Of a DNA stretch of 64,000 nucleotides, positions 1-64,000 are shown in pieces. The position numbers and the translations under genes were made by a program. The DNA is taken from the NCBI GenBank assembly GCA_965228735.1, contig OZ245838.1, forward strand, positions 1,664,001 through 1,728,000, in the 5' to 3' direction. This stretch comes from Planctomycetota bacterium (GTDB lineage: Bacteria > Planctomycetota > UBA1135 > UBA2386). The notes under the pieces were generated by a model. The model made no database searches and had not been told where the DNA came from. It worked only from the letters and a program-made list of their open reading frames with translations. The first letter of the stretch is position 1. Every line of letters starts with the position of its first letter.

Positions 1-393
1 CGCGCCGTCCGCCGTGACGGCCGTGCACGTCATCATGAGCCGCGTCTCCTCGTGGAGCTCGCCGGCGAGCAGCCGGGTCAGCGCAAGCTCGGACTGCTCT
101 TGTTCGTAGGCGGTGAGGAACCCGAGCCGCCCGCAGTTGATCCCGAGCGTCGGGCGCTGGTGCGACCCCATGCGCCGCGCCGCGGCGAGCAGCGATCCGT
201 CGCCGCCGAACACGACCACGAAATCGCATTCGACGTGCGCGAGCGACGACTCACGATCCGTGATGACCGCCACCTCGCAACCCCGCGCCCGCAGCCACGT
301 CGCGTGCTGCGTGACGAGCGCCTTCGTGCCGCCCTTGCGTTCGTCACCGACTACCGCGATGCGCAGCGGACTCGACGTGTCGGACGGTGGCAC
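1..393 (-). CDS. nadK: NAD(+) kinase, partial (3' end runs off the window)
   Basis: Not in the ORF track. Manual translation from GTG at 393 gives ...DFVVVFGGDGSLLAAARRMGSHQRPTLGINCGRLGFLT, containing the GGDG and GINxGRLGFL NAD-kinase motifs. Lies directly downstream of dxs. Confidence 0.9.
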   Translation of the reverse strand, partial: MPPSDTSSPLRIAVVGDERKGGTKALVTQHATWLRARGCEVAVITDRESSLAHVECDFVVVFGGDGSLLAAARRMGSHQRPTLGINCGRLGFLTAYEQEQSELALTRLLAGELHEETRLMMTCTAVTADGA

Positions 394-406
394 CGCCGCC
401 TCGCCC

Positions 407-2458
407 TCAGTTGGAGACGTTGGAGGCGCGCAAGCCCGCCTTCGATTGAGCAGTGGTCGAGCGTTCGGCGCCGGCATCGACCCGGGCGAACCGCGTGGCG
501 ATCTGCTCCGCGGTCAGGCCGCAGTGCTCGAGCACCTGGTTGCGCGACATGTGCTCGAAGATGTCATCGGGCGCGCCGAGCACGTCGATGCGCGCGCGCA
601 CCGGACCGTTCGCCGCGACGCACTCGAGCACCGCGCTGCCGAATCCTCCGACCTTGGCGTGGTCCTCCAGCGTCACGACGTGGTCGTGACGCTCACACAG
701 GTCGAGGATGCCGGCCTCGTCGAGCGGCTTGCAGAAGCGCGCGTTGACGACCTCGATGTGGACCCCGCGCTTGTCGAGCAGGGCCGCGGCCTCGAGCGCC
801 GTCTGGACCATGTGACCGTAGGCGACGATCGCGCCGTCCTGACCCGGTCGCAACACTTCCATCTTGCCGAGCTCGATCGGCTGCTGCTTGCCGGACCAGC
901 CGACGAGCTCGTGCCGGTGCGGCGCGTTGCCACGTGCGTAGCGCACGCCCGACGGCCCCGGCAGCGTGAGCGCGAACTGCATCATCTCGTGCAGCTCCTG
1001 CCCGTCCTTCGGCGCCATGAGCGTGATGCCCGGCATGCACCGCAGGTAGGCGATGTCGTAGAGACCGTTGTGCGTCGCGCCGTCCTCGCCGACGAGCCCG
1101 GCGCGATCCATCGCGAAGATCACGGGCAGGCGCTGCAGGATGACCTCCTGGAACACCTGGTCGTAGCCGCGCTGCAGGAACGTCGAGTAGATCGCGCAGA
1201 TCGGCCGCATCCCGCTCGTCGCGAGGCCCGACGCCATCGCGACCGCGTGCTGCTCGGCGATCCCGGCATCGACGAAGCGCTCCGGGTATTTGTCGCGGAA
1301 CTCCATCAGTCCCGTGCCGTCCGGCATCGCCGCCGTGATCGCGATCACGCGATCGTCGGCCTCGGCGAGCTTGTCGATGCTGTCGCCAAACCACTGGGTC
1401 CAGGCCCGCCCGGGCTTGGTGAGCGGCACGACCGGCGGCAGGACGGCCGGCTCGACCGACACCTTCTCGAGCTTCTTGCTCGAGGTGACGGGGGCCTTCG
1501 GAGCCGGCGCCGCCTTCTTCTGGGCCGCCTTCTTTTGGGGCTTGGCCGCGTGCGCGCGGTCGTAACGATCCTCGCTGCCGGGCACGCCCTTGCCCTTCTC
1601 GGTCATCACGTGCAGCAGCGTCACGCCGTCCAGGTTCTTGCACTGATCCAGCGCGTCGACGACGGCGTTCGTGTCGTGACCGTCGACCGGGCCGAAGTAA
1701 CGGAAGCCCAGCTCTTCGAAGATGTGGCCCGGCGCGACCATGTTCTTCAGCAGGTCGACGGTGTCCCCGAGGCGCTCGTCGATACCCTTGCCGACGTACG
1801 GAATCGCCTGGATCAGATGGTGCACCGTCTCCTTGGCGCGGTTGTAGAACGTGCCCGACCGCAGCTTGTTGAGGTAGCGCGACAGCGCGCCGACCGTCTT
1901 GGCGATCGACCAGCGATTGTCGTTGAGGATGACGAGCAGCCGCACGTCTTCGAGCGAGCCGGCGTGGTTGAGCGCTTCGAACGCGACGCCGCAGCCCATC
2001 GCCGCATCGCCGACGACCGCGACCGAGTGCCGGTCCTTGGCCTGCATCCGATCGCCCATCGCGATGCCGAGCGCCGCCGACGCCGCCGTGCCCGCGTGCC
2101 CCATCAGGTAGGCGTCGTACTCCGACTCCCACTTGTTGGAGAAGCCACTGAGCCCGTCCTTCTGTCTCAGCGTGTGGAAGCGCGCCTTGCGCTCGGTGAG
2201 CAACTTGTGCGGATAGCACTGGTGACCGACGTCCCAGACGAGCCGGTCGTTCTTGAAGTCGAACAGGTAGTGCAGGCCGACCGTCAGCTCGACGACGCCC
2301 ATGCCAGAACCCAGGTGCCCCCCCGTCACGCTGACGGTGTCGAGGATCACCTGGCGCATCTCGGCGCAGAGCTCGGGCAGCTGATCGCGCGACAACCGCT
2401 TCAGGTCGTCGGGATTGTCGACTTGGTCGAAGAGAGGCGTGCTCGACGGCTGGTCCAA
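407..2458 (-). CDS. dxs: 1-deoxy-D-xylulose-5-phosphate synthase
   Basis: Motifs GGHLGSGMGVVELT, WDVGHQCYPHK, GDAA..ILNDN (TPP binding), GIAEQHA, IYSTFLQRGYDQ, DRAGLVGEDGATH. Likely start is TTG at 2458 after GGAG. Confidence 0.97.
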   Translation of the reverse strand: MDQPSSTPLFDQVDNPDDLKRLSRDQLPELCAEMRQVILDTVSVTGGHLGSGMGVVELTVGLHYLFDFKNDRLVWDVGHQCYPHKLLTERKARFHTLRQKDGLSGFSNKWESEYDAYLMGHAGTAASAALGIAMGDRMQAKDRHSVAVVGDAAMGCGVAFEALNHAGSLEDVRLLVILNDNRWSIAKTVGALSRYLNKLRSGTFYNRAKETVHHLIQAIPYVGKGIDERLGDTVDLLKNMVAPGHIFEELGFRYFGPVDGHDTNAVVDALDQCKNLDGVTLLHVMTEKGKGVPGSEDRYDRAHAAKPQKKAAQKKAAPAPKAPVTSSKKLEKVSVEPAVLPPVVPLTKPGRAWTQWFGDSIDKLAEADDRVIAITAAMPDGTGLMEFRDKYPERFVDAGIAEQHAVAMASGLATSGMRPICAIYSTFLQRGYDQVFQEVILQRLPVIFAMDRAGLVGEDGATHNGLYDIAYLRCMPGITLMAPKDGQELHEMMQFALTLPGPSGVRYARGNAPHRHELVGWSGKQQPIELGKMEVLRPGQDGAIVAYGHMVQTALEAAALLDKRGVHIEVVNARFCKPLDEAGILDLCERHDHVVTLEDHAKVGGFGSAVLECVAANGPVRARIDVLGAPDDIFEHMSRNQVLEHCGLTAEQIATRFARVDAGAERSTTAQSKAGLRASNVSN

Positions 2459-2544
2459 AACTGCTCCGTAGGAGTGGTAACGTCGGACGAGATCGCGGAT
2501 TTCGAGAACCGCTCCGCCGCGCAAGGCCGGACCGCGGGCCCGAC

Positions 2545-3486
2545 TCAGCGGCGGCGCTCGACGCTAAAGGTCGCGCAATCTTGCAGTAGCGCCACCGCGG
2601 CGTCCAGTGCGGAACGCGGCTGGCCACGCCAATCCGCGACCCCCTGGCCCAGTCGGGCCGCCAGCTCGCCGGCCTCCGCGGCCAGCTCGCGGGCCACGCG
2701 CTGACTCGCCTCGAGGCCGACGAGCGCGGGCCAGGTCAGCTTCGCCGCGGCCAGGTCCGCGAGCGGGTTCTTGCCCAACTCCGCCGCGCTGCCCGTGATA
2801 TCGAGGCAATCGTCGGCGATCTGGAACGCCCGTCCGAGCCGGTCGCCGTACTCGCGCAGCAGCGCGAGCACCGCGGGCGGCACCGCCACCGGCTCCCCGA
2901 CGGTCCCGGCGTAGGCGCCGACCAGCAGCGAACCGGCGATCAGCGCGCCGGTCTTGTGATCGTGGATCCACGTCAGCCGTTCGATCGTGTGGCGTCCGGC
3001 CTTGGCCTCGTTCTCGCCCTCGGCCGCGAGATCCTCGACCTGCCCGCCGACCATGCCGCGGCTGCCCGCCGCGATCGCCAGCTCGCGCACCGCGTCACCG
3101 CCGCCGTGCGCGGCCGCCTCGAACGCGAGCGTCAGCAGCGCGTCGCCCGCGAGCAACGCGGTCGCTTCGCCGAACTCCACGTGGGCCGTCGGCCGGCCGC
3201 GCCGCAGCTCGTCGTCGTCCATGCACGGCAGATCGTCGTGCACGAGGCTGTAGGTGTGCAGGCACTCGAGACCGGCCGCCGCGCGCAGCGCGCGCCGCGG
3301 ATCCGCGTGCATCGCCGTCGCGCCGAGCAGCGCGAGCATCGGCCGCAGGCGCTTGCCGCCCGGGAACATCGCGTAGCGCATCGCCGCGTGCAGCTCGCTC
3401 GGCGGCTCGCCCTCGGCCGGCAGCAGCGCGTCGAGCTCGCGTTCGACCTCCGGCAGCCACTGCGTGACGAAGTCGCCGAAACTCAT
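2545..3486 (-). CDS. ispA: farnesyl/geranylgeranyl diphosphate synthase
   Basis: Motifs GGKRLRP, SLVHDDLPCMDDDELRRGRPT, KTGAL, FQIADD. Upstream of dxs. Confidence 0.95.
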   Translation of the reverse strand: MSFGDFVTQWLPEVERELDALLPAEGEPPSELHAAMRYAMFPGGKRLRPMLALLGATAMHADPRRALRAAAGLECLHTYSLVHDDLPCMDDDELRRGRPTAHVEFGEATALLAGDALLTLAFEAAAHGGGDAVRELAIAAGSRGMVGGQVEDLAAEGENEAKAGRHTIERLTWIHDHKTGALIAGSLLVGAYAGTVGEPVAVPPAVLALLREYGDRLGRAFQIADDCLDITGSAAELGKNPLADLAAAKLTWPALVGLEASQRVARELAAEAGELAARLGQGVADWRGQPRSALDAAVALLQDCATFSVERRR

Positions 3487-3604
3487 CGGACCGCCTCGCG
3501 GTCTGGAACGCGACGAACGAACGGCGACTGGCTGCGTCGGATCACGGGCACGGGAGAGCTGGCAGGCGTTGGTCAGGCGGCGAACCGGCGGTCGGCACGC
3601 GACC

Positions 3605-4732
3605 TCAGCGACGGACTCGCACGACGAGGCCGAGCATGAGCTCGATCGCGCGGGCCGGCGTCACGGCAGGCAGCAGGATGCGATAGCCGTCGCCAGAGAT
3701 GTTCGACTCGGCCAGCCCGCGGCGCAACAGTCCGTCGCGCAACACCAGCGAAACGACGTTCGCCGTCTCGTCGATCTCGACGGCGAGCCGCGCACACGTT
3801 GCCCCCCAACGCACATGCCCTTTGCTGTCCGTCGCGAGCAGCTGCGCATCGAGGAAACTGGCGTCCTCGAGCCCCCGCAGCCGCTGCAGCCGGATCGTCT
3901 CCGGCGTGCCACCCGCGGCGAGCAAGCCGTCGAAGCGGTCGAGCCAGGCCAGCCGGGTCGCCGGATCGAGATCCGTCGGCCGCACGTCCACCGCGAGTCC
4001 CTCGGGCGCCGGGTACTCGCCCTCGGCCGTCACGAGCTGCGGCAGCCGCTTCTCGAACAGCGGACCATCGACCGGGCCGACGAGGATCGTGAACCCGTCC
4101 TCGGGCAACGGCACGCGGGCGCCGTCCTCGTTGCGGGTGCCATCGAAGAACGTCAGCTCGAGCCGTCGCTCCGCGCGATCGAGCGTCGCGGTCATGCGCC
4201 CCGCGAGGACCAGGTCCGCGCCGAGTTCGTCGCTGTCGGCGTGCACGAGCTCGACGTCGTGCAGGCCGTGCTCGTCGAGCGCGCGCGCGCGCAGGAAGCG
4301 CAACCGCGGAAAGCCCTCGATGCGCAGGCACTCGTGCAACGTCGCGAGACACTGCCGCACGCCGGTCGGCATCGGGGCGAGCGCGCGCTCGTTCGCGGCC
4401 CGGATCTCGTCGCCGCGTGCCTCGGCGAGGGCCGTGGCGCGCTCCACGGCCGCGCTCATCTCACTCAGCTGCGTCGCCGTGCGCGCGACCTCGCCCTCGA
4501 GCCGAACGACATCAGTGCGCGTCGCCTCGAGTTGCGTTGCGAGCGCTTCGCGCGCGGCCGTGACGGTCCGCAGCTCGTCCGCCCCACGCGCGGCAGCCTG
4601 CTGGGCCGCGCGGGCCGCCAGTTCGAACCGCCCCGCTGTGGCCGCGACCGAGCGGGTCTCGAGCGTCAGCAGCACGACCGCGGTCAACAGTCCGGCGATC
4701 GCGACAAACGTCAGTACGGCAGGGAAACGCAT
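3605..4732 (-). CDS. hypothetical membrane-anchored protein: N-terminal TM, coiled coil, internally duplicated beta-rich domain
   Basis: Hydrophobic N-terminus, Ala/Glu heptad region and two similar ~90-aa segments. Confidence 0.75.
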   Translation of the reverse strand: MRFPAVLTFVAIAGLLTAVVLLTLETRSVAATAGRFELAARAAQQAAARGADELRTVTAAREALATQLEATRTDVVRLEGEVARTATQLSEMSAAVERATALAEARGDEIRAANERALAPMPTGVRQCLATLHECLRIEGFPRLRFLRARALDEHGLHDVELVHADSDELGADLVLAGRMTATLDRAERRLELTFFDGTRNEDGARVPLPEDGFTILVGPVDGPLFEKRLPQLVTAEGEYPAPEGLAVDVRPTDLDPATRLAWLDRFDGLLAAGGTPETIRLQRLRGLEDASFLDAQLLATDSKGHVRWGATCARLAVEIDETANVVSLVLRDGLLRRGLAESNISGDGYRILLPAVTPARAIELMLGLVVRVRR

Positions 4733-4862
4733 CGATGGACCGGCTCGCCGCGCCAATCAGACGGCGCCCCGAGGGACGGAGACCATGAGACGACACTGGC
4801 GCCGAGAACTTCCCGGCCAATCCGGCGGCCGGCCCGGTTCGGGGCTCCGCGGGCCGGGCTGG

Positions 4863-5678
4863 TCAGTTCCAGGGCTTGCCGCGGTTCTTGTTGTTCCAGT
4901 TCTGCCAGTCCAGGAACTTGTTGAAGTTCTGGCCCGTCAGCTTGCTGAGCGTGTCGTTCCACTTGCCGCCGATCGCCGCGAGCGTGTTGCGCGCGTTGGC
5001 CGCCTGGATGTTGCCCGACCCGAGCTGCGACGCGAGCGTGTCGAGCGAGCCCCAGCGCTTGAGCAGGTCGTCGACGATCTCCTTCCGCAGCGCCTCCTTG
5101 GCCTTGTCGTAGTTGCCGAGCGCCTCGCCCGCCGCGGCCATCAGCGCGTCCTCGGGATTGCGCCGCGCCTCGTCGAGCAGGAACTTGATCTTCGACTCGT
5201 CCTTGGTCTTGCCGATGCTGCGCAGCATGCGCTCACGCAACGGCACCCACGGCTTCTTGTCGGGGAAGCGGCTGCTGTCGTACGACTTCTGCAGGATCTT
5301 CGCGCCTTCCTCACCGCAGTACGCCAGCGCTTCGACGGCCGCGAAGTAGAGCTCGGGACTCTCCGGCGGCCGCAGCTTGCCGCGCTTCAACACGCCATCG
5401 AGCGCCTTGTCGATGATCTTCTGGTCCTTGTCCGCGACGCCGGCCTGCAGCTTGACGAGCAGCTTGTCGATGCACTCGACGCCCTCGGCATCGCGCGCGA
5501 ACTTGCGGTCCTTGACGCAGTCCGCGAGCCGGTCGGCGAGCGCCTTGATCTCCGGGTCCGACTTCTTCGGCGCCGGCTTCTGCGCCGCCACCGAGCCGGC
5601 GAACGCGCTCAGCAGGGCCGTCGCGGCGAGCACTACGCCCGAGCGATGCATGAATGTGTGTGCGAGCTTCATCGTCAT
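4863..5678 (-). CDS. secreted HEAT-like repeat protein
   Basis: GGAGGT RBS, signal peptide ending VAA-Q, helical repeats such as AAVEALAYCG and AAAGEALGNY. Confidence 0.75.
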   Translation of the reverse strand: MTMKLAHTFMHRSGVVLAATALLSAFAGSVAAQKPAPKKSDPEIKALADRLADCVKDRKFARDAEGVECIDKLLVKLQAGVADKDQKIIDKALDGVLKRGKLRPPESPELYFAAVEALAYCGEEGAKILQKSYDSSRFPDKKPWVPLRERMLRSIGKTKDESKIKFLLDEARRNPEDALMAAAGEALGNYDKAKEALRKEIVDDLLKRWGSLDTLASQLGSGNIQAANARNTLAAIGGKWNDTLSKLTGQNFNKFLDWQNWNNKNRGKPWN

Positions 5679-5870
5679 ACCTCCGTCGTCATCGGCGCGA
5701 ACGGCCCGTGGCGGCAAGCCTTCCGGGAGCGGGCCGCGCCACCGGGGCCCAACCCGCGGCAGCATGGGCCGTTCGGTCCATGGTCGCCAGCATACAAAAG
5801 CCGTTCCGTCGCCGCGAATCCGCCTTGCCAATGCGGCATGTCACCCGCCTCGATCGCGGGACCATCCGGC

Positions 5871-8132
5871 TCACGGCAACCGCTCGAGCAGCTCGCGCGC
5901 GCACTCGCGCACGACCGCCATGTCGAGCAGGTGCCAGCGGCTCGGCAACGCGCGCTCCTCGTCGACCCCGCGCCCCCGCAAGGCCGCGGCCAACTGCCGC
6001 GCGAGTTCGCTGAACCCGCGGTGGTGCGGCGATTCCGCGCCCGGGTCACCGAGGAAGTCGACGATGTGCGCGAGCACGAGCTCGGTGTGCGGCGACACGG
6101 CGAGCGACGCGAGCTCCGCGCGCCGCTCCATCTCGCCCTCGATGACCGCCGCCGACAGGCCGAACTGCAGCATGAGTCCGAGCCCACGCCCGAGGTTGAG
6201 CCCGATCGGCAGGTAGTAGAACGAGTCGACGAGGTGCTGCCGTTCGTGGTGCCGGATCGTGTCGAGGACAGCGAAGTCGAGGTCGGTGTCCTCCACCGAG
6301 GACATCACGGACAATCGGTGGGCGACGTCGAGCGGATCGAAGCCGGGCGCCGCCGGCAGCGGGTCGCGGAGCAGCGCGCCGCCGTCCGCCGCGACGACGC
6401 GGCGGCGCTCGCTGACGGCACCGGCCCACTCGCGCACCGCGTCGAAGTCGACGAGGTAGTGGTTCAGCAGCGCGACGCCCGCGATGTCACCGCCGACGAC
6501 GCCGCGGAACGCGCGCACGTCGCGATCGCACGCGACGACCTCGAAGCACCGCCCTGGCAGGGGCAGAGCCTCGTCCTCGCCGAGCTCGGTCACCGCGAGG
6601 CGCGACAGCAACATACCCTCGGCGGTCCCGCCGGAGCGCCGGCCCAGCACGAGGTGGCGGTTGTAGTTGGCCAGGTGCGCCATGAGCCCACCGCGGAACG
6701 GGTCGAGCAGCTCGCCGACGAGCGGCACGTAGAAGCGTTCGACCTCGCCGACGACGTCGCGGCCGAAGATGCGCTCGCTGACCGCGCGCAGCTCCGCCGT
6801 CACCTCGGCGAGGCTCGACGTGCTACCGCTGCGGTAGCCGCGATACAACAGCCGGCGCAGCGCCGCCTCGAACGCGAGCTCGGCGCGCGCCTCCGCGAGC
6901 CGTTCGGCCACCGCCGGATCCTCCGACCAGCGCATCTGCGCGAGCCCCCCGAGCTGTTCGGCCTCGGCGACGAAGCCGGTGCGCAACAGCGCCGTGAGCA
7001 ACGCCGCCGCCCGTTCCGCAGTCGCCAGCGGATCACCGGCGTGCCAGGGCCCATCGAGCAGCGTCAGCCAGCGGCCGCGCAGTTGATTGTCCTCCGCGAG
7101 CACGAGCCGCCGCGGTGCGTCGGCCCGCAGCAACGCGAGGAAGCCGCGCAGATCGCCGACCGCGAGGCGCAGGCGACGCTCCGTGCGACGCAGTCGCGGC
7201 GACCGCGCATCGGTCCCGGCCGCGGCGAGCACCGCGATCGCCGCGTGCGGCTGCCGATGGCGTTCGAACAGCTCGACGAGCGGCTCGAGCCCGCCGTTCT
7301 GGGCGAACGCCTGCAGCCGTTCCGGCGACGCGCGCAACAGATCGAACAGTTCTTCGGCCTGCCCGTCGCTCGCGCCGCCCGCGAGCCACCCCTCGACGAG
7401 CGCGTGAACCCGACCGTCGAACGGCCGCAGCCGCAGCGCCTCGAGCACCGCGTCCCAGGCGCCGTCCCGGTCCTCGACGGCGAGCAGCGAACGCGCCAGC
7501 CCGATCTGCCCGACGCCCGCGACGCGCGCGTCCTGCGCCATCGCGCGCCACAGCTCGACGAGCTCGCGCTCGCGCCCGAGACGCGCGAGGGTCGGGGCGT
7601 AGGCCTGGGCGATCACCGGGTGCGCATCCGTGGACCGATACAGCGACTCGAACAGCTTCGCGCCGCGCCCGGGGTCGCGCTGCGCCAGCGTGTGCGCGAG
7701 CCCGAGCCACGGCCAGAGCCGTTCTGGGCCGGCCTGGGCTGCGCGTTCGAACAGCTCGAGCTTGCGGTCGCTCGAGAACTCGACCCGGCCGCGCAGGTAG
7801 AGCGCCAGCGGATCGTCCGGAGTGCGTTCGAGCCACTCGTCGAGCTCGTGCACGAGCACGCCCCGGCGGCCGCGCTGCCGCAGGATGTCCTGGCGCACGC
7901 GGTGGGCGTCGACGTGCCGCGGGTGCTGCTGCCGCACCGTCTCGACGAGGGCGAGCGCTTCCTCGACCTCGCCGCGATCGAGCAGCGCCCGGGCGCGTAA
8001 CACCGTCTGGTCCGCCGGCGCGTCGGTCCACGGCAGCGTCATGAGTCGCGCCGGTGGCTGCCCGACCCGCACCGCACACGCGGCCAGCAACAGGGCGCAG
8101 GCGAGGACGACGCGGCTCATGACCTGTGACAT
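5871..8132 (-). CDS. TPR-containing lipoprotein with C-terminal HExxH motif
   Basis: Lipobox LAAC, TPR-like helices (ALYLRGR, WLGLAHTL), HERQH near the C-terminus. Confidence 0.75.
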   Translation of the reverse strand: MSQVMSRVVLACALLLAACAVRVGQPPARLMTLPWTDAPADQTVLRARALLDRGEVEEALALVETVRQQHPRHVDAHRVRQDILRQRGRRGVLVHELDEWLERTPDDPLALYLRGRVEFSSDRKLELFERAAQAGPERLWPWLGLAHTLAQRDPGRGAKLFESLYRSTDAHPVIAQAYAPTLARLGRERELVELWRAMAQDARVAGVGQIGLARSLLAVEDRDGAWDAVLEALRLRPFDGRVHALVEGWLAGGASDGQAEELFDLLRASPERLQAFAQNGGLEPLVELFERHRQPHAAIAVLAAAGTDARSPRLRRTERRLRLAVGDLRGFLALLRADAPRRLVLAEDNQLRGRWLTLLDGPWHAGDPLATAERAAALLTALLRTGFVAEAEQLGGLAQMRWSEDPAVAERLAEARAELAFEAALRRLLYRGYRSGSTSSLAEVTAELRAVSERIFGRDVVGEVERFYVPLVGELLDPFRGGLMAHLANYNRHLVLGRRSGGTAEGMLLSRLAVTELGEDEALPLPGRCFEVVACDRDVRAFRGVVGGDIAGVALLNHYLVDFDAVREWAGAVSERRRVVAADGGALLRDPLPAAPGFDPLDVAHRLSVMSSVEDTDLDFAVLDTIRHHERQHLVDSFYYLPIGLNLGRGLGLMLQFGLSAAVIEGEMERRAELASLAVSPHTELVLAHIVDFLGDPGAESPHHRGFSELARQLAAALRGRGVDEERALPSRWHLLDMAVVRECARELLERLP

Positions 8133-8208
8133 ACGCCAGTCGCGCGGCGAACGAAAGGTCGGCCGTGGGCGTTCGCCGCCGGCCTCGTCCCCACCGCGAA
8201 CGGCGAGG

Positions 8209-8250
8209 AAAAAAGGCGGCCCCGCGGTGTTGCGTGGCACCGCGGGCGCC
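8209..8250 (-). terminator. intrinsic terminator
   Basis: Minus strand reads GGCGCCCGCGGTG-ccacgcaa-CACCGCGGGGCCGCC-TTTTTT. Confidence 0.75.
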
Positions 8251-8435
8251 CGACCGCCGGCGCCGTCCCCCAACGGCGCGCTGGCGTTCTCGCCTGGTCC
8301 GTCGCAGCCCCCCAGCCGCGTCGGCGCCAGTGCGCAGACCCCCTGATCCCGCACAGTCTGCGCAACACCGAACTCGCCCCCCCAGGCGAGGACCCGGTGC
8401 GCACCCGAGCATCGACAGGATCGGATTCTTGCTTG
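8209..8435 (-). ncRNA. putative small RNA with repeated UGGGGG-loop hairpins (5' end uncertain)
   Basis: Hairpins at 8260-8279, 8303-8320 and 8373-8390 share the same hexaloop. A fourth 9-bp stem lies at 8331-8364. The array ends in a terminator and no credible ORF overlaps it. Confidence 0.5.
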
Positions 8436-8561
8436 ATCACCATCGGCAACACCCCATGCCAACGGTCGCGGGGCGAGACGACCTCGGGAGAGTCCCGGTG
8501 CACCTACGACTGAGCCGGACGAACGCGTGCCCACGGCGCGGCAGTTCCGGCTGCCCGGCGA

Positions 8562-9653
8562 CTACTGCACGGTCAGCTCGACGACCGGCGCGATGCCCAG
8601 ATCGCGCGTCCCGGTCGTCGCTGCCGTGCCCGAGCTCCATACCCGTCCGACGGCTTCCCAGCCGCAGACCTGCACCTTGTTGGCCTGGCTCGTGACGATG
8701 CCGAGCGCATTCGCGGTCGGATGGATCGCGCCGGCCTGGTACTTCAGCCACGCGCCGACGAACGCCGGGTTGTTGGGGATGAGGAACGGGAACGTCGCGC
8801 TGCCGTCGCCCTGCGCCACCGAGAACAGCGACCCGCCGACGTCGAGCGACACGAAGCAGCCCGGCGCGCCGAGGATGCCGAGATCCTGCGGCAGCACGAA
8901 GCCCGCCCACGGGCCGGTCTCCTGGTCGCCGAAAACGAGCGTCACGAGCGCGCCAGGCTCGGCATCGAGGATGCGCACGATCCACGGCCGGCCCCAGATC
9001 ACCTGCGTCGTCGAGCTCTCGACGCGCAGCGGTGCCGCGCTCTGCGGCGTGCAGGCGGCGGGCCCGACCGGCACCTCGGGGCTGTTGCACACGTAGGTGA
9101 TGTCGAGCGGATACTGCCCGGGCGGCTGGCCGAACACGACGACCTCGATGCAGAGCCCGCCGAGCGCCGGATCATAGGCGAACGGCGTCTCGAGCACGAT
9201 CGGCGGCAGGAACGCGTTCGGCATCGCCGCGGTGCCGTGCGCCGGCAGCGTGAGCAATTGGCGCGAGAACACGACCGTTTCGTCGACGCCGCGGTTGTTC
9301 GCGAAGCCGACGTCGAGCTGCAGGATCGACGCGGCCGTCGTCGACATGCGGATCTCGCAGTCGACGAGCTTCTGGTTGCTGACGGCGCCACCGTCGATCC
9401 GGAACGCGACCTCGGTGATCGTGACCGGGCCCGTGAAGTTGAGCGGATCGTAGACCGCCTGCACGCGCGTCGGCGTGCCGCGGCCGAACGGCACGTTCGT
9501 CGTGCTCGACCCCTCGCGCGCGGCGTGGGAGCCCGGCACCACGAGTCCGGACTGCGCATGGGCGCTGGTCAGCAGCAGGCTGCCGAGCGTTGCCCAGCCA
9601 AGGACAGAGCCAAGGACACAGCCAAGAGAGAGCCCGATTCCGCGCATTACCAT
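8562..9653 (-). CDS. secreted hypothetical protein with lineage-type C-terminal domain
   Basis: Signal peptide (AHA-Q), beta-rich body, and a GAPGC...IPNNPAFVG..YQA..ANALG segment shared with 30870-32855. Confidence 0.8.
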   Translation of the reverse strand: MVMRGIGLSLGCVLGSVLGWATLGSLLLTSAHAQSGLVVPGSHAAREGSSTTNVPFGRGTPTRVQAVYDPLNFTGPVTITEVAFRIDGGAVSNQKLVDCEIRMSTTAASILQLDVGFANNRGVDETVVFSRQLLTLPAHGTAAMPNAFLPPIVLETPFAYDPALGGLCIEVVVFGQPPGQYPLDITYVCNSPEVPVGPAACTPQSAAPLRVESSTTQVIWGRPWIVRILDAEPGALVTLVFGDQETGPWAGFVLPQDLGILGAPGCFVSLDVGGSLFSVAQGDGSATFPFLIPNNPAFVGAWLKYQAGAIHPTANALGIVTSQANKVQVCGWEAVGRVWSSGTAATTGTRDLGIAPVVELTVQ

Positions 9654-9725
9654 GGCAAGGGACCATCGTCCGCCTCGCACATGCGGCTTGACCTGACCCG
9701 GCCGTCCTGCCGAAGTACCTGGCGC

Positions 9726-10124
9726 GTGAGCCCTCTCTCCGAACGCGACCTGCACGTCCTCGCCATCGTCGGCGACCCGCGGCCCATGCAGGCCCTGCTC
9801 GCCGACCTGCGCGACCAGTGCATCGCTGTCGACGTTGCCAAGGGGCTTACGGAAGCACGGACCGCGTTCTTCGGCTCGGGCGGCCACGACTGCCTCGTCG
9901 TCGGCCCCGACGTCGCGCCCGGACTCGCCGCGCGCGTGCTCGGGTCGCTGCGCGCGGTCGACCCCAACCTCGCGGCCGCCACGTTCGCGCCGAGTGCGAC
10001 CGAGAACGGCCGCGACGCCGACCGCGCACGTTCGCGCACGGCGATGCTCGCGGGATTCCACCCGAGCTCGCGCGCGGGCAAGGGCGCGCTGCTGCGGTTT
10101 CTCAGCGGGCTGGCGCGCGCCTGA
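9726..10124 (+). CDS. hypothetical protein, possibly a degenerate receiver (CheY-like) fold
   Basis: HVLAIVGDP...AVDVAKGLTEA...HDCLVVG pattern with no Asp at the expected phospho-acceptor site. Start uncertain (9681 or 9726). Confidence 0.55.
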   Translation: MSPLSERDLHVLAIVGDPRPMQALLADLRDQCIAVDVAKGLTEARTAFFGSGGHDCLVVGPDVAPGLAARVLGSLRAVDPNLAAATFAPSATENGRDADRARSRTAMLAGFHPSSRAGKGALLRFLSGLARA

Positions 10125-10317
10125 GGGGCGCGGGCACGCCGAGGATCCGGTCCGCGTGCCGGCGCGTGATCGCAACGATGCCGGCAAGCGCGAGCACGGG
10201 AGCTGCCCTCGCAAGCGGCCCCCCGTTCGAGCGGCGGCGGTCAGGTCACGCCCCCGGCCGGGGAAGTACAGGTATCATCGCGCCACCAATGGCACGGATC
10301 CGAAACGAGGAACGGCG

Positions 10318-10581
10318 ATGACCGTCCGCGAGCGGATTGCCTGGCTCTTCGGGTTCATCGGTGCGTTCATGCTCGCGTTCTTCGTGGGTTGGTTGTGCTA
10401 TGTCCCCATCGGAGAGCCGAACGAAGACCGTCTGCTCCCAATGTGGTTCATGTTCGTGCCCTGGTTTGCGATATGGCCGCTCGCAGAGCTCTTCGATCGA
10501 CGCCGGTGGCGTTCGCGGCGCGCGAATCGACGCCGAGCCGTCCCGACCCCGCCACCCTTGCCGCCCCAGAATCCGCGTTAG
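10318..10581 (+). CDS. small two-TM membrane protein
   Basis: GAGG RBS, two hydrophobic segments, Arg/Pro-rich tail. Confidence 0.65.
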   Translation: MTVRERIAWLFGFIGAFMLAFFVGWLCYVPIGEPNEDRLLPMWFMFVPWFAIWPLAELFDRRRWRSRRANRRRAVPTPPPLPPQNPR

Positions 10582-10642
10582 CGCGGGCGGGCGATGACCG
10601 GAGGGTTGCGACCGCGTCTCGGGCCGAGTCTCATCACGCCGA

Positions 10643-11425
10643 GTGACGTGTGACTTCGGGGTCTGGTCGACGGGGAAGGTCCTCAGCAACGAGGAAGCCG
10701 GCGAGCTGTATGGGCAGCTCTGCGATGGGATCACCGACGGCGTGCTGCCGACTCCGGCGATCGAAGCGTTCTATGGCGAGTTGACGGCGATGCATCCCGA
10801 CCTCGACGACATCCCGGATGACAAGGTCGACGACCTGGAGCAGAGCCCTTGGAGTTGCGGTCTCGGCCGATCTTCGGGCCACGTCCTCATGAACTGCCGT
10901 TGGTCGCGTGCGGAATACTGCTACGGGCTGATTCACGAGCTGGCCTGCAAGCACGGCCTCACCTTCTTCGACCCTCAGTCTGGGGTGGTCCACGATCCGG
11001 ATCTGGCGAAGCCCTCGACCCGGCGGCAGTGCGAAGGACTCCCGTGGAACGGTGACGGCAACGTGATCCGCCGGATCGCGACCGCGGGCTCGGACATATC
11101 TCGACCGATGGTCGTGGACTTCCAACTCGCCTTGCCGGACCGCGGCAGCGCGTTCGCCGCGATGCTCGAGGCCCGCAACCTCGGCTATACCTGCGAAGTG
11201 GACCAGGACGACGACAGCGAGACGTGGACCTGCACGTGCTCGCGGAGCATGACGCTCGACTACAACACGCTGCTCACGACCCAGGCCGAACTGGACCTCG
11301 TCGCCGAGAAACACGGCGGGAAAAGCGACGGCTGGGGCACGTTCGGCAACGCCCCGGCCGAGCCAGCGCCACCGCCACGCCAAGCGTGGTGGACGTTCTG
11401 GTGGTCGTGGTTCCTGCCGAAGTAG
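10643..11425 (+). CDS. two-domain protein with C-terminal RraB-like (RNase E inhibitor fold) domain
   Basis: C-terminal GSDISRPMVVDF...AEKHGGKSDGWGT matches the RraB-family pattern. The N-terminal domain ends GLTFFDPQ. Confidence 0.75.
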   Translation: MTCDFGVWSTGKVLSNEEAGELYGQLCDGITDGVLPTPAIEAFYGELTAMHPDLDDIPDDKVDDLEQSPWSCGLGRSSGHVLMNCRWSRAEYCYGLIHELACKHGLTFFDPQSGVVHDPDLAKPSTRRQCEGLPWNGDGNVIRRIATAGSDISRPMVVDFQLALPDRGSAFAAMLEARNLGYTCEVDQDDDSETWTCTCSRSMTLDYNTLLTTQAELDLVAEKHGGKSDGWGTFGNAPAEPAPPPRQAWWTFWWSWFLPK

Positions 11426-11480
11426 GCCACGCGAGCCATCGGCGACGCGGCACCTGCCCCCGCTTCGACCGGCAGGAAGG

Positions 11481-11525
11481 TGGGGTGGCTAACGGGATTC
11501 GAAACCGCGACCTCCAGAACCACAA
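11481..11525 (-). repeat. att-like duplicate of the tRNA-His 3' half
   Basis: 44 of 45 nt identical to 12303-12347 (anticodon loop to CCA). Confidence 0.92.
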
Positions 11526-11565
11526 ACCTCGTCGAGCGGCCTAGGTCTCTACCCGAATCTGCCCC

Positions 11566-11584
11566 TTCGTGGACAGTGTCCGCG
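11566..11584. repeat. 19-bp direct repeat, copy 1 (TTCGTGGACAGTGTCCGCG)
   Basis: Identical to 12213-12231 and contains the dyad GGACA-G-TGTCC. Confidence 0.85.
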
Positions 11585-11629
11585 GCGACGGAATGTTCCG
11601 ACCATCCTATTCCGCGCGCGCGATCGGGC

Positions 11630-11950
11630 CTACCGCTTGGTCGACTCCGGCCGCCACTTGTTGCCATACGGGTAGTAGCCGTCGGAGACTTGCACAGGAA
11701 ATGTGACGATGTCCCACGCCAACGTGAACGGCACGGCCGCCAGGAACGCCAGGGGCTTCAAGATGGCTGAGGAGATCGAGTCCCCTCGGGCTGCATCATG
11801 ACGGAAGCCAAGGTCTGTTCTTTCGTCCGGGAACAGGTCAGCATTCGCCCAGATACCAAGCTGAATCGACGCACAGGACTGAGTGGAGCAGAGAGCGATG
11901 AAAAGCAAGGCAGCCCGGCTGCCCCTCCGACCCGTCACTCTCGACCTCAT
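11630..11950 (-). CDS. small putative lipoprotein (YceK/YidQ-like)
   Basis: Signal with QSC-AS and a hydrophobic VPFTLAWDIVTFPVQ motif resembling YceK/YidQ-family C-termini. Confidence 0.55.
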   Translation of the reverse strand: MRSRVTGRRGSRAALLFIALCSTQSCASIQLGIWANADLFPDERTDLGFRHDAARGDSISSAILKPLAFLAAVPFTLAWDIVTFPVQVSDGYYPYGNKWRPESTKR

Positions 11951-12212
11951 TCTGGTCAGGATACCCGTCTCACCGCGACTGTGGAGATCGCCGATGGAGG
12001 GCACTTCTTCCGACTGCGACAGGGCCCTGCCGAGACACCTGAGCGGTAGAGCCAGCGACGGCGATCGGGATGCTTGCACGCCCACTCCAGCGCAGTGATC
12101 GACTCGTGCAGCGACCAGCGCCGGGTTGTCGTGCCCGATGATGCAACCGCGTTCCTTGGCGCCATGCGCGGTTCGCGCATCGTCTTGGTCACCTCGGGTG
12201 CCTCCGTGCGGT

Positions 12213-12231
12213 TTCGTGGACAGTGTCCGCG
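12213..12231. repeat. 19-bp direct repeat, copy 2
   Basis: Identical to 11566-11584. Confidence 0.85.
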
Positions 12232-12302
12232 AGATTCGCGTGTCCGAACCGCACGGTCCGAGGACCGGTACGCCGCATGTTGCGACGTTCAGCGAAGTTG
12301 AA

Positions 12303-12380
12303 TGGGGTGGCTAACGGGATTCGAACCCGCGACCTCCAGAACCACAATCTGGCGCTCTAACCGACTGAGCTATAGCCACC
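12303..12380 (-). tRNA. tRNA-His (GUG)
   Basis: Reverse complement GGTGGCTATAGCTCAGTCGGTTAGAGCGCCAGATTGTGGTTCTGGAGGTCGCGGGTTCGAATCCCGTTAGCCACCCCA, with encoded G-1, C discriminator and CCA. Confidence 0.97.
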
Positions 12381-12393
12381 GTGCGGGGCGAGG

Positions 12394-12422
12394 AGTTTGC
12401 CGCCGGTCCTGGCAGTGGTCAA
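12394..12422 (-). promoter_or_regulatory. sigma70-like promoter of tRNA-His
   Basis: TTGACC-N17-CAAACT directly upstream of the tRNA. Confidence 0.6.
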
Positions 12423-12451
12423 GACGCGCGTTCATCCTTCGCAACGAGAAC

Positions 12452-12480
12452 TTGCGTCGGGCTTTTGCACTCGCTAGTTT
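12452..12480 (+). promoter_or_regulatory. sigma70-like promoter of tRNA-Lys
   Basis: TTGCGT-N17-TAGTTT followed by a GC-rich discriminator. Confidence 0.6.
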
Positions 12481-12495
12481 CCCCGCCCCAAACCG

Positions 12496-12571
12496 GCCTC
12501 CGTAGCTCAGTCGGTAGAGCAGCGGATTCTTAATCCGCGGGTCCTAGGTTCGAGCCCTAGCGGAGGTACCA
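12496..12571 (+). tRNA. tRNA-Lys (CUU)
   Basis: GCCTCCG/CGGAGGT acceptor stem, anticodon arm GCGGA-TTCTTAA-TCCGC, GGTTCGAG T-loop, CCA. Confidence 0.97.
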
Positions 12572-12577
12572 CATGCA

Positions 12578-12625
12578 ACGGCCGAGGCCCCTGCCACCCA
12601 GGCGGGCTTCGGCCGTCTGCTTTTT
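12578..12625 (+). terminator. intrinsic terminator after tRNA-Lys
   Basis: ACGGCCGAGGCCC/GGGCTTCGGCCGT stem followed by CTGCTTTTT. Confidence 0.65.
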
Positions 12626-12680
12626 CGGGACGGGTGCTGCTGCCGCCGTCGTCCCGACCGGCGCGCCGGAACCGGTACCT

Positions 12681-13811
12681 TCAGAGCACCTGCACGACGA
12701 CCGGCGCGCCGAGCACGAGGTCCGTGCTGGTGGCCGGCAGCGTGAGGCCCTGGAACGTGACCGGCAGGTTCATCGGCGCCGCCGCCGGCAGCGTGATCGA
12801 GGCGGAGAGGTCCCCCATCGCATCCCCGAAACCGATGCGTAGAACGACGTAGTTGGCCGGATCGATCCAGGCTTCGCCGAGCGGGGTCGGCTGCGGCGCG
12901 CGCAGGCCGAGCCCGGCGATCAATGCGGCCGGCCCGCTCGGCTCGCCGTGCACGGTCGCCGTGATCGTGCCGCCCGGCGGGGCGCTGTTCGCCGTCGTGC
13001 CAGGGAAGGGCTCGAGGGTGCCGGGGGTCGCGCTGGGTGTGATCGACACCGAGGCATCGCGATACAGCGTTGCAGTCGAGCCGAGAAACACGGCGGCGGA
13101 CTGGGTGTTGTTCGGCCCGATGCCACCCGTCACCGTGCTCCGGGTGATCTGAACCACGCCGTCGTAGATGTAGAGTCCGAACCACGGCGGCGCGTAGGAA
13201 CAGATGATCCCCGGGCCACCGGCCGCCCCGACGACGGTCGAGTCGGTGATGGCGAGGCGCCCCCCGTTCATCCAGACGGACTCGCCCGACAGGCAATGCG
13301 ATCCGAGCGACGCGCCTCGATTGCCGCGCACGGTGCACGAGTTGAGCGCGACGTTCGCACCGTAGATCATCAGCGCCGGGTTGACCTGGAGCAATGAGAA
13401 CGGTGTCCCGGCTCCGAGCACGCAGCCCCGCAGGCTCACTGTCACCGACGGACTGACCAGCACGTGCCCGGCCTCGACGTTCTCGACGATGCTGTCGTGG
13501 TCACACCGGAGTTCGAGCACGACGAGGTCGCGGAGCGACGCGACACCCGCCTGACCCAGCGGCCGCAGATGGAGCCGATCGATGCGGGTCGTCCCGGGGC
13601 CGCCCCCGATGAAGTGCAACTGCTTGTTGACGTTCTGAGCCGGGTAGACCCCGCCGCGGATCAGGAGCGTGTCGTCGTGGCTCGCAGCTGCGATCGCGGC
13701 GCCGAGGTCGGTGAAGTTGCCCCCACCGTTCGGGTCGACGATCCAAGTGGTCTGCGCGTTCAGCGCGGCCACGAACCCGAAACCAGCCACCATCGCCAGA
13801 CCCTGCTTCAT
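12681..13811 (-). CDS. secreted protein with pectin-lyase-like (beta-helix) N-terminal region
   Basis: Signal peptide, TWIVDPNGGGNFTDLGAAIAAASHDDTLLIRGGVY start motif, repeating beta turns, beta-sandwich C-terminus. Confidence 0.75.
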   Translation of the reverse strand: MKQGLAMVAGFGFVAALNAQTTWIVDPNGGGNFTDLGAAIAAASHDDTLLIRGGVYPAQNVNKQLHFIGGGPGTTRIDRLHLRPLGQAGVASLRDLVVLELRCDHDSIVENVEAGHVLVSPSVTVSLRGCVLGAGTPFSLLQVNPALMIYGANVALNSCTVRGNRGASLGSHCLSGESVWMNGGRLAITDSTVVGAAGGPGIICSYAPPWFGLYIYDGVVQITRSTVTGGIGPNNTQSAAVFLGSTATLYRDASVSITPSATPGTLEPFPGTTANSAPPGGTITATVHGEPSGPAALIAGLGLRAPQPTPLGEAWIDPANYVVLRIGFGDAMGDLSASITLPAAAPMNLPVTFQGLTLPATSTDLVLGAPVVVQVL

Positions 13812-13926
13812 ACGGCGGTCCTCTCCGCCGGCCACCGTCGGCCGACCTCGGCCAGGATAGACGGTCCCCGCCGTTCTGCCATCCCCGCCGGCCGCGGCCC
13901 GGCGAGCGACCGCCGTCGCGGCGCGC

Positions 13927-15816
13927 CTACGCCTCGCCGACGGACGAGACCGGGCTGTGCGGCGCCATCACGGGCTCGCGCGGCAGGCGCAGGTAGAACG
14001 TCGTGCCGACGCCCTCCTCGGAGTCGAACGACACCGTGCCGCCGTGCGCCTGGACGATCTCGCGCACGATGTGCAGGCCGAGGCCGCTGCCGCTGATGCC
14101 CGAGCTGTTGCTGCCGCGCGAGAACCGGCGGAACAGCTTCGGCCGGTCCGCCTCGGGGATCCCGATGCCGTTGTCGCGCACGTAGACCTGCCACATGTCG
14201 TCGCCGTCGTCCTCGCAGCCGACCTCGATGCGCGGCTGCCGGTCCTGGGCGGCGAACGACACGGCGTTGCCGATGAGGTTGAGCAGGACCCGCTTGAGCC
14301 CCCACGCGTCGGCCTCGATCGTCGGGCCCTCGACGATCTCGACGTCGACGTCGGCCACCTCGAGCTCGAAGTGCAGGGTGCGCACGACCTCGCGCGCGAC
14401 CGCCGCCACGTCGCACGACTGGAACTCGAGCCGCACGCCGTCGTGATCGAGCTGCGAGCTGTCGAGCAGGTCGCTGACGAGCTTGCGCATCACGTCGATG
14501 CCCTCGAGGCCGTGCTGCACGGCCTCCTTGACCTTCGCCGGCACCTCGCCGAGCGTGCCACGCTCCACGAGGTTGAGCATGACGCCGAGCGCGCCGAGCG
14601 GGCGCTTGAGGTCGTGCACCGCGGTCTGCGTGAACTCGACGAGGTCGTGGACCTTCTTCTCGTAGCGGCTGCGCTCCTCGTCGAGCTCGCCGAAGCGTTG
14701 CGCGAGTTCGAGGTTGGCCTGGACCGAGTGGTCGAGCATCTCGGTCGCGCCCTCCTCCTCGGGTGCGGCAGGCGCGCTCTCGGGCGCCGCAGCGTGGGCC
14801 GCGTTGGCGGCGTCGACGAGCGCGTCGGCGGCCAGCTTCGGTGCGTCGACGAGCTCGTCGAGGTCGATGTCGAGGTCCTCGTTCGTGAGCACCTCACCGC
14901 TCGGCAGCGGTGCTGCCGGACCCGAGACCTCGTTCAGCGAGTAGTCGAGCTGGAAGTCCTCGTCCGTGGCCTCCTCGGCCGTCGCGCCAGGAGTGCTCGG
15001 CATCTGCTGCTGCAGCTCGTCGAGCAGCTGCGGCGAGTCCCAGAACGGATCCTCGAGCGCGGGGTCCGCGGCGGCCGGCGATTGACCGTCCGGGATCTCG
15101 ACGCGCACCTGCGGCGTCTCGTCGATCGGGGTGACCTCGCGCGCGCGACGGGCCTCGTCGCACGCCTCCCACAGCCGCTGCCGCGCCTCGTCGGCGACGG
15201 CGCGCGCGTCGAACTCCTCGTCGAGCTCGAGTCGCGCGACCTGGCCCTCGATGAGGCGCCCGGCCGCTTCGACGAACGCCTCGAACACGCCGTGGCCCTC
15301 GGTCGCGACCGTCGGGAACGCATCGATGTCGTCGCGGAACCGGAAGTGCTGGTCGAGCTCCGGCTCGGACAGGATGTCGTCCAGATCGCGCTTGTTGTAC
15401 TGCATCACGATCGGGATGTCCGCGGACGTCGTCCGGATCGTGCTGAGGTTGTCGCGCATGCTCTGCAGCGACTCGAGGTTCTCCTGCAGGCGGCTCGCCT
15501 GGCTGTCGACGACGAACACCACGGCGTCCGCGCCCTGCAGCACGAGCTGCCGCATGAGGCGATACTTCGGCTGCCCGGGAACGGTGTAGCCCTTGATGCG
15601 GATCTTGAACCCGCCGATCGTCCCGAGGTTGATCGGCAGGAAGTCGAACATCAGCGTCGAATCCTCTTCCGTGCTGATCGACAGCAGCTGCACCTCGTTG
15701 CGCGGGCTGAAGATGCTGTGGACCTGCTGCAGACTCGTCGTCTTGCCGCCCACGCCGACCCCGTAGTACACGAGTTTGGCGTTGATCGTCCGTTCCGCGA
15801 CGTTGATGTAGCCCAT
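13927..15816 (-). CDS. MglA-family GTPase fused to a histidine kinase (HisKA + HATPase_c)
   Basis: N-terminus: INAKLVYYGVGVGGKTT, TLMFDFLP, YTVPGQ, GADAVVFVVDSQ, QYNKRDL. Then an acidic linker. C-terminus: HDLKRPL, NLIGNA, DNGIGI, LFRRF, GSGLGL. Confidence 0.92.
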   Translation of the reverse strand: MGYINVAERTINAKLVYYGVGVGGKTTSLQQVHSIFSPRNEVQLLSISTEEDSTLMFDFLPINLGTIGGFKIRIKGYTVPGQPKYRLMRQLVLQGADAVVFVVDSQASRLQENLESLQSMRDNLSTIRTTSADIPIVMQYNKRDLDDILSEPELDQHFRFRDDIDAFPTVATEGHGVFEAFVEAAGRLIEGQVARLELDEEFDARAVADEARQRLWEACDEARRAREVTPIDETPQVRVEIPDGQSPAAADPALEDPFWDSPQLLDELQQQMPSTPGATAEEATDEDFQLDYSLNEVSGPAAPLPSGEVLTNEDLDIDLDELVDAPKLAADALVDAANAAHAAAPESAPAAPEEEGATEMLDHSVQANLELAQRFGELDEERSRYEKKVHDLVEFTQTAVHDLKRPLGALGVMLNLVERGTLGEVPAKVKEAVQHGLEGIDVMRKLVSDLLDSSQLDHDGVRLEFQSCDVAAVAREVVRTLHFELEVADVDVEIVEGPTIEADAWGLKRVLLNLIGNAVSFAAQDRQPRIEVGCEDDGDDMWQVYVRDNGIGIPEADRPKLFRRFSRGSNSSGISGSGLGLHIVREIVQAHGGTVSFDSEEGVGTTFYLRLPREPVMAPHSPVSSVGEA

Positions 15817-15861
15817 GGATAGCGGCGCCGAGCGAGGCGCGGGGCCAATCTCATCGGCAGA

Positions 15862-17250
15862 TCACCGGACTCGTCTGAACGGATCCCGTTGCACCGTCGG
15901 GAGCAGCACCGCCCGGTAGGGTTTTCCAGCGCCGGTGACCGCGGCGAACGCGGCGTGAGCGTCCGCGGCGGTCACCGCCGCGACCGCCGCGGCGTCGATC
16001 CCGGCGGCCGCCGCCCGCATGGCAACGAGCACCCGACCCGGCGCGACGACGGCTGTCGAGTTCCACGGCAGTGGCGCGTTCTCCGACACGATGACGTCCC
16101 GGGCCCGGGCGAGCTCCTTGCTGCTCGGCGGCCGGTTGTCGAGGTCGTCGAGCAGCTGCTCGATCGCCGCAAACGCCTTGTCCGCGGCGTGACCGGTGTG
16201 CGCGCGCCGCAGCAGGACGAGCACGGGCTCGTGGTCCGCCCACGACCAGGCGACGAACGGCGCGCGGGCCCTGACGTGGACCCCGCGGATCACGGCCGGC
16301 GTGCGTGCCAGCGCGCGCTCGCGGGCGACCTCCACGAGCACGGCGAGCGCTGCACCGCGAAGCTCGCGCGGCACGGCGAACGCGACCGCCGCGAACGGGC
16401 CGTCGACGCGGGAGTGTGGGATGCGTTCGGGCTCGGTGGCGTGCTCCGTGCGAGACGGACTGCGCGTGGCCGCTCCGACGACGTCGGCGAAGGATTGGCC
16501 CGGCGTTGCCGACGGCGGCACCGTGACCGTGAGATCCAGGGGCCGCACTCCCGGGGGCAGCTCGCCGAACACCCGGTACGTCACGCCACCGCGCCACGGC
16601 AGCAGCGCTCGCACGCGCGCGGCCGTCACATTCTGCAGGGCGGCCGCGCTGCCGTGCAGGCCGCGATCGCCGGTCGCTCCGTCGGCGAACGCGCGGCGGG
16701 CGCGGCTCTGCAGCATCGAGCCCGGATACAGCCATTCGGCGTCGTCCGCGACGAGCGCGGCCCGCGCGATCTCGAGCTCGATGGCGTCCGTCGTCGGCGA
16801 CTCGGCGTCGACGTCGCCGCGGACCAACGCCTGCAGGAACGCGACCCCCGCTCGCCACTCCGAGGGGCGAACGGTCACGAAATGGACCGCGCTCCGATCC
16901 CGCACCTGGCTGCCGCTCTGTCGGACCCCGGGGACCGCGGCCCGCGCGCGCGCGCTCCGGCACGCCGCGACGACGCGGGCGACCCCGGCCTCCGCCGCAT
17001 CGTCGTCGAGCACCCCGTGCGGTTCGAGCATGGCGAACACCAGAGTGCCGCTGTCCGGGACGGCAACGATCTGTGGTGTGACGACCCGGCCGACCAGTGG
17101 TGACCCGGGATTCTGGGCCGGCCCAGAATCCCGGGCGGGCGCCGGTTCCTGTGCCGGCGGCGACTCCTGGGCACGGACCACGGCCGAACCCGTCAGCGGC
17201 GAAGCGCAGACCAACGACCAGAACAACGACGACGAACGGAATGGAGTCAT
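15862..17250 (-). CDS. exported M16 peptidase-like protein, probably inactive
   Basis: Signal peptide and M16-like segments (GSAAALQNVTAARVRA; IAAVTAADAH-like tail). No HxxEH motif. Confidence 0.6.
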   Translation of the reverse strand: MTPFRSSSLFWSLVCASPLTGSAVVRAQESPPAQEPAPARDSGPAQNPGSPLVGRVVTPQIVAVPDSGTLVFAMLEPHGVLDDDAAEAGVARVVAACRSARARAAVPGVRQSGSQVRDRSAVHFVTVRPSEWRAGVAFLQALVRGDVDAESPTTDAIELEIARAALVADDAEWLYPGSMLQSRARRAFADGATGDRGLHGSAAALQNVTAARVRALLPWRGGVTYRVFGELPPGVRPLDLTVTVPPSATPGQSFADVVGAATRSPSRTEHATEPERIPHSRVDGPFAAVAFAVPRELRGAALAVLVEVARERALARTPAVIRGVHVRARAPFVAWSWADHEPVLVLLRRAHTGHAADKAFAAIEQLLDDLDNRPPSSKELARARDVIVSENAPLPWNSTAVVAPGRVLVAMRAAAAGIDAAAVAAVTAADAHAAFAAVTGAGKPYRAVLLPTVQRDPFRRVR

Positions 17251-18632
17251 CAGCGTTCCCGGAGTCTGCCGTTCTCGATGGCGAGCACGCGATGCGCGAC
17301 CGCGCGCGCGAGGTCGAGGTCATGGGTCACGAGGACGAGCGCGAGGCCGCGCTGCGATTGGAGCGCGAGCAATTCGCGCAGCACCGCCGTCGCGGTCGCG
17401 CGATCGAGCGAGGCCGTCGGTTCGTCGAGGATCAACACGTCGGGCTCCACGGCCAGCGCCCGCAGGAGCACGGCCCGCCGCTGCTCGCCGCCGGACATCG
17501 TCGCGCCGACCTGCGCGAGCACGCGGCCGTCGATCTGCAGCGCGCGGCCCGTCGCTTCGAGGTCGAACGTCGTGGTGCGCGCCTCGCGCACGAGCGTCCG
17601 CAACGTCATGCCGGGCGTCATCGAACCGAGCGCGTCCTGCGGACACAGCTGCACGGCCGGGCGGCGCCCCGGCCGTTCGATCGTGCCGGCGTCGGGTTCG
17701 AGGTGACCGGCGAGCAGGCGCGCGAGGGTCGTCTTGCCCGCGCCCGACTCGCCGACGATCGCGACGATCTCGCCGCGTCGCAGTTCGAAGTCGACGCCAA
17801 CGAGAATCGGGCGGGCCCCGAACGACCGCGCCACCGACCGCATGACGAGAACCGGCTCGGCGCCGAGGTCGGCGCTCGTGATCCGCTCCGGCCACGGGGC
17901 GAGGTCGAGCTCACGACGTTCGAACACGCCGTCTCGCTCGGTGTGAACCGCGGCGTCGAGGTCGCGCAGCAGGCGATCGTCGTGCGTCGCGAGCAGCAGC
18001 GCGCTGCCGCGGGCGAGCAGCTCGCGCAGTTGCGCGACGAGGTCGTCGTAGCTGCCGCCGTCGAGGCTGGCCGACGGTTCGTCCGCGAGCACGAGCGCCG
18101 GCCGCCGCAGCATCGCCATCGCGATGAGCACGCGCTGGGCCTGACCGCCCGAGATCTCGTGGCGCCGCCGGATCGCCACGCCGGCCTCGACGCCCAGTTC
18201 CGCGAGCGCGGCGCCGACCTGCTCGGGCGCGGCTCCCGTGGCCGCCCTGATCTGCACGCCCACCGGCGTCAGCGGGTCGAGCACGGCGAGCGCGTCCTGG
18301 GCGAGGAAGAACACCTCGTTGCGGCGGAACTCACGGTCCACCAGTGCGGCCCGTTCGGCTTGCGCCACACCGGAGCCGGGGGAAGTCGTGTGCTGCGAAC
18401 AGGACACCTCGCGCCCACCCACGCGGACACTCCCCGTCGTTTCGGCCTGCTCGAGCACCCCGAGCAGCGCCATCAGCATCGATGTCTTGCCGCACCCGGA
18501 CGGCCCGTAGAGCGCCGCGGCCTCGCCGCTGGCGAGGTGCATCTCGGGCAGCCGCACGGCGAAGCCATTGGGGCGCCGCAGCGCGAAGTCCTGGACCGCC
18601 AGCACCGACTCCACGGCCCGAGTGGATGACAT
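17250..18632 (-). CDS. ABC transporter ATP-binding protein with two ATPase domains (peptide/nickel type)
   Basis: GPSGCGKT, ISGGQAQR, LADEP in the first domain and GESGAGKT, MSGGEQRR, ILDEP, VTHD in the second. Confidence 0.9.
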   Translation of the reverse strand: MSSTRAVESVLAVQDFALRRPNGFAVRLPEMHLASGEAAALYGPSGCGKTSMLMALLGVLEQAETTGSVRVGGREVSCSQHTTSPGSGVAQAERAALVDREFRRNEVFFLAQDALAVLDPLTPVGVQIRAATGAAPEQVGAALAELGVEAGVAIRRRHEISGGQAQRVLIAMAMLRRPALVLADEPSASLDGGSYDDLVAQLRELLARGSALLLATHDDRLLRDLDAAVHTERDGVFERRELDLAPWPERITSADLGAEPVLVMRSVARSFGARPILVGVDFELRRGEIVAIVGESGAGKTTLARLLAGHLEPDAGTIERPGRRPAVQLCPQDALGSMTPGMTLRTLVREARTTTFDLEATGRALQIDGRVLAQVGATMSGGEQRRAVLLRALAVEPDVLILDEPTASLDRATATAVLRELLALQSQRGLALVLVTHDLDLARAVAHRVLAIENGRLRER

Positions 18633-18674
18633 CGGCACGGCTTTCGCAAGGACCTGACGTTCCCCCGTATAGTC

Positions 18675-19841
18675 ATGACCATGATTCCGCCGTTCGTTGC
18701 GATTCGTTTCGCGTCCCGCCTCGCCAGGTTCACGACCCTCGTCGCGCTGCTCGGTTCAGTCGTGAGCGCCCCGGTCTCGGCGCAGGAGACGCTCGACCAG
18801 CTGCAGCGCAAGTTCATGGCCGAGGCGCGCGCGATGGGGCCGGAGCGGCCGACGCGGGCGCAGGAAGAGGCGCTGCTGACGCGGCAGATCGGCGAGCTCG
18901 AGACGTTCTTGCGGGACACGGCCAAGGGCGACGACCGCTGGAACGGGCGGCTCATGCTGGCCGAACTCAACCGCGTGCGCGGCAACCGCGAAGGCGCGGC
19001 CAAGGCGCTCGCGAGCATCGACGTCGACCAGGCGCCGCCGCTGCTGCTCGTGAGCGGCGCCGCGCTCGCCCGTCATCTCGGGCAGGACGAACTGCTCGAG
19101 CGCTGGCTCGAGACCGCGATGGCACGCGCCGGCACGGCTACGCTCGAGGACCAGATGGCGATGGCGCGGCTGTTCATGATCGTGCACCACGCCGTGGAGC
19201 GCGGTGACAAGATCCTCGCGGCCGCGCTGGCCAGCGCGAAGGACGACGAGGAGCGCGCGATGGTGCGCTGGCACCGCGCCGACATGCTGCGCGATCGCGA
19301 GGACCTGCCGGAGAACACCGGGTTCATCGAACTCGAGAAGCTCGCGCAGGACCTGCCCGACACCTACTGGGGCGACGTCGCCAAGGATCGCCTGCGCGCG
19401 ACGCGCCTCGCCCCGGGCGCCGAGGCGATCGACTTCAAGGCCGAGACGCTCGCAGGCCGGACCATCGAACTATCCAAGTTGCGCGGCAAGGCCGTGATCC
19501 TCGCGTTCTGGCAGCTGCGTGACTACGACACGCCCAACCTGGTCCGCACGCTCAACGACCTCGCGCGTGAGCACGGCGACAAGCTCGCGATCGTCAGCGT
19601 CTGCATCGATCAGGACAAGGCCGCGATCGAGGCCGGCGTGAAGGACCTCGGCATCGCGTGGCCCGTCGTCGGCGACGGCAAGGGCATCGGCACCGACATC
19701 GCGCTGCGCTGGTTCGTCGAAGGCCCGACGCTGCACGTGATCGGCCCCGACGGCAAGATCCGCGCGCTCGGCCTGCACGCCGGCACCCGCGACGCCCGCG
19801 AGCAGCTCAGCGCCATCATCAAGGGCTCGGTCCCGAACTGA
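18675..19841 (+). CDS. exported helical-repeat protein with TlpA/thioredoxin-like domain lacking CxxC
   Basis: PGAEAIDFKAETLAGRTIELSKLRGKAVILAFW-QLRDYDT, IVSVCID, GPTLHVIGPDGKI. Confidence 0.8.
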   Translation: MTMIPPFVAIRFASRLARFTTLVALLGSVVSAPVSAQETLDQLQRKFMAEARAMGPERPTRAQEEALLTRQIGELETFLRDTAKGDDRWNGRLMLAELNRVRGNREGAAKALASIDVDQAPPLLLVSGAALARHLGQDELLERWLETAMARAGTATLEDQMAMARLFMIVHHAVERGDKILAAALASAKDDEERAMVRWHRADMLRDREDLPENTGFIELEKLAQDLPDTYWGDVAKDRLRATRLAPGAEAIDFKAETLAGRTIELSKLRGKAVILAFWQLRDYDTPNLVRTLNDLAREHGDKLAIVSVCIDQDKAAIEAGVKDLGIAWPVVGDGKGIGTDIALRWFVEGPTLHVIGPDGKIRALGLHAGTRDAREQLSAIIKGSVPN

Positions 19842-19842
19842 G

Positions 19843-19938
19843 CCCGTACGGAACCAGGTTCATGCTGCCGGCCGCCGGAACGCCAACCGCAAGGGAGGGT
19901 CACCCGCGGCCGGCAGCATGAACCTGGTTCCGTACGGG
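19843..19938. repeat. perfect 33-bp inverted repeat with 30-nt spacer between convergent genes
   Basis: CCCGTACGGAACCAGGTTCATGCTGCCGGCCGC (19843-19875) and its exact reverse complement (19906-19938). Confidence 0.92.
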
Positions 19939-19946
19939 TTCCGCCA

Positions 19947-21074
19947 TCAGCGGCGGGCGTTGAGCCAGGCGAGGAGGGCGACGATGCCGAAGAGGCCTTC
20001 GCCGATCAGGACGGCGAGCGCCGGGGCCGCCGGCAGCGGATCGAAGCGCCCGTCGACGTTCGTCACGTAGAGGATCTGGGTGCCGGCGTAGGCGAGCAGC
20101 ACGAGGTCGGGACCGAGGCGGCCGCGGCGGCCGAAGCGGACGCCCGTTCGGACGACGAACGTGATGGCGCCGAGCCCCGCGAGCGCGAGCAGCGTCCAGG
20201 CGCCGAGCGGCGACTCGGGCAGCGCGCGCGCCGCGAGTTCGGAGCCCGTGACCCGGTCCGCCGGGACCTTGAGCGAGCCGACCATGCACAAGGCCCCGGC
20301 GAGCGGCGCGAGCAGCGCGACCGTCGCGATCGGCCAGAGCCGCTGCGTGATCGCGTGCGCGGGCCAGGCGAGGAAGCCCCGCCGCCGGCCGATGCGCAGA
20401 CCGCGCAGCGCCGTCTGCAGCGTCGCCAGCATGAACAGCGCGATCGGCACGAGCAGGATGCCGCCCATCGTCGGCCGCGTCCCGAGCGCCAACCCCATCG
20501 CGAAGCTCGCGGTCGTGAGCAGGCCGAGGAGCACGACCACGCGCCGCAGCCGGCCGCGCCGGCGCCGCTGATGCACGGCATGGGCCGTGAGCTGCAAGAG
20601 CAGCAAGCCGAGGAGCGCGAACGTCACCGCCGCGGTCTCGGGCCGCAGGACGTGACCGTGCTCGTAGACCGCCGGCAGCAGCACGAGCCCCGCGGTCGTC
20701 ACGAGCGCCGGCAGCCGACCGCGCGCGAGCACGACGACGAAGTAGCAGAGCGCCGAAACCGCGAACATCGCGAGCACCTGCATGAGCCGGGCCATCGCGA
20801 GCAGCCCGTGCTGCTTCCCGGCCGCCGTCGGCCACTCCGCGGTTGCCGGCAAGGTCGCGACCTCGAACTGTCGGCCGAGTTCGGTCCCGCTCGTGCCCGC
20901 CCACGCCGCGCGCAGTCGTTCGAGCTCACCGCTCGCGGCGGGCGCATCGATGTCGAGCCCGGCAACGAGCGCGGGGAGCCCGACGCAGCCGATGGCCGCG
21001 CAGGCGAAACCGACCGCGCGCGTCCGACCACCGGACGGTCGCCCCGTCGCAGGCGGCGGCGCGGCCGCGCTCAC
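19947..21074 (-). CDS. polytopic membrane protein, weakly GT-C/ArnT-like
   Basis: Many TM segments and a loop motif GHVLRPET. Confidence 0.65.
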   Translation of the reverse strand: MSAAAPPPATGRPSGGRTRAVGFACAAIGCVGLPALVAGLDIDAPAASGELERLRAAWAGTSGTELGRQFEVATLPATAEWPTAAGKQHGLLAMARLMQVLAMFAVSALCYFVVVLARGRLPALVTTAGLVLLPAVYEHGHVLRPETAAVTFALLGLLLLQLTAHAVHQRRRRGRLRRVVVLLGLLTTASFAMGLALGTRPTMGGILLVPIALFMLATLQTALRGLRIGRRRGFLAWPAHAITQRLWPIATVALLAPLAGALCMVGSLKVPADRVTGSELAARALPESPLGAWTLLALAGLGAITFVVRTGVRFGRRGRLGPDLVLLAYAGTQILYVTNVDGRFDPLPAAPALAVLIGEGLFGIVALLAWLNARR

Positions 21075-21454
21075 GACAGCGCGGCGATGCAGTCGATCTC
21101 GACGAGACCGTTCTTCGGCAGCTGCTTCACCGCGATCGCGGCACGCGCCGGCCGGTGGTCGCCGAAGTGCCTACCGTAGACTTCGTTGACCGGCACGAAG
21201 TCGTCCATCGTCGTGAGATAGACCGTCGTGCGCACGACCTTGTCGAGGCTGCAGCCCGCGCCTTCGAGCACGGCGCGGAGGTTCTTCATCACCTGCTCGC
21301 ACTGCGCAGCGGCGGTGTCGCCGACCATCTCCATCGTCGCGGGATCGAGCGCGACCTGGCCGGAGCAGAACAGGAGATCACCGACCTTGATGGCCTGGCT
21401 GTAGGGACCGATGGCCGCGGGGGCATCGTTGGTGTGGATCGGTTCGAGGGTCAT
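21071..21454 (-). CDS. ridA: RidA-family enamine/imine deaminase
   Basis: PAAIGPYSQA, CSGQVALDP, PARAAIAVKQLPKNGLVEID. Confidence 0.93.
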   Translation of the reverse strand: MTLEPIHTNDAPAAIGPYSQAIKVGDLLFCSGQVALDPATMEMVGDTAAAQCEQVMKNLRAVLEGAGCSLDKVVRTTVYLTTMDDFVPVNEVYGRHFGDHRPARAAIAVKQLPKNGLVEIDCIAALS

Positions 21455-21529
21455 GATGGGCGAGAATCGGAGCGGAAGGAGGGGAAGAACGCGAGCCCCG
21501 TGTTGGAGTCGGCAACGCCGCGCACCGCG

Positions 21530-22015
21530 TCAGCTCGCGGGCCGGAGGCGCTCGCGCAGCCGGCGTTCGACGACTTCGGGCAGGAAGCCGCTGACGTCAC
21601 CGCCGTGCTTGACGATCTCGCGGATCAGCGACGAGGACACGTAGCTGTACTCGACGCTCGGCATGACGAACACGCTCTCGATGTCGTCAGCGAGGTGCCG
21701 GTTGGTCAGCGCCATCTGGTACTCGAACTCGAAGTCCGAGACCGTGCGCACGCCGCGCAGGATCGCGCCGATGCCCTCGCGCCGGCAGTAGTCGACGACG
21801 AGGCCCGTGAACGTCGTCACGGACAGCCGGTCGTCCTGCGGCAGGGTCTCGCGCAGCATGGCGACGCGTTCTTCCGCGGTGAACGTCGGCTGCTTGCTGC
21901 TGTTGATCGCGACGGCGACGGTGAGCCGGTCGAACAGCGGCAGCGCGCGCTGGATCAGGTCGAGATGCCCGAGCGTGACGGGGTCGAAGCTGCCGGGGTA
22001 GAGCGCCGAGACCAT
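21530..22015 (-). CDS. coaD: pantetheine-phosphate adenylyltransferase
   Basis: YPGSFDPVTLGHLD, RGVRTVSDFEFE, VSSSLIREI. Confidence 0.97.
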   Translation of the reverse strand: MVSALYPGSFDPVTLGHLDLIQRALPLFDRLTVAVAINSSKQPTFTAEERVAMLRETLPQDDRLSVTTFTGLVVDYCRREGIGAILRGVRTVSDFEFEYQMALTNRHLADDIESVFVMPSVEYSYVSSSLIREIVKHGGDVSGFLPEVVERRLRERLRPAS

Positions 22016-22060
22016 TGCACCGACTGTAACCAACGGGCGGATCGGCGCACGAGACAGTTG

Positions 22061-24307
22061 ATGGAACCGCGCACCGCTCTGCTGCTCGCCGTCCTGCTCG
22101 GGCTGCCGACCGCCGTGCTCGCGAGCCAGGCGCCGCACGGGACGCTGCCGGCGGCCGCCGCCGTCGCCGCGATCGCGACCCTGTTCGCCGCGGCCGGACC
22201 ACGACGCGCGCGCCCGCTCGGCCTCCTCGCGCTGCCGATGCTGCTCGCCGCGATCCCGGCAGCGGATCCTGCACCCGGCACCGAACGCACCTCGCGGCCC
22301 GACGGCGTGCGGGCTGGACCCGTGCGCTGCCGCGGCGAGGTCGGGCGCACGACCTTCCTGCCGGCCCGCAACGCCACGCAGCTGTGGTTGCGCGCGCCGA
22401 CGGGGCCGCCGCTGCGGCTCACGGTGACGGGGCGGCCCGACGTCGTGGCCGGCGACCGGATCGACGCCATCGCGCGCTGGACCCCACCCCCGGCACCCGG
22501 TCTCTGGCCGAGCCTGACCGCGCCCGCGGAGACGGTTCACGTCGCCCACCGACCGCGCTCGTGCGGCCGGCTGCTGGCGGCGATTCGCACGGGCTGCGAA
22601 CGCCGACTCCTCGACCTCGTGCCCGGCGAACGTGGCGCCGTGGTCGCCACGCTCGTGCTCGGGCGCGGGACCCGCGCGCCGCTCGCCGTGGCCGAGTCGC
22701 ATCGCGCCACGGGCCTCAGTCACCTCCTCGCCGTCAGCGGCGCCCACGCCGCGATGCTCGGCGTCCTGCTCGGCCTCGGCGCATTCGGCAGCGGTCGCCG
22801 GAGTCGCGGTCGGCGACTCGGCGCCCGCCGGCTGCACGTCGTCACGGCGCTCGCCGTCCTCTTCGCCTACGCCGGGATCACGGGCGGCGAGCCGCCGGTC
22901 GTCCGTGCCGTTCTCATGTACACCCTCGCGGCGTGCGCGCTGCGGAACGGCCGCACGCTCGGCCTGCTCGTGGGCCTCGCGGCGCCCGCACTCGTCACGG
23001 CGGCGACCGCGCCGCGCGAGCTGCTCGGCCCGAGTTTCCTGCTGAGCTACGCGGCGGTCGCCGGGCTCGGGATCGCGGCGGCCACCGGCCCCGTCGCCGG
23101 CGCCGACCGGGCGGGCTTCTGCAGTCGCCTCGCCCTGCCGCTGCGCGCATCGCTGTGGGCAACGTGCACGACGGCCCCGATCACGCTCGCGTGGTTCGGT
23201 CAACTCGCGCCGTGGACGATCCTGCTGACGCCGTTGCTCGCGCCGGTCGTCGGTGTCGTGCTCGTGCTCGGGCTGCTCGCCGCCCTGCTCGCGAGCATCG
23301 CCGCGCCGCTGGCCGCGCCGCTCGGCGGCATCCTGTCGGGGCTCACCGCGTTCTACGTCGAAGCGGTCGCGCTCGCGGATCGACTGCCCGCGACGCCGAT
23401 CCGGGCGCTCGCCTCCCCGCACGCGGCGACGGTCACGATCGCGGTCCTCGTCGCGGTCGTGCTGCTCGCCTGGCCAACGGCACGGTCCGCGCGCTGGCCG
23501 CGGCGCACGTTCGGCGCCCTGCTCGTTGCGCTGACGCCGTGGTTCGTCCCGGTCGCGACGGACCGCGACGCGCGGCTCGAGCTCTTCGCCGTCGGCCACG
23601 GTCAGGCCGCGCTCGTCGTGACCGCGACCGGCGAGCGCGTCGCGATCGACTGCGGCAGCGTGCAGCTGCCGCACTACGCCGCCCGCCGCCTCGCGGTCGC
23701 GCGCGCGGGCACGGCCCGGCGGCTCGACTGGCTCGTGATCACGCACGGTGACCACGATCACCGGAACGGCGTGCCCGCGCTGCTCGAGCGGGTGCGCGTC
23801 CGGCGCGCGGTGCTGCCCGCGCGGCTCGGCGACTCCGACCTCGCGGCGCGACTGCGCCGGCACGGCGCGGGGCTCACGCTGCTCGCTCCCGGCGAAGGCG
23901 TACAGCTCACGACCGGCATCTCGGCCCACGCACCGGCGGTGCCGACCGATTGCGCCGCGAACGACGGCAGCCTCTGGGTTCGCGTGCGCCAGCGCGGCCG
24001 CGACGCGCTGCTCTGCGGCGACGCGCAGGAGGCCGGGATCACCGCCGGCCGGCAACAGGGCCTGGCCACCCCCGCCGACGTCCTCGTGCTGCCGCACCAC
24101 GGCCGTGACGATCCGGCGGTCCCGGCGCTGCTCGACGCCGTTCGGCCAACGACCTGCCTCGTGTCCGCCAGAGCCGCGGACGGCCCCACCGCAGCCGGCG
24201 GGCTCGCGCGCGCGCACGGCGCGGTGACCTGGGTCACCGGCCAGGACGGCGATCTCGCACTCGACCTCACGACCGGCGTCGTCCGCGCGGCGCGGCCGAC
24301 ACGCTGA
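22061..24307 (+). CDS. comEC: ComEC/Rec2 competence protein with metallo-beta-lactamase domain
   Basis: GLSHLLAVSGAH, PPVVRA, SFLLSY, VGHGQA, THGDHDH, PHHG. Confidence 0.92.
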   Translation: MEPRTALLLAVLLGLPTAVLASQAPHGTLPAAAAVAAIATLFAAAGPRRARPLGLLALPMLLAAIPAADPAPGTERTSRPDGVRAGPVRCRGEVGRTTFLPARNATQLWLRAPTGPPLRLTVTGRPDVVAGDRIDAIARWTPPPAPGLWPSLTAPAETVHVAHRPRSCGRLLAAIRTGCERRLLDLVPGERGAVVATLVLGRGTRAPLAVAESHRATGLSHLLAVSGAHAAMLGVLLGLGAFGSGRRSRGRRLGARRLHVVTALAVLFAYAGITGGEPPVVRAVLMYTLAACALRNGRTLGLLVGLAAPALVTAATAPRELLGPSFLLSYAAVAGLGIAAATGPVAGADRAGFCSRLALPLRASLWATCTTAPITLAWFGQLAPWTILLTPLLAPVVGVVLVLGLLAALLASIAAPLAAPLGGILSGLTAFYVEAVALADRLPATPIRALASPHAATVTIAVLVAVVLLAWPTARSARWPRRTFGALLVALTPWFVPVATDRDARLELFAVGHGQAALVVTATGERVAIDCGSVQLPHYAARRLAVARAGTARRLDWLVITHGDHDHRNGVPALLERVRVRRAVLPARLGDSDLAARLRRHGAGLTLLAPGEGVQLTTGISAHAPAVPTDCAANDGSLWVRVRQRGRDALLCGDAQEAGITAGRQQGLATPADVLVLPHHGRDDPAVPALLDAVRPTTCLVSARAADGPTAAGGLARAHGAVTWVTGQDGDLALDLTTGVVRAARPTR

Positions 24308-24339
24308 TGGCGCAAGAACGAACGAAACGAACGGCAGCG

Positions 24340-25371
24340 CTACTCGTCGCCGCCCTTCTTCCCACTCCCCGCCTTGCCGGCACCCTTGATCTTTTCGAGC
24401 TTCGTGATGCGACCGAGGTAGTTCCAGTCCATCACGTAGATGTTGCCGGCCGCGTCCGCGCACACCGAGTGCGGCGACAGGAACTCGCCGTCCTGCCACT
24501 GCTCGCGCGGGATCCGGTTCTTGGCGCGCTTCTTCGGATCCGGGTTGTCGCCGAGGTGCACGACCGGCTCGTCGTCCTTGCCGAGGATCGTGATCCGGCC
24601 GACGAGGTCCGCGACCACGAGGCCGCCGCCGGGCAGCGGGTAGACGTTGCACGGGCGCCGCAGGTCGTGATCCATCTTGCGCACGAACTCGCCGTCGAGC
24701 GTGAACCACTGCAGCCGGTGGTTCTCGCGGTCGCAGACGAGCAGCAGCGGCTCGTCGCCGCGGTCGTCGAGCCACAGCCCGTGCGGCGTGCGCATCTTGC
24801 CGGGCTCCTTGCCGCGGCCGCCGAACGACTTCAGGTACTTGCGATCCTTGTCGTAGACGTGCACGAACGACTGCCCGTAGCCGTCAGAGGCGAAGATGCG
24901 GCCGTCCGGCGCCACCGCGACGGCCGTCGGCCGGTACTGCCCTTCCTGCTCGTAGCAGCCCGACTCCTTGGGCCAGCCGATCGTCCACAGCACCTTGCCG
25001 TCGATCGTCGTCTTGACGACCTCGTGCCGGCCGGTGTGCGCGAGGTAGAGCACCTCCTTGCCGTCCTCGACGCGCAGACACATGCCGTGCAGTCCGCCGC
25101 GGAACTCCTTGCCCCAGCGCGCGACGGTCTTGCCGTCCTGACCGAACGCGACGACCGCGTGTTCGGTGTCGGTGTTGGCGAGCACGCGGCCCTGCCGGTC
25201 GACGACCATGCAGCCGTGCGTGTTGCCGAGCTCCTTGCCGTCCGCCGTCCGGGCCCAGCCGGCGACCCAGCGGTAGGTGTGATCCCCGGATCCGAGGACC
25301 GGCCCATCCTGGGCGGCGATGGGCGCCGCGAGAGCGGCGGCGAGAACGGAGAACGTGAGGCGGCGCAGCAT
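24340..25371 (-). CDS. exported NHL-repeat beta-propeller protein
   Basis: PTAVAVAPDGRIFASDGYG, PHGLWLD, CDRENHRLQ, PHSVCADAAGNIYV. Confidence 0.85.
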   Translation of the reverse strand: MLRRLTFSVLAAALAAPIAAQDGPVLGSGDHTYRWVAGWARTADGKELGNTHGCMVVDRQGRVLANTDTEHAVVAFGQDGKTVARWGKEFRGGLHGMCLRVEDGKEVLYLAHTGRHEVVKTTIDGKVLWTIGWPKESGCYEQEGQYRPTAVAVAPDGRIFASDGYGQSFVHVYDKDRKYLKSFGGRGKEPGKMRTPHGLWLDDRGDEPLLLVCDRENHRLQWFTLDGEFVRKMDHDLRRPCNVYPLPGGGLVVADLVGRITILGKDDEPVVHLGDNPDPKKRAKNRIPREQWQDGEFLSPHSVCADAAGNIYVMDWNYLGRITKLEKIKGAGKAGSGKKGGDE

Positions 25372-25527
25372 CGCGGCGTTCTACGGGGCCCGGGCCGGCG
25401 ATGCCACGGCGGGAGCGTATCGCGATACCAATCTGGTGCAGTTGTTGAGGTCCCCGATGTGGGGTCTTGCGCCAAGCTGCCGTTCGGACGTCGAGCCAGC
25501 CCCGCTCGACCCGCTCCGGAGCGATTC

Positions 25528-26403
25528 ATGCGATCCCAGTTGTTCACGATCCTCGTCCTCGCGACCACGGCCGCGACGACGGCCGACGGCCTGCTCGCGC
25601 AGCGCGGCGGCGGTCGCGGTGGCCGCGATGCATTCAGCCGCTGGCGCCAGCCCGAGGAGATCACCAACCGCGTCGGGCTGTTCTTCAACGATGTCCCCGG
25701 CCCCGCGGAGGACGGCGACAAGGTCGCCGGTCTCGACACGGTCGAGATCGTGCGGGCGGCCAAGGCGGCCAACCAGTTGACCGTGCTCTACCTCGTCGAC
25801 CAGCAGGACGAGGAGGCCGAGTGGCCGCGCGGCGTGTTCGAGTTCATGCTCGGCCGCGACCAGGAACTCGGCATCGAACTGCGCGCGTTCCACTGCGGTC
25901 GCATCGACCTCGGCAAGGCGCCGGCCCTCAAGGCCAAGTACGAGAAGGAACGCCCGCTGTTCGTCGTGTTCGATCAGGAAGGCAAGCCGACGGAGGTGCC
26001 GATGAGCGGCTACCGCCCGGCCGGGAGCAAGCTCAAGAAGGCGCTCGAGAAGGCGGCCGCGGGCGCGATGAAGCCGTCGCTCACGCGCTTCGCGAAGGAC
26101 TACGGCAAGATCATCAAGGACTACTCCGAGCTGCTGCAGGACCGCAAGGACGCGCAAACGGAGATGACCAAGAACCGCGACGACAAGGGCAAGGTCAGGA
26201 AGGCCGAGAAGGAGCTGCTCAAGCTCATGAAGGCCGAGGCCAAGATCCTCGAGAAGGAGGGCGAGCTGCTCGGCAAGTTCACCTTCCCCGACCGCGGCTC
26301 CCAGCGCGTCGGCGGCGTCCGGCCGCGCCGCAACCGCGACGGCAAGGGCGCGGACGGCGGCGACGGTCAGGGCGGCGGCCGCCGCGGCGGCGGCGGCGAA
26401 TAG
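25528..26403 (+). CDS. exported hypothetical protein with Gly/Arg-rich ends and Lys-rich coiled coil
   Basis: GGAG RBS, signal peptide, strong codon bias. Confidence 0.75.
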   Translation: MRSQLFTILVLATTAATTADGLLAQRGGGRGGRDAFSRWRQPEEITNRVGLFFNDVPGPAEDGDKVAGLDTVEIVRAAKAANQLTVLYLVDQQDEEAEWPRGVFEFMLGRDQELGIELRAFHCGRIDLGKAPALKAKYEKERPLFVVFDQEGKPTEVPMSGYRPAGSKLKKALEKAAAGAMKPSLTRFAKDYGKIIKDYSELLQDRKDAQTEMTKNRDDKGKVRKAEKELLKLMKAEAKILEKEGELLGKFTFPDRGSQRVGGVRPRRNRDGKGADGGDGQGGGRRGGGGE

Positions 26404-26513
26404 CGCCCGCCGACGCCCGGTGGAGCGACCCGTGAGTTCCCGGCTCGCGGGGAGGGGCTGCATCTGCCATACTGCTCCGGCCCCTCCGGAACAGTTACCC
26501 CTCCACCCACGCA

Positions 26514-29087
26514 GTGCGCCTCACCGTCGAGACCGGCCCGCTGGCCGGCACCGTTGTCGCCCTCGATCGCGACCAACCCACCACCCTCGGTAGCGGCCCC
26601 GACTGCGGGCTGCGCGTCCAGGAGGCCGGCGTGCAGCCCGAGCACGCGGTCGTCAAGGCGCTGCGCACCGAGGGCTTCGGCCTCAAGGCGCTCGCGCCCG
26701 GCGTCCGCGTCAACGGCGAGCAGATCGAAGCCACGCCGCTGAACGACGGCGACGTCATCCAAATCGGCACGACCCGCATCGCGTTCGGCGAGACCCAGAA
26801 GCAGGGTCTGCCGACGATCTCCGGCTACCGCATCCACGAGGAGCTCGGGCGCGGCGGCATGGGCGTTGTCTACAGCGCGGAGCAGGTCTCGCTGCACCGC
26901 CAGGTCGCGCTCAAGGTGCTGAGTCACGAGCTGACCGAGGACGGCAAGTTCGTCAGCAACTTCGTCGCCGAGGCGCAGGCCGCCGCCAAGCTGCAGCACC
27001 CCAACGTGGTGTCGGTGTTCGACGTCGAGCACGACGGCGACACCTACTACTACGCGATGGAGCTGATGCAGAACGGCTCCTGCGAGGACTGGCTCAAGCA
27101 GAACGGCGCGATGCCCGTCGACCGGGCGTTGCAGGTCATCGCCGATGCGGCCGCCGGCCTCGCGTACGCGGAGTCGCTCGGGATCGTACACCGCGACATC
27201 AAGCCCGACAACCTGATGCTCGACCAGCACGGCGTCGTGAAGATCGCCGACCTCGGGCTCGCGGGGGCCGACGCGGAGAGCGAGGAGCGCGCAGTCGGCA
27301 CGCCGCACTTCATGGCGCCGGAGCAGGTGCTGCGCAGGGGCATCGATCACCGCGCCGACATCTACGCGCTGGGCTGCACGTTCTACCGGCTCGTGACCGG
27401 TCGCACGCCGTTCCGCGGCCAGACCGTCAAGGACATCCTGCGCGCGCAGGTCAAGGACGACCCGGAGCCCGCGCACAAGGTCAACAACAAGGTCCCCGCG
27501 GAGGTCGCGACCGTCATCCAGCGGATGATGCAGAAGGACCCGCTCGATCGCTTCCAGACGGCCAACGAGCTGCTCGAGGAGGTCGAGATCCTGCTGCGGC
27601 CGCCGGTGAAGAAGGGGCTGTGGATCGCGCTCGCGGCGATCGCGGTGATCGCGGGCGGCTCCGCGATCTACTGGGGCGCGACGAAGAAGGGCGAGACCGT
27701 CACGGAGAAGGTCTACTACGACGATCCCGAGAAGCAGCGCTTCGCGGACGAGAACGTCGCGCTCAAGAGGCAAGCCAAGGAGGACAAGGCCACGATCGCG
27801 CTGCTCGAGGTGCGCGTATCCGGCCTCGAGGACGAGCCGCTCGCCCAGGCGTTCGACAAGGTCGCACGTGAGCACGGCGACACCGCTGCGGCGGGCGAGG
27901 CCCGACAGCGCGCGCAACGGGTCCGCACCGAGGTCGCGACGCGGCAGCAGCGCGAGCAGGCGAGGAAGCAGGCCGTCTCCGACTACGTCGCCGAGCTCGA
28001 GAAGAACATCGCACCGCAGCTGGTGGCGCACGACTACGCGCTCGCCCTCGCGAGCATCAACGGCGCGCCGCCCGCGACGATCGCGGACGAGCCCGAGCTC
28101 GAGCAGATGCTCGGAGCGCTGCGCGAGCGGGTCATCACCGCCGCCGGCAACCGCCTCGACGAGCTCGCCGGCGCCGTGACGACCGCGATCAACGGCGGCG
28201 AACGTGAGCCGCTGGAGACCGCGACGACCACGCTCGCCGACAACCTGGCGGCGCGCCTGCGCTGGCCCGAGGCCCTGCACCCGCGACTCGACACGCTCGC
28301 GCAGACGGTGACCGCGGGCAAGGAGGCCATCACGCTGCTGCAACGCGCGCGTCGCGCCGGCCTGTGGGACGCCTACGAGGCGCTGTTCAAGCAGAACGGC
28401 GCGGCGACCGCGGCGCTGGCCAAGGGCGCGTTCGACGCGGCCGCCACCGCGATCGACGCGTTCGCGGCGACGGTGCCGAACGAACCGCCTGGCGTCCACG
28501 CCGCCGGGATCAGCGCCGCCGTCCGCCGCGCGGGCAGCTTCCAGCAGCGGCTCGTGGCGGCCGCCGCCAACGGTCAGCTCCAGCTGACGATCGGCGACGA
28601 CACGCTGACGAGCAAGAGCTGGGACCCGCCCACCGGCAAGTTCATGTTCACCGACGCGAAGAACCGCTCGACGCGGCAACGCGAGGTCGCGGCCAGCAGC
28701 CTCTCGGTGAACGACTGGTTCGAGCTGTCGTCCCAGGTCGACGGGATCGACCATGACCGCGCGTGCTTCCGCACGTTCGTGCTGCTGCGGCATCACGCCA
28801 TCGCGGCAACGCGTTACCTCGGCACCGTGGAGGCGGCCAACGACGACTCGGGTACGGCCGCGGACGCCTACCAGCTCGCGCCCGACCGCTTCGAGCTGCT
28901 GCGCCGCAACATCGAGGACGTCGACGAGCCGTGGGCGAACGCGCTCCGCACCGAGCTGCTCGCCGGGCAGCAGCTCGCGGCGGGTCTGCGGGCGTTCTCC
29001 GAACGCCGCAACACGGCCGCCGCGGGCTACCTCGACAAGCTGCTCGGGGAGCACACGCACAGCTACGTCGTGATGGTCCTGCCGTAG
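26514..29087 (+). CDS. FHA-domain Ser/Thr protein kinase with TM segment and large helical C-terminus
   Basis: GRGGMGVVY, VALK, HRDIKPDN, DLG, GTPHFMAPE; TM segment GLWIALAAIAVIAGG. Confidence 0.93.
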   Translation: MRLTVETGPLAGTVVALDRDQPTTLGSGPDCGLRVQEAGVQPEHAVVKALRTEGFGLKALAPGVRVNGEQIEATPLNDGDVIQIGTTRIAFGETQKQGLPTISGYRIHEELGRGGMGVVYSAEQVSLHRQVALKVLSHELTEDGKFVSNFVAEAQAAAKLQHPNVVSVFDVEHDGDTYYYAMELMQNGSCEDWLKQNGAMPVDRALQVIADAAAGLAYAESLGIVHRDIKPDNLMLDQHGVVKIADLGLAGADAESEERAVGTPHFMAPEQVLRRGIDHRADIYALGCTFYRLVTGRTPFRGQTVKDILRAQVKDDPEPAHKVNNKVPAEVATVIQRMMQKDPLDRFQTANELLEEVEILLRPPVKKGLWIALAAIAVIAGGSAIYWGATKKGETVTEKVYYDDPEKQRFADENVALKRQAKEDKATIALLEVRVSGLEDEPLAQAFDKVAREHGDTAAAGEARQRAQRVRTEVATRQQREQARKQAVSDYVAELEKNIAPQLVAHDYALALASINGAPPATIADEPELEQMLGALRERVITAAGNRLDELAGAVTTAINGGEREPLETATTTLADNLAARLRWPEALHPRLDTLAQTVTAGKEAITLLQRARRAGLWDAYEALFKQNGAATAALAKGAFDAAATAIDAFAATVPNEPPGVHAAGISAAVRRAGSFQQRLVAAAANGQLQLTIGDDTLTSKSWDPPTGKFMFTDAKNRSTRQREVAASSLSVNDWFELSSQVDGIDHDRACFRTFVLLRHHAIAATRYLGTVEAANDDSGTAADAYQLAPDRFELLRRNIEDVDEPWANALRTELLAGQQLAAGLRAFSERRNTAAAGYLDKLLGEHTHSYVVMVLP

Positions 29088-29227
29088 GCGGACCGGCCGC
29101 CTCGTTCGGACCCGGCGAACGCCACCGTCGAGCGCCGCGTCGTGCAGCTACCGTCGGGGGCCGCGGCGAGGGCTGGCGGGCCGAACATGCCGCGTGCATC
29201 GGGCTCCGGTCCGGCTACCCTAGAACC

Positions 29228-30064
29228 ATGCCCGCTCCCGCGCAGACCCACCGCGCGCTCGCCCGCGACCTTGCGAAGCACGCCCAGGATCGCACGCCGC
29301 TGCGGCCCAATATCGCGATGCTGCTCGGCTCCGGCCACGCGTCGATCGCGAACCAGCTCAAGGACAAGGTCGCGGTCCATCCGAACGACGTCGCATCGGA
29401 CGACAACAAGCAGGCCAAACAGACGCCGATCCTGATCGGTGAGCTCGAGGGCGTTGCGGTCGCCGTCGCCGACGCCCCGCTCGGCGGCTACGAAGGGCTC
29501 GCGGCGCACGACCTCGCGATGCCGGTGCGACTGCTGCGCGCGCTCGGCCCCGACCTGCTCATCATCACGGCGGGCGCCGCGAGCCTGAGCCGGCAGATCG
29601 AACCGGGCGCGATCGCCGTCATCGAGGACCACATCAACCTCTCCGGTCTGCATCCGCTCATCGGGCCGAACGACGACCTGCTCGGGCCGCGCTTCCCCGA
29701 CATGAGCGAGCCGTACGCGCGCGACTGGCTCGCACTCGCCCGCGAGACCGCGCAGCGCGCCGGCATCCCGTGCCAGCCCGGCATCTTCGCCGCGGTGTCG
29801 GGACCGACGCTGCCGACGCGCGCCGAGTACCGGTTCTTGCGCAACGCCGGCGCCGACCTCGTCGGCATGTCGCTCGTGCCCGAGGCGATCGCGGCGGTGC
29901 ACGCGGGCTTCGACGTGCTCGGCCTCGTCGGGGTCACGCAGCAGCTGCTCGCGGGCGACTCCACGCGCGTTTCCATCGAGGCGATGATCGACGCCGCGGA
30001 TCTCGCCGGCCCCCGCATGGCGTCGCTGCTCGTCGGCATCGTCGCCGGGACGGTCGACGAGTAA
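29228..30064 (+). CDS. purine-nucleoside phosphorylase (trimeric family) homologue with degenerate active site
   Basis: LGSG, DHINLSG, GPRFPDMSEPY and GADLVGMS are retained, while catalytic residues are substituted. Confidence 0.85.
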   Translation: MPAPAQTHRALARDLAKHAQDRTPLRPNIAMLLGSGHASIANQLKDKVAVHPNDVASDDNKQAKQTPILIGELEGVAVAVADAPLGGYEGLAAHDLAMPVRLLRALGPDLLIITAGAASLSRQIEPGAIAVIEDHINLSGLHPLIGPNDDLLGPRFPDMSEPYARDWLALARETAQRAGIPCQPGIFAAVSGPTLPTRAEYRFLRNAGADLVGMSLVPEAIAAVHAGFDVLGLVGVTQQLLAGDSTRVSIEAMIDAADLAGPRMASLLVGIVAGTVDE

Positions 30065-30663
30065 TGAGCGCTCCCGCGCGCCAGAACACGCGACCACGCC
30101 TCGCCGTGCTGCTCAGCGGCACGGGCCGAACGTTGCAGAATCTCTGCGATCGCATCGCCGACGGCCGCCTCCGCGCTGCGATCGCCGGCGTCGCGAGCGA
30201 CCGCGCCGACGCGTTCGGCCTGCAGCGCGCGATGGAGCACGGGCTCGAGACGCGCGTGCTCAGCGAACCCTCCGCCGTGTGGTCGTGGCTGCTCGAACTC
30301 GACGTCGACCTCGTCATCCTCGCGGGCTACGTCAAGCTGCTGCCGATCCTGCCGGAGTTCGACGGCCGCGTGCTCAACATCCACCCGTCCTTGCTGCCGA
30401 AGCACGGCGGCCGCGGGATGTACGGCGAACACGTGCACGCCGCGGTGATCGCGGCCGGCGACACCGAGAGCGGCTGCACGGTGCATCTCTGCGACGGCGA
30501 GTACGACAACGGCCGCGTGCTCATGCAGGCGCGGGTGCCGGTCATCGCCGGCGACACCGCATCGGCGCTCGCGGCCCGGGTGCTCGCGGCCGAGTTCGAG
30601 CTCTACCCCGCCGCGATCACGATGCGATGGCGCGAGATCGAGGCCGAGCAGACCGCGAGCTGA
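30064..30663 (+). CDS. purN: phosphoribosylglycinamide formyltransferase
   Basis: LLSGTGRTLQ, LAGYVK, LNIHPSLLP, SGCTVH, YDNG. Confidence 0.95.
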   Translation: MSAPARQNTRPRLAVLLSGTGRTLQNLCDRIADGRLRAAIAGVASDRADAFGLQRAMEHGLETRVLSEPSAVWSWLLELDVDLVILAGYVKLLPILPEFDGRVLNIHPSLLPKHGGRGMYGEHVHAAVIAAGDTESGCTVHLCDGEYDNGRVLMQARVPVIAGDTASALAARVLAAEFELYPAAITMRWREIEAEQTAS

Positions 30664-30869
30664 GCGCGGCGCGCGTTGCGCGCGTCCGGCCGCGGGTCGG
30701 ATGGCTGGCGGCCGACCGCAACCGCGCTGGCAGGAGACTTGCCGTTCGGCCGCGCCGGCGGCCACGCTCCGTTCGGGGACCTCGCGCATCCGGACGCTCC
30801 GAGCTACCGTGCTGCGCCCGAATGGCAGCTGCCGCCTTCGCCCCGGCGCACGGCCCGACCATCACAGCC

Positions 30870-32855
30870 ATGCTTCGACACACCCTCGCCGTGAGCCTCG
30901 CGCTCGCCGCCACCGCCGTCACCCAGTCGCCGATCGCGATGCCGGCGTTCCAATCCACGTTCACGGCTCAGGTCACGCGCGGCTTCTGGTTCCGGGCCCC
31001 GGTCGATTGCGTGATCACCGGTCTCCTAGCTCCGAACGAAGGCGCCCGGCCGTTCCAGGTCCTCGCGGTCATCGACTTCGGCACGAACGCACCGGGCCAG
31101 TTCCCGGCGACGACGAGCGGCAACGTGCTGTTCTACGACAACGCCACCCCGGCCGGCACGCGGATCCCGACGCAGGTCACGTTGACGAACGGTCGGCACT
31201 ATGGCGTCTTCGGCGCCTGCAATGACGCGCAGGGATCAGTGACGACATCCAGCAGCTACGGCGCGCCGGGGCCGTTCACGACGAGCATCCTCGGCAACCC
31301 GACGGTGCTGAGCCGGCTCGGCACGCAGGTCGGCATCGCCGCCAGTCCGATCGCCATCAACAACCCGAGCTGGAACTGCTGGGACGAACCGGCGCTGAGC
31401 CTCGGGCGCGTGTTGGTCGACATCGCACCGGCGACCGGCGCGTTCGCGAACTTCAGCGCCGACGTCCAGCAGGGCCAAAGTCCGCTGACGGTGAACTTCA
31501 CGGACCAGAGCTTCACGAGCGCGCCCGGCGGGATCACGAGCTGGGCCTGGGACTTCGACAACGACGGCACGATCGACTCGTCGCTACGGAACCCGACGCA
31601 CACCTACCAGAGCTGCGGCACGTTCGACGTCGCGCTCACGGTCTCGGACGGGGTGAACCCGCCGAGCACGACGACCGAGTCCGGATTCATCACGACCGAT
31701 GTCACGACCGCCGGCTTCGACGATGCGCGCGTCGCGGTCAACGTCGTGCAGTTCACCGACACGTCGTCGGGCAACCCGACGGACTGGGCGTGGGACTTCG
31801 ACAACGACGGCACGGTCGACTCGACGCTGCAGAACCCGGCGTTCGCGTATCCGACCGCGGGCAGCTACATCGTGACCCTCACGGTGCGGCGGCTGTGCGG
31901 ACCGACCGACTCGATCACGAAGACGGTCCGCACGGGACTGTGCCTCGAGACCACGTTCGCGAGCGACAACAACGGCGCCGACGGCTGGACCCAGCTGTTC
32001 GACATGGACGTGCTGAACGCGGACGGGATCGAGATCACGAGCCTCGACGTCCACAGCAGCGCCAACGTGGGCACGGCGTTCGCCGTCGACCTCTATCTCA
32101 CGAGCGGGACCTACGCCGGCAACGCGCAGACGGGGTTCCGCTGGACGTGGCTCTCTACGTTCACCGGCACGAGCGCCGGTCTCGGGACGCCATCGCGCGC
32201 GACGCCGCCGGCATCGATCTACGTCGCCGAGGGCGACTACGGGGTCGCGCTGCACTATCGGGGCACACCCTTCGAATACACGAACGGCAACGGCAGCAAC
32301 CAGAACTACGCCAACGCGGACCTCGCGCTCGCCCTCGGGATCACGCGCGGCACGACGCTCGGCGCGCCGTTCGGTCCAGGCGCCGCGTTCAGCCCGCGCG
32401 TCTGGAACGGCGCGATCTGCTACGACAAGTGCTCGTTCAGCGGCACCGCGGGTTTCGGCTTTGCTGGCGCAGGCTGTCCCGGCACGCTCGGCGTTCCGCG
32501 GCTCACGGCGACGAGCAACCCGATCGTCGGCTCGACGCTCGACCTCACCGTCGACCGACTGCCGCAGAACGTCGCGCTCATGATCCTCGGGCTCGACAAC
32601 GACACGTGGGCCGGCGGCGCGCTGCCCGTCGAGGGCACGCCGATCGGCGCCCCCGGCTGCTGGCTGCGCGTGAGCGACGACGTGACGCAGCTGCTGTTCG
32701 GCAGCGGGAACGCCGCGAGCTGGTCGCTGCCGATTCCGAACACGCCGGCGCTCGTGTGCTTCACGTTCTTCCAGCAGGCCATCGTGCTCGATTCGGCGGC
32801 GAACCCCGCGGGCACCGTCAACTCGAACTCGGCGGCCGCGACGGTCGGCAACTGA
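30870..32855 (+). CDS. secreted PKD-domain protein
   Basis: Two PKD repeats (FTDQS..SWAWDFDNDG; FTDTS..DWAWDFDNDG), signal peptide, shared C-terminal domain. Confidence 0.87.
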   Translation: MLRHTLAVSLALAATAVTQSPIAMPAFQSTFTAQVTRGFWFRAPVDCVITGLLAPNEGARPFQVLAVIDFGTNAPGQFPATTSGNVLFYDNATPAGTRIPTQVTLTNGRHYGVFGACNDAQGSVTTSSSYGAPGPFTTSILGNPTVLSRLGTQVGIAASPIAINNPSWNCWDEPALSLGRVLVDIAPATGAFANFSADVQQGQSPLTVNFTDQSFTSAPGGITSWAWDFDNDGTIDSSLRNPTHTYQSCGTFDVALTVSDGVNPPSTTTESGFITTDVTTAGFDDARVAVNVVQFTDTSSGNPTDWAWDFDNDGTVDSTLQNPAFAYPTAGSYIVTLTVRRLCGPTDSITKTVRTGLCLETTFASDNNGADGWTQLFDMDVLNADGIEITSLDVHSSANVGTAFAVDLYLTSGTYAGNAQTGFRWTWLSTFTGTSAGLGTPSRATPPASIYVAEGDYGVALHYRGTPFEYTNGNGSNQNYANADLALALGITRGTTLGAPFGPGAAFSPRVWNGAICYDKCSFSGTAGFGFAGAGCPGTLGVPRLTATSNPIVGSTLDLTVDRLPQNVALMILGLDNDTWAGGALPVEGTPIGAPGCWLRVSDDVTQLLFGSGNAASWSLPIPNTPALVCFTFFQQAIVLDSAANPAGTVNSNSAAATVGN

Positions 32856-32864
32856 ACGCCGACC

Positions 32865-33845
32865 TCAGCGTCGGCGAGAACGCGCGAGGTGGCGGCGGAC
32901 GCCCTCGTCGAGCGCAGCACCGATCAGGATCACGCCGCCGACGATCGCGAACTCGAGCTGGTTGCTATCGGCGACGAGGTTGATCGCGTTCGACAGCAGC
33001 TGCATGAGCGAGGCGCCGAGCACGATGCCGAGCACCTGCCCCTCGCCGCCCCGCAGCGCCGTGCCGCCGAGGACCGCCCCGGCGATCGCGTAGAGCTCGT
33101 AGAAGTTGCCGAAGCTCGCTGCCTGGGCCGAGTTCACATCGAGCACGAACAGACAGCCGCCGAGGCCGGCCAGCAGGGAGCACGCGACGTATGCCAGCAT
33201 CGTGAGCCGTCCCGTGGGCACGCCCGCGAGCCGCGCGGCCTCGACGTTGTGACCGAGCGCGAACAGATGGCGGCCGGCGACCGTGCGATGCCAGATCACC
33301 GCGGTGACCGCGGCGGCGACCGCGAGCACGAGGAGCGGCACCGGGAGGCCGAACCCGGGCAACAGCGGGATGCGACCGGTCGCGAGCCAGCGCAGGCTCT
33401 CGCCCGTGTCGCCGAACCCCATCGTCTGATCCGCGGTGAAGTCGCGCATGATGCCGCGGTAGAGCAGCAGGCCGCAGAGCGTGACGACGAACGGCTGCAG
33501 GCGCAGCTTCACGACGCAGAACCCGTGGAACAGACCGATCCCGGCCGTGATCAGGAGCACGAGCCCGAGCCCGACCACGCCGGGCAACTGCAGGTCGCGC
33601 AGCGTCCACGGCAGCAGGCACCCCGCGACACAGACGACGGAGCCGATCGACAGGTCGATGCCGCCCGTCACGATGACGAACGCGGCGGCCAGGCTCAGCA
33701 CGCCGAACATGCCGACGCGCGAAGCCAGGTTCTCGAGGTTGTAGCCCGACAGGAACGACGAGTGCCCATCGGAATCGATCGTCAGCAACCACGTCGCGAA
33801 CGCGATCGCGAAGATGAGCACCGCGAGTCCGAGGATCTTCTTCAT
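32865..33845 (-). CDS. sugar ABC transporter permease (RbsC-like)
   Basis: GGIDLSIGS, PFVVTL, ELYAIAGAVLGGT. Confidence 0.92.
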   Translation of the reverse strand: MKKILGLAVLIFAIAFATWLLTIDSDGHSSFLSGYNLENLASRVGMFGVLSLAAAFVIVTGGIDLSIGSVVCVAGCLLPWTLRDLQLPGVVGLGLVLLITAGIGLFHGFCVVKLRLQPFVVTLCGLLLYRGIMRDFTADQTMGFGDTGESLRWLATGRIPLLPGFGLPVPLLVLAVAAAVTAVIWHRTVAGRHLFALGHNVEAARLAGVPTGRLTMLAYVACSLLAGLGGCLFVLDVNSAQAASFGNFYELYAIAGAVLGGTALRGGEGQVLGIVLGASLMQLLSNAINLVADSNQLEFAIVGGVILIGAALDEGVRRHLARSRRR

Positions 33846-35380
33846 GCCGTCGCCGCTCCGCCGCCGACCGCGAGTCGCATGACCGCTTCCTCCGTGAGTT
33901 CGCCCTGCGCGAGTTCGCCGCTGATCGCGCCCTCGTGCATGACGAGGACCCGATCCGCGAGCGTCAGCACCTCTTCCATCTCCGAGCTCACGAACAGCAC
34001 CGCGAGACCCGAATCAGCGAGATCCCGACCGGCGAGGTCGTGCAGCCGGGCGTGGATCTCGGCGCGCGCGCCGATGTCGACGCCGCGGGTCGGCTCGTCG
34101 AGCAGGACGACGCGCGGCTTGGCGGCGAGCCACTTGCCGAGCACGACCTTCTGTTGGTTGCCGCCGGACAGCGTACCGGCGACCTGCGCACCGCCCGCGG
34201 TCGCGATGCCGAGATCGGCGATCGCGCCGGCAGTGAGCTCGCGTTCGTAGCGCCGATCGAGCCACGCGCCGCGGCCCCCGAGCGTCGGCAGCGACAGGTT
34301 GTGCATGACCGTCATCTCCAGCACGAGCCCCTGCGACTTGCGGTCCTCGGGCGCGAGCACGAGCCCCGCTGCGATCGCCGCCGCGGGCGTATGGCCCGGC
34401 GCGAGGCGAACGCCAGCGACCTCGATCTCACCGGCGAGCGCGCGATCGGCCCCGAACACCGCCCGCAACACCTCGCTCCGACCCGCGCCGAGCAGCCCGG
34501 CGATGCCGACGATCTCACCGCGCCTGAGCTCGAAGTCGACCGCGACGTCCGGATACGCAGCGGTCACGAGCCCGCGGACGGACAACGCGACCTCGCCGCT
34601 CTGGTGCGGCACACGATCGGTCCGCGCGACGTCGCGCCCGACCATCATCGCGACCATGCGATCGTGCGTCGCCTCGGTGCCGTCGCACGCGCCGCTGTTC
34701 TGCCCGTCCCGCAGCGCGACGACCCGGTCGGCGATCCGCTCGACCTCGCCGAGCCGATGGCTGATGTAGATGATCGCGACGCCGGCGCTCCGCAGCTCGT
34801 CGACGACCTCGAGCAACCGCTCCGTCTCCACCTGGGTGAGGCTCGACGTCGGCTCGTCCATGATGAGCACGCGCGCCTGCGCGCGCAGCGCTCGCGCGAT
34901 CTCGAGCAACTGCTGCTGACCGGGCGCCAGGGTCGCGACGAGTCGGTCCGGCTCGACGTCGAGACCGAGGCGCGCGAGCACGGTGCGGGCGCGCGCTGCC
35001 ATCTCGCGTTCGCGCAGGAAGGGGCCGCGCCGCAGCTCGTCACCGAGGAACAACGCGCCGGCGACCGTCAGGTTCTCGCACAGGCAGAGCTCCTGGTGGA
35101 TCAACGCGATGCCGCGACCGAGCGCGTCGGCCGGACCGTCGAACGTGACGGGCGCGCCATCGACGCGCACCTCGCCCGCGTCCGGCAGGTGCACCCCGGC
35201 GAGCACCTTCATCAGTGTGCTCTTGCCGGCTCCGTTCTCGCCGATCAGGGCGACGACCTCGCCACCGTGCAGCTGCAGGTCGACGTCCTGCAGCGCGACG
35301 ACGCCGGGGAACGACTTGCCGATCCCCCGCACCTCCAGAACGGGGGCTGCTCCGGGGTCCGCACCGGCCGGGCGACTCAC
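33842..35380 (-). CDS. sugar ABC transporter ATP-binding protein (RbsA-like)
   Basis: GENGAGKST, IMDEPT, LSGGNQQK, DEPTRGVDIGA. Confidence 0.95.
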   Translation of the reverse strand: MSRPAGADPGAAPVLEVRGIGKSFPGVVALQDVDLQLHGGEVVALIGENGAGKSTLMKVLAGVHLPDAGEVRVDGAPVTFDGPADALGRGIALIHQELCLCENLTVAGALFLGDELRRGPFLREREMAARARTVLARLGLDVEPDRLVATLAPGQQQLLEIARALRAQARVLIMDEPTSSLTQVETERLLEVVDELRSAGVAIIYISHRLGEVERIADRVVALRDGQNSGACDGTEATHDRMVAMMVGRDVARTDRVPHQSGEVALSVRGLVTAAYPDVAVDFELRRGEIVGIAGLLGAGRSEVLRAVFGADRALAGEIEVAGVRLAPGHTPAAAIAAGLVLAPEDRKSQGLVLEMTVMHNLSLPTLGGRGAWLDRRYERELTAGAIADLGIATAGGAQVAGTLSGGNQQKVVLGKWLAAKPRVVLLDEPTRGVDIGARAEIHARLHDLAGRDLADSGLAVLFVSSEMEEVLTLADRVLVMHEGAISGELAQGELTEEAVMRLAVGGGAATA

Positions 35381-36456
35381 TGCTTGCCGGTCTTCTGCTT
35401 GAGGTCGTCCCAGAACTCGCGCACGTTCACTGCTGTGATCTTGCGCGCCGGAATGTCCTGGAAGCCGCCCTCGGGCAGCAGCGCCTGCCGCGCCGCCTCG
35501 TCCTTGGCGCGCACGAGGTCCGCGAGCAGTTTCACCGACTGGCGGCCGTACTCGTACGGGTTCTGCACGATCGTGCCCTCGATGTGCCCGTCGACGATGC
35601 CCTGCAGGGTCGCGTCGTTCTCGTCGAAGCCGACGATCTTGACCTCACCGAGCCGGTTCGCGGACTTCACCGCTTCGAAGATCGCCGGCGGTTCGTACTC
35701 GAACAGACCGACGAAGCAGTTCACGTCGGGCCAGCGCACGAGCGAGTCCTGCGTGCTCGCCTTGCACTTCTGCGGCTGACTCTCCGTCGTGAACGTCGCC
35801 CGGATCTCGTACTTGTCGTTGGCGAGCTTGGCGTTCTGCGGGTCGAAGCGCGTCGGGTCGTGCGGTCGATCGAGCAGCTCGTCGATGAGGCCCTGACGTC
35901 GACCCTTCGCGTTGTCCTGATCGAGCGTGCCGACCATGATCACGATCCTGCCGCCGCCCGGCAGCGCCTGCTTGACGAGCTGACCGCACATGCGACCGGC
36001 GTCGTAGTTGGCCATGCCGACGTACGCGAGCCGCTGGCTCGCCGGCGCATCCGAGTCGTGCGTGATCAGCAGCGTGCGGGCCGCGATCTTGTCGAGCAGT
36101 CCCGTCATGTTGGCCGCGTCGCGCGGGCTCACGGCGATGCCGTCGACGCCCTTCGCGACGAGGTCCTCGAGGATGCGCTTCTGCTGTTCGACCTGGCCGC
36201 CCGCCGGCACGTGGAACGTCGTCGCGACGTCGCACTCCGCGGCGGCCGCCTTGACGCCGTGCTCGGCGATCGTCCAGAACTCGGCCGGCATGTTGACGAC
36301 GAACGCGAGCCGCGGCTTGCCGGCCGCACCACCGCCGCCGCTCTCCGAGCCGTCACCACCACAGCCCGGCAGCAAGAGCAGCAGGGTCACGACCAACAAC
36401 GGACCGAACAACGATCGCCGCGCGCTGGCGCGATCCCGATTCCCGGATCCTGCCAT
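35377..36456 (-). CDS. sugar ABC transporter substrate-binding lipoprotein
   Basis: Lipobox LPGC, GVDGIAVSP, HDSDAP, IVGFD, QNPYEYG. Confidence 0.9.
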   Translation of the reverse strand: MAGSGNRDRASARRSLFGPLLVVTLLLLLPGCGGDGSESGGGGAAGKPRLAFVVNMPAEFWTIAEHGVKAAAAECDVATTFHVPAGGQVEQQKRILEDLVAKGVDGIAVSPRDAANMTGLLDKIAARTLLITHDSDAPASQRLAYVGMANYDAGRMCGQLVKQALPGGGRIVIMVGTLDQDNAKGRRQGLIDELLDRPHDPTRFDPQNAKLANDKYEIRATFTTESQPQKCKASTQDSLVRWPDVNCFVGLFEYEPPAIFEAVKSANRLGEVKIVGFDENDATLQGIVDGHIEGTIVQNPYEYGRQSVKLLADLVRAKDEAARQALLPEGGFQDIPARKITAVNVREFWDDLKQKTGKQ

Positions 36457-37316
36457 CACGTCACCGTCATCCCGCCGTTCACGGCGATGTCCTGTCCCGT
36501 CACGAACGCGCCGGCCTCGCTGCCGAGCCACACGACCGCCCCGCCGAGGTCGGCGGGCACGCCCCAACGCTGCAGCGGGATCAGCGCCTTGTACTCGTTC
36601 TTCATCGCGATCGGATCCTTGTCGTGGCGTTCGACCGGAATCCAGCCCGGCGAGATGATGTTCACCGTGATCTGCCACGGCGCGAGCTCGTTGGCCATGC
36701 TGCGCGTCCAGCCGGCCTGCGCGCCCTTGGCCGCGACGTAGGCCGAGAAGTTCGGCACCCCGCGGCGGAACACCTCGCTGCCGATGTTGATGATGCGCCC
36801 GAAGCGCCGCCGCTTCATGCCGGGCATCACCGCGCGCGTGAGCAGGTAGGGCGACTTCACGAAGAAGTCGAGCATGCTCTGGTAGAAGTCCCAGTCGTAG
36901 CGATCGATCGGCTTCTGCGGCTGATCGGGCGTCGCGTTGAGCACGAGGATGTCGATCTTGCCGAGCTTCTTCTCGACGCTCGCGACGAGGCGTTCGACCT
37001 GTCGCGGGCTCGTAACATCGGCGCGGAACATGTCGCCCTCGAAGCCGCGCGCACGGAAGTCCGCGAGCGCGTCCTCCGCCGTCGCCTTGCTGTTGGCGTA
37101 GTTCATCGCGACCTGCGCACCGGCCTCGCCGAGCGCGAGCGCCATCGCGCGCCCGAGCCCCTTGCTGCTGCCCGTGACGAGCGCGGTGCGGCCGGCGAGC
37201 GAGAACGAACGCGGCTCGCAGTCGAGCGCCGTTTTCGACCGCGTCTTGGACGGGGCCTTGCGACCGGCGGCGCGGCGCGCGGGAGACTTCTTCTTCTTGC
37301 TGTTCGAGCGAGTCAT
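36456..37316 (-). CDS. SDR-family oxidoreductase with basic N-terminal extension
   Basis: TGSSKGLG, YVAAK, ISPGWI. Confidence 0.9.
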   Translation of the reverse strand: MTRSNSKKKKSPARRAAGRKAPSKTRSKTALDCEPRSFSLAGRTALVTGSSKGLGRAMALALGEAGAQVAMNYANSKATAEDALADFRARGFEGDMFRADVTSPRQVERLVASVEKKLGKIDILVLNATPDQPQKPIDRYDWDFYQSMLDFFVKSPYLLTRAVMPGMKRRRFGRIINIGSEVFRRGVPNFSAYVAAKGAQAGWTRSMANELAPWQITVNIISPGWIPVERHDKDPIAMKNEYKALIPLQRWGVPADLGGAVVWLGSEAGAFVTGQDIAVNGGMTVT

Positions 37317-37384
37317 GCGATCCGCGGAAGCTACCCGGTTGCCGCGTCCTGGGCGAACATCTACAACGTCCCGTCGTCGCAACC

Positions 37385-40027
37385 ATGCTCCCCCTGCGCC
37401 ACGTAGTCGTGATTCTCGCCGCCGCCGCGCTGGTGGCCGGCCGCGCCGCGCCGGCGCAGGAGTTCGACCTCGAGGCCCGGCGCGCCGAGCACTGGGCGTG
37501 GCGCGCCCTGGCCACCCCGACGCCGCCCGGCGATGTCGGAACGGACCCGGCGGCGGTGATCGACGCGTTCGTCCGCGATCGCCTCCAGCAGGAGGGTCTG
37601 ACCCCCTCGCCGGCCGCCGCACCGCACACCGCGTTGCGCCGGCTGTGGCTCGACCTGATCGGCCTGCCGCCGGATCCCGAGACCGTCGCCGCGTTCCTCG
37701 CCGACCCGAGCGACGCCGCGTGGGATGCGCAGGTCGATGCACTGCTCGCCTCGCCGCACTTCGGCGAACGCTGGGGCCGCCACTGGCTCGACCTCGTGCG
37801 CTACGCCGAGACGCTCGGGCACGAGTACGACTTCCCGATCGCGAACGCGTGGCGCTACCGCGACTACGTGATCCGCGCGCTCAACGCGGACGTCCCGTAC
37901 GACGACTTCTTGCGTGAGCACGTCGCCGGCGACCTGCTCGCGCATCCGCGCCGCAACGCGAACGGTGAGAACGAGAGCGTGCAGGCGACCGCCGCGTGGT
38001 GGTTCGTCGAGCAGACGCACTCGCCGGTCGACGCGGCGAAGCACACGGCCGATCGCATCGACAATCAGATCGACGTGCTCGGCAAGGCGATGCTCGGCAT
38101 GACGGTCGCGTGCGCACGCTGCCACGACCACAAGTTCGACGCGATCTCGCAGGCCGACTACTACGCGCTGTTCGGCTTCGTGAAGAGCTCGCGCCACGTG
38201 CAGGCGCCGATCGCGCCGGCGGACCGTCACGGCGCTGCGTTCGACGACGTGCGCCGCGCGCAGCGCGATCTCGCCGCCACCTGGGCCGACGCCGCGGCGC
38301 CGGTCGGAGCGCGTTGGGACACCCTCGCACGCACCGAGCCCGACCGCTGGGCCGCGGCGAGCGGCACGGCGGCCCTGCGCGCGGGCGATCGGCTGATCGC
38401 GTCCGCCGACGATCCCGAAGGCGCGTGGCTCTGCACCAACGATGCGTTCGGCCCGGCCCCGTGGCGCGGCCCCTGGTGCCCCGAGCCGGCCAGCGACACG
38501 GCCGAACTGCACCTGCTGCCCGGCGCGTTCTGGCACAGCGGCATCGCGGGCAAGCGGCGCGAGGGCACGCTGCAGACCGCGACGTTCACGCTCGCGGAGC
38601 CGTACCTGCACGTGCGCGTCGCCGGCGAGTCGAGCCGCGTGCTCGTGATCGTCGACGGCTTCCACGTCGTCCGCAATCCGATCTACGGCGGGCTGAGTAA
38701 GCGGGTCGGCAGCGCCGACGCGCACTGGCTCACGTTCCACGTCGACGCCTGGGAAGGGCGCCCGGCCTACGTGCAGTTCATCGACCAGGTCGCGCACGAC
38801 CTCGGCGACGCCCACCATGGCCGCGAGATCAACTGGCCCGACGACGGCTGGCTCGCGGTGCAGTCGGTCATCGCGTCGACCGATCGCAGTCCGCCGGAGA
38901 CCGCCGACGGACTCGCACTGCCCTACCGGCCGTGGGAACACGAGCCCGCCGCCGTGACGGCGGCCCGCGCGGCGCTGGCTGCCGCGCAGGCGGCCCTGCC
39001 CGCCCCGTCCGCGACCCTGCCCGCTCTGTCGGACGGCACGGGCGTGGACGAACACCTGTTCATCCGCGGCGACCACAAGACGCCCGGCGAACTGCAGCCG
39101 CGCCGCTTCCTGACCGCGCTCGCCGGCGACGAGGCCATGCCGATCCGAGCCGGCAGCGGGCGCCTGCAGCTCGCGGACGCGATCCTCGCGCCGGACAACC
39201 CGCTGCCGCAGCGCACGCTCGTGAACCGGTTGTGGCACCACCTGTTCGGCCGCGGCCTGTCGCGCAGCGTCGACAACCTCGGCGTGCTCGGCGACCCGCC
39301 GACGCATCCGGAACTGCTCGACTGGCTGGCGCACGACTTCGTGCAGCACGGCTGGTCCATCAAGCACACGCTGCGCGGGATCGTCCGGTCGCGCACCTAC
39401 CGCCAGAGCAGTCGCACGACCGTGCGCGGCCAGAGCAAGGATCCTGCCAACCTGCTGCTGCACCGGCAGAACGTGCGCCGCCTCGAGGCCGAGGCCGTGC
39501 GCGACACGCTGCTTGCCGTGAGCGGCAGCCTCGATCCGCAGCTCTACGGCGCGAGCATCCCGATCCCGCACGAGGAGATCACCAACGCGCGCGGCAAGCC
39601 GCGCAAGTCGGGTCCGATCGACGGTCACGGCCGCCGCAGCATCTACCTCGCGATCCGGCGCAACTTCATGCCGCCGATGCTCGGCGCGTTCGACCTGCCG
39701 ACGCCGTTCGCGACCGTCGGCCGCCGGTCCGTGTCCAACGTGCCGGCCCAGGCGCTGACCCTGCTCAACGATCCGTTCGTGCACGAGATGTGCGGCCGTT
39801 GGGCCGAGCGTCTGCTCGCAGAGACCGCGACCGACCCGACCGAGCGCATCGCGGCGGCCTGGCAGGCCGCGTTCGGTCGTGCGCCCCGCGGCTCGGAGGT
39901 GGAGCACTGCGTCGACTTCCTGCGTTCGGCGGCCGCCGAGCACTCGGCGAACGTGGGCGACAGGCAGCCGTGGACCGACCTGCTGCACTGCCTGGTCAAC
40001 GCCAAGGAGTTCACGTACCGCCGATGA
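37385..40027 (+). CDS. planctomycete DUF1549/DUF1553 (PSCyt2/PSD1) protein
   Basis: LASPHFGERWGRHWLD, AWRYRDYV, CARCHDHKFD, PPTHPELLDWLA, RRLEAE, QALTLLN. Confidence 0.93.
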   Translation: MLPLRHVVVILAAAALVAGRAAPAQEFDLEARRAEHWAWRALATPTPPGDVGTDPAAVIDAFVRDRLQQEGLTPSPAAAPHTALRRLWLDLIGLPPDPETVAAFLADPSDAAWDAQVDALLASPHFGERWGRHWLDLVRYAETLGHEYDFPIANAWRYRDYVIRALNADVPYDDFLREHVAGDLLAHPRRNANGENESVQATAAWWFVEQTHSPVDAAKHTADRIDNQIDVLGKAMLGMTVACARCHDHKFDAISQADYYALFGFVKSSRHVQAPIAPADRHGAAFDDVRRAQRDLAATWADAAAPVGARWDTLARTEPDRWAAASGTAALRAGDRLIASADDPEGAWLCTNDAFGPAPWRGPWCPEPASDTAELHLLPGAFWHSGIAGKRREGTLQTATFTLAEPYLHVRVAGESSRVLVIVDGFHVVRNPIYGGLSKRVGSADAHWLTFHVDAWEGRPAYVQFIDQVAHDLGDAHHGREINWPDDGWLAVQSVIASTDRSPPETADGLALPYRPWEHEPAAVTAARAALAAAQAALPAPSATLPALSDGTGVDEHLFIRGDHKTPGELQPRRFLTALAGDEAMPIRAGSGRLQLADAILAPDNPLPQRTLVNRLWHHLFGRGLSRSVDNLGVLGDPPTHPELLDWLAHDFVQHGWSIKHTLRGIVRSRTYRQSSRTTVRGQSKDPANLLLHRQNVRRLEAEAVRDTLLAVSGSLDPQLYGASIPIPHEEITNARGKPRKSGPIDGHGRRSIYLAIRRNFMPPMLGAFDLPTPFATVGRRSVSNVPAQALTLLNDPFVHEMCGRWAERLLAETATDPTERIAAAWQAAFGRAPRGSEVEHCVDFLRSAAAEHSANVGDRQPWTDLLHCLVNAKEFTYRR

Positions 40028-41472
40028 GCAGCCACCATGACCTCATCGCGGGCGGGATGTCGCGCCGCGCCATGCTGGCCCGCGCGGCGAACGGCTTCGC
40101 CATGCTGCCGCTCGCGAGCCTGCTCGACGCGAGCGCGCGGAGCGACCGCCGACCGATGACTCCCCGCGATCCGACCGATTTGGCCGATCCGACGGGGCGA
40201 CCGCACCACGCGCCGCGCGCCCGGTCCGTGATCTTCCTGTACATGGACGGCGGGCCGAGCACGGTCGACATGTTCGACTACAAGCCACGCCTCGCCGCCG
40301 AGGACGGTAAGCCATTCGCGCTGCCGATGGAGCCCACGCAGTTCCAGAACAACGGCAACACCTACGGACCGCGTTGGGACTTCCGCCAGCGCGGCGAGAG
40401 CGGCCAGTGGATCAGCGACGTGCTGCCCTACCTGAGCCAGCAGGCCGACAAGCTCTGCGTCGTGCGCTCGATGGTCGCGGACTTCTCCGAGCACACCAAC
40501 GCCAACTACTTCCTGCACACGGGCCACGGCCTGCAGGGTCGGCCGTCGATGGGCGCCTGGGTCGGCTACGGCCTCGGCAGCGACAACGACAACCTGCCGT
40601 CGTTCGTCGTGCTCAACGGCGGGCTCGTGCCGCCGGGCGGTCAGGACTGCTTCCACTCGGGCTTCCTGCCGCCGGCGACCCAGGGCTCGCTGTTCCGGAT
40701 GAAGGGGCAGCCGCTCGCCAACATCCGCTCGCGCGAGCCGAGCACGGCGTTGCAGCGGCGGAAGGTCGACCTCGTGCAGGCGCTCGACCGCGAGGCGCTG
40801 ACCGCGGACGGCAGCTGCGACGCGCTCGAGGCCGCGATCCGCAACCACGAGCTCGCGTTCGCCATGCAGCGCGAGGTGCCCGAGCTCGTCGACATCGAGG
40901 GCGAGAGCCCCGCCGTGCGCGCGATGTACGGGCTCGACGACGAGTACGAACACACCCGCACCTACGGCCGCCAATGCCTGCTCGCGCGGCGCCTCGTCGA
41001 ACGCGGCGTGCGCTTCATCGAGCTGACGTGCCCCAACACCGGGCATGACCGCTGGGACCAGCACAACAACCTCGAACGCGGGCTGCAGGACAACTGCCGC
41101 GCCGTCGACCGCCCGGTCGCCGCGCTGCTCAGCGACCTCGAGGCCCGCGGCCTGCTCGACGAGACGATCGTGCTGTTCGGCGGCGAGTTCGGCCGCACGC
41201 CGTTCGCCCAGGGCTCGCGCGGCCGCGACCACAACCCGTTCGGCTACACGATGTGGCTCGCGGGCGGCGGCTTCCGCCCCGGCACGTCCCACGGCGCGAC
41301 CGACGAGTACGGCTACAAAGCCGTCGAGAACCCGGTCACCGTGCACGACCTGCACGCGACGATCCTGCACCAGCTCGGCATCGACCACGAGCGGTTGACG
41401 TATCGCTTCGGCGGCCGCGATCTGCGGCTCACCGACGTCTACGGCAACGTGCTGCGGCCGCTGCTGGCATAG
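40024..41472 (+). CDS. DUF1501 family protein (Tat-type signal)
   Basis: SRRAML, IFLYMDGGPS..DMFDYKP, CLLARRLVERGVRF, GEFGRTP, GRDHNP. Confidence 0.93.
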   Translation: MSSHHDLIAGGMSRRAMLARAANGFAMLPLASLLDASARSDRRPMTPRDPTDLADPTGRPHHAPRARSVIFLYMDGGPSTVDMFDYKPRLAAEDGKPFALPMEPTQFQNNGNTYGPRWDFRQRGESGQWISDVLPYLSQQADKLCVVRSMVADFSEHTNANYFLHTGHGLQGRPSMGAWVGYGLGSDNDNLPSFVVLNGGLVPPGGQDCFHSGFLPPATQGSLFRMKGQPLANIRSREPSTALQRRKVDLVQALDREALTADGSCDALEAAIRNHELAFAMQREVPELVDIEGESPAVRAMYGLDDEYEHTRTYGRQCLLARRLVERGVRFIELTCPNTGHDRWDQHNNLERGLQDNCRAVDRPVAALLSDLEARGLLDETIVLFGGEFGRTPFAQGSRGRDHNPFGYTMWLAGGGFRPGTSHGATDEYGYKAVENPVTVHDLHATILHQLGIDHERLTYRFGGRDLRLTDVYGNVLRPLLA

Positions 41473-41499
41473 CACGGCGCGAGTCGACCGCGCAGCTGC

Positions 41500-42216
41500 T
41501 CAGTCGTCGCTGCTCGCGCCGAGGATCTGGAACACGAAGTAGAGCAGCGTCAACAAGGACGACGCCGCCGCCGCAACGTAGGTCATCGCCGCGGCATCGA
41601 GCACCTGCTTCGCGCCGTCCAGTTCGTCCGTCGCCAGGATCCCGCCGCGATCCAAGGTCGCCAGCGCGCGCTTGCTCGCGTCGAACTCGACGGGCAGCGT
41701 CACGAGCGTGAACACGGTGGTGCCCGCGAACAGCAGGACCCCGATCCACGCGAGCATCGGCATCCCCATGTACGCGAGCGGCAGGCCGACTATCGCGAGC
41801 AGCACACCCAGGTTGGACCCGAGCCCGGCGATCGGCACCCACGCCGACCGGAACTGCAGCGGCCCGTAGCGCTGGGCGTGCTGGATCGCGTGCCCGACCT
41901 CGTGGGCCGCCACGCCGACCGCTGCGATGCTCGTCTGGTGGTAGACCGGCTCCGAGAGCCGCAGCGTCTTGGTCGACGGGTCGTAGTGATCGGTCAGGTC
42001 GCCCGCGACCGGTTCGACGGTCACGTCATGGATCCCGTGCGCGTGCAGGATCGCATTCGCGACCTGCGCGCCGGACACGCGCGAGCGCGCGCCGACCTGC
42101 GACCACTTGCGAAACGCTGACTTGACGCGACTGCTGGCCCACAGGCTCAGCAGCACGCCGATCCCACCGATCAACCAGTATCCGAGTGGTAGAAACACAA
42201 CCGTGAAATAGAACAC
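41500..42216 (-). CDS. putative neutral zinc metallopeptidase (YugP-like)
   Basis: LTDHYDP, AAHEVGHAIQH, TLPVEFDAS, AAMTYVAA. Start uncertain (42216 or 42198). Confidence 0.9.
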   Translation of the reverse strand: MFYFTVVFLPLGYWLIGGIGVLLSLWASSRVKSAFRKWSQVGARSRVSGAQVANAILHAHGIHDVTVEPVAGDLTDHYDPSTKTLRLSEPVYHQTSIAAVGVAAHEVGHAIQHAQRYGPLQFRSAWVPIAGLGSNLGVLLAIVGLPLAYMGMPMLAWIGVLLFAGTTVFTLVTLPVEFDASKRALATLDRGGILATDELDGAKQVLDAAAMTYVAAAASSLLTLLYFVFQILGASSDD

Positions 42217-42364
42217 CCGGGCCGGGACACAAGCGCGGCACCGACCGGCGGGCCGCACCGGGCCCGAGGGTGCCGAGGAGTTCTGCCGGACCCGCGTTTT
42301 TCCGACGCCATCGCGTCGCCACCCCTGGTCCGACCCGCTCCGTTGACGGACAATCCCGGTCCCC

Positions 42365-43495
42365 ATGCTCGCCATCACTCTGCTGCTGAGCCTCGCGCCG
42401 CAAGGCGAGCTCCCGGCCACCGCGGACCCGCAGCCGAAGAAGCAGGACGCGAGCTGGTGCTCACCCGAACGCGCGGCGCGCTGCGCGAAGGCCGCCGAAC
42501 GCGGGCTGCGCTGGCTGCGCGATCAGCAGCAGGACTCGGGCTCGTGGGTCGGCATCGTCGGCCACAAGATGTCGAACGACTACGTCGAGCTCGACAGCGG
42601 ACTGCCGGTCGGCGGGCAGCGCCGCTCCGGTCACGGCCACCTCGGGGTGACGGCGATCGCGGGCATGGCCTTCCTCGCGGGCGGCCACCTGCCGGGCCGC
42701 GGCGAGTTCGGCACGGCGGTCACCAAGGCCAACGACTACATCGTGCGCAGCACCGCGGACAGCGGCCTGCTGACGGCGTCCGGCACCCGGATGTACAGCC
42801 ACGCGTTCGCCACGCTGTTCCTCGCCGAGATCCACGGCATGACGTCCGAACGGGGCCGCAAGTCGGCGCTCGAGCGCGCGGTCCACCTGATCGTCGACAC
42901 CCAGAACCAGGTCGGCGGCTGGCGCTACAACCCGTTCGACCGCGCGACGGATCTCTCCGTCACGGTCTGCCAGCTGCAGGCGCTGCGCGCGGCGCGCAAC
43001 ATCGGCATCCATGTGCCGAGCGGCACGATCGATCGCGCGATGGCCTACGTGAAGAAGAGCCGGGTCACGTCGCGCGGCTACGACCAGGGGCTGTACTACT
43101 ACAAGATCTACGGCGACGGCGCCTACCGCAAGTCGGGCCAGTACGCGATCAACGCCGCTGCGCTCACCGCACTCGCGAGCGCCGGCGTCTACAACGACAA
43201 CCTCACCGACCCGGTCCTCACGTTCCTCGAGTCCGAATACGGCAACCTCGCCGACTACTGCCCCGAGCACTTCTACTACTGGTACGGCAACTACTACGCC
43301 GCGCAGGCATTCTTCCAGTTCGGCGGGCCGCGCTGCCGCGCGTTCTACCAGAGCCTGAGCGACGACCTGCTCCGTAGGCAGCGTGCCGACGGCAGTTGGC
43401 GCAACAGCGTCGGCCCCGGTGATGAGTTTTCCACAGCCGTGGCGTGCCTGCTGCTGCAGATGCCTCAGCAGTATCTCCCGATCTTCCAACGCTGA
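42365..43495 (+). CDS. prenyltransferase/squalene-hopene-cyclase-like repeat protein
   Basis: QW-like repeats (QQQDSGSW, QNQVGGWRY, QRADGSW), MYSHAFATL, DLSVT. Confidence 0.85.
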   Translation: MLAITLLLSLAPQGELPATADPQPKKQDASWCSPERAARCAKAAERGLRWLRDQQQDSGSWVGIVGHKMSNDYVELDSGLPVGGQRRSGHGHLGVTAIAGMAFLAGGHLPGRGEFGTAVTKANDYIVRSTADSGLLTASGTRMYSHAFATLFLAEIHGMTSERGRKSALERAVHLIVDTQNQVGGWRYNPFDRATDLSVTVCQLQALRAARNIGIHVPSGTIDRAMAYVKKSRVTSRGYDQGLYYYKIYGDGAYRKSGQYAINAAALTALASAGVYNDNLTDPVLTFLESEYGNLADYCPEHFYYWYGNYYAAQAFFQFGGPRCRAFYQSLSDDLLRRQRADGSWRNSVGPGDEFSTAVACLLLQMPQQYLPIFQR

Positions 43496-43762
43496 ACGGC
43501 GCGTAGGGCCGAGTGTTCCCCGGGCCGCGGCGCGGCTGGTGCGCCCTTTGCGCTTGAATCCAGCGCCAGAGCCGTCAGGATCGGGGTTCCGCCGATCTAC
43601 GGTCAGATCGGCGTCGGTCAGAAACGGTCGGATTTCGTCGGGTGTGGTGCTCGGCGATCTGCGACCACCCACGGTCTGCCAGGTCAGCGGCCACCGCGTT
43701 CAGGATCTGTTCCCGTGCGCGTCGGTCGCATTCGGTCATTCGCCAATCGGTCATAGGGAGCT

Positions 43763-44923
43763 ATGCGCCACCAATCCGCACGCGTCGTGTTCGCGGCGTG
43801 CCTGCTTTCGGCTTTCGCCGCAGCTCAGGCACCGCATTCGTCCAGCAACTTCGAATACCTGAAGGACCCGCTCGGTCTGGACGCGTTCGGTGTCGGCAAC
43901 CCAACGGGTGGGACCACCGCGAGCCCGGGCTCGAGTGGCAGTCCCCGGTTCCACACGGGTCTGTTCAACACGACCTTGAGCGCGCCGGGTCGCCGCGCGC
44001 TCGAAGCCGCGGCGCAAGAACCCGACTACTCGATGCGCGGCATGTTCCAGCAGGCGCACGGTGCCTTCATGGCGGGCCGCAACCGCTACGAGCCGATGAT
44101 GTCGGTCGGGGTCTCGCTGTTCCCGAACGCGCGCGTGAACGGCGAGCCCGGCTCGTTCGACCTGATCGTGCCGACGTTCGACGCCGATCTGCCGATCGTC
44201 GTGTCGCCCGAGGGCTACATCATGCTCGGTGCATACTACGAGTCGCGGCACTACATCTTCACCTCGAGCACGGGGCTCGCGGACGAGACGCTGTATCGCA
44301 CGGGCGCGAAGCTCGGGTTCGGCACGTTCCTCGGCCAGGACACGCTGCTCGAGGTCGAGTTCCAGCCCGGCCTGTTCAGCGACGCCGACTCGACGCTGCA
44401 CACGGAGGACTGGGATGCGCCGTCGTTCGCGCTGCTGACCCACCGCCTCGCCGACGGCATCTACGGCAAGATCGGCGTGCGCTACAACGAGATCTACGCG
44501 GACGCCAACGTGCTGCCCTACATCGGCATCAGCTGGGACATCACCGGCTCGATGGCGATGGGTGAATACGCGCCCGAGGACAGCTGGCGCCTCGACGTCA
44601 TGTTCCCCGAGTACGCGGAGCTGTCCTACTGGCCGACGCCCGACACCGGCTTCTCGCTCGGTGCGCTCGTGCAAGGTGCCGAATACCACGTTCGCAGCTC
44701 GACCGCGACGGGCCGCCAGCGCGACGATCTGCGCGTGCAGGAGGTCCTGGCCTACCTCGGCTTCGTGCACCGCTTCAGCGACAACTTCTCGTTCGGTCTG
44801 CGGAGCGGCGTGACGCTCGCGGGTGACTACGAGCTCACGAACGGGCAGGGCACGTTCATGCCGGTCGACGGCGCGCTCGACCAGACGTTCTTCGCGCACG
44901 CGTCGATCGGCATCGACTGGTAG
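43763..44923 (+). CDS. putative outer-membrane beta-barrel protein
   Basis: GGGAG RBS, signal peptide, alternating aromatic beta strands, terminal Trp (ASIGIDW). Confidence 0.75.
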   Translation: MRHQSARVVFAACLLSAFAAAQAPHSSSNFEYLKDPLGLDAFGVGNPTGGTTASPGSSGSPRFHTGLFNTTLSAPGRRALEAAAQEPDYSMRGMFQQAHGAFMAGRNRYEPMMSVGVSLFPNARVNGEPGSFDLIVPTFDADLPIVVSPEGYIMLGAYYESRHYIFTSSTGLADETLYRTGAKLGFGTFLGQDTLLEVEFQPGLFSDADSTLHTEDWDAPSFALLTHRLADGIYGKIGVRYNEIYADANVLPYIGISWDITGSMAMGEYAPEDSWRLDVMFPEYAELSYWPTPDTGFSLGALVQGAEYHVRSSTATGRQRDDLRVQEVLAYLGFVHRFSDNFSFGLRSGVTLAGDYELTNGQGTFMPVDGALDQTFFAHASIGIDW

Positions 44924-44960
44924 GCGCGACTGACTGGCCGCGATTGGCCGGCCGCGACGA

Positions 44961-46085
44961 TCAACGCGTGGCCGTTCCGGCCCGGTCCGCGACGCGCGTG
45001 TAGAGCTCACCGAAGCGGTCGAGGCAGCAGACCGCCTCGTAGCGTTCGGTGACCCGCGCACGATTGGCCGCGCCGAGCCGGGCTCGCAGGGCCGCGTCGT
45101 CGAGCACCGCCGCGAGCGCACCGCCGAGTGCCAGATGATCCTCGCGCGGCACGACGAACGGCGTCTGCGCCGCGGGCAGGATGCGCGCGATGTCGCCGAC
45201 GTCGGTCGCGACCACGGCGCAGCCCGTCGCCATCGCTTCGAGCAGCGAGATCGGCATCTGCTCGGTCCGGGACGAGAGCACGAACACGTCCATCTGCCGG
45301 TACTCGGGCGCCGTGTCGGCGACCGCGCCCACGAAGTCGATCCGGTCACCGATCCCGAGCTCTGCGGCCAGCGCCGTCAGGGCGGGCCGCAATGGCCCGT
45401 CGCCGACGAGCCGCAACCGCGGCGCAGCAACGCCCTGCTTGCCGCCCGTCGCCAGCGCGAACGCGTGCAGCAGGTTGTCGTGGTCCTTCTCGCCGCGCAA
45501 ACCGCCCACGCTGCCGACGACGAGCTGCGCGTCATGGCGTTCCTCGACGCCGCCCGCGACCGGCGCGAAGCGCTGCAGGTCGACGCCGTTCGGCAGCAGG
45601 TGCAGATCGGCGCTGCGCACCCCCCATTCGCGCCGCGCGATGCCTTCGAGCACGGCCGACGGCACGATGACCGGAGTCGAACGGAGCAGCAACCGCCGCA
45701 GCCAGTTGCGCCGCCGAAAGCGCCGCGCCACCTCCTCGGGCCCGAAGCCGTCCTCGTGGTGCACGTGCGGCGAGCCGAGAGCCCGCGCCGCGGCGACGGT
45801 CTCGATCGCGCCCCAGTTGTAGGTCAGCACGAGGTCGGGCGAGAGCTCGCGCAGCCAGTCACGCAACCACGCGCGCGTCGCGAAGAACCCACCCGGCGGA
45901 GGCGGCTCGGCGACCCCGAACTCGACGCTCGAATCGAGCTGCGCGCGCGCCTCGGTGCGCCCGTCCATCGCCATCACGACGTGCCGGAACGCGGGCCCGA
46001 GGTGCCGCATGAGCTGCACGGCGCGGACCTGCGGTCCGCCGGGCGCGAACGTCGCGAACACGTGCGCGATCGTGCGCGCGGTCAT
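44961..46085 (-). CDS. glycosyltransferase family 4
   Basis: PNGVDL, FVLSSRTEQMPISLLEAMATG, TDVGD. Confidence 0.9.
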   Translation of the reverse strand: MTARTIAHVFATFAPGGPQVRAVQLMRHLGPAFRHVVMAMDGRTEARAQLDSSVEFGVAEPPPPGGFFATRAWLRDWLRELSPDLVLTYNWGAIETVAAARALGSPHVHHEDGFGPEEVARRFRRRNWLRRLLLRSTPVIVPSAVLEGIARREWGVRSADLHLLPNGVDLQRFAPVAGGVEERHDAQLVVGSVGGLRGEKDHDNLLHAFALATGGKQGVAAPRLRLVGDGPLRPALTALAAELGIGDRIDFVGAVADTAPEYRQMDVFVLSSRTEQMPISLLEAMATGCAVVATDVGDIARILPAAQTPFVVPREDHLALGGALAAVLDDAALRARLGAANRARVTERYEAVCCLDRFGELYTRVADRAGTATR

Positions 46086-48391
46086 CGCGGTCCGAACGCG
46101 CGATCGAGGAACCGCGCGCGGTCGGCTTCGGGTACAAAACCGAGATCGCGTTTGCTCGCGCTGCAGTCGAACGGTGCCCGGAAGCTGCGCGACGCGAAGT
46201 CGCGGAATGCGGGCCACTGCCGCGGCCGCCGGGCGAGCACCTTGACGACGTGTTTGCCCACCTCCTGCAGCCACATCCAGCGCAGGAAGATCGGGTGGTA
46301 GTGGTAGTCGCGGCCGGTGCGCGCCGTGAGCTCGCGCATGTACTCGCGCGCCGTCAACCGCACGTCACCCGCGAGGTTGTAGGACTGGTCGCCCGCGTTC
46401 TCCGCGGTCAGCGCCGCGACGAGCCCGGCCGCGCAGTCGTCGGCGAGCACGAACGGCAACGGCGTCGTGCCGCGGCCCCAACCGACGCAGTGGTTGTCCT
46501 TGACCCACAGGCCGACGCCCGAGTGCTCGAGGATGCCGTCCGGCCCGACGACGATCGCCGGGCGCACGATGGTCATCTCGGTGCGCCGATTCTCGGTGCT
46601 CTGGCCCGCGACACTCTGGCCCGCGACATCCTGGCCCGCGACATTCTGGCCACGCAAGGCCACGAGCGCGTGTTCGGCCGCGATCTTGCCGCGCGCGTAC
46701 TCGCCGCGATGCGCGGGCCTGGGGTCGGGCCCGATGCTGTCCGGCACCGGCGCGCTGCCGCCGAGCCAGAGCGCCGCCGTGCTGCTCGCGTAGACGAACC
46801 GTTCGACCTTGGCCGCGACCGCGGCCTTGCCGGCATGCTCCACGGCCGTCGGCATCGCCTGCTCGACGGGAACCGAACCGTCGCCCGCCACGGTCGCCAG
46901 GTGCAGCACGGACTGCGCGCCTTCGAACGCCCGCTGTAGAACGCCCGGATCCGACGCGTCGCCGACGAACACACGCACGCTGCCGTCGCGCAGGTCCGCG
47001 GGCAGCAAGTGCGGCTTGCGCACGACCAGCGTGACCGGGCGATCCGCGCTGCGCAGCTGCGCCACCGCGCGGCGACCGAGGAAGCCGGTGCCGCCGAGCA
47101 CGACGACCTCGCCCGGTCGCGCCGGGCCGGGTGCGGGCAGATCGGCCGGCGCCGGCGGGGCTTCGAGCGACGCGTCGGCCGCGCGCGCCGTCTGCATGCA
47201 CATGTCGAGCACGGCCCGCGCCCCGGCCGGGCTCAGCACTGCCGGCAACTGGCCCTGGCCGCGCACGGCAGCGTGGAACGCCGACAACGTGCCGCGCATC
47301 CCGCGCAGGAACGGATCGTCCGGGAACGCCAGCTTGAACAACCCGAGGCCGTAGCCGGCGACCGCCGAGATCGCGCGCCCGAGCAGGTGGCGAGAACCGC
47401 GCCACAGGTTGAGCCCGTGATCGAAGAACTCGAGCCAGCGCGTCTTGGTCCGCAGCTCGCAGCTCGCGCGCTGCAGATCGACGAATGCGGCGCCGTCGCT
47501 GCCGATGCAGTGCGCCGTCGTCTCGAGCATCGTGCGACCGAACGCCATCCGCACGTTGGCCGTGCCACGTTCGCACTCGAGCGTCACGTGCCATTCGGCC
47601 CGGAAGTCGACACCGTTGGGCAGCCGCTGCGCGGGTCCGGTCCACGCGGACGCAGCCCGGCATTCACCGAGTGCCGCGTAGACCATCGAGAACACATGCA
47701 CGCCCTGCTCCCAGACGATGTTGGCGCCGGTCTGGAACATGAAGTGGCTGACGTCACCGGTCGCGAGCTGCCGCAGCGGCACGTTGTGCTGCAGCGCGAG
47801 GTGCTCGATGCGGCCGAGGCGACCCGCCGCGAGATGACGCGTGAGCCGGGCGAACCCCGGGTTCTCGGTCAGGTTGTGGTTGACCGCGAGCACGGCGCCG
47901 CGCTCCTTCGCGGCGATCTCGACCTCGGCCACCTCCTCGGCCCGCAGCACGAGCGGCTTCTCCACCAGCACGTGCAGGCCAGCGGCGAGGCAAGCGAGCG
48001 CGATCTCACGATGCAGCGCCGGCGGCACGAGCACGTGGACCGCGTCGACGTCGCCGGCCTCGATCAGCTCCTCGACGCTGGCGAACGCGCGCTGCACGCC
48101 GTGCTTCCGCGCGAGCTCCTGCGCCCGCGCGATCGCCGGATCGACGAGGGCAGTGACCTCGACGTCCGCGACCGAACGCAGCACCATGAGGTGGACGTCC
48201 GCGATGAACCCACTGCCGATCAGGGCCACGCGCGTGCGGCGGCCGGTCACGGTGCGGGGAGGCTGCGTGGGTGCTTGGACGGGAGCTCTCGTGGACGTGG
48301 TCAGACTCGGATCCTGCGGCATCGGGAGAAGCGGCGCAACCATGGCGTTATCGGCAACGGCTGTCGATGATTCGAGCCGCGGTTCCCCCAT
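46082..48391 (-). CDS. Gfo/Idh/MocA oxidoreductase fused to NAD-dependent epimerase/dehydratase
   Basis: First domain IGSGFIA, VEKP; second domain GGTGFLG, ASST, YARGK. Start may be slightly downstream. Confidence 0.88.
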   Translation of the reverse strand: MGEPRLESSTAVADNAMVAPLLPMPQDPSLTTSTRAPVQAPTQPPRTVTGRRTRVALIGSGFIADVHLMVLRSVADVEVTALVDPAIARAQELARKHGVQRAFASVEELIEAGDVDAVHVLVPPALHREIALACLAAGLHVLVEKPLVLRAEEVAEVEIAAKERGAVLAVNHNLTENPGFARLTRHLAAGRLGRIEHLALQHNVPLRQLATGDVSHFMFQTGANIVWEQGVHVFSMVYAALGECRAASAWTGPAQRLPNGVDFRAEWHVTLECERGTANVRMAFGRTMLETTAHCIGSDGAAFVDLQRASCELRTKTRWLEFFDHGLNLWRGSRHLLGRAISAVAGYGLGLFKLAFPDDPFLRGMRGTLSAFHAAVRGQGQLPAVLSPAGARAVLDMCMQTARAADASLEAPPAPADLPAPGPARPGEVVVLGGTGFLGRRAVAQLRSADRPVTLVVRKPHLLPADLRDGSVRVFVGDASDPGVLQRAFEGAQSVLHLATVAGDGSVPVEQAMPTAVEHAGKAAVAAKVERFVYASSTAALWLGGSAPVPDSIGPDPRPAHRGEYARGKIAAEHALVALRGQNVAGQDVAGQSVAGQSTENRRTEMTIVRPAIVVGPDGILEHSGVGLWVKDNHCVGWGRGTTPLPFVLADDCAAGLVAALTAENAGDQSYNLAGDVRLTAREYMRELTARTGRDYHYHPIFLRWMWLQEVGKHVVKVLARRPRQWPAFRDFASRSFRAPFDCSASKRDLGFVPEADRARFLDRAFGPR
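46601..46651. repeat. 15-bp in-frame tandem repeat (~3.4 copies)
   Basis: Units CTGGCCCGCGACA-CT/TC/TT encode GQNVA-GQDVA-GQSVA-GQ. Confidence 0.9.
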
Positions 48392-48486
48392 CGTTTTCCG
48401 AGGATTCGTGCGGCCTCGACGCCCGCGCAGTCGGCGGTCGCATGGTCACTTCCGCGCCCGCTCCGATTCGCCTTCAGCCCGAGACC

Positions 48487-49611
48487 ATGCCACACCTCAC
48501 CCGCCGCACGTTCTGCGCCCTCGGTTCTGCCGCCACGCTGTCGTCGCTGGCCAACGCGCCCTGGATCAGCAGGCGGGGGTCGCCACGGCGCGCGGTGCAA
48601 TGGCACGACGTCGCAGACTGGCCGATCGAAGGCCGCGCGTTCGCGGCCCGCAAGGCGCCGTTCGACCGGCTGCCCGCGGCCGCCGAGGGCGTCGTGCGGG
48701 ACGCGGTCTGGAACCTGTCGCGCCACAGCGCGGGCATGCTCGTGCGCCTGCGGACGAACAGCCCGGAGCTGCACGTGCGCTACCGGCTCACGAGCGCGCG
48801 CCTCGCGATGGCGCACATGCCCGCGACGGGCGTGAGCGGCGTCGACCTCTACGGTCACGACGGCAGCGGCTGGCGGTGGATCGACGTCACGCGACCGCAG
48901 AAGCAGGACGTCGCGCGCCGGTTCTTCCACGCCCGCGACGTCGCCGAGCGCGACTTCGCGCTCTACCTGCCGCTCTACAACGGCATCGAGAGTCTCGAGC
49001 TCGGCGTCCTCGACGACGCGACGATCACGCCGCTGCCCCGCCGCGGCGACGATCCGAAGTCGCGGCCGATCCTGTGCTACGGCACCTCGATCATGCACGG
49101 CGCGTGCGCGTCGCGCCCCGGCATGGCGTGGCCCGCGATCGTCGGCCGCCAGCTCGACCGCGAGGTCCTCAACTTCGGATTCTCGGGGAACGGCCGCATG
49201 GAGACGACCGTCGGTCGGTTCCTCGTCGAGCTCGACCCCGCGGCCTTCGTGATCGACTGCCTGCCGAACATCAGCCCGCAACAGACGAAGGAACGCACGG
49301 AGCCGCTCGTCCGACAGCTGCGCGAGGCGCGACCGGACACCCCGATCCTGCTCGTCGAGGATCGCACGTTCACCAACGCATGGTTCCACGAAGCCCGACG
49401 CGAGGCCCACGAGGATCGCCGTCGCGAGCTGCGCGACGCGATCCAGCGGCTGCGTGATGCCGGCGTGGAGAACCTGCACCTGCTCGCTGGCGAGGATCTG
49501 CTCGGCCGCGACGGCGACGGCGCGACCGATGGTTCGCACCCCAACGACCTCGGCATGTGGCGCCAGGCCAACGCGGTCAGCGCAGCGGTCCGCCCGCTGT
49601 TGCGGGGCTGA
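48487..49611 (+). CDS. SGNH/GDSL hydrolase with Tat signal
   Basis: TRRTF, YGTSIMHG, NFGFSGNG, DCLPN, DGSHPNDLG. Confidence 0.9.
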   Translation: MPHLTRRTFCALGSAATLSSLANAPWISRRGSPRRAVQWHDVADWPIEGRAFAARKAPFDRLPAAAEGVVRDAVWNLSRHSAGMLVRLRTNSPELHVRYRLTSARLAMAHMPATGVSGVDLYGHDGSGWRWIDVTRPQKQDVARRFFHARDVAERDFALYLPLYNGIESLELGVLDDATITPLPRRGDDPKSRPILCYGTSIMHGACASRPGMAWPAIVGRQLDREVLNFGFSGNGRMETTVGRFLVELDPAAFVIDCLPNISPQQTKERTEPLVRQLREARPDTPILLVEDRTFTNAWFHEARREAHEDRRRELRDAIQRLRDAGVENLHLLAGEDLLGRDGDGATDGSHPNDLGMWRQANAVSAAVRPLLRG

Positions 49612-49613
49612 CC

Positions 49614-52250
49614 CTACGGCTCCGGTCGGAGTGCCACGCTGATGCCGTTCCCCGTGTCGGAGTCGCCGCTGGCGGTCGCCGTGCGCGTTCCCGTCGCCCC
49701 GGCTCCACCGAGCAGCTCCACGTTCACGCTCAGCGCGATCCCGACCGCGTCGGGCGGCGGCAGGCTCGCGACATCGACGATCTCGGTCATGCCGACAGGC
49801 GGCGTCCACGTCGCCGACGAGGAGAAGCCGTGCGCGGTGACGAGCATCGCGCCCGCTACGGTCGTCGTCACGTCGGGAGCCGGGTGCGCCAACCCCGACG
49901 CCGTGGACGCGCCGGCCTCGACATCGATCGGACTCGCGGCATCGGCCTCGCGGAACGCGAGCAGTCCACCACCCGATCCCGTCGAGCTCGAGAACGTGAA
50001 CGCGTGCGTTGCAGGCTCGCTCGACGTCGCGATCCGCGAGTAGACGGCGAGCGAGTTCGCCGCCCCACCCGAGTTGTCCGACCGCCGGACCAGGGTCCAA
50101 CCCGCCGGCGGAGTGATCGTCGCGGTGTCGGGTCGGATCGCGATCGCGGCGATGAGCACGTCATCCGCCAGGGTGCCGACCGGCGTCGCAAGCGTCAGCG
50201 TGGTCACGCCCGAAGGCTCCGACGCGGAGGAGCTGCCCCGCAAGGCGATGCCCGCCACGGTGACCGTGATCACGGCCGCCGCATTGATCCCGGTCCCCGG
50301 GTCCGTCCCGGTGATCGTCGCCGAGCCGATCGCGACACCGGTGACGAGGCCTTCGCTGCCGCCGGCGTTCGACACGGTCGCCGTTCCCGGACTGCCCGAA
50401 GACCAGGTCACCTGGTCGGTGAGATCCTGCTGCGAGGCGTCGGTGTAGGTGCCCGTCGCGACGAGCTGCTGGGTCCCTCCGACCCCGACCTCGGTCGCCG
50501 CCGGCGACACCGCAATCGACACTAGGGTCGCTGCCGTAACCGTCAACGTGGTCGCGTCGTTCACTCCAGTGCCCGGCTCGGTTGCGGTGATCGTCGTCGC
50601 TCCGAGCGCCACCGACGTGGCCTGGCCCTCGCTGCCACCGGCGTTGGACACCGTTGCGACGCCGGTCGCCGACGAGCTCCAGGTGACCGCAGCCGTCAGA
50701 TCCTGCACCGAGGCATCCGAGTAAGTGCCGGTCGCCGTGAACTGCTGGCCGGTCCCGAGCGGAATCGAGGGCGAGCTTGGCGTGACGGCGATCGATACGA
50801 GCACGGCGGCGGTCACCGTCAGCGTCGTGCTGCCATTGATGCCCGATCCCGGCTCGGTCGCGGTGATCGTGGTGCCCCCGATCGCCGCCGAGGTCGCCAA
50901 CCCCTCGGTACCCGGCGCGTTGGAGACGGTCGCCGTGGCCGGAACGGACGAAGCCCAGGTGACCGAGTCCGTCAGGTCCTGGACCGAAGCATCGGTGAAC
51001 GTGCCGGTGGCGGTGAACGCCTGCGCCGTGCCGAGCGCGATCGACGGATCTGCCGGCGTCACCGCGATGGCGACGAGCTCGGCCGCCGTGACCGTGAGGA
51101 CCGTGTTGCCGTGGATTCCCGATCCCGGGTCCGTGGCCGTGATCGTCGCGGCGCCGACCGCGACCGACGTCGCGAGCCCTTCGCTGCCGCCGGCGTTCGA
51201 GACCGTCGCCGTCGCCGGGGCGGACGACGCCCACGTGACCGAGTCCGTCAGGTCCTGGACCGAGGCATTCGTGAAGGTGCCGGTCGCCACGAACGGCTGG
51301 GTCGTGCCGAGCGCGATCGACGGGTTGGTCGGCGTCACCGCGATCGAGACCAGCGCCGCGGCGGTGACGGTCAGCGTCGTGCTGTCGTTGATGCCCGAGC
51401 CCGCATGGATCGCCGAGATCGTGGTCGCGCCGATCGCCGCGGCGGTCGCCCGCCCCGCACTGCCGAGCGCGTTGGAGACGCTGGCGGCCGCGGGCACCGA
51501 CGACGACCAGGTGACGGCGTCGGTGAGGTCCTGAACGGTGGCGTCGCTGAACGTGCCGGTAGCCGTGAACGATTGCGCCGTCCCGAGCGCGATCGACGGG
51601 TTCGTCGGGGTGATCGCCAACGCCACGAGCACGGCGGCCGTTGCCCCGACCTCGACCGTTCCGACGATTCCCGTCTGCGAATCCGTCGCCGAGATCGTCG
51701 TGACACCGACGCCGACGGCAGTCGTGTAGCCGGCACCCGAAATGCTCGCCACGCTCGCGGCACTCGTGCCCCAGATCACCGCACCTGTCAGATCGGACGT
51801 CGACCCATCGCTGAAGATCCCGGTCGCGGTCAACTGCTGCCCCGTGCCGAGAGCGAGGGTCGGAGCCGCGGGGGTGACCTCGATCGCATCGAGCTCGGCC
51901 GGGGTGCACAGCAGCTGCGCCGAACCGGTCATCGCCGCGCTCGGGAGCTCGGCGCGGATCTGCACCTCGCCCACTGCTCGAGCCCACGCCATACCGGCAT
52001 CGTCGACCGTCGCCGTCGCGTTCGCCGAGCTGCTCCATGCGACGTCGTCGGAGACGTCGACGAGGCGACCGTCGTCGTAGCGCGCGAGCGCCGCGAACTC
52101 GGTGCGCCGACCGAGCGCCAGACCGGCGCCGTTGGGAGTAACCACCACCTCCTCGACGGCAGGGCTGTCGCGGCGCCCCTGCTGACACGCCGGCACGATG
52201 GCCGCGAGGGAGCCGACGACGAGCCAGTCAGGGACTCGCATCCGGCTCAT
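49614..52250 (-). CDS. lipoprotein with seven bacterial Ig-like (Big_2) repeats, adhesin-like
   Basis: Lipobox VPAC, seven ~90-aa repeats of the form SIAVTP..SIALG..Q.F.ATGT.D...DLT..VTW.SS, and a distinct C-terminal beta domain. Confidence 0.9.
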   Translation of the reverse strand: MSRMRVPDWLVVGSLAAIVPACQQGRRDSPAVEEVVVTPNGAGLALGRRTEFAALARYDDGRLVDVSDDVAWSSSANATATVDDAGMAWARAVGEVQIRAELPSAAMTGSAQLLCTPAELDAIEVTPAAPTLALGTGQQLTATGIFSDGSTSDLTGAVIWGTSAASVASISGAGYTTAVGVGVTTISATDSQTGIVGTVEVGATAAVLVALAITPTNPSIALGTAQSFTATGTFSDATVQDLTDAVTWSSSVPAAASVSNALGSAGRATAAAIGATTISAIHAGSGINDSTTLTVTAAALVSIAVTPTNPSIALGTTQPFVATGTFTNASVQDLTDSVTWASSAPATATVSNAGGSEGLATSVAVGAATITATDPGSGIHGNTVLTVTAAELVAIAVTPADPSIALGTAQAFTATGTFTDASVQDLTDSVTWASSVPATATVSNAPGTEGLATSAAIGGTTITATEPGSGINGSTTLTVTAAVLVSIAVTPSSPSIPLGTGQQFTATGTYSDASVQDLTAAVTWSSSATGVATVSNAGGSEGQATSVALGATTITATEPGTGVNDATTLTVTAATLVSIAVSPAATEVGVGGTQQLVATGTYTDASQQDLTDQVTWSSGSPGTATVSNAGGSEGLVTGVAIGSATITGTDPGTGINAAAVITVTVAGIALRGSSSASEPSGVTTLTLATPVGTLADDVLIAAIAIRPDTATITPPAGWTLVRRSDNSGGAANSLAVYSRIATSSEPATHAFTFSSSTGSGGGLLAFREADAASPIDVEAGASTASGLAHPAPDVTTTVAGAMLVTAHGFSSSATWTPPVGMTEIVDVASLPPPDAVGIALSVNVELLGGAGATGTRTATASGDSDTGNGISVALRPEP

Positions 52251-52339
52251 GGTCAGATCAGAGCCATCGGGTCGCGCGGAGGGGTCCTTGAGCGAAGCTC
52301 CGGCCGCTCTCACGCGGCCGCTGCCATGGGCCGTGCGGC

Positions 52340-55300
52340 TCAGCGCGCAGCCGGCAGCTTCACCTCGACCCGCGGGTCGACGCTCGCTCCGACCGTGAAC
52401 GAGCCGCGGATCGTCTCGCCCGTCTCCTGCAGTTCGGCGACGTAGTCGTATCGCCCCGCGGTCAGGCCGCGGGTCCATTCGAACGCGCCGGTGCCGTCGA
52501 CCCAGACGAACCGCTTCGCGACGAGCGCGCCGGCCCGGTGGAGCAAGAGGACCACGTGCGCCTGCCACCGTTGCCCGGCCGGCACGCCATCACGTTGGAA
52601 CGCGAATGTGACGGGCGTCGCCGCGGTCAACGGGATGCGATGCTCGATCGCCTCGCCCGCGACGACGTCGACGGTCTCCTCGCACGGCAGGAAGTCCGGG
52701 CCCCAGGTCTTCACCTTGTAGGCGCCGGCCGGCACCGCTTCGGAACGGAGCGCGCCGTCGTCCGTCGCTTCGAACTGGTGCGCGATGTTGCCGGCCGGGT
52801 CACTGCCCACGATGCGATCGGGGTGCACCGACGTGCCATCCGCGGTGACGAACCGCAGCAGGAGTCGGCCCTTCCCGGGCATGCGCAGCGCGCCGAGATC
52901 GACGCGTTCGCGCGGCGCGAGCATTCGCGACGCGACCTGCATGTCGCCGAGGTCGGGCAGATGGAGGCTGAAGTGGTAGTTCCCGGGTGGCAGTGGTCCG
53001 ATCTCGAAGGTGCCGTCCGGCTCGATCTTCGCGTCCTTGTGGCGCCAGCCGAGCTTGGAATCCGCTGGCCTGTAGCTCAGGCTCGCCCTGGTCACCGGCT
53101 CGCCATCCGGGTCGACGAGTACGCCGTGCAGGATCGCGCCGTCCTCTGGCAGATACTGCGCGCGCAACTCGACCTCGGTCGTGCCCGGCCGAATCCCCGA
53201 CACTTCGACCCAGGGCTCGGAACTCGACACGGTCTGCGGCATCGCGACGACCCGGTACGACGACCCCGTGAGCCCCGCGACTTCGAACGAGCCGTCGACC
53301 TGGATCGCTCCGGCCTTGCCACGCCCCGAAGACTCCGAGTAGGCGAAGAGCCACCAACCCGACACCGGCTCGCCGTTGCGATCGACGAGCCGACCACGAA
53401 TCGAACTGGCGCCGGCAGAGCCGAAGTCGACGCGCCGCTCCTCACCGTCGACCAGTTCGAGCCGTTGCCTGCTGTCCGGCATCCGGCTGGCCTCGAGCAA
53501 CACGCTGCCCGCCGGCACGTGCTCGATCCGGTAGTCGCCGGCCGCGCCCGGCGACGCGTGTTGTTTCACGAATCGCTCGGTGAACAAGCGGCGCTCGGCC
53601 CACACCGGCACCGCGGCGACACGGATCCAATCGCGCTCGGAGCCCTCGAGCACGACGCTGCCGTAGACCGCGGCCCCGCGCTCGAGAGTGATCTCGAGTT
53701 CGCGCCGTTCGCCCTCGACGAGCGTGCATTCCCGGTGCGCCATCGCATGTCCGGCAGCGTTCACGATCAGCGAGAACGTGCCCGTCGGCAGGGCGTCGGT
53801 GGCAAACCGACCAGCGGCATCGGTGCGCACCACGACCGGTGCGTTGCTCACCGTCGGCTCGAGCTCCAGGATCGCCACGAGCGCGTCGGCTGCCGGCCGA
53901 TGGTCCACTCCTCGAACGACACCGCGCAAGTGCGTGACGGGAGCGGCGACCACGAACTGCATGTCCGTGTTCTGACCTGGCCGCATGCGCACGGTATCGC
54001 TGCGCTGGAGCCCCGCCTTGTGCGCCCAGAGATGCCCGCCGTTGTCGAGCCCGCCGTGAAACGCGCCGTCGGCATCCGTCACCGCGACGACCGGCGGCGG
54101 CGCGGCCGACGACCGCTCCCGCTCGAGATGGATCGCCGCCCCGGCGACGCCGTTGCCGTCCGCGTCCACCACGCGCCCGGCGAACCACGCCCACGGCTCG
54201 ACCTCGATGCGTTCTCTGGTCGGCCCGTCGCGCCGCACCTCGAACTCGTGCTGCACGCGCGCATTCGAGATCGAATACTCGCCGGGCGGCAGCTCGATCT
54301 GCAGGCGGCCGGCGTCGTTCACCACGTGATCGGAACCGTCGCGGACGAAGTCCCCGTCGGTCGGGTAGAGATGAACGCCGAGGCGCGGCGCCGGCTCGTC
54401 GGTGCCTTGCCAGACGAACTGCAGCGTGACATCGCCCGGTCCGCCGTCGGTCGGTGCCGGCTCTGCCGGGTCACCCACCGCCGGCGCCGACCGCTGCACG
54501 GCGGGCGGGGAGTCCGCCACGGGCCGCGTGACGTTCGCGGGCTCCGCCCGCACGACCGCGTGCCCGTCGACGTTCGGCGCGGTGCCGTTCTCCGACTGCC
54601 CGAACCAGATCGCCCCGCCGATGCACACCAGCGCGACCACGACGACGACAGCGATGACCTTCTTCATGACCAGTCCTCCGAGCAATGTGGCGCCGGCAAC
54701 CGCGGTCGCGGCCGTGGCAGTTCCGGCAGTGGCGACGGGCGCCAGACTCGCGGCCTTGGCGAGCACGACCTCACGCGCGGCCGCGAGCGAACCGCCGCTC
54801 ACGAGCGCGGCGACCGCGGAGACCCCGATGCCGGAGGGCAACGCCTTGCGCAGCCACTCGCGCCCGCGCTGCAGCCGCGTCTTGACGGTGTCGACCGGGC
54901 AACCGAGCGTGCGCGCGATCGCGGTCGGTGTGAGGCCGTGCGCGAGGCGCATGGTGACGACGACGCGCAGGTTCTGCGGCAACGACTCCATCGCCGCGCT
55001 GAGCTGTTCCTGCACCTCCGCCGATTCGAGCAGTTCGATCGGCGACGGTTCGGCGCCCGGCGCGAGCTCCGCCGGATCGGCCTGCCGCGCGCGCTTGCGT
55101 CGCGTGGCCCGAGCGTGGTTGACGAGGATGCCGATGAGCCACGGCATCAGCGGCCGTTCGCCGTCCCAGCGATCGCGCTTCTCGATCGCGTCGAGGAACG
55201 TCGCCTGCACCAGATCCTCACCGTCGCGCTCGGCGACGTGCCCCGCGACGAGCAGCAGCTCGGGCGCCAGCGCGTCGAACACCGCGGCCAGAGCCGCAGG

Positions 55301-55348
55301 GTCGGAACGCCGGCGAAAGCGCTCGAACAGCTCTTCGGGGGAACTCAC
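52340..55348 (-). CDS. ECF sigma factor fused to TM helix and extracytoplasmic carboxypeptidase-regulatory-like beta-sandwich repeats
   Basis: EDLVQATF, PWLIGI, TVKTRLQRG; TM segment KKVIAVVVVVALVC; repeated GRVVDADG/TDADG.F motifs. Confidence 0.9.
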   Translation of the reverse strand: MSSPEELFERFRRRSDPAALAAVFDALAPELLLVAGHVAERDGEDLVQATFLDAIEKRDRWDGERPLMPWLIGILVNHARATRRKRARQADPAELAPGAEPSPIELLESAEVQEQLSAAMESLPQNLRVVVTMRLAHGLTPTAIARTLGCPVDTVKTRLQRGREWLRKALPSGIGVSAVAALVSGGSLAAAREVVLAKAASLAPVATAGTATAATAVAGATLLGGLVMKKVIAVVVVVALVCIGGAIWFGQSENGTAPNVDGHAVVRAEPANVTRPVADSPPAVQRSAPAVGDPAEPAPTDGGPGDVTLQFVWQGTDEPAPRLGVHLYPTDGDFVRDGSDHVVNDAGRLQIELPPGEYSISNARVQHEFEVRRDGPTRERIEVEPWAWFAGRVVDADGNGVAGAAIHLERERSSAAPPPVVAVTDADGAFHGGLDNGGHLWAHKAGLQRSDTVRMRPGQNTDMQFVVAAPVTHLRGVVRGVDHRPAADALVAILELEPTVSNAPVVVRTDAAGRFATDALPTGTFSLIVNAAGHAMAHRECTLVEGERRELEITLERGAAVYGSVVLEGSERDWIRVAAVPVWAERRLFTERFVKQHASPGAAGDYRIEHVPAGSVLLEASRMPDSRQRLELVDGEERRVDFGSAGASSIRGRLVDRNGEPVSGWWLFAYSESSGRGKAGAIQVDGSFEVAGLTGSSYRVVAMPQTVSSSEPWVEVSGIRPGTTEVELRAQYLPEDGAILHGVLVDPDGEPVTRASLSYRPADSKLGWRHKDAKIEPDGTFEIGPLPPGNYHFSLHLPDLGDMQVASRMLAPRERVDLGALRMPGKGRLLLRFVTADGTSVHPDRIVGSDPAGNIAHQFEATDDGALRSEAVPAGAYKVKTWGPDFLPCEETVDVVAGEAIEHRIPLTAATPVTFAFQRDGVPAGQRWQAHVVLLLHRAGALVAKRFVWVDGTGAFEWTRGLTAGRYDYVAELQETGETIRGSFTVGASVDPRVEVKLPAAR

Positions 55349-55459
55349 GCCCCTACTAGACCGGGCCGTCCGGAGAGGACTCAGGAAATGTCAGCCGCGC
55401 TCGCGAAATCGGCCGCGAGCCCGGATCCGGGCTATCATCGGGGTTCCAGGAGGTGCCGG

Positions 55460-56536
55460 ATGAGATCGCGTTCGTGTGAGGCAGTCGACGTCACGGTAGC
55501 GAGTCGCTCGCGCCAGCCCGGGTGGCGCGCGTTCTGCTGCCTGCTCGTGGGCGCTGGACTCATGGGCGCGCCTGCGGCTCAGGACTTCGTGACCCTCTCC
55601 CGGGAGGTCGACCGCCTGGCGAACGAGGACCACCGGGAGAGCGCGCGACAGGCGCTGCTCGAGGCCGGCCCCACGGCCGTCGCGCCACTCCTGCGCCTCG
55701 TCAGCCGCGACTCGCAACCGTCGGTTCGGGCGATCGCATTCGAGATCCTCGGAACGCTCGGCCCCGATGCCCTCACGGCTCTGCCGCAACTGCTGGAGTT
55801 CGACGGCGAGTTTCAACGACCCGAAGCCAAGGCCTACGCACGCGCCCTGCTGCGGGTCTGGCCCTACGACCCGAGCTTCTGGTCCGCCGACGTGGCGGAA
55901 CTGCAGAACACGATGATGCGTTGCGTGGTGCGCGACGCGCGCGGCTACCGCAGCGTGCACAGCGCCGGTGTCCACGCGATCCGGATGATCCGCGAGCTCG
56001 AGCTCGACCCGACCGACGCGAGCAAGCTCATCGACAAGATCCGGTGGGTGAACCGCGGCGATCCCGTCCAGGAGTACATCGCAGCCGCGCTCGCGCGCCT
56101 CGGGAGCGAAGCCGCCGCCGCCGCGCCACGACTCAGCGCGGCGATCCGGTTCCCCGTGCCGAAGAAGCCGCGACCGCTGCCGCAGATGCGATACCTGCCG
56201 CTGGCCGAAGCCGTGCTCGCGATCCAGGCGACCGGCCCGGCCGCCGCGCGCGCGCACGCCTACCTGCTGATCTACCACCCCGACCCGAAGCGCCGCCTCG
56301 GCGCCGCGATGGCGCTGGGCCGCCAGGCGAGTGCCGGCAGCGCCATGGCGGATCAGGTCGTGTGGGCGCTGACCGACGCGGACCCGCGCGTCGTACGCGA
56401 AGCCGTCACCGCGCTCGGCATGATGGGCCCCGAAGCCGCCGCGGTAGCGCCCAAGCTCGAGAACCTGCTCGATCACGCCGACCGCCAGATCGCCGCCCGC
56501 GCCAAGGTGGCGCTGCGCCAGATCCAGGACCGGTGA
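55460..56536 (+). CDS. exported HEAT-repeat protein
   Basis: LGTLGPDALTALPQL, ALTDADPRVVREAVTALGMMGPEA. Start uncertain. Confidence 0.8.
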   Translation: MRSRSCEAVDVTVASRSRQPGWRAFCCLLVGAGLMGAPAAQDFVTLSREVDRLANEDHRESARQALLEAGPTAVAPLLRLVSRDSQPSVRAIAFEILGTLGPDALTALPQLLEFDGEFQRPEAKAYARALLRVWPYDPSFWSADVAELQNTMMRCVVRDARGYRSVHSAGVHAIRMIRELELDPTDASKLIDKIRWVNRGDPVQEYIAAALARLGSEAAAAAPRLSAAIRFPVPKKPRPLPQMRYLPLAEAVLAIQATGPAAARAHAYLLIYHPDPKRRLGAAMALGRQASAGSAMADQVVWALTDADPRVVREAVTALGMMGPEAAAVAPKLENLLDHADRQIAARAKVALRQIQDR

Positions 56537-56603
56537 TCGCGAGTGCTCACCAACCGTGACGTGCCTTCCCTTGCCGCCACGGACTGGTTAGGCTGCCGCG
56601 CGT

Positions 56604-56680
56604 CGGGCCGTAGCGCAGTCTGGTAGCGCACCTGGTTTGGGACCAGGTGGTCGGAGGTTCGAATCCTCTCGGCCCGACCA
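56604..56680 (+). tRNA. tRNA-Pro (UGG)
   Basis: CGGGCCG/CGGCCCG acceptor stem, CCTGG-TTTGGGA-CCAGG anticodon arm, GGTTCGAATCC, CCA. Confidence 0.97.
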
Positions 56681-56760
56681 ATCTCAATCTGCTGAACGAC
56701 CCGCGTTCGCGACGAACCGCCCTCTGAGGCGAGCGGCAGCCTGGACCCAAGGAGATCGGG

Positions 56761-56904
56761 ACTGTCTCGAGCAAGGCTCGCGCCCCCCGCCAGAGCCTGC
56801 AATCCACGGGTCAGTGGCGCGTTCGATTCGACGGCCGCGCCTTCTACCTCGGCACCGACGAGGATGCCGCGATGGATTGGTTCCATGAACTGCGTCAGCA
56901 ATGA
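56761..56904 (+). pseudogene. probable N-terminal fragment of a tyrosine integrase
   Basis: Frame reads ..KARAPRQSLQSTGQWRVRFDGRAFYLGTDEDAAMDWFHELRQQ*, 80 bp after tRNA-Pro. Confidence 0.55.
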
Positions 56905-56969
56905 AAAGCCGGCGCGCTCCCGACCCCCAGTGCGAGGAGCCGGATCGCCGGGTCCACCGCCAAGATCCC

Positions 56970-56995
56970 TGTAAGGCGGCAGTCGGCACTCCGTC
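56970..56995 (+). promoter_or_regulatory. putative ECF promoter upstream of copZ
   Basis: TGTAAG-N16-CGTC, recurring at 57324 and 60289. Confidence 0.7.
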
Positions 56996-57024
56996 CGCGG
57001 GGTCGTTCCAACCCAAGATTCGAG

Positions 57025-57300
57025 ATGACAGATCCAACGACTGACAACGACCCCAAGACCACGCTTCTCACGATCGGAGGCATGACGTGTGGCGGCTGCG
57101 TCCGCCGCGTCCACGACGCCCTTGCCGGCCTCCAGGGTGTACGAAACGTCGCGGTTCACTTCGCCCGAAAGGAAGCCGTGGTCACCCATGATCCGAGCGT
57201 CCTCGCAGCCGACCTCGTGCAGGCAATCGGCAACGCGGGCTACGAGGCATCGGGAGCGCCCCCGACTGCAGACCGGCACGATCGCGCACTGCCTGAGTGA
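57025..57300 (+). CDS. copZ: HMA-domain copper chaperone
   Basis: GMTCGGC in a single HMA domain. Confidence 0.88.
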   Translation: MTDPTTDNDPKTTLLTIGGMTCGGCVRRVHDALAGLQGVRNVAVHFARKEAVVTHDPSVLAADLVQAIGNAGYEASGAPPTADRHDRALPE

Positions 57301-57323
57301 CACACCGCTGCCGCCGCGATTCG

Positions 57324-57349
57324 CGTAATGGGATCGCGTGTCCGGCGTC
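57324..57349 (+). promoter_or_regulatory. putative ECF promoter upstream of copA (possibly leaderless)
   Basis: CGTAAT-N16-CGTC, with ATG 57358 following 8 nt later. Confidence 0.55.
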
Positions 57350-57357
57350 AGCCGGGC

Positions 57358-59643
57358 ATGACTACGCTACTTGCCGTGTCCGCGCCCGAGGAGCGGACGG
57401 TTCTCGACCTCACTGGCATGACCTGCGCTGCCTGCGTCGTTCGCGTGGAGCGAGCGATCCGCAAGGTGGCCGGCGTCACCGACGTCGCGGTCAACCTGGC
57501 GACCCAACAGGCTTTGGTGGCCTTCGAGGCCGGGCGAACCACGCGAGCGGGAATCACGAGCGCCATCGAGGGCGCCGGCTACGGAGTCCTGGCGGAGCCA
57601 CAGGCCGCGGCGGCAGTCGACCGCTCGGAGCACGAGCGCCAGGAGCGGCGATCGCTCCAACGGGACCTTCTCGTCGCCGGCGCGGCAACGCTCCCCCTGC
57701 TGGTGTTGGGGATGTCCCACGGTGCGCTGCCGTTCGCCGAGACCGACGCCGGCCGCACGCTCCAGTTCGCGCTCGGCTCGATCGTCCTGTTCGGGCCCGG
57801 CCGTCGCTTCCTGCGGGGCGGCCTGACCGCGCTACGTCACGGAAGTCCCGACATGAACACCCTCGTGTCGCTCGGCGCGGCCGCCGCCTGGCTGTGGTCG
57901 ACGGTCGCCACATTCGCGCCGTCCTGGTTCACGCACGGCGCGCACGAGGCCCCGCACGTGTACTTCGAGGCCGCCGGCGCGATCATCGCGTTCGTCCTGT
58001 TCGGCAAGTTCCTCGAGTCGCGCGCCCGCTGGCGCCTGGGTGACGCGGTCCGCGCCCTTCACGCCCTGGAGCCCGCGGTCGCGCACCGAATCGACGACCT
58101 CGAGGAAGGCACCGACGTTGACGTGCCCGTCGCGTCGTTGCAGCCTGGGGATACGGTCCGGGTGCGGCCCGGAGAGCGGGTTCCGGCGGATGGCGTCGTC
58201 ACGGACGGCGAGTCGGCGCTCGACGAGTCGATGCTGAGCGGCGAGAGCGTGCCGATCGACAAGGCCATCGGCAACCAGGTCGTCGGCGGCAGCATGAATA
58301 CCACCGGGGTCCTGCTCGTGCGGATCCAGCGCACCGGTGCGGAAACCGCGCTTTCGCGGATCACGGCTGCCGTCGAACAGGCTCAAGGCAGCAAGGCGCC
58401 GATCGCCAGGTTCGCCGATCGCGTGAGCGCCGTCTTCGTTCCAATCGTGTTGGGTCTTGCGCTGATCACGTTCGCCACCTGGTGGCTGCTCGACCCAACG
58501 TGGACCGGCGTCGCCACGGCCGTCGAGTACATGGTCGCCGTGCTGGTGATCGCCTGCCCATGTGCGCTCGGCCTGGCCACCCCGGCTGCGGTCGCCGTCG
58601 GCGCCGGCCGAGGCGCAGAACTCGGCGTGCTGTTCCGGACCGGTGCGGCACTCGAGGCGGCGAGCCACATCGACGCGATCTACCTCGACAAGACCGGCAC
58701 GCTGACCAACGGCCGCCCGTCGCTCGTCGCCATCGAACCGCACCCGGGCACAACGGAGGAGCAGCTGTTACGCGAAGCGGCTTCGATCGAACGGGGCAGC
58801 GAGCACCCGTTCGCCCGCGCCGTGGTCGATGCAGCCCGCGAACGGGGTGTCCGGCTGGCCATCGCCCATGACTTCGCCGCCATCCCCGCGATGGGCGTGC
58901 GCGGCAGAGTCGAAGGCGCGGAAGTGCTGGTCGGCAAGGCCGATTGGCTGGCCGAGCAGGGTATCGACGTCGCGCCCGCAATCGCCGCCGGCAGCGAGCT
59001 GGCAGACCGCGGAGTGACGCCACTGCTGGTCGCCCGCGACGGCCACCTGAGCGGGGTGCTCGGGGTTGCCGATGAGCTGCGGATCGATGCCGCCGATGCG
59101 GTTCGGCAGCTGCGTTCGGCAGGCGTTCGGGTCGGCATGTTGACCGGCGACCGGCGAGCCGTTGCCGACGCGGTCGCGGGCGACCTCGGTCTCGATGAGG
59201 TCGCTGCAGAGCTGCTCCCCGAAGACAAGGCGGAGCGAATCCAAGTGGCTCAGGCCGAAGGACATCGGGTGGCAATGGTCGGCGATGGCGTCAACGACGC
59301 TCCGGCCCTGGCCGTCGCCGACGTCGGGATCGCGATCGGCACCGGGACCGACGTCGCCGCCGCGGCCGCGGACGTCGCGCTGCTCCGAGGTGGGATCGCC
59401 GGTGCCCCAGTCGCCCTCGGGCTGGCCCGCGCGACGATGCGGACCATCCGTCGCAACCTGGTCTGGGCCTCGGTCTACAACGTGCTCAGTATCCCCGTCG
59501 CTGCCGGCGCTCTGTCGGGGCTGGGCGTCGGCCTGTCGCCGGTGTATGCCAGCGCCGCGATGTCCCTCTCGAGCGTGTCCGTCCTCCTCAGCAGTCTGCT
59601 TTTGCGGCGCTTTCGCGTCGCCAACGCAACAGGTGTTCGATGA
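57358..59643 (+). CDS. copA: Cu(I)-translocating P1B-type ATPase
   Basis: GMTCAAC, CPCALG, DKTGT, SEHP, GDGVND, YN and MSLSS. Alternative ATG at 57328. Confidence 0.95.
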   Translation: MTTLLAVSAPEERTVLDLTGMTCAACVVRVERAIRKVAGVTDVAVNLATQQALVAFEAGRTTRAGITSAIEGAGYGVLAEPQAAAAVDRSEHERQERRSLQRDLLVAGAATLPLLVLGMSHGALPFAETDAGRTLQFALGSIVLFGPGRRFLRGGLTALRHGSPDMNTLVSLGAAAAWLWSTVATFAPSWFTHGAHEAPHVYFEAAGAIIAFVLFGKFLESRARWRLGDAVRALHALEPAVAHRIDDLEEGTDVDVPVASLQPGDTVRVRPGERVPADGVVTDGESALDESMLSGESVPIDKAIGNQVVGGSMNTTGVLLVRIQRTGAETALSRITAAVEQAQGSKAPIARFADRVSAVFVPIVLGLALITFATWWLLDPTWTGVATAVEYMVAVLVIACPCALGLATPAAVAVGAGRGAELGVLFRTGAALEAASHIDAIYLDKTGTLTNGRPSLVAIEPHPGTTEEQLLREAASIERGSEHPFARAVVDAARERGVRLAIAHDFAAIPAMGVRGRVEGAEVLVGKADWLAEQGIDVAPAIAAGSELADRGVTPLLVARDGHLSGVLGVADELRIDAADAVRQLRSAGVRVGMLTGDRRAVADAVAGDLGLDEVAAELLPEDKAERIQVAQAEGHRVAMVGDGVNDAPALAVADVGIAIGTGTDVAAAAADVALLRGGIAGAPVALGLARATMRTIRRNLVWASVYNVLSIPVAAGALSGLGVGLSPVYASAAMSLSSVSVLLSSLLLRRFRVANATGVR

Positions 59644-60233
59644 ACTGCCACGGGCCTGATCCGGGCTCGTCGAGCGGCCTTTCGGAGCACGTGATGCACG
59701 AGTTGGTCGAGCTGCACCGCGAGTTCCTCGGCTTCGTGGAGCGCCGCGTCGGCGACCGGGCACTCGCCGAAGACCTCGTGCAGGATGCCTTCGTGAAGAG
59801 CCTCGAGCGGGGTGGCGAGCTACGCGACGACGAGTCGGCGCGAGCCTGGTTCTACCGGGTGCTGCGCAACGCCATCATCGACCGACAGCGGCGCACGAGT
59901 AGCGACAGTGGTCGGCTATTGAAGCTGGCAGGCGAGTTGAAACGGGCCGAAGAAGACCGCTCCGCAGCCGCCGACCGTGAACTCTGCCAGTGCGTCGCGC
60001 GCCTGATCGACACGTTGCCGTCCGACCAGGCCACGGTCCTTCGCCGGATCGAGCTGGACGGCATCCCGGTCAAGCAGTTCGCCGCCGAGTCGGGCATCGG
60101 CGAGAGCAACGCGGGCGTGCGCGTGTTCCGCGCCCGCAAGGCCTTGCGCGAGCGGGTTACGCGCTCCTGCGGCACCTGCGCCGAGCACGGTTGCTTCGAT
60201 TGCTCCTGCGGCAGCCAAGAGCCGCACGCCTGA
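59640..60233 (+). CDS. ECF sigma factor with Cys-rich C-terminus (CorE-like)
   Basis: AEDLVQDAF, WFYRVLRN, CQC between regions 2 and 4, C-terminal CGTCAEHGCFDCSC. No anti-sigma gene adjacent. Confidence 0.88.
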   Translation: MNCHGPDPGSSSGLSEHVMHELVELHREFLGFVERRVGDRALAEDLVQDAFVKSLERGGELRDDESARAWFYRVLRNAIIDRQRRTSSDSGRLLKLAGELKRAEEDRSAAADRELCQCVARLIDTLPSDQATVLRRIELDGIPVKQFAAESGIGESNAGVRVFRARKALRERVTRSCGTCAEHGCFDCSCGSQEPHA

Positions 60234-60288
60234 CGGCCTGGCGCAGTCGCGTGTCGTCGGCTGGCGTCGCAGCGATTCTCGGCCCTCG

Positions 60289-60314
60289 TGTAAGGAGCGG
60301 GGATCGGCTCCGTC
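60289..60314 (+). promoter_or_regulatory. putative ECF promoter upstream of the YHS-TolC-MCO operon
   Basis: TGTAAG-N16-CGTC. Confidence 0.7.
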
Positions 60315-60395
60315 AGCGCTTGCGTGCATGGCGCAACTCCGCGCGGCGCACCGGGCCCAGCGCCCGTCCGACGACCCGATGCCAACGAGGCTCTC

Positions 60396-61103
60396 ATGTT
60401 CGCCAAGCTCCCGCTGCTCTTCCTGACCGCTGCCGTCTCCGCCCAACCGCCCTCGGCGTCGCAAGGCCCGGCTCCCCGGGACGCCGCTCCGACGGTCACC
60501 GCCCCGACCTACCCGAACTCGACATGCCCGATCATGGGCAAGAAGGCCTCGCTGCCGCTGTTCGCGGACACCGAGTTCGGCCGGATCTACGTGTGCTGCA
60601 AGCCGTGCATCCGCAAGGTCCACGCCGACGTCCAGACGGCCTACGAGACCGCATACCCCGCGACCAAGGACCTGCCGAACAAGGTATGCCCGGTATCCGG
60701 GGAGCCGATCGGCAAGCAGGCTGCCTCGGTCCTCCTGCAAGGGATGCGAATCCAGCTCTGCTGCGAGGGTTGCCTCGCCGAAGCGAGACAACACGCGCAA
60801 GTCACCCTCACGAAGGCACACGATCCGAAGATCGAGGATCTCCGGAACCAGCGATGCCCGGTCGACGGCCAGCCCGTCCAACCGAACGCGTTCGCGGTCA
60901 TCGGCGCGACCGTCATCCGGCTCTCCGCGCCGTCGCATCTGGCCCGAGTGCAGAAGGAGCCACAGGCGCAGCTCGACAAGGCGCGTGCGGATCGGAAGAC
61001 AGACGGTCCGAAGCCCGAACACCGGCATCGGCCGGGGTCGCAGCCGGTGAAGATCGTTGTCGGCACGCAAGCCGCGCCATCAACAGGCAAGGAGGGCAAA
61101 TGA
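60396..61103 (+). CDS. exported protein with three YHS/TRASH-like metal-binding repeats
   Basis: CPIMG..CCKPC, CPVSG..CCEGC, CPVDG..LSAPSH. Confidence 0.8.
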   Translation: MFAKLPLLFLTAAVSAQPPSASQGPAPRDAAPTVTAPTYPNSTCPIMGKKASLPLFADTEFGRIYVCCKPCIRKVHADVQTAYETAYPATKDLPNKVCPVSGEPIGKQAASVLLQGMRIQLCCEGCLAEARQHAQVTLTKAHDPKIEDLRNQRCPVDGQPVQPNAFAVIGATVIRLSAPSHLARVQKEPQAQLDKARADRKTDGPKPEHRHRPGSQPVKIVVGTQAAPSTGKEGK

Positions 61104-61279
61104 GCCATAGTCGTCATGCCGCGCGCTGGCTCGCGGCGTTCTTTCTCGCCAGTTGCACCGCGAGCCCACCCATGCCCGACCCCCCTTCGGACCACCCAGC
61201 TTCGGTGAAGAGCGAAAGCTCACCACGCGCGCCCCGATCCGAAGCCCTGTCGATTCCTGATCCGGAGAACAAGCGATGA
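61100..61279 (+). CDS. small lipoprotein
   Basis: GGAGG RBS, lipobox LASC, translationally coupled on both sides. Confidence 0.7.
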   Translation: MSHSRHAARWLAAFFLASCTASPPMPDPPSDHPASVKSESSPRAPRSEALSIPDPENKR

Positions 61280-62709
61280 GATCCCCGGCAATTCTCTCGG
61301 CGACCGTCCTCGCAGGGCTCGCCGCCTGCACCAACGTCGACGCGACTCACCGCACATCGACACTCGAGGTGCAAGGCGCCCTCGCGACCCGGACCGGATT
61401 CGCGCCGGATCGGCGCGCGGATGACTCGGATGCCGTGATCCGCGCGGCCGTGGACGAACTGCTGCGCAACGACCTGACCGAGGAGAACGCCGTGCGCATC
61501 GCCTTGCTCAACAACCACGATGTACGCGCTGGCTACGAACGGCTCGGCATCGCGGCAGCCGACCTCGTAAGGGCCGGGCTGCTGCGCAATCCGGTGTTCG
61601 GTGGCGAAGCCCTGCTGGGCTTCGGCGGCGGAACCGAGATCGCCCTGGGCCTGGCGCAGCCGTTCGTCGACCTGTTCTGGCGTCCGCTGCGCCAGCGCGC
61701 GACCGAGCACGAGCTTCAGGCCACAGTCGCGTCAGTGACTCGCGAGCTCGTGGAGCTGACCTTCAGAGTTCGCCGCGAACTGGTGCGGGTGCGCACGGCC
61801 GCGCAGTTGGTCACCTCGCAGCGACGTTCATTGGCCGCGGCGCAGGCCGCGCACGAACTCATGCAGACGCTCGCCAACGCTGGCAATGTGGTCGGCGCGC
61901 AGTTGTCCTCCGCGCGCCTCGCGGAGGCACGTGCCCGGTTCGATCTGGCGGACGCCGAGCGGGCCGCCATCGAAGTGCGTGAACCACTGAACTCACTGCT
62001 GGGCCTTTGGGGCAGCAGCATCGCCTGGCGCGTGGCGGAAGCCGCGGCGTCTCCAGCTTTCGACCCCGGCGAACGGCCTCCCGTCGAATGGGGTCAGGTC
62101 GAAGCACGAGCGATCGGGGCCAGCCTCGCCCTGGTCGAGAACCGGGCCCGCATCGACGCGGCGGCCCAAGGTGCGCAGATCCGATCGTGGTCTCGCTGGC
62201 TTCCCGACGCCGTGATCGCGGTGTCGGCACGGCGAGATGTGTCGGGTCCGGAAGCGCTGGGCCCGGCGCTGGCCGTGGAGCTCCCGGTCTTCGACGACGG
62301 CAGTGCCGCGACCGCCGCTGCCCGTTCACGAGTCAGGCTGCTCATGCATCGCCACGCGCAGATCGCCATCGAGGTGCGAGCCCTCGCGCGCGTGCTTGCT
62401 GAGCGCAGCGATCGCATTGAGGCACGAGCGCGTTTCACCGAGCTGGTGTACTTGCCGGCCCAGGACCGCCTGCTGCATGAAACGATGCAGAACTACAACG
62501 CGATGCAGATCGGCGCCTTCGACGTCATCGCGCAGAAACTCCGCCAGCTCGAAGCGGTCCGCGAGGCCCTCTTGGCCTCGAGCGATGCTCGTTTGGCACG
62601 CCTGGACCTCGAGGAACTGCTGGCCGGAGGCCAATCCCGAGGCGTCACGACACCCGCTCTGTCGACCGGCAACTCCCGTCCGGACGACAGCAACCGAGGA
62701 GAACACTGA
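61276..62709 (+). CDS. TolC-family outer-membrane lipoprotein
   Basis: Lipobox LAAC, AVRIALLNN, AGLLRNP, ELPVFD, YNAMQIG. Confidence 0.88.
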   Translation: MRSPAILSATVLAGLAACTNVDATHRTSTLEVQGALATRTGFAPDRRADDSDAVIRAAVDELLRNDLTEENAVRIALLNNHDVRAGYERLGIAAADLVRAGLLRNPVFGGEALLGFGGGTEIALGLAQPFVDLFWRPLRQRATEHELQATVASVTRELVELTFRVRRELVRVRTAAQLVTSQRRSLAAAQAAHELMQTLANAGNVVGAQLSSARLAEARARFDLADAERAAIEVREPLNSLLGLWGSSIAWRVAEAAASPAFDPGERPPVEWGQVEARAIGASLALVENRARIDAAAQGAQIRSWSRWLPDAVIAVSARRDVSGPEALGPALAVELPVFDDGSAATAAARSRVRLLMHRHAQIAIEVRALARVLAERSDRIEARARFTELVYLPAQDRLLHETMQNYNAMQIGAFDVIAQKLRQLEAVREALLASSDARLARLDLEELLAGGQSRGVTTPALSTGNSRPDDSNRGEH

Positions 62710-64000
62710 TGAAAAGCAACCGACGACAGTTCTTTGCCGGATCCGTACTGGCCGGCTTCGCGGGCATGTTGCCTGTCTCTCTTGCCAACCCCCAGTCCCC
62801 GGCGAACGGCGCGCCGCCGCCCGGTTTACCAGGTGTGCACTACCGGCCCGTCGAGGTCCCGGATGGTGTGGTCCTGCCGTGGCGCATCGTCGACGGTGCG
62901 AAGGTGTTCCATCTGACGGCCGAAGAGGTCGAGCACGAGTTTGCGCCGGGTCTCACGACACGCTGCTGGGGCTACAACGGCCGCGTGCACGGCCCGACCA
63001 TCGAGGCGGTCGAGGGCGACCGCCTACGCATCTACGTGACCAACCGCCTGGACGTCGCCACTTCCGTGCACTGGCACGGCTTGCTCCTGCCGAACGGCAT
63101 GGACGGCGTCGCCGGCCTGACGCAGCGTGCGATCGAGCCAGGCGAGACGTTCCGCTACGAGATCACGCTGCGGCAGCACGGCACGTTCATGTTCCACTCG
63201 CACCACGACGAGATGACGCAGATGGCGCTCGGCATGATGGGCATGTTCGTCGTGCATCCGCGCGAGCCGCAGGGACCGCTGCCCGACCGCGACTTCGTCT
63301 ACATGATCGGCGAATGGTCCGTGCGGCCCGGCATGCGTCGCCCGGACCCCAACGAGATGACGGACTTCAACGTCCTGACGCTGAACGGCCGCGTCTTCCC
63401 CGGGACATCGCCGATGGTGGTGAAGACCGGGGATCGCGTGCGGGTTCGCATCGGCAACTTGAGCGCGATGGACCACCACCCCATGCACCTGCACGGACAC
63501 GCGTTCGAGGTCGTCGAGACCGACGGCGGCAGGGTGCCGGTGACTGCGCGGTGGCCAGAGACGACGGTTCTGGTTCCGACGGGGTCGACCCGGACATTCG
63601 AGTTCGTCGCGGATGCGGCGGGCGACTGGGCGTTCCACTGCCACATGACGCACCACGTGATGACCCAGATGGGGCATGGCATGCCCAACTTGATCGGCGT
63701 CGATCCGAGCCTCTTCGACCAGAGGCTCGCCGAAGTCGTGCCGGAGTTCGCCGCGATGGGGCACACCGGCGGACACCACGGGGAAGACACGACGATGCCG
63801 CCCAACAGTCTGCCGATGATGGGCGGGACGGCTGGATTCGGCTACGTCACGATGGGCGGCATGCTGACGGTGCTGAAGGTACGCGACCGGCTCACGGATC
63901 ACGCCGATCCGGGTTGGTTCGGGCATCCGGACGGCACCGTCGCGCGACCCGCGTCTGCGGCGGAACTCGAGCAGGATGGAGTCCGAGTCGGACATGGCGA
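62709..64000 (+). CDS. multicopper oxidase with Tat signal (3' end at or beyond the window edge)
   Basis: Not in the ORF track. NRRQFF signal, VHWHG, FHSH, HPMHLHGH, FHCHMTHH, Met/His-rich tail. Confidence 0.93.
   Translation, partial: MKSNRRQFFAGSVLAGFAGMLPVSLANPQSPANGAPPPGLPGVHYRPVEVPDGVVLPWRIVDGAKVFHLTAEEVEHEFAPGLTTRCWGYNGRVHGPTIEAVEGDRLRIYVTNRLDVATSVHWHGLLLPNGMDGVAGLTQRAIEPGETFRYEITLRQHGTFMFHSHHDEMTQMALGMMGMFVVHPREPQGPLPDRDFVYMIGEWSVRPGMRRPDPNEMTDFNVLTLNGRVFPGTSPMVVKTGDRVRVRIGNLSAMDHHPMHLHGHAFEVVETDGGRVPVTARWPETTVLVPTGSTRTFEFVADAAGDWAFHCHMTHHVMTQMGHGMPNLIGVDPSLFDQRLAEVVPEFAAMGHTGGHHGEDTTMPPNSLPMMGGTAGFGYVTMGGMLTVLKVRDRLTDHADPGWFGHPDGTVARPASAAELEQDGVRVGHG

Follow-up and report, generated by a model that had tools for sequence, protein, structure and literature searches.

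A planctomycete histidine kinase with an N-terminal MglA-type GTPase domain that lacks the intrinsic arginine

To our knowledge, small GTPases and two-component systems communicate only via separate proteins, as in the Frz-RomR-MglA pathway of Myxococcus and in the actinobacterial conservons. In eukaryotes, some members of the Roco family (LRRK2) combine a Ras-like G domain with a kinase in a single chain. According to the accessible sections of the main survey of prokaryotic small GTPases, from which proteins longer than 240 aa were left out, Group 1 MglA proteins are single-domain, 150-240 aa long, and conserve an intrinsic arginine beside the G2 threonine; groups 2-5 are without this arginine, although CvnD9 nonetheless has GTPase activity (PMC4316618). 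In the available part of a report on MglA itself, the R53A substitution removes most of the intrinsic and GAP-stimulated hydrolysis while MglB binding is retained, and the mutant protein forms polar clusters (PMC3199381). The same source gives Gly21 as the counterpart of Ras Gly12 (G21V lowers hydrolysis and retains MglB binding), estimates that GTP is bound about 100-fold more weakly than GDP, and describes a GTP-driven screw of strand beta2 by which L55, F56, F57, and F59 become accessible to the two-helix face of MglB. A natural variant is also on record: the MglA of Bdellovibrio bacteriovorus has Ser21 and has been proposed to stay permanently in the GTP-bound state as a polar protein (PMC3983030).

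The gene analyzed here lies in a 64-kb window, which is the whole stretch of DNA that was examined, within a planctomycete genome of 7.19 Mb assembled as a single contig. It consists of one ORF on the minus strand (13927-15816) that encodes P0001, a protein of 629 aa in which an MglA-type G domain is followed by an acidic linker, a coiled coil, and a HisKA/HATPase_c kinase core. Its features are as follows.

13927..15816, minus strand: whole gene P0001, 629 aa (ORF, Pfam, and PDB sequence matches; assembly checked)
15232..15816, minus strand: MglA-type G domain, aa 1-195, with G1 GVGVGGKTT, T54, TVPGQ82, and NKRD; beta2 patch L55/M56/F57/F59 retained
15658..15660, minus strand: Ser53 replacing the intrinsic arginine finger Arg53 (S149/A22/Q4/R0 among 175 orthologues)
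15142..15231, minus strand: helical extension, aa 196-225, common to all fused relatives and to kinase-less orthologues
14752..15141, minus strand: acidic linker rich in Pro, aa 226-355, variable in length and predicted to be disordered, with short conserved motifs at 235-241 and 308-319
14632..14751, minus strand: stalk helix/coiled coil, aa 356-395, with an LLxxAVxxNxExA motif at its start; predicted docking site (from the model of a relative)
14443..14640, minus strand: HisKA (DHp), aa 393-458, with His401-Asp402 and Arg at H+4 instead of Thr/Asn
13975..14310, minus strand: HATPase_c, aa 503-614, with N, G1, F, and G2 boxes
13930..13974, minus strand: conserved C-terminal tail with P615, H620 (167/175), and S621 (169/175)

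The original prediction had described an MglA-type GTPase fused to an intact kinase through an acidic linker of about 150 aa, without any transmembrane segment, and most of this description stands. The fusion is real: the MglA-type domain and the kinase core share one ORF that is unbroken in contigs from three studies. Among assembled contigs from four sequencing runs, three runs (from three studies) each cover the entire 2.3 kb with a single contig, free of indels and differing by 0, 0, and 2 substitutions; one of these runs is possibly the genome's own source. The fourth run has the region in pieces. A mis-assembly or a stop within the linker was ruled out by these unbroken contigs. The linker is indeed acidic and Pro-rich (residues 231-355: 18% A, 13% D, 12% E, 12% P), but its disordered part is only about 125-130 aa long because residues 196-225 form the conserved helical extension. 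The absence of a transmembrane segment was also borne out, with a maximum 19-residue hydropathy of 1.1. An AlphaFold2 model of P0001 based on 24 alignment rows recovered both folds, a low-confidence linker (~227-356), and a single long helix (356-418), with a pTM of 0.39. A Foldseek search with this model matched HK853/ZraS and MglA, and an ESM Atlas search with P0001 returned generic kinase clusters only.

In both sequence and structure, residues 1-195 come closest to Group 1 MglA from Myxococcus xanthus and Thermus thermophilus (PDB 5ymx, 6izw, 6h17, and 3t12). When residues 1-199 were compared with PDB sequences, four MglA entries came first (E 6e-47 to 5e-46) and the next match was at 6e-7, in agreement with the predicted position-for-position resemblance. 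The alignment stays in register across the switch regions and places G19, G21, G24, K25, T26, T27, S53, T54, T78-V-P-G-Q82, and N141-K-R-D144. P0001 thus shares with Group 1 MglA the TVPGQ G3 motif, the G1 motif GxxxxGKT, the G2 threonine, the G4 motif NKxD, and the hydrophobic patch on beta2. Unlike Group 1 MglA, it has Ser53, a helical extension, and a 629-aa kinase fusion, with no adjacent gene for MglB, the GAP of MglA. Three Group 1 features are lacking, namely the intrinsic Arg, the single-domain size of 150-240 aa, and an mglB within four genes, the last being usual in the group but not universal. P0001 would act in the manner of an MglA switch, but being multi-domain and without Arg53, it fails the Group 1 definition. 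The substitution at position 53, which had been read from a single sequence, was confirmed in 175 distinct full-length orthologues, where this position is Ser in 149, Ala in 22, Gln in 4, and Arg in none. All 175 members of this clade combine Gly21 with the absence of Arg53. G1, T54, Q82, and K84 are invariant in the same 175 sequences, as are TVPGQ in 139/139 orthologue sequences and L55, F57, and F59 in 54/54 clade rows. Several changes near the switches (G76, P83, M88) are fixed in the clade.

The kinase half is complete, as had been claimed. HisKA (PF00512, residues 393-458) scored 34.9 bits against a cut-off of 26.9, and HATPase_c (PF02518, residues 503-614), with its N, G1, F, and G2 boxes, reached 107 bits, also above cut-off. 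The H-box reads HDLKRPL, with His401 as phospho-acceptor and the acidic Asp402 at H+1, and H401, D402, N513, N517, and D548 are invariant in 175/175 orthologues. In these features, and in having an input module before the signaling helix, P0001 resembles HisKA/HATPase_c sensor kinases such as HK853 and ZraS with their complete DHp and CA domains. Unlike them, its input is a small GTPase domain, it has Arg/Lys at H+4, and no regulator gene is adjacent. Its nearest kinase relatives are the PocR-sensor kinases P0191 and P0243. Conserved arginines are found in the kinase core at R405 and R567, the latter presumably being an ordinary ATP-lid residue. The H+4 residue is Arg in 160 orthologues, Lys in 13, Ser in 1, and Gln in 1. 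In HisKA kinases, kinase activity depends on the acidic H+1 residue and phosphatase activity on Thr/Asn at H+4 (PMC3510030); Thr/Asn at this position is typical of the family but not obligatory. Since P0001 has Arg at H+4, it is probably a kinase that has little if any phosphatase activity.

Three described systems invite comparison. Conservons (AGPS), as presented in the available text of PMC13343842 and PMC4316618, likewise tie a histidine kinase to an Arg-less MglA-family GTPase with no response regulator nearby. Unlike the single polypeptide P0001, they use four proteins (CvnA kinase, CvnB roadblock, CvnC, and CvnD GTPase); their GTPase carries the Group 2 motif GTPGQ and their kinase an LPxR tail, whereas P0001 has TVPGQ and LPREP, without CvnB or CvnC. 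No conservon operon (kinase, roadblock, CvnC, GTPase) was found around the fusion gene, whose neighbors encode an ABC ATPase, a thioredoxin-like protein, RidA, coaD, comEC, and tRNAs. The MglA of B. bacteriovorus is, like P0001, a natural catalytic-site variant, for which a GTP-locked state and decoupling from MglB have been proposed (PMC3983030). It differs from P0001 in standing alone, without MglB, and in being changed at position 21 instead of 53. As for the Roco proteins, the survey places Roc in the Rup branch, with a need for COR (PMC4316618). The kinase of the LRRK2 type is a Ser/Thr kinase. None of this applies to P0001, in which a Pfam search at E 0.01 gave no COR or LRR match.

We surveyed 250 genomes of the class, counting as a close G-domain match at least 57% identity with E <1e-65. 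Such matches were found in 52/57, 2/2, and 8/8 genomes of three families (f1, f3, and f7), and in 0/134 genomes of f10 (124 of which had a weaker MglA match only), 0/38 of f9, and 0/11 of five small families. Within this survey, the fusion occurs in three families of one Planctomycetota order. The 80 loci that were retained came mostly from Planctomycetota MAGs, one of them being CL500-15. All organisms with a label were uncultured and MAG-derived. Other planctomycete families carry stand-alone orthologues of the G domain, about 222 aa long and without stalk or kinase. These adjoin genes that, reading their names from sequence, encode a glycosyltransferase and a cysteine-desulfurase-like protein.

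Beyond these orthologues, a profile search of 1.84 billion representatives revealed many further proteins in which a G domain at the N-terminus is combined with a kinase, and a second search added more than 100 among the 120 matches listed. Their Pfam architectures include MglA-GAF-HisKA-HATPase, MglA-PAS-HATPase(-REC), and GAF-less forms, from Planctomycetota and Acidobacteriota (Thermoanaerobaculales, Holophagaceae). In a 400-genome sample of the phylum, families f42, f62, and f98 had GAF fusions, and other families had stand-alone orthologues. In a tree of 56 rows, all 37 fused G domains formed one branch (SH-aLRT 92), within which the kinase-less orthologues also fall. The P0001 clade (100) was nested in a planctomycete sub-branch (99) on a long stem branch and was separate from the genome's own canonical MglA. 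Recent duplication of that resident mglA as the source of the P0001 G domain was rejected by the AU test (p=3e-8), as was a single origin of the fused kinase cores (p=7e-5), both for groupings that were named after the trees had been seen. The HD-box core of the P0001 clade falls together with PocR-sensor kinases and with another group of GAF-less fusions, apart from the HE-box cores found in GAF members. In the nearest kinase cores, a PocR-type sensor occupies the position of the P0001 G domain. The rejection of a single core origin suggests that the G domain and stalk moved as a unit onto a new kinase. The simplest history would thus be an old G domain and stalk module whose downstream kinase was exchanged in the P0001 lineage.

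The original prediction had also raised the question whether the loss of Arg53 goes with the fusion architecture, and the wider sampling spoke against this. Arg53 is kept in 134/135 GAF-containing relatives, which contradicts its loss as a general trait of MglA-kinase fusions; on the sequences at hand, the loss is derived and not a requirement for fusion. The GAF-containing relatives are instead altered at position 21, the one changed in Bdellovibrio MglA, with Ala or Pro in 131/135. Both Gly21 and Arg53 are present in 11/11 kinase-less orthologues and 47/48 short stand-alone MglAs, and in 10 of 21 other GAF-less fusions, all 10 from one cluster; related sequences being non-independent, these counts amount to a few events. 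G21V and R53A each reduce hydrolysis in MglA. With P0146, P0151, and the P0239 cluster as exceptions, the G domains of kinase fusions thus seem to escape a complete catalytic set in either of two ways, a change of Gly21 (for Ala21, by inference) or the loss of Arg53.

The segment joining the two halves carries a signature of its own. A helix with the motif LLxxAVxxNxExA opens the coiled coil of all fused forms, whether GAF, PAS, or kinase comes next, and in P0001 this stalk leads directly into His401. An HMM of the 24-residue motif (356-379), counted above 15 bits, matched 152/167 G-domain proteins (61/67 of those outside its training set) and 0/92 kinases without a G domain; in the whole genome, the P0001 ORF was its sole match. 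Among 30 loci from a search of the phylum, the motif was present in kinase-bearing forms only, and none was a split form with the stalk helix in a neighboring gene. The linker before it ranges from 50 to 162 residues across 139 orthologues, varying while the catalytic residues of the G domain and kinase stay conserved. The 40 shortest-linker rows of a 150-row alignment have linkers of 19-34 aa, compared with about 130 aa in P0001.

We modeled one such short-linker relative, using its natural N-terminal 290 aa (fragment L293) and 150 rows, and AlphaFold2 returned a pTM of 0.85. The pLDDT was 78-94 over the distal stalk helix, climbing to 94 at the helix end. As we estimate the ceiling of pTM with the helix unplaced at about 0.7, a free-floating helix is hard to square with this model, and the relative's G domain and stalk helix are predicted to pack as one unit. 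The model is a monomer of a GAF-type relative that keeps Arg53, and stalk rows of the P0001 clade were misaligned in its alignment. Foldseek superposed it on MglB/GTP-bound MglA with an rmsd of 1.9-2.0 vs. 2.8-3.6 for GDP forms, and VIA-align gave 1.8-2.0 for the GTP state vs. 2.2-2.4 for most GDP forms, with overlapping Z; the model thus appears to lean somewhat to GTP-state MglA, slightly so by VIA-align. Docking of the G domain on the stalk was not seen in P0001's own model (24 rows, pTM 0.39). Covariation between G domain and stalk gave scattered inter-domain pairs in an underpowered alignment (effective number ~116-134).

Taken together, we give a probability of about 0.5 to the reading that the kinase is gated by a slow-hydrolyzing G domain docked on the stalk ahead of His401. 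P0001 would be a soluble histidine kinase whose flexible linker lets the N-terminal MglA-type domain, without Arg53, fold back against the stalk helix immediately ahead of His401, and autophosphorylation would be switched by GTP vs. GDP occupancy. By analogy with MglA biochemistry, hydrolysis without Arg53 should be slow, and the switch would track the bound nucleotide, or a partner that contends for the switch surface, instead of a fast GTPase cycle. Slow hydrolysis, with GTP bound more weakly than GDP as in MglA, means that the domain could report the GTP/GDP balance. Gating is favored by a stalk motif tied to the G domain, catalytic motifs conserved in both halves, and the retained beta2 patch. 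The earlier proposal of the G domain as an input module is supported indirectly, by the PocR-type sensor at the equivalent site and by the stalk helix that travels with the domain, although its framing around Arg53 is not. Weighing against gating, the ~130-aa linker of P0001 would also fit a mere tether, and the existence of stand-alone orthologues without stalk or kinase implies that the G domain has an independent function. A broader proposal, to which we assign clearly less than even odds, is that these proteins represent an undescribed, widespread class of G-protein-gated histidine kinases. A portable MglA G domain with a docking helix mimicking the two-helix face of MglB would have been joined to two or more unrelated kinase cores. 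Its hydrolysis would have been slowed repeatedly, by changes of Gly21 in the GAF members and by loss of Arg53 in the P0001 clade, placing a two-component phosphorelay under the direct control of the cell's GTP/GDP balance or of polarity-module proteins.

The alternative that fares best, while still unlikely, is that the G domain is a localization tag, mostly in the GTP state, which binds a polar landmark or MglB-like proteins and brings the kinase to the pole without allostery. The genome could accommodate this. Its one other MglA, with Arg53 kept and a hydrophobic C-terminus, is flanked by two roadblock genes behind DUF4388 and TPR genes, and five PilT-family ATPases scored above cut-off. The two roadblock genes (C1:6371503-6371871 and C1:6373110-6373622) are the genome's only Robl_LC7 matches and lie 4.7 Mb from the fusion. 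The prediction that no mglB or canonical response regulator is nearby holds for the window, which contained no mglB and no Pfam receiver, while roadblock genes and a canonical mglA between them exist elsewhere. The long disordered linker and the MglB-binding patch retained in the clade also suit a tag, as do the MglB binding and polar clusters of MglA R53A (PMC3199381) and the proposed GTP-bound polar Ser21 protein of Bdellovibrio (PMC3983030), in the parts of these reports that were available. A tag, however, leaves both the G-domain-specific stalk motif and the model with a pTM of 0.85 unexplained. The fused domain is moreover distant from the resident MglA in the tree, and there is no adjacent roadblock gene in the window or in the conserved neighbor families scanned. 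The latter form a conserved upstream run of comEC, coaD, ridA, the thioredoxin-like gene, the ABC ATPase gene, and an unannotated gene, without roadblock or receiver match; downstream is a tRNA-His, past which gene content is variable.

It is rather improbable that the G domain of the P0001 clade is a pseudo-GTPase that keeps its nucleotide permanently, does not cycle, and serves on the stalk either as a structural cap or as a sensor that binds proteins. The absence of Arg53 in all 175 orthologues, the long stem branch, and the fixed changes G76, P83, and M88 would fit such a role. Nevertheless, Q82, T54, G21, K25, and NKxD are (near-)invariant among orthologues, and the retention of the catalytic Gln82 suggests that hydrolysis or switching is still under selection. 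CvnD9, from the groups without the arginine, is an active GTPase according to the accessible text of PMC4316618.

More improbable again is a reversed flow of signal as in conservons, where the kinase core would regulate, the G domain would be the output, and a response regulator would be unneeded. The window and the conserved neighbor families scanned contained no canonical receiver, the H-box was unrecognizable in 25/135 GAF-type relatives, and the GTPase is posited as the conservon output by Wuichet and Sogaard-Andersen, in the available portion of their survey (PMC4316618). Such a flow would leave the kinase without an input domain, whereas His401 and the DHp helix are strictly conserved, as phosphotransfer would need, and the genome has 60 receiver matches, all outside the window. 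Very improbable is an efficient GTPase in which another basic residue, cis Lys84 or one from the kinase dimer or a partner, substitutes for Arg53: K84 is invariant in 175/175, Q82 and G21 are kept, and the kinase arginines R405 and R567 are conserved, but K84 is also the commonest residue in Arg53-keeping fusions (53/96) and R567 is the residue that we take to belong to the ATP lid.

No cognate response regulator was pinned down among the 60 receivers. Two single-domain receivers are highly conserved in fusion-bearing families. C1:2895863, in 20/20 fusion-bearing genomes and 0/30 others, sits behind its own PAS kinase, and C1:884831, in 20/20 and 6/30, follows anti-sigma and SpoIIE-phosphatase genes, where there is no histidine kinase; shared ancestry alone can explain both distributions. 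A degenerate receiver-like ORF at ~9681-10124 on the plus strand, 3.8 kb downstream of the fusion, had no Pfam match. It resembles ESM Atlas receiver clusters (scores 0.94-0.95), with the acceptor Asp absent by eye, and occurs in 12/13 f1 and 0/5 f7 genomes, often unlinked to the fusion.

A full-text literature search, with subscription journals mostly outside its reach, found no paper that presents an MglA-kinase fusion in its title or the opening of its abstract, and nothing joining MglA, Planctomycetota, and GTPase, in line with the earlier statement that no characterized example was known. The architecture, built from two known domains, is real, conserved, and apparently unpublished. With its predicted contact beside the phospho-accepting His, P0001 would make GTPase-kinase coupling testable in one tube and, if the coupling is true, a guanine-nucleotide switch would be added to the known kinase input domains. 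The natural series (with or without Arg53, with Gly21 kept or changed, with or without GAF, with or without kinase) offers a ready comparison set. Automatic annotation presently labels these fusions 'signal transduction histidine kinase/signal recognition particle receptor subunit beta' or 'ATP-binding protein'.

On the chromosome that carries the fusion gene, we located the following clusters (approximate positions marked "about"):
882500-885200 (about), anti-sigma/SpoIIE/receiver cluster (L275:4488-7185)
2894700-2901100 (about), PAS-kinase/receiver cluster (L274:5749-12115)
6367165-6373622, canonical mglA locus (L033:5166-11623)

In the first of these, genes for an anti-sigma-type HATPase and a SpoIIE phosphatase accompany a single-domain receiver, beside which no histidine kinase gene was found. 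This receiver is a candidate target of the orphan fusion kinase. The PAS-kinase cluster combines a PTS enzyme I-like gene (called by eye) with a histidine kinase of the PAS type and a receiver; the latter consists of a single domain and is 79-87% identical across the three fusion-bearing families (f1, f3 and f7). A STAS gene is also seen within the cluster in relatives. In one relative, the STAS gene is separated from the enzyme I-like gene by a short gene whose product has Myb-like repeats (L279:2645-3355). In seven f1 genomes, a cluster of this type lies 9-13 kb away from the canonical mglA gene. The canonical locus itself reads DUF4388/beta-propeller, TPR, roadblock, MglA, roadblock, an order identical in the three f1 relatives examined. 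Its MglA keeps Arg53 and continues through an Ala/Gly-rich linker into a hydrophobic C-terminus, which is likely a membrane anchor.

Closer to the fusion gene, three features were considered in the window:
9681-10124, plus strand, degenerate receiver-like ORF
12303-12379, minus strand, and 12496-12571, plus strand, tRNA-His and tRNA-Lys pair a short way downstream of the fusion gene
15862-17250, minus strand, conserved gene encoding a signal-like N-terminus

The receiver-like ORF had no match in a Pfam scan and resembled receiver clusters in the ESM Atlas (scores 0.94-0.95), and inspection of its sequence by eye showed the acceptor Asp to be missing. It was present in 12 of 13 f1 genomes, weakly in both f3 genomes and in none of the five f7 genomes searched, and it lies near the fusion gene in one sub-clade only. 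Past the tRNA pair, relatives differ in the genes they carry, with ECF sigma factor or bPH_2 genes among them, a pattern like that of an integration site. The conserved gene stands directly upstream of the fusion gene at many loci; its product, without a match in the Pfam scan, is by eye presumably akin to an inactive M16 peptidase.

The G domain also occurs without a recognised kinase:
L234:7001-8797, L200 and L196, G domain and stalk motif, then a C-terminal domain
L309-L311, G domain and GAF, kinase-less
L301-L308, L313, L314 and L316, MglA orthologues from other planctomycete families that stand alone and are about 222 aa long

The C-terminal domain of the first group matched nothing in Pfam and is perhaps a decayed kinase. 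The stand-alone orthologues have the helical extension, keep both Gly21 and Arg53, and are flanked by glycosyltransferase and cysteine-desulfurase-like genes.
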